Source: an uncultured Nitrososphaerota archaeon
GTDB taxonomy: Archaea; Korarchaeota; Korarchaeia; Korarchaeales; Korarchaeaceae
Direction: 5' to 3'
Assembly: GCA_964618805.1 (NCBI GenBank)
Contig: CAZUBM010000006.1
Location: forward strand, 83,129 to 95,118
Length of the DNA: 11,990 nt
Shown here: piece after piece, positions 1 through 11,990 of the stretch
Layout: each line of letters begins with the position of its first letter
Position numbering within the stretch: the stretch's first letter is position 1
Notes under the pieces: model-generated
Database searches by the model: none
Told to the model about the DNA's origin: nothing
What the model saw: only the letters and a program-made list of their open reading frames with translations
Program-made: the position numbers and the translations under genes

Positions 1-29
1 CCATAACTGGGTGTTTGAGAGTTCTATAG

Positions 30-60
30 CCTTATTGCGGAGTTAATTATATTAATAAGG
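30..60 (+). promoter_or_regulatory. Putative TATA-box promoter region of the E1-SDR operon
   Basis: AT-rich TTAATTATATTAATAA about 30-45 nt upstream of the TTG at 91, enclosed by inverted arms CCTTATT (30-36) and AATAAGG (54-60). Confidence 0.4.
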
Positions 61-90
61 CATTTCTACCTTTCTAGATGGGTAGTCTTT

Positions 91-2097
91 TTGGATCAGT
101 TCCATGGAGCATCACCCGATAGGGTAATAGAAGTATATAGGACCATGTTGCTGATAAGATATATTGAGGAAAAATTAAAGGAGTTAAACATTGAAGGCCT
201 AATCCCAGGCTTTCTTCATTTAAGCATCGGACAAGAAGCTGTAGCTGCAGGAGTAATGGCTGCTTTGAAAGATGGTGATTACATACTTAGTACGCACAGG
301 GGACATGGACATTGTTTGGCTAAAGGGATGAGCGAATACAGGCTTATCGCAGAAATCTTAGGAAGAGTCGAGGGTTGCTGCATGGGAAAGGGTGGTTCGA
401 TGCACCTGTGCGATGTAAAACACGGAATAATGGGGACAAATGGGGTTGTGGGAGCGAATATTCCTTTAGCAGCCGGCATAGCCTTCGCCCTAAAATACAA
501 AGGGGAAGAGGGAGTTGTTGCATGTTTCTTTGGAGATGGAGCAAGCAATACAGGAGCTTTTCACGAAGGACTTAACCTGGCTGCAGTATGGAAACTTCCT
601 GTCATATACGTATGCGAGAACAACCTTTACGCCATCTCGACACGAATAACAAGGGTAACCCTAATTCAGGACATAGCGGAGAGAGCTTCTTCCTATGGAA
701 TGCCTGGAGTTGTTGTGGACGGAATGGATCCTCTAGCTGTTTATGAGGCAACCTTAAAGGCAGTAAAACGAGCCAGAAATGGAGAGGGCCCAACTCTCAT
801 AGAATGCAAGACCTATAGATTCTGCGGTTCCTATGCAGCTGAACCTCTTGCTGTTGAGAGACTGTACAGGAACGAGGAAGAAGTAAAAGAGCAGATGAAG
901 AGAGATCCTATCAAAAGAGTGGAGAAGTTGCTCATTGAATCAGGATACTTAACTGAAGTGGAGATTGCATCCCTTAAGGAGGATATTAAGGCGAGAGTAA
1001 AAGATGCTGTAGAGAAGGCAAAGGCTGCACCCAAACCCTCTGTCGAAATCGCTTTTAACCATCTATATCCTGAGAGAGAGGAGATTCCAATCGATCTAGA
1101 GGAGCCTTCTGGCGAAGTTGTAGAACTGCCCATGAATGAGACGATTAGAATTACTCTTAGAGAGGAAATGCGGAAAGATAAGAGAATAGTGCTCATGGGT
1201 GAAGATATTGGGATTCTTGGAGGAGATTTTAGGGTAACTAAGGGATTGCTCGAAGAATTTGGAGAGAGGAGAGTTCTAGATACTCCAATTTCAGAGACTG
1301 GTTTCGTAGGTTTAGCTATAGGAGCCGCTATGGCTGGGCTAAAACCGGTTGTGGAGATAATGTTCGTCGATTTTGCATGTGCTTGCATGGATCAAATAAT
1401 GAATCAGGCTGCAAAACTCAGCTATATGTATGCTGGGCAGATAAGAATACCTCTTGTTATCAGAGCAGCATGTGGAGGAGGGATTAGGGCTGCTGCTCAA
1501 CATTCACAAGTCTTAAGTTCGGTATTCAGCCACATACCTGGGCTAAAAGTTGTGATGCCAAGTAATCCATGCGATGCAAGGGGATTATTGAAGAGTGCGC
1601 TCAAAGAGAACTGTCCAGTTATTTTCCTAGAACACAAACTTCTCTATGGAGTCTTGGGCCCTGTTCCGATGGGCGAGTACTATACCCCTATTGGTAAGGC
1701 AAAGGTTGTTAGAAAGGGTTCAGATGCCACAGTAGTGGCATCTGGACTCATGGTTAATAGAGCTCTAGAAGCTGCTAAGAATTTAGATGAGAGAGGGATT
1801 AGTATCGAAGTAATAGATCTGAGAACAATCTCTCCTATAGATAGAGAGACTATTGTCAATTCTGTTAAGCACACAGGTCGATTGGTAATCGTAGAGGAGG
1901 ACTGGGCACCTTGCAGCATATCAAGTGAGGTGGCTGCCATAGTAGCTGAGGGACCTTTTGACAGCCTATTATCTCCTGTGAAGAGAGTAACGACGCCTTT
2001 CTATCCAATGCCTTATAGCCCAGAGTTAGAGGACTCGATGATTCCAAGCGTGAAAAAGATAGTGTCTGCTGTGGAGGAGGTGATGGACATCCTATGA
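91..2097 (+). CDS. Fused TPP-dependent dehydrogenase E1 alpha+beta subunit (pyruvate/2-oxoacid/acetoin dehydrogenase E1 family), 668 aa
   Basis: Alpha half: GFLHLSIGQEA, STHRGHGH, GKGGSMH, TPP/Mg motif GDGA-x(n)-ENN. Beta half: GEDIG, DTPISE, EIMFVDF, AAQHSQ, PVIFLEHK, EVIDLRTISP. TTG start is tentative. Substrate cannot be assigned. Confidence 0.93.
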   Translation: MDQFHGASPDRVIEVYRTMLLIRYIEEKLKELNIEGLIPGFLHLSIGQEAVAAGVMAALKDGDYILSTHRGHGHCLAKGMSEYRLIAEILGRVEGCCMGKGGSMHLCDVKHGIMGTNGVVGANIPLAAGIAFALKYKGEEGVVACFFGDGASNTGAFHEGLNLAAVWKLPVIYVCENNLYAISTRITRVTLIQDIAERASSYGMPGVVVDGMDPLAVYEATLKAVKRARNGEGPTLIECKTYRFCGSYAAEPLAVERLYRNEEEVKEQMKRDPIKRVEKLLIESGYLTEVEIASLKEDIKARVKDAVEKAKAAPKPSVEIAFNHLYPEREEIPIDLEEPSGEVVELPMNETIRITLREEMRKDKRIVLMGEDIGILGGDFRVTKGLLEEFGERRVLDTPISETGFVGLAIGAAMAGLKPVVEIMFVDFACACMDQIMNQAAKLSYMYAGQIRIPLVIRAACGGGIRAAAQHSQVLSSVFSHIPGLKVVMPSNPCDARGLLKSALKENCPVIFLEHKLLYGVLGPVPMGEYYTPIGKAKVVRKGSDATVVASGLMVNRALEAAKNLDERGISIEVIDLRTISPIDRETIVNSVKHTGRLVIVEEDWAPCSISSEVAAIVAEGPFDSLLSPVKRVTTPFYPMPYSPELEDSMIPSVKKIVSAVEEVMDIL

Positions 2098-2861
2098 GCG
2101 CTAGTGGTCTCCGCTTAAGTGGTAAGGTTGCTATCATAACAGGAGCTGGGTCAGGTATAGGTAGGGCAACAGCTTTGCTCTTTGCTGAGGAGGGGGCTAA
2201 AGTGGTGATATGTGATATTGCAGAGAGCGGGGCTGAAGTATGTAAGGAAATAACCGAGAAAGGGGGAGAAGCTATGTTCATAAGAGCTGATGTTTCTAAG
2301 GCAGAAGACGTGGCTTATCTCATTAAAAAGACCATTGAAGGGTACGGAAGAATAGATCTATTAGTTAATAATGCAGGCATACCGTCCCGCGGAACTGTGC
2401 TTGATATAACAGTAGCTGAATGGGATCGTGTGCTAGATGTTAATCTAAAAGGAGCTTTCCTCTGCAGCAAATATGCCATACCTGAGATGATAAAGGGCGG
2501 TGGAGGGGTCATAGTGAACGTAGCCTCTGTCCTAGGGCTCGTGGGAGGGAAAGGAGAAGTCGCGTACTGTGCCTCCAAAGGAGGTCTCATAGCCCTAACT
2601 AAAGCGCTAGCCTTGGATTTTGCTGATCACAACATTCGAGTAAATTGTATCTGCCCAGGATCCGTTGAAACTCCAATGAGGCAAAGAATTATGGCTCAAA
2701 AAACTCCTGAAGAACGTAGAGCGGCGGAATTAAAGATACCAATTAAGAGAGTAGCTAAACCCGAGGAGATTGCACGTGCCATCCTCTTCCTAGCCTCTGA
2801 AGAATCAAGCTACATGACTGGATCTGTCCTTGTTATTGACGGCGGATGGACAGCACAGTAG
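2094..2861 (+). CDS. Classical short-chain dehydrogenase/reductase (FabG/glucose-1-dehydrogenase-like), probably NAD-preferring
   Basis: TGAGSGIG, NNAG, catalytic S...YCASK, IRVNCICPG, DGG at the C-terminus; Asp at the end of beta2 (ICDI). ATGA overlap with the E1 stop codon. Confidence 0.93.
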   Translation: MSASGLRLSGKVAIITGAGSGIGRATALLFAEEGAKVVICDIAESGAEVCKEITEKGGEAMFIRADVSKAEDVAYLIKKTIEGYGRIDLLVNNAGIPSRGTVLDITVAEWDRVLDVNLKGAFLCSKYAIPEMIKGGGGVIVNVASVLGLVGGKGEVAYCASKGGLIALTKALALDFADHNIRVNCICPGSVETPMRQRIMAQKTPEERRAAELKIPIKRVAKPEEIARAILFLASEESSYMTGSVLVIDGGWTAQ

Positions 2862-3009
2862 ATGAGAAATTGTGTTTATCAAGCGGTAACAATAGATTTA
2901 GTGCGCTAACCATTTATAGCTTCCGCATCAGTTTAGGAAGTTATAATGGAATCTAGAGTCTATAGACATGTTCTCCTCTAATTTATGAGCTTACATGTAG
3001 TCAAAGCGA

Positions 3010-3849
3010 CTAGGAATGAACATATTTTCTAGCGGCGTTTTCTGCCTTCTCAATGATTTCTAGATTCCTTATAAGACCCTCCATGGGATCTTGGGCTCCA
3101 CTTTCAAATATCAAGATCCCATCATATTTGTGTTCTATTAGAAGTCGAAGAATGCCTACCAAGTCCAAGTTCCCTTCTCCCAAAGGGAGGTGAAATAGTT
3201 CCGAATTAGGACCTGTATTGTCGCTTAGATGCACATGTATCACCCTATCAATTACTTGATAGAGGAAATTGACAGGATCTGAACAAGTGTTAGCGTGTGC
3301 AGCATCAAATGTGATGCCAACATTCTGCAAGTTTATTGCATTTACCAGTTCTAATACTACTTCTGGAGTTGTAGCAAACTGATCTGGTCTGGAATCCATG
3401 TTCTCCAGACCAATTCTTATCCCGAGTTCCTTGGCTTCTTGACAAACTTCCTTGAGTGATTCTATTGCCTTCTCAATGTAAACATGATCTGGAATTCTAA
3501 GGCTTGTCCTTCTCCCTGGGTGTATGACAATAAGCTCGGCTTCCAACTCAGCAGCCAAATAAACGCTTTTCATTAGCAGAAGTTTGGACTCACGTCTTAT
3601 CCACGGATTAAGACCAGCTATGTTCATGTCATGGCAGGGAGCGTGAATTGTGCAATTTAATCCGTTTTTCTTTAGCAAACTCAAGATTTCTGAGGGTTTT
3701 CTCTTTCCATCCAAGTACGGGAACATGGAGGGGTGATCCATCCACAGTTCAAATACCTCATAACCCATCTTCGAGAGCATAGAGATTGCGTCTTCTACAC
3801 TAAGATTCCACAGAGCGCCTTGCCCGAATCCTAGCCTCCAGCCTCTCAA
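3010..3849 (-). CDS. Sugar phosphate isomerase/epimerase (xylose isomerase-like / AP endonuclease 2 TIM barrel)
   Basis: Metal-ligand motifs IHAP, VIHPG, GLENM, FDAAHA, HVHLSDN, HLPLGEG, IFES. Starts 1 nt after the upstream dehydrogenase stop. Confidence 0.88.
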   Translation of the reverse strand: MRGWRLGFGQGALWNLSVEDAISMLSKMGYEVFELWMDHPSMFPYLDGKRKPSEILSLLKKNGLNCTIHAPCHDMNIAGLNPWIRRESKLLLMKSVYLAAELEAELIVIHPGRRTSLRIPDHVYIEKAIESLKEVCQEAKELGIRIGLENMDSRPDQFATTPEVVLELVNAINLQNVGITFDAAHANTCSDPVNFLYQVIDRVIHVHLSDNTGPNSELFHLPLGEGNLDLVGILRLLIEHKYDGILIFESGAQDPMEGLIRNLEIIEKAENAARKYVHS

Positions 3850-3850
3850 C

Positions 3851-4870
3851 TTATTTCCCCCACGGCTCTACAATCACTTTCAGGCCGTTTCTTGATTTTG
3901 CAGTCTCTATAGCCTCCTTTATCTGGTCTAGAGGGAATCTGTGGGATATTATCTTATTTAGTTTCATCTTTCCTGCAGAAAGAAGTCTAACTGCTTGAGC
4001 AAAATGGTTCGCTGTTCTTCCCTCGATTCCCACAAGTGCTATCTCTTTGTGGTGTATTATGTTTGGATCGAAGGACAGTTTGATTGGGGGATAGGCAGCA
4101 GCAAAGAAAACTATTGTTCCTCTTTTTGCTGAAGCATTTAAGGCCTGATGAAAGACAGACTCTCCCAAATAAGTCATTATTACAGCGTTTGCACCTTTTC
4201 CATCGGTAAGGCTTTTCACCTTTTCTACAATATCTACTTTGGTCGGGTCTATGGCTTCTCCAGCTCCAAGCTCTAAGGCCTTCTCCCTCCTAAATTCAAG
4301 AGGCTCGCTTACTATTGCTCGAACTCCCATGTTGTTAAGTAGCTGAACGAACATCAGACCTATTGGTCCTGAACCTATAACGAGAACAGAATCTCCAAGC
4401 TGAATATCATATATTTTTTCTATAGCGTTTATGCAACAAGCCAAGGGCTCGCATAGGGCAGCTTCATCGAGAGCAACTGAATCAGGAAGCTTGTGCATGT
4501 ACTTCTCCGGCATCTTAAAGTATTCAGCGAAACCATTAGGAAGAGGGCCTTTTCTCCTCTCACAAAGATTGTCAGCCCCTCTCCTGCAGTAGTAGCAGGA
4601 ATTGCACCTCCAAATAGCGTCAACAGCTACTTTATCACCGGCTTTTAGGGATTGAACATGCTCACCCACCTCGACCACGATGCCAGAAATTTCGTGCCCT
4701 ATTGGGCAAGGCGTATATGGTAGGAATAACCCCTCATATATCCTTATGTCAAATGGGCAAACTCCACAAGCTTGTATCCTTATAATAACATCATCTGGTT
4801 TCTCTATTGAAGGATCGGTGGTCTCTATCGTCCTTACATCTTTAGGACCGAAAACAAAGGAAGCTTTCAT
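3851..4870 (-). CDS. Zn-dependent medium-chain dehydrogenase (sorbitol/L-iditol/threonine dehydrogenase-like)
   Basis: Catalytic Zn motifs CGVC and GHE, structural Zn C-x2-C-x2-C-x7-C (CNSCYYCRRGADNLC), EPLAC, Rossmann GSGPIG. Start MKA at 4870 preferred; an alternative ATG is at 4885. Confidence 0.92.
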   Translation of the reverse strand: MKASFVFGPKDVRTIETTDPSIEKPDDVIIRIQACGVCPFDIRIYEGLFLPYTPCPIGHEISGIVVEVGEHVQSLKAGDKVAVDAIWRCNSCYYCRRGADNLCERRKGPLPNGFAEYFKMPEKYMHKLPDSVALDEAALCEPLACCINAIEKIYDIQLGDSVLVIGSGPIGLMFVQLLNNMGVRAIVSEPLEFRREKALELGAGEAIDPTKVDIVEKVKSLTDGKGANAVIMTYLGESVFHQALNASAKRGTIVFFAAAYPPIKLSFDPNIIHHKEIALVGIEGRTANHFAQAVRLLSAGKMKLNKIISHRFPLDQIKEAIETAKSRNGLKVIVEPWGK

Positions 4871-4966
4871 GTTACCTGTGTACATTCTCCTGCTTTATGA
4901 TAAAAAGTTAGAGGATATACTTCTGATTTTTAGTTCCGTTAATCTTAGCCATAACCTTCTTTTGAT

Positions 4967-5345
4967 TCACCATCGATGCCTATGCCTGAACTCCTCTAAT
5001 TCCATCCAAGATTCGTCCGAGGAAAGAGATCCTTTAAGATAGGCTCTGACTACCTCTCTGACATTTCCTTGAACTCCAGTTATTACTTCAATTCCTAATG
5101 AATCAAAGAATGTACGCACTCTCCTCCCCACACTATAGGCAAGTATCACGTTAACCCCTTTTTATTTTAGAAATGCAGGGACATCACCTGGAGAATACTC
5201 CATTAAAGGATTCTTGATGACCTCCACTTCTCTTATTTCCCCATCCTCTATTTTTAACTAAAGTATAGAGGGGAGTTCTGCTGAAATGAGAACTAACTTC
5301 TGAATCCAGTCCTCGTTCATCTGTACTAGAAACGGCTATTTTCAT
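4967..5345 (-). pseudogene. NifB/NifX-family (dinitrogenase FeMo-cofactor-biosynthesis-like) pseudogene, about 125 codons
   Basis: Manual translation from ATG 5345: MKIAVSSTDERGLDSEVSSHFSRTPLYTLVK / extra A in an A5 run (T5 at 5251-5255) / IEDGEIREVEVIKNPLMEYSPGDVPAFLK / in-frame TAA (5164-5162) / KGVNVILAYSVGRR...YLKGSL. Colinear with the intact NifX-type genes at 8896 and 9425. Confidence 0.85.
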
Positions 5346-5415
5346 CCAGTTCACTGCTCTGACTAGGATATCTTACAGTTTAAAAGGATATCTAGTACAA
5401 GCTAACTCTTTATGC

Positions 5416-5441
5416 TTTATGAGAAATGCTAAAGATAAAAA
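5416..5441 (-). promoter_or_regulatory. Degenerate third copy of the operator-like motif found in the 49-bp inverted repeat
   Basis: The + strand TTTATGAGAAATGCTAA (5416-5432) compares with TTTATGAGATTATGCTAA (6849-6866). It lies between the divergent NifX pseudogene and the MBL gene. Confidence 0.5.
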
Positions 5442-5488
5442 TCGAGCATAATTTAGGAAGGGATAGTTCCTTGTCTAACTGTCTCAAG

Positions 5489-5566
5489 ATGATTGCTTTG
5501 CTCGTAATTCTAATTCTCCTGTTTCTGATTATTTTACCTAAGATTTTTTGGAATCGCGCCAAATGA
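5489..5566 (+). other. Hydrophobic signal/membrane-anchor segment in frame with the MBL hydrolase, ended by TGA
   Basis: ATG 5489 gives MIALLVILILLFLIILPKIFWNRAK* (an in-frame TTG at 5471 is an alternative start). After TGA 5564-5566 the frame stays open (RPNLVPSQPSNLSHQK) into TTG 5615. Confidence 0.6.
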
Positions 5567-5614
5567 AGACCTAATTTAGTTCCTTCTCAACCAAGCAACC
5601 TCAGCCATCAAAAA

Positions 5615-6352
5615 TTGGGGGAACTCAGCAGTGTGCGAATAGTCGTTCTAGTAGATAATGAGCCGAGCAAATCTAATACGAAATTAAAGGCTGCATGGGG
5701 GATTTCTCTCTACGTAAAGACTGAAAACGTCTCCTTCTTGTTTGACGCTGGTCCTAGCCCAGAAGTATTGGAGAACAATTGCAAGATTCTAGGAATCGAT
5801 CTAAGCAATATATCCTTTGCTTTCATTTCCCATGAACATAGGGATCACATTGGAGGACTCCCATATGTTGCGAAGGTAGCTCCGGGCGTAACTGTATATG
5901 TCCCATCGGGCATGAGTTCTTCTGCTCAAAGATGGATGGAGAAACTTGGTTTCAATGTTATTGAAGTGGAGGGTCCTTTACAAATCTCTAAAGGAATTGC
6001 AAGCACTGGTCCCCTTAAGAGTGGATCTTTAGCTGAGCATGGCCTTGTTCTAAACCTACAGGGGAAGGGTATAGTCCTTCTAGTTGGTTGTGCTCATCCA
6101 GGAGTTGAGAGGATGCTGTTAAATGCTACTGTTTTCTCACAAAAGATATATGGGGTTATAGGAGGTTTTCATCTCATAGGAGCAAGTGAGATGAGGTTAG
6201 GACAGATAGCTAGGGTCTTTAAGGATTTGAATCTTCAGCTTATAGCCCCGTTACACTGTTCTGGAAAAGTTGCAAAGAGCTTCTTTGAAGAGCGTTTTCC
6301 TCAGGCCTACCTAGATGCTTATACGGGAAGCGTTATGGAAATAGATCCATGA
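5615..6352 (+). CDS. Metallo-beta-lactamase-fold hydrolase (COG1237-like), possibly the 3' part of an interrupted gene starting at 5489
   Basis: VLVDN, WGISL, LFDAG, SHEHRDHIGG (HxHxDH), GCAHPG, GGFHL, PLHCSG. No clear SD before TTG 5615. Confidence 0.85.
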   Translation: MGELSSVRIVVLVDNEPSKSNTKLKAAWGISLYVKTENVSFLFDAGPSPEVLENNCKILGIDLSNISFAFISHEHRDHIGGLPYVAKVAPGVTVYVPSGMSSSAQRWMEKLGFNVIEVEGPLQISKGIASTGPLKSGSLAEHGLVLNLQGKGIVLLVGCAHPGVERMLLNATVFSQKIYGVIGGFHLIGASEMRLGQIARVFKDLNLQLIAPLHCSGKVAKSFFEERFPQAYLDAYTGSVMEIDP

Positions 6353-6438
6353 CGCGGTACTAAAATCTGCATCTGTACTTGCTTCCTGATCCCTAAGATT
6401 CTTTAAAGCAGAGAGAAATCATGACACTTATAACCAAA

Positions 6439-6462
6439 AACCCTGGGAAATTTTCCAAGGTT
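6439..6462. terminator. Imperfect palindrome between convergent genes; possible terminator or processing hairpin
   Basis: AACCCTGGGAAA / TTTTCCAAGGTT (10 of 12 pairs), with outer arms ATGAC (6421-6425) / GTCAT (6464-6468). Confidence 0.3.
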
Positions 6463-6489
6463 AGTCATCTTAATGAGAAAGAAGCTGGA

Positions 6490-6849
6490 TTATTTTGTCT
6501 CTAGCTCTGCCAACCTTCTATCTAAATCTTCGAGTTGTTTCTTGAGGATATCCCTTTGTTGTTTGAGATATCTTATCTGGTCCTCTTTGCTCATAGCTAC
6601 CGTAGGTGGCATTGTAGTCGTGGGAGGCACTGGAGCAGGTGTAGTCATAGGAGGTACTGGAGCAGGTACTTGCTGATAAGGTAAAGGCGTTGTCGGGGCT
6701 ACTGGTGGGACAATGCCATACTGAAAGATAGGAGGAAGCCCTCCTGGAGACCTACCAAGCCAACCTGGTGAGTAACCAAATCTCACCCATCCAGGTAAGC
6801 CTGTAGCGTAATACATTCTTCTCCATCTGTATCCCATATTCATCACCAT
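6490..6849 (-). CDS. DUF5320-like protein: Arg/Trp/Tyr/Gly N-terminus, Pro/Thr linker, C-terminal coiled coil
   Basis: RWRRMYYATGLPGW motif and C-terminal EDQIRYLKQQRDILKKQLEDLDRRLAELE heptads; typical neighbour of NifX/DUF134 loci. The true start may be ATG 6837 (GGTGA 5 nt upstream). Confidence 0.8.
   Translation of the reverse strand: MVMNMGYRWRRMYYATGLPGWVRFGYSPGWLGRSPGGLPPIFQYGIVPPVAPTTPLPYQQVPAPVPPMTTPAPVPPTTTMPPTVAMSKEDQIRYLKQQRDILKKQLEDLDRRLAELETK
6614..6667. repeat. Tandem duplication, 2 x 27 nt (24/27 identical), encoding TPAPVPP(M/T)T-type repeats
   Basis: GTAGTCGTGGGAGGCACTGGAGCAGGT (6614-6640) followed by GTAGTCATAGGAGGTACTGGAGCAGGT (6641-6667). Confidence 0.85.
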
Positions 6850-6879
6850 TTATGAGATTATGCTAACAAATATTTAAGG
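6831..6879 (-). repeat. 49-bp inverted repeat, left copy (TATA box + palindrome + translation start)
   Basis: The minus strand reads CCTTAAATATTTGTTAGCATAATCTCATAAATGGTGATGAATATGGGAT, 48/49 identical to 8383-8431. Confidence 0.97.
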
Positions 6880-6883
6880 ATTC

Positions 6884-7285
6884 CTATTTTTCACTAATGA
6901 TTTCCACGGCTCGCTTAGTTGACAACATTCGCTCCATAGCCGCTATAACTTTATCAGATACTACATGTTCCAATTTGCATGCTTCAAGTCTAGCTTCTTT
7001 TTCCGAAAGACCAAAAATCTCCTCTAAAAATCTCTGTATCAACGAGCTCCTTTGCTTTATCTGCAAGGCTTTTCTGAAACCTTTTGTCTTTAACATAGCT
7101 CCAACTCCTGGCTTATAATCAACCAGATCCAGCTCTTGAAGTCTTCTAAACATCTCTGTGACAGATGGCGGCTTTATGTTTAGTCTTGTAGCTACTTCTG
7201 TAGTTCTAATGTATCTACTGTCCCCTCCTTTTTCAAAAAGCGTCTTTAGATAATCCTCTATTGCTCTCTTTGAACACTTACTCAT
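6884..7285 (-). CDS. DtxR/MntR-family metal-dependent transcriptional regulator (no FeoA domain), about 133 aa
   Basis: IEDYLK, winged HTH EVATRLNIKPPSVTEMFRRL, LVDYKP, EACKLEH. Start 7285 preferred over 7312, which overlaps the promoter palindrome. Confidence 0.88.
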   Translation of the reverse strand: MSKCSKRAIEDYLKTLFEKGGDSRYIRTTEVATRLNIKPPSVTEMFRRLQELDLVDYKPGVGAMLKTKGFRKALQIKQRSSLIQRFLEEIFGLSEKEARLEACKLEHVVSDKVIAAMERMLSTKRAVEIISEK

Positions 7286-7290
7286 GCCAC

Positions 7291-7340
7291 TTCTATAAAT
7301 TAGATAATGCACATTATTATATTTTTAGATCCTAGTCTAA
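7291..7340. promoter_or_regulatory. Compact divergent promoter between the regulator and the radical SAM gene, with two palindromes
   Basis: ATAATG-CA-CATTAT (7304-7317), TTAGA-N6-TCTAA (7325-7340), and AT-rich TATA-like tracts CTATAAAT and TTATTATATTTT. Confidence 0.55.
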
Positions 7341-7346
7341 GGGAAG

Positions 7347-8345
7347 ATGGCTAGCATAGTATATGGTCCAGTTCCTTCATGGAGGCTGGGAAGAAGCCTT
7401 GGAATAGATGCAACTCTTCTACCCAAGGCCTGTACTCTTGAATGTGTATACTGTCAGCTTGGTAAAACCATCAGAAGGATATCTACTCCGAAAGAACTAG
7501 ATCCAGCCATTGGAGTTGAAGAAATGATTATCCAGTTAGAACGTAAGATAGAGAGGATAGGTGTCGATTCAATAGATTTCATCACTTTTTCAGGAACAGG
7601 AGAACCTACTCTCAATCCAAATCTTGGAAAAATGATCTCTGCTGTAAAAAAGATGGTTCCCTTCAAGCCAGTTGCTGTTCTAACGAATTCATCCCTGTTA
7701 TACTTAGATGAAGTAAAAGAAGCACTATCAAATGCAGACCTGGTATCACTGAAGCTAGATGCGGGGGATCAACAGACTTTTGAGGATATAAATAGACCTG
7801 TTGCTGGCATCCCTAGCATAAAGGAAATCATAGAGAGCATTAGGGAGTTCAAAGCTAGTTACAAGGGAATACTCGCACTTCAGATCATGCTAATTGATAG
7901 TATCAAGCCTAATTTCAGAGTTAATTTCAAGGGAAAAGCATTGGATTTATTAATTAACGGCATTGCTGAAATCCAACCAGATCAGATTCAGCTAAATACC
8001 CCAACTAGGCCTGTAATGGAGAAGCACATTAGACCCGTAAACTCCACCGTATTAAGTGTAGTGGAGAGGAGAATTAAAGAAGTGGCTCCAGAATCAGAGA
8101 TTTTGAGGGTTGATGAGAGAAGAGCACCATTAAAATCGATAAAAAGAGAGAGAAGGCCTATAGAGGAGCTAAGAGCCGACATAGTTGCTTTATTGGAGAG
8201 GAGACCATGTCGAGCAGTTGATATCTCCATTGCATTAGGAGCAGAACAAAGAGAAATTGAAACAATTATAGAATCTATGATTAAGGATGGAATAGTCAGA
8301 GGAATAAGAAGCGAAAGAGGAATTTATTACGCTTACATAGGTTGA
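7347..8345 (+). CDS. Radical SAM protein (COG0731, wyosine synthase TYW1-like superfamily) with a probable C-terminal winged helix
   Basis: YGPVPSWRLGRSLGID N-terminal signature, CTLECVYC (CxxxCxxC), ITFSGTGEPTL, AVLTNSSL, KLDA, NTPTRP; C-terminal RRPC...DISIALG helix-turn-helix-like tail. Confidence 0.9.
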   Translation: MASIVYGPVPSWRLGRSLGIDATLLPKACTLECVYCQLGKTIRRISTPKELDPAIGVEEMIIQLERKIERIGVDSIDFITFSGTGEPTLNPNLGKMISAVKKMVPFKPVAVLTNSSLLYLDEVKEALSNADLVSLKLDAGDQQTFEDINRPVAGIPSIKEIIESIREFKASYKGILALQIMLIDSIKPNFRVNFKGKALDLLINGIAEIQPDQIQLNTPTRPVMEKHIRPVNSTVLSVVERRIKEVAPESEILRVDERRAPLKSIKRERRPIEELRADIVALLERRPCRAVDISIALGAEQREIETIIESMIKDGIVRGIRSERGIYYAYIG

Positions 8346-8361
8346 AACTTTGCACCATCGT

Positions 8362-8392
8362 ATATATAAGGTTGAGAACCAACCTTAAATAT
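8362..8392. repeat. 13-bp inverted repeat with 5-nt spacer (back-to-back TATA-like boxes or hairpin)
   Basis: ATATATAAGGTTG-AGAAC-CAACCTTAAATAT, 12 of 13 pairs; the right arm overlaps the 49-bp repeat. Confidence 0.8.
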
Positions 8393-8431
8393 TTGTTAGC
8401 ATAATCTCATAAATGGTCATGAATATGGGAT
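8383..8431 (+). repeat. 49-bp inverted repeat, right copy
   Basis: CCTTAAATATTTGTTAGCATAATCTCATAAATGGTCATGAATATGGGAT; the single difference is C8418 versus G in the left copy. Confidence 0.97.
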
Positions 8432-8730
8432 GGATAAGAGGAGGATGGGTTGGAAGGGGTTGGTACTACCCACCTATTGCACTTCCCTTAGCGAGCAGAG
8501 GGTACATCTACATAGGACCCTGCAGGTGTGGATTTGGACCGAACGCATTTTATCTCACTCCAACCGGGCAAATCGTTCATGCTTGGCAACTGGCAGGTTT
8601 AGCCTTCCCTGGATTTTTCCCATGGATGACACCAGTACCCGAGAGATATCTGCTTGAAACCGAGAAGAAGATGTTAGAGGAGGAGCTTAGATATATAGAA
8701 GAGAGATTAAAGCAGCTTGGAGGTGAGTAA
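8413..8730 (+). CDS. DUF5320-like protein with a CRC motif and C-terminal coiled coil
   Basis: Gly/Trp/Arg N-terminus, YIGPCRCGFGPNAFY, C-terminal LETEKKMLEEELRYIEERLKQL. The start may be ATG 8425. Confidence 0.78.
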   Translation: MVMNMGWIRGGWVGRGWYYPPIALPLASRGYIYIGPCRCGFGPNAFYLTPTGQIVHAWQLAGLAFPGFFPWMTPVPERYLLETEKKMLEEELRYIEERLKQLGGE

Positions 8731-8731
8731 T

Positions 8732-8890
8732 ATGAGATGGGGAAGGTGGTTTAGACCATTTAGGGGTTGGCGCGGAGGACCCTTCTATTGGGGCGTTCCC
8801 CCTTGCTATTACTTATTTTACCCAGTATATGCGGTATATAGGGCTCCTTGGCCCTTAGTTTATCGACCTTACGGTTATTTCGTTTGGTGA
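8732..8890 (+). CDS. Unannotated 52-aa aromatic/Arg/Pro/Gly-rich microprotein
   Basis: MRWGRWFRPFRGWRGGPFYWGVPPCYYLFYPVYAVYRAPWPLVYRPYGYFVW*. SD GGAGGTGA at 8719-8726, starts 1 nt after the upstream stop, exactly fills the operon gap, and its TGA lies within the GGTGA SD of the next gene. Confidence 0.75.
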   Translation: MRWGRWFRPFRGWRGGPFYWGVPPCYYLFYPVYAVYRAPWPLVYRPYGYFVW

Positions 8891-8895
8891 TGCGA

Positions 8896-9411
8896 ATGGT
8901 TGAGAAAATAGCGATAGCTAGCCAATGGCTTGGGGGCTTGGATGACTATGTGTCTCCAGTTTTTGCTAGATGCAATAGCTTCACCATAGTGGAAGTTGAG
9001 GATGGAAGCATCCGAGAAGTTACTACCCTCAATAATCCATCAAGAATAGCACCCTTCGGAGCAGGAATACAAGCAGCTCAGCTCATTGCTTCTACAGGAT
9101 CGAAAGTAGTAATTGCTGGCAGTTTTGGGCCTAATGCACTTACAGCCCTATCTTACATGGGAATAAGGGCAATAGCTGGTGCATACGGTATCAGGGTGAA
9201 GGAAGCTGTTGAGAAGTATTTAGAGGGAAGCCTGCAAGCTCGAGAGATCAGACCGCTTACGGTCCCAGCTCCTGGAATGTTACGAGTAATGCCTTACGCA
9301 CCAACATTGCCAAAGGAAAAGGAAATTGAGATGTTAAAGGCTAGGATGGGTTTCATCAAGAAAAGGTTGAGGGAAATAGAGAAAAGACTTAAAGAGCTAG
9401 GTGGAGAATAG
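8896..9411 (+). CDS. NifB/NifX-family protein fused to a C-terminal DUF5320-like coiled coil, about 171 aa
   Basis: KIAIAS, VSPVFARC, NP...GAGIQAAQ, VIAGSFGPNA, AVEKYLEG; tail EIEMLKARMGFIKKRLREIEKRLKEL. Start 8896 chosen from SD GGTGA at 8886-8890. Confidence 0.88.
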   Translation: MVEKIAIASQWLGGLDDYVSPVFARCNSFTIVEVEDGSIREVTTLNNPSRIAPFGAGIQAAQLIASTGSKVVIAGSFGPNALTALSYMGIRAIAGAYGIRVKEAVEKYLEGSLQAREIRPLTVPAPGMLRVMPYAPTLPKEKEIEMLKARMGFIKKRLREIEKRLKELGGE

Positions 9412-9424
9412 GAAAGGTGATTCT

Positions 9425-9844
9425 TTGGAGCGAATAGTTGTTTCTTCAAGCCCTCCAGGAGGACTAGATAGTTTAGTAGATTACAGATTTGCTAGATGCA
9501 GCCACTTCACAGTGGTAGATGTGGAAAATGGGAAGATCATAAACGTAAGTGTAGTACCTAATCAATCAGCTATGACTCCCTACGGAGCAGGAATACAAGC
9601 AGCTCAGATCGTGGCTTCCTTAGGAGCTCAGTTAGTTATTACTGGGAGCATCGGACCTAACGCTTTTTCCTCCTTACAAAGTTTAGGCATTAGAATCTAC
9701 GCAGGAGTTGGAGGAATAAGCGTAAGGGATGCGATCATGAAGTACCTATCTGGCTCCCTCAGTCCTTCAACCGCACCGGCTTCCCGTGGAAGAGGCATGG
9801 GCATGGGTAGGGGGATGGGAAGAGGTAGAGGAAGAGGCTGGTAG
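9425..9844 (+). CDS. NifB/NifX-family protein with a Gly/Arg/Met-rich tail, about 139 aa
   Basis: VDYRFARC, GAGIQAAQ, ITGSIGPNA, tail RGRGMGMGRGMGRGRGRGW. TTG 9425 follows SD GGTGA at 9416-9420. Confidence 0.9.
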   Translation: MERIVVSSSPPGGLDSLVDYRFARCSHFTVVDVENGKIINVSVVPNQSAMTPYGAGIQAAQIVASLGAQLVITGSIGPNAFSSLQSLGIRIYAGVGGISVRDAIMKYLSGSLSPSTAPASRGRGMGMGRGMGRGRGRGW

Positions 9845-9966
9845 GTGTCAAGCTAACTCCTATGAGAGAATCTGTTGGGCGAAGGAGTTAATGGCCTAAA
9901 GTTAGAAGGTCGGGGAAATTGGCTGTAAGTGACCTACCTGAAATAAAATTGCTTAGAGGAAATCAA

Positions 9967-10869
9967 ATGGACATAAGCAGAGGGCCAAAAATCATAGCTG
10001 TAACCGGCGGGAAGGGAGGAACTGGAAAGACAACGGTTGCAGTAAACCTCGCCTTTCACTTCTCTCAAATCGGCAAAAAGGTCTTGTTAGCAGACTGCGA
10101 TGTAGATGCCCCAAGTGTTGCTACGCTCCTAGGAGCTGAGATGAGGAATGGAAAGGAAGTAAGACAATTCCTTCCAGTTTTTGATGAGAGCAGATGCATC
10201 AGATGTGGTGAATGCTCAAAAGCATGCAGAATGCATGCGATATTACAGGTTCCTGATAAAATTCCCCTTCTATTTCCCGATTTGTGCTTAGGCTGCGGAG
10301 CTTGCTCCATTGTTTGCCCTACAAATGCGATTCTAGATGGCAAGAAAGTTGTTGGGTGGATCTATGAGACAGAAGCATATGGAGTAGATCTGCTCATAGG
10401 AGAATTAAAGCTAAACGAGAGGGAGTCTGAGGCCATAATAAGGGAAGTAAAGGAGAGGGCAATGGATCTATCAAAAGAGAGGAGATATGACCTCATAATA
10501 ATAGATACGGCTCCTGGGGCCCATTGCGATGTAGCCTTATCCTTAAAGGACTCTGATTTCGTGCTAGCGGTGACCGAACCAACTCCTTTCGGAATTCATG
10601 ATTTAGACCTCATACTCGAGCTAGCTAATCTGTTGAAGCTAAAGCATGCAGTTGTGGTTAACAGAGCAGACCTACCCGGAAATCACCGCCTTTTGAAAGA
10701 AATATGCAAGAAGCATTCCTCTAGGCTAATCGAAGAGATCCCTGTAGATGATAATGTAGTGCAGAGCCACGTAAGGTCAAGACCTCTGATGTTAGACTTC
10801 CCAAATAGCCCAGCAGCAAGGGCAATCTCAAGGCTTGCAAAGGAGGTATGGGAGGAGCTTAGTCTATGA
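9967..10869 (+). CDS. MinD/ParA-family P-loop ATPase with an inserted 2x[4Fe-4S] ferredoxin domain (COG1149-like), copy 1
   Basis: Deviant Walker [58 protein letters not shown] 9967 (GAGG upstream) preferred to TTG 9919. Confidence 0.92.
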
Positions 10870-11753
10870 AAGAAGTGGTAATAGTGAGCGGAAAAGGAGG
10901 CGTAGGGAAGACTACAGTATCAGCCTCTCTAGGATGGTTAATGGCTGAACAAATGAAATTGGTGATGGTAGATGTGGATGTAGATGCTCCTAACCTTTCT
11001 TTAGTTATAGGTGGTACCCTAAAGAATTCTCTAGAGATAGAAGCTACTGAAAAGGCGTTTGTACGGTATGAAAAATGCAAAGGTTGTGGAATCTGTGCAG
11101 AAAACTGTCCTGAAGAGGCTATTCATATGATAGGACAGAAAGCAGTTGTTTCAAGCTTATTCTGCAGCGGATGCGGTGTATGTTCCATAGTTTGTCCTGA
11201 AAAGGCCATCGAATTGAGGTTGGTAGCTAACGGAAGGCTTGACCTTTACGAAAGTCCTTCTGGGTTTACATTGTTAGTAGGAAAATTGAAGATTGGGGAG
11301 TCTGGCTCAGGAAAACTGGTATCTGAAGTTAAAGAGAGAGCAAGACAGGTAGCTAAGGAAAAGGGTGCTGATTTGGTGTTAATAGATGGTCCTCCTGGAG
11401 CAGGTTGTCCAGCGATCTCGGCAGTATCAGGGGCCACTCATGCAATAATGGTAACAGAGCCTACTCCCGCAGCTTTTAGAAATCTTAAGAGGATTTTCTC
11501 AATAATAAGACATTTTGGAGCAAATCCAGGACTAATAATAAATAAAGCAGACTTATATGAGCCAATAAAACGAGAAGAAGTTCACTTTGCTGAGAAAGAG
11601 GGCATAGAAGTGTTAGGTGAGGTACCCATGGATGACTCGGTTCCAAGGTCTTTAGCCCTAGGCATGCCGGTTGTTAGCGCATTTCCAGGTGCTTCAGCTT
11701 CTTTAGCTATTAAAAGGATCTTCAAGAATCTAGTAAATTACTTAAAGATCTAA
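10866..11753 (+). CDS. MinD/ParA-family P-loop ATPase with an inserted 2x[4Fe-4S] ferredoxin domain, copy 2
   Basis: [67 protein letters not shown] overlap with copy 1. Confidence 0.93.
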
Positions 11754-11990
11754 TCCTTTGTTTCTTCCTCTTTTACCACAACTGGGGCTTGAGGAACTAT
11801 GAACAGCTCTCTTCCCTCAGCGATCGCTTTTATCATCTTCTTCCTTCCGCTTGCGACTAGCCTCCAAACAGTCCCCCGAGAAACTCCCATCCTCCTAGCT
11901 GCCTCTTCCTGACTAAGATCTTCTCCGTCTACAAGTCTAAGGGCTTCAAACTCGTCGTATGATAGCAAAATTGGTTCCTTTGGCTCCATA
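11750..11990 (-). CDS. DUF134 (UPF0251/COG1342) predicted DNA-binding protein, probably 5'-truncated by the window edge
   Basis: [40 protein letters not shown]. The basic N-terminus typical of the family is absent, so it probably lies beyond 11990. Overlaps the end of the ATPase gene by 4 nt. Confidence 0.87.

Follow-up and report, generated by a model that had tools for sequence, protein, structure and literature searches.

Two outward-facing copies of a probable promoter/operator module form a long inverted repeat around a dtxR/radical SAM cassette in an uncultured vent archaeon

The analysed stretch of DNA (11,990 nt, hereafter the window) comes from an uncultured vent archaeon, whose genome was assembled from a metagenome into 62 contigs and is 93.7% complete. 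Two divergent genes, coding for a DtxR/MntR-family metalloregulator and a radical SAM protein, are enclosed there by an inverted repeat, and a gene for a small protein (P1 and P2, respectively) reads outwards from each arm (Table 1). A repeat search of the window revealed that the arms are 49 nt long, complementary at 48 of 49 bases (98%) and separated by 1503 nt, exactly as described in an earlier note on this DNA. The next inverted pair in the window is only 30 nt long at 80%, so the 49-nt pair is far beyond chance. The earlier note had also advised looking for further copies of the 49-mer; when the left arm, extended by 11 nt, was compared by BLAST with the complete genome of 2,176,148 bases, it matched at exactly two places, which are the two arms, so that these are its sole copies in 2.18 Mb. 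No Rfam match was found in or near the arms, and one weak match (E = 0.29) lies elsewhere.

Table 1. Genes and sequence elements at the inverted-repeat locus (positions in the window).
Feature	Positions	Strand	Remarks
P1	6490..6849	-	small Gly/Trp/Pro-rich protein with C-terminal coiled coil; divergent DUF5320-like; likely start 6837 (115 aa)
Left arm	6831..6879	-	putative promoter/operator/RBS module of P1
Left-arm third ATG	6835-6837	-	
Left-arm GGTGAT	6842-6847	-	
Left-arm first ATG	6847-6849	-	
Left-arm core	6850-6870	-	
Left-arm TATA box (TTAAATA)	6871-6877	-	
DtxR/MntR-family metalloregulator	6884-7312	-	without SH3-like third domain; likely ATG 7285 (133 aa)
Perfect palindrome ATAATG-CA-CATTAT	7304..7317		candidate autoregulatory operator
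Radical SAM protein	7347-8345	+	weak TrmB-like winged-helix match at C-terminus
Dyad	8362..8392	+	overlaps first bases of right arm; strong in the window's genome only
Right arm	8383..8431	+	putative module identical in kind to left arm, in front of P2
Right-arm TATA box	8385-8391	+	
Right-arm core	8392-8412	+	
Right-arm first ATG	8413	+	
Right-arm GGTCAT	8415-8420	+	
Right-arm third ATG	8425	+	
P2	8413..8730	+	divergent DUF5320-like; first gene of NifX-like/ATPase operon; likely start 8425 (101 aa)
Operon downstream of P2	8848..11753	+	
NifX-like genes	8848-9411, 9401-9844	+	downstream of P2; PF02579 matches twice
MinD/ParA-type ATPases with ferredoxin inserts	9919-10869, 10866-11753	+	PF10609/PF01656 with Fer4 inserts, twice

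The dtxR stop codon is located 4 nt from the left arm and that of the radical SAM gene 37 nt from the right arm, in agreement with the earlier description of two divergent inner genes ending a few and about 37 nt from the repeats. The regulator matches PF01325 (62 bits) and PF02742 (51.3 bits), both above the cut-offs, which places it in the DtxR/MntR family, and it matches the NCBIfam MntR models below their equivalog cut-offs. This paralog is found only in the genus of the window, with 76–85% identity in three congeners and at most 37% elsewhere (43 genomes). The 61-nt region with the divergent promoters of dtxR and the radical SAM gene contains the perfect palindrome, which is the sole exact copy in the genome; in the alignment, all four genomes holding the locus are identical over a 19-nt block that includes it.

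P1 matches PF17253 (DUF5320) with 25.3 bits (E-value, 3.7e-5) and P2 with 17.5 bits (E-value, 0.0096), both under the gathering cut-off of 27 bits. PF17253 was the best family for all 11 scanned relatives and exceeded 27 bits in two of them, the match being confined to the C-terminal coiled-coil part of the profile. BLASTP likeness between the P1 and P2 proteins is limited to their first residues, and the outward genes are otherwise as dissimilar as previously stated. A literature search, judged by titles, found no functional study of DUF5320. The operon led by P2 combines NifX-like proteins with Mrp/MinD-type ATPases, a gene content resembling that of ORP systems; this likeness would be one of gene content, with orthology not implied, and the NCBIfam MrpORP model scores 43–58 bits against an equivalog cut-off of 450.

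In a typical archaeal promoter, transcription starts about 25–30 nt downstream of the TATA box, and a Shine-Dalgarno sequence precedes the start codon by about 10 nt. Both elements were recognized in the arms, with a conserved 21-nt core lying between them. From the first base of the hexamer TTAAAT, the distance is 28 nt to the first ATG and 40 nt to the third, and GGTGA begins 10 nt ahead of the third ATG. In a survey of 977 long ORFs of the genome, TATA-like hexamers were most frequent at −32 to −30, with a shoulder extending to −44, and Shine-Dalgarno-like pentamers at −12 to −9. The positions in the arms fit these genome-wide peaks, as expected of an archaeal TATA/BRE short-leader promoter, and we infer promoter activity and a transcription start in each arm. 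The first ATG is out of frame in one congener because of a 1-nt deletion, and the equivalent upstream ATG is likewise out of frame in another genus; the third ATG is therefore the likely start, and with this start only 7 nt of each arm would likely be coding. The sequence behind the initial codons MVMNMG, which the earlier note had assigned to both genes, is indeed shared by the arms, but the frame breaks in relatives indicate that probably not all of it is coding. The bases just upstream of the TATA boxes differ between the arms (AGGAAT versus GAACCAA in the arm alignment), and in this respect the claim of unlike BRE-position sequences holds. The dyad pointed out in the same note has a folding energy of −10.2 kcal/mol (z = −4.1) in the window and reaches only z = −0.6 to −0.8 in the three congeners. 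It was dropped as a candidate conserved hairpin because of this weakness in the congeners and because the compensatory change seen by eye needs a shifted register.

The Shine-Dalgarno-like site reads GGTCAT in the right arm of the window and GGTGAT in the seven other arms known from the genus. A search for sequencing runs that contain the stretch gave seven from five studies, with no RNA run among them; all consist of contigs built with k = 31, and four of them were compared with the locus. In these four runs, the contigs end 30 nt into each arm, and none continues from unique sequence through an arm into unique sequence beyond it. The best-covered run has a contig of 49 nt that is identical to the left arm, with a depth of 79.7 versus about 40 for its neighbours. 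Such a pattern is that of an exact 49-nt repeat in a k = 31 graph and suggests G rather than C at position 8418. The single mismatch (8418/6844) described previously is hence present in the assembly, but, judging by the contig depths, may not hold in the best-covered run.

Both arms, collinear flanks and the same cassette orientation are found in the window and in all three congeners holding the locus, with a DNA identity of 74–86% over the locus among these four genomes. A degenerate 36-nt arm pattern was detected on three genome contigs and two metagenome contigs, which have the same lengths as the contigs of the three known congeners and were therefore counted as these genomes and not as new evidence. 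In a fifth congener (G002, 90% complete), the contig ends 48 nt before the left arm, and the remaining locus was not found in the assembly. Across the eight arms, 38 of the 49 columns are invariant, and no column is fixed by side. Given that the genome is a metagenome assembly in many contigs, and that the order of genes around these genes varies between genera, so that rearrangements have occurred here, the repeat could in principle have arisen through faulty assembly or be the functionless remnant of an old inversion whose breaks were staggered. The probability of either is close to negligible: both arms occur in four separately assembled genomes, as well as in contigs of three runs from two samples, and a neutral relic would have decayed, in contrast to the invariant columns standing out against 74–86% identity in the surrounding DNA. 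An origin through staggered breaks as such is compatible with two functional copies of a promoter module.

Columns 20, 21 and 25 of the arms, all in the core, vary between the genomes and are the same in both arms of each genome. The core copies of the out-group show the state of genome G001 at these columns; therefore, the change hit both arms on two successive branches. The co-variation signal comprises three columns, pointing to gene conversion or shared selection. The two arms differ at four positions within G003 and likewise at four within G001, compared with two to eight between genomes. Since the differences within a genome equal those between some genomes, homogenisation of whole arms has not been recent.

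An 18-nt core pattern (up to one mismatch) is present in eight of the 43 genomes of the phylum, and its reversed control gave no matches in any of the 43. The genome of the window and each of the three congeners that hold the locus have two matches, one in either arm. One of these congeners has a third match, with one mismatch, on another contig, which looks like chance. Representatives of three other genera (G025, G029 and G030) carry the core once each, always just upstream of a P1 homolog (47–61% identity); in G029, the genes follow in the order P1, a second DUF5320 gene, NifX and NifX on one strand, and in G030 in the order P1, NifX and NifX. In a fourth genus (G017), the single core precedes feoA. 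The P2 orthologs of the genera g2, g3 and g4 do not have the core (0 of 27 genomes), and the sequence upstream of P2 was different in the four g3 loci read. Because the core precedes P1-type genes elsewhere, the arm is regarded as an old cis-element that was copied before a second gene in this genus.

Two further candidates were discarded. The best other match to a 22-nt core in the genome has four mismatches, stands before an unrelated small gene on contig C26 and looks like chance. The pattern TTATGTG-N6-CACATAA with up to two mismatches gave 160 matches versus 63 for the reversed control, summed over the 43 genomes; its five matches in the genome of the window are in unremarkable places, and the arms of this genome, with four mismatches, do not pass it. 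A regulon for this pattern was dropped.

Taken at its core, the locus holds an inverted repeat that is real and of an ordinary kind, probably a duplicated promoter/operator. The arms are probably two copies of one old module, one for each outward DUF5320-like gene. Each arm would be a complete expression module, with a TATA box, the 21-nt core surrounding the position at which transcription is expected to begin, the GGTGAT site and the start codon, and each copy would drive one outward gene. The module is old, since it also stands before P1-type DUF5320 genes elsewhere in the phylum, in other genera and families in which P1 is the first gene before the NifX-like genes or their neighbour. In the genus studied here, P1 and the P2-NifX-ATPase operon lie back to back around the dtxR/radical SAM pair, and P2 would have received a copy of the module of P1. 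Both units would then start from one promoter type and bind whatever recognises the core, and the long inverted repeat would be a by-product of two identical modules facing apart. Purifying selection, together with short-tract gene conversion or parallel selection on a binding site, may have kept the copies alike. The earlier note had offered promoter duplication or gene conversion as its alternative; this alternative is supported, except that the word "recent" was wrong, because all four locus-holding genomes carry the duplication at 74–86% DNA identity over the locus, and that the unit copied is an old cis-element.

An arrangement of this type has a bacterial parallel. The OrpR regulon of Desulfovibrio vulgaris Hildenborough is reported to comprise the two divergent orp operons only (PMC8359166), which are co-regulated by OrpR via two dedicated binding sites. 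As in orp, NifX-like proteins of the "orange protein" type and Mrp/MinD-type ATPases are encoded here, two units face apart and each has a separate copy of the one site, and the core is restricted to one or two places per genome, similar to the reported two-operon regulon. Unlike in orp, the promoter here is of the archaeal TATA type and not sigma-54, the MrpORP scores are far under the cut-off, and the sites are embedded in a 49-nt near-identical copy that includes the TATA box, ribosome site and start codon. No OrpR-like enhancer-binding protein is encoded in the window.

A more specific form of the promoter-module reading is that the enclosed DtxR/MntR-family protein itself binds the core of both arms, giving a self-contained metal-responsive regulon. 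The operator consensus of DtxR-type regulators is a TTAGG..CCTAA palindrome. Similar to the systems of DtxR/IdeR/MntR repressors, whose palindromic operators overlap promoters, the locus has a DtxR-family gene with a perfect palindrome in its own promoter region; the regulator gene stands between its two supposed targets, the arm core and this palindrome share CACAT(A/T)A(A/T)T by eye, and in G017 the core is found in front of feoA, a gene for iron uptake. Such a regulon is nevertheless unlikely. The paralog is restricted to the genus, yet the core occurs in G025, G029, G030 and G017, and the half-site spacing of the arm core differs from that of the palindrome beside dtxR. Canonical TTAGG..CCTAA palindromes do occur in the genome, where they closely follow the TATA boxes of its two feoA genes (C4 and C17), whereas the arms, searched for a palindrome of this type, have none.

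The invertible switch suggested in the earlier note has to be weighed against the duplicated module as well. In part of the population, recombination between the arms would flip the 1.5-kb cassette of dtxR and the radical SAM gene, changing the read-through from the inner genes into the outward units and the sequences at the BRE position. Bacterial invertons, for example fimS and hin, carry the promoter within the segment that flips and have the gene for a dedicated recombinase next to this segment. The locus resembles them in that inverted repeats flank a segment beside regulated genes, and differs in that the putative promoters are in the repeats, no recombinase is nearby, and the window and three congeners all show a single orientation. 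A near-perfect 49-nt repeat does bracket the cassette with no ORF cut, and the arms would physically meet if gene conversion underlies the three co-varying columns. Putative invertons have also been reported from archaea, 12 of them in 42 read sets (10.1101/2023.03.11.532203).

A working switch at this locus is, however, very improbable. The comparison of cassette orientation in sister genomes, proposed in the earlier note, yielded the same orientation throughout, and no contig break falls at an arm in the four contigs. A crossover within an arm would rebuild the TATA-to-ATG module, and inversion would not switch either outward gene on or off, because the promoters sit inside the arms. A Pfam scan of the window's 16 ORFs found no recombinase, as had been stated before; Resolvase (PF00239) has no match in the genome (93.7% complete), and the five Phage_integrase (PF00589) matches are all on four other contigs (C35, C4, C29 and C5) and none on C6. 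Finally, the single, partnerless core before the P1 genes of three other genera fits a cis-regulatory element and not a recombination site. From the set of features that define an inverton, the flanking inverted repeats are present, while both orientations (looked for in the relatives), a changed promoter-gene link and a nearby recombinase were not found.

A milder version, in which the arms do recombine, mostly through short gene conversions, which would maintain the likeness of the core and account for the three co-varying columns, and through rare crossovers that flip the cassette in a minority of cells, seems hardly more probable. If it were so, read-through from the inner genes into P1 or the P2-NifX-ATPase operon would be exchanged along with the BRE-position sequences, and an uncultured vent archaeon would possess a recombinase-free, homology-driven expression variant.

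For future scans, the locus illustrates that a long inverted repeat around a cassette can represent two outward copies of one promoter module, and that the contents of the arms and a single-copy core in relatives separate promoter duplication from a true switch. For the DUF5320/NifX-like gene clusters, it provides a precise candidate cis-element, a core of about 21 nt that is conserved across several genera, and its position before feoA in one genome hints at a possible link to metal homeostasis.

The feature flanking the dtxR and radical SAM genes is probably a duplicated promoter/operator/ribosome-site module, predicted to place two outward units under the same control. A repeat search of the window recovered the 49-nt inverted repeat of the earlier note, with arms that are 98% complementary and 1503 nt apart; the runner-up inverted pair measures 30 nt at 80%. 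When further copies of the 49-mer were sought across the genome (2,176,148 bases in 62 contigs, 93.7% complete), it was found in exactly two places, both of them the arms. As described previously, the enclosed genes stop close to the arms: 4 nt separate the DtxR/MntR-family stop codon from the left arm, and 37 nt separate that of the radical SAM gene from the right one. According to Pfam, the genes downstream of P2 encode two NifX-like proteins and then two MinD/ParA-type ATPases with ferredoxin inserts. A metallo-beta-lactamase-fold gene also adjoins the cluster; it shares 34% identity with its counterpart in G029, a genome of another genus (locus L073, 6831-7532), and is a conserved neighbour of the cluster in both.

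Features of the locus in window coordinates
Feature	Position	Strand	Setting	Source
Metallo-beta-lactamase-fold gene	5615-6352		adjoins cluster	
P1	6490-6849	minus	small gene outside left arm, pointing outward	
Tandem duplication	6613-6666		within P1	
Left arm	6831-6879		before P1	repeat search
DtxR/MntR-family gene	6884-7312	minus	inside cassette	
Palindrome ATAATG-CA-CATTAT	7304-7317		between dtxR and radical SAM gene	
Radical SAM gene	7347-8345	plus	inside cassette	
Right arm	8383-8431		before P2	repeat search
P2	8413-8730	plus	small gene outside right arm, pointing outward	
First NifX-like gene	8848-9411			
P1-like C-terminal part	9235-9399		within first NifX-like gene	

Read toward its outward gene, each arm consists of two bases, the previously reported TATA box TTAAATA, a 21-nt core, ATGGTGAT, four bases and ATGGGAT, and the homology between the arms ends abruptly at both edges. 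In a genome-wide position profile built from 977 long ORFs of the same genome, TATA-like hexamers peak 32-30 nt upstream of the first ATG, with a shoulder to -44, and the maximum for Shine-Dalgarno-like pentamers falls at -12 to -9. The TTAAAT of the arm begins at -28 relative to the first ATG, and its GGTGA at -10 relative to the third. In the congener G001, a 1-nt deletion in the right arm ends the first-ATG frame after 7 codons, and in G025, from another genus, the upstream ATG is likewise not in frame with that genome's P1 homolog, the protein of which starts MGW; the starts in both genomes correspond to the third ATG of the window's arms. Thus, an arm most likely comprises a predicted promoter, a 12-nt leader that includes the ribosome site, and the initial 7 bases of coding sequence, and the shared codons MVMNMG read by the earlier note probably do not represent a common peptide.

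The locus is present in three congeners, G003, G004 and G001, which are collinear with the window over 6486-11990 (DNA identity of 86, 81 and 74%, respectively); the window's radical SAM protein shares 87%, 80% and 71% identity with theirs. Both arms occur in each congener, where the dtxR end adjoins P1 and the radical SAM end adjoins P2, and the arms are free of contig breaks in all four contigs. The contig of a fifth congener, G002, stops 48 nt before the left arm, and the remainder of the locus was sought in its assembly and not found. Matches to a 36-nt degenerate arm pattern in two public collections were taken as the contigs of the three congeners only. The sequencing runs containing the stretch are labelled as hydrothermal vent metagenomes.

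The proposal that the cassette acts as an invertible switch finds no support here. A single orientation was observed in the window and in all three congeners with the locus, and the core is single-copy in other genera. Both predicted outward promoters sit in the arms, and a crossover there would restore the TATA-to-ATG module on each side. A flip would change nothing beyond the bases ahead of the TATA box and the partners in read-through. Low-frequency inversion by homologous recombination is improbable. Pfam confirmed the lack of a recombinase in the window (0 among 16 ORFs); genome-wide, the Resolvase family gave no match, and the five Phage_integrase matches are all on contigs other than the window's. 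Of the four defining features of invertons, three were looked for in the locus and not found, and it is very probably not a member of that class. In the run assemblies (k=31 contigs for all seven listed runs, four of which were aligned), contigs terminate 30 nt into each arm and are compatible with either orientation.

Alignment of eight arms (from the window, G003, G004 and G001) revealed that 38 of 49 columns are invariant, three (20, 21 and 25) vary by genome and are the same in both arms of each genome, none is fixed by side, and eight contain scattered differences, six of them within columns 36-48. Copies of the core outside the genus show the G001 state, and therefore both arms appear to have changed together on two successive branches. 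This apparent concerted change is limited, however, as the arms differ from each other at four positions in G003 and four in G001, and some between-genome comparisons give no more (range, 2-8). The co-variation is compatible with short-tract gene conversion as well as with parallel selection acting on a common binding site. The earlier suggestion of promoter duplication or gene conversion is supported as to the duplicated module, and conversion is one of two fits. The run with the best coverage contains a 49-nt contig that matches the left arm exactly, at a depth of 79.7 compared to about 40 for its neighbours. This suggests that the two arms do not differ in that sample, in which case the mismatch at 8418 would be an error or a minor variant.

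Outside the family, full-length P1 homologs occur in G025, G029 and G030 (61%, 47% and 50% identity), directly preceded by a TATA box, the arm core and a strong Shine-Dalgarno sequence. An 18-nt core pattern (≤1 mismatch) was found in eight of 43 genomes of the phylum, and the reversed control in 0 of 43. The window's genome and the three locus-holding congeners each have two copies, one in each arm, and G025, G029, G030 and G017 have a single copy; in G017, from a further genus, the match forms a perfect 7+6+7 palindrome and lies in a FeoA promoter region. A third match in one congener, with one mismatch and on a different contig, looks like chance. In genera g2, g3 and g4, P2 orthologs precede a NifX-like gene, and the same pattern was absent from all 27 of their genomes; at the four g3 loci read, the sequence upstream of P2 differs from the arm. 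The order in G029, on a single strand, is P1, a second DUF5320 gene, NifX and NifX, and in G030 it is P1, NifX and NifX. Judging from this distribution, the core predates the repeat. In the simplest history, the module would originally have been that of P1, then the leading gene of the cluster; in the window's genus, P1 and P2 would have come to lie back to back, flanking the dtxR/radical SAM pair, and P2 would then have acquired a copy of P1's module, possibly via gene conversion at its start or an inversion with staggered breaks. In G025 (locus L072; contig C14, ~213110-213291 in contig coordinates), two related palindromes lie between the divergent P1 homolog and NifX-like gene, an arm-type core before P1 and TTTTGTGGTTTAACACAAAA before NifX, a two-site layout resembling the window's two arms.

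An obvious candidate for binding the core is the DtxR/MntR-like protein encoded between the arms, and the position of the core before feoA in G017 hints at an iron link. However, this paralog was detected in the genus alone (76-85% identity in three congeners, ≤37% elsewhere among 43 genomes), the dtxR promoter region has a palindrome different from the core, and the canonical TTAGG..CCTAA palindromes preceding the genome's two feoA genes are absent from the arms. The dtxR palindrome is perfect, lies within a 19-nt block invariant in 4/4 genomes, occurs exactly once in the genome, and is a candidate autoregulatory site. Those upstream of feoA, perfect and of the TTAGGC-TT-GCCTAA and TTAGGT-TTT-ACCTAA types, are located on contig C4 at ~112330-112350, directly after a TATA-like stretch, and on C17 upstream of 380; they resemble classical DtxR/IdeR boxes. 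The radical SAM protein, the C-terminus of which weakly matches a TrmB-like winged helix (Pfam; E = 0.0011), is a second candidate binder. Its homologs detected by tblastn (L072, 4343-5263, and L075, 5201-6163; 27% and 40% identity) adjoin P1 in G025 and a NifX-like gene in G030, and its recurrence in such positions in two other genera suggests that the protein is functionally tied to the cluster.

The outward genes, noted before as otherwise dissimilar in DNA, encode proteins (P1 and P2) with BLASTP similarity confined to the first residues. Their top Pfam family is DUF5320, below the cut-off (25.3 and 17.5 bits vs. 27); among their relatives scanned, it was the best family in 11/11 and exceeded the cut-off in 2/11. 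In the library searched, DUF5320 is named in two papers, neither of which, judging by title, deals with these proteins. P1 contains a tandem duplication (27 nt, 89% identity) encoding PAPVPPMTT/PAPVPPTTT; it is 119 aa long in the window, the open frames of the three congeners are 107-110 aa, and the extra repeat unit seems specific to the window's genome. Similarity to the coiled-coil end of P1 (E = 6.6e-5, 35% identity) is seen in the C-terminal part of the first NifX-like protein, and this protein is therefore a NifX-like domain with a DUF5320-like tail, a combination also found downstream of P2 orthologs in other genera.

Among described systems, the divergent orp operons of Desulfovibrio vulgaris come closest in layout and gene content. 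As reported in PMC8359166, OrpR co-regulates the two operons via two dedicated sites, and they constitute its whole regulon. The window locus, in contrast, has an archaeal TATA promoter, its two sites belong to a 49-nt copy spanning the entire initiation region, an OrpR-like protein is absent from the window, and the MrpORP model match is far under the cut-off. The feature is real, conserved and of an ordinary kind, with signs of concerted change between the arms; it yields a defined cis-element for DUF5320/NifX-like clusters, as well as a caution for scans of inverted repeats.
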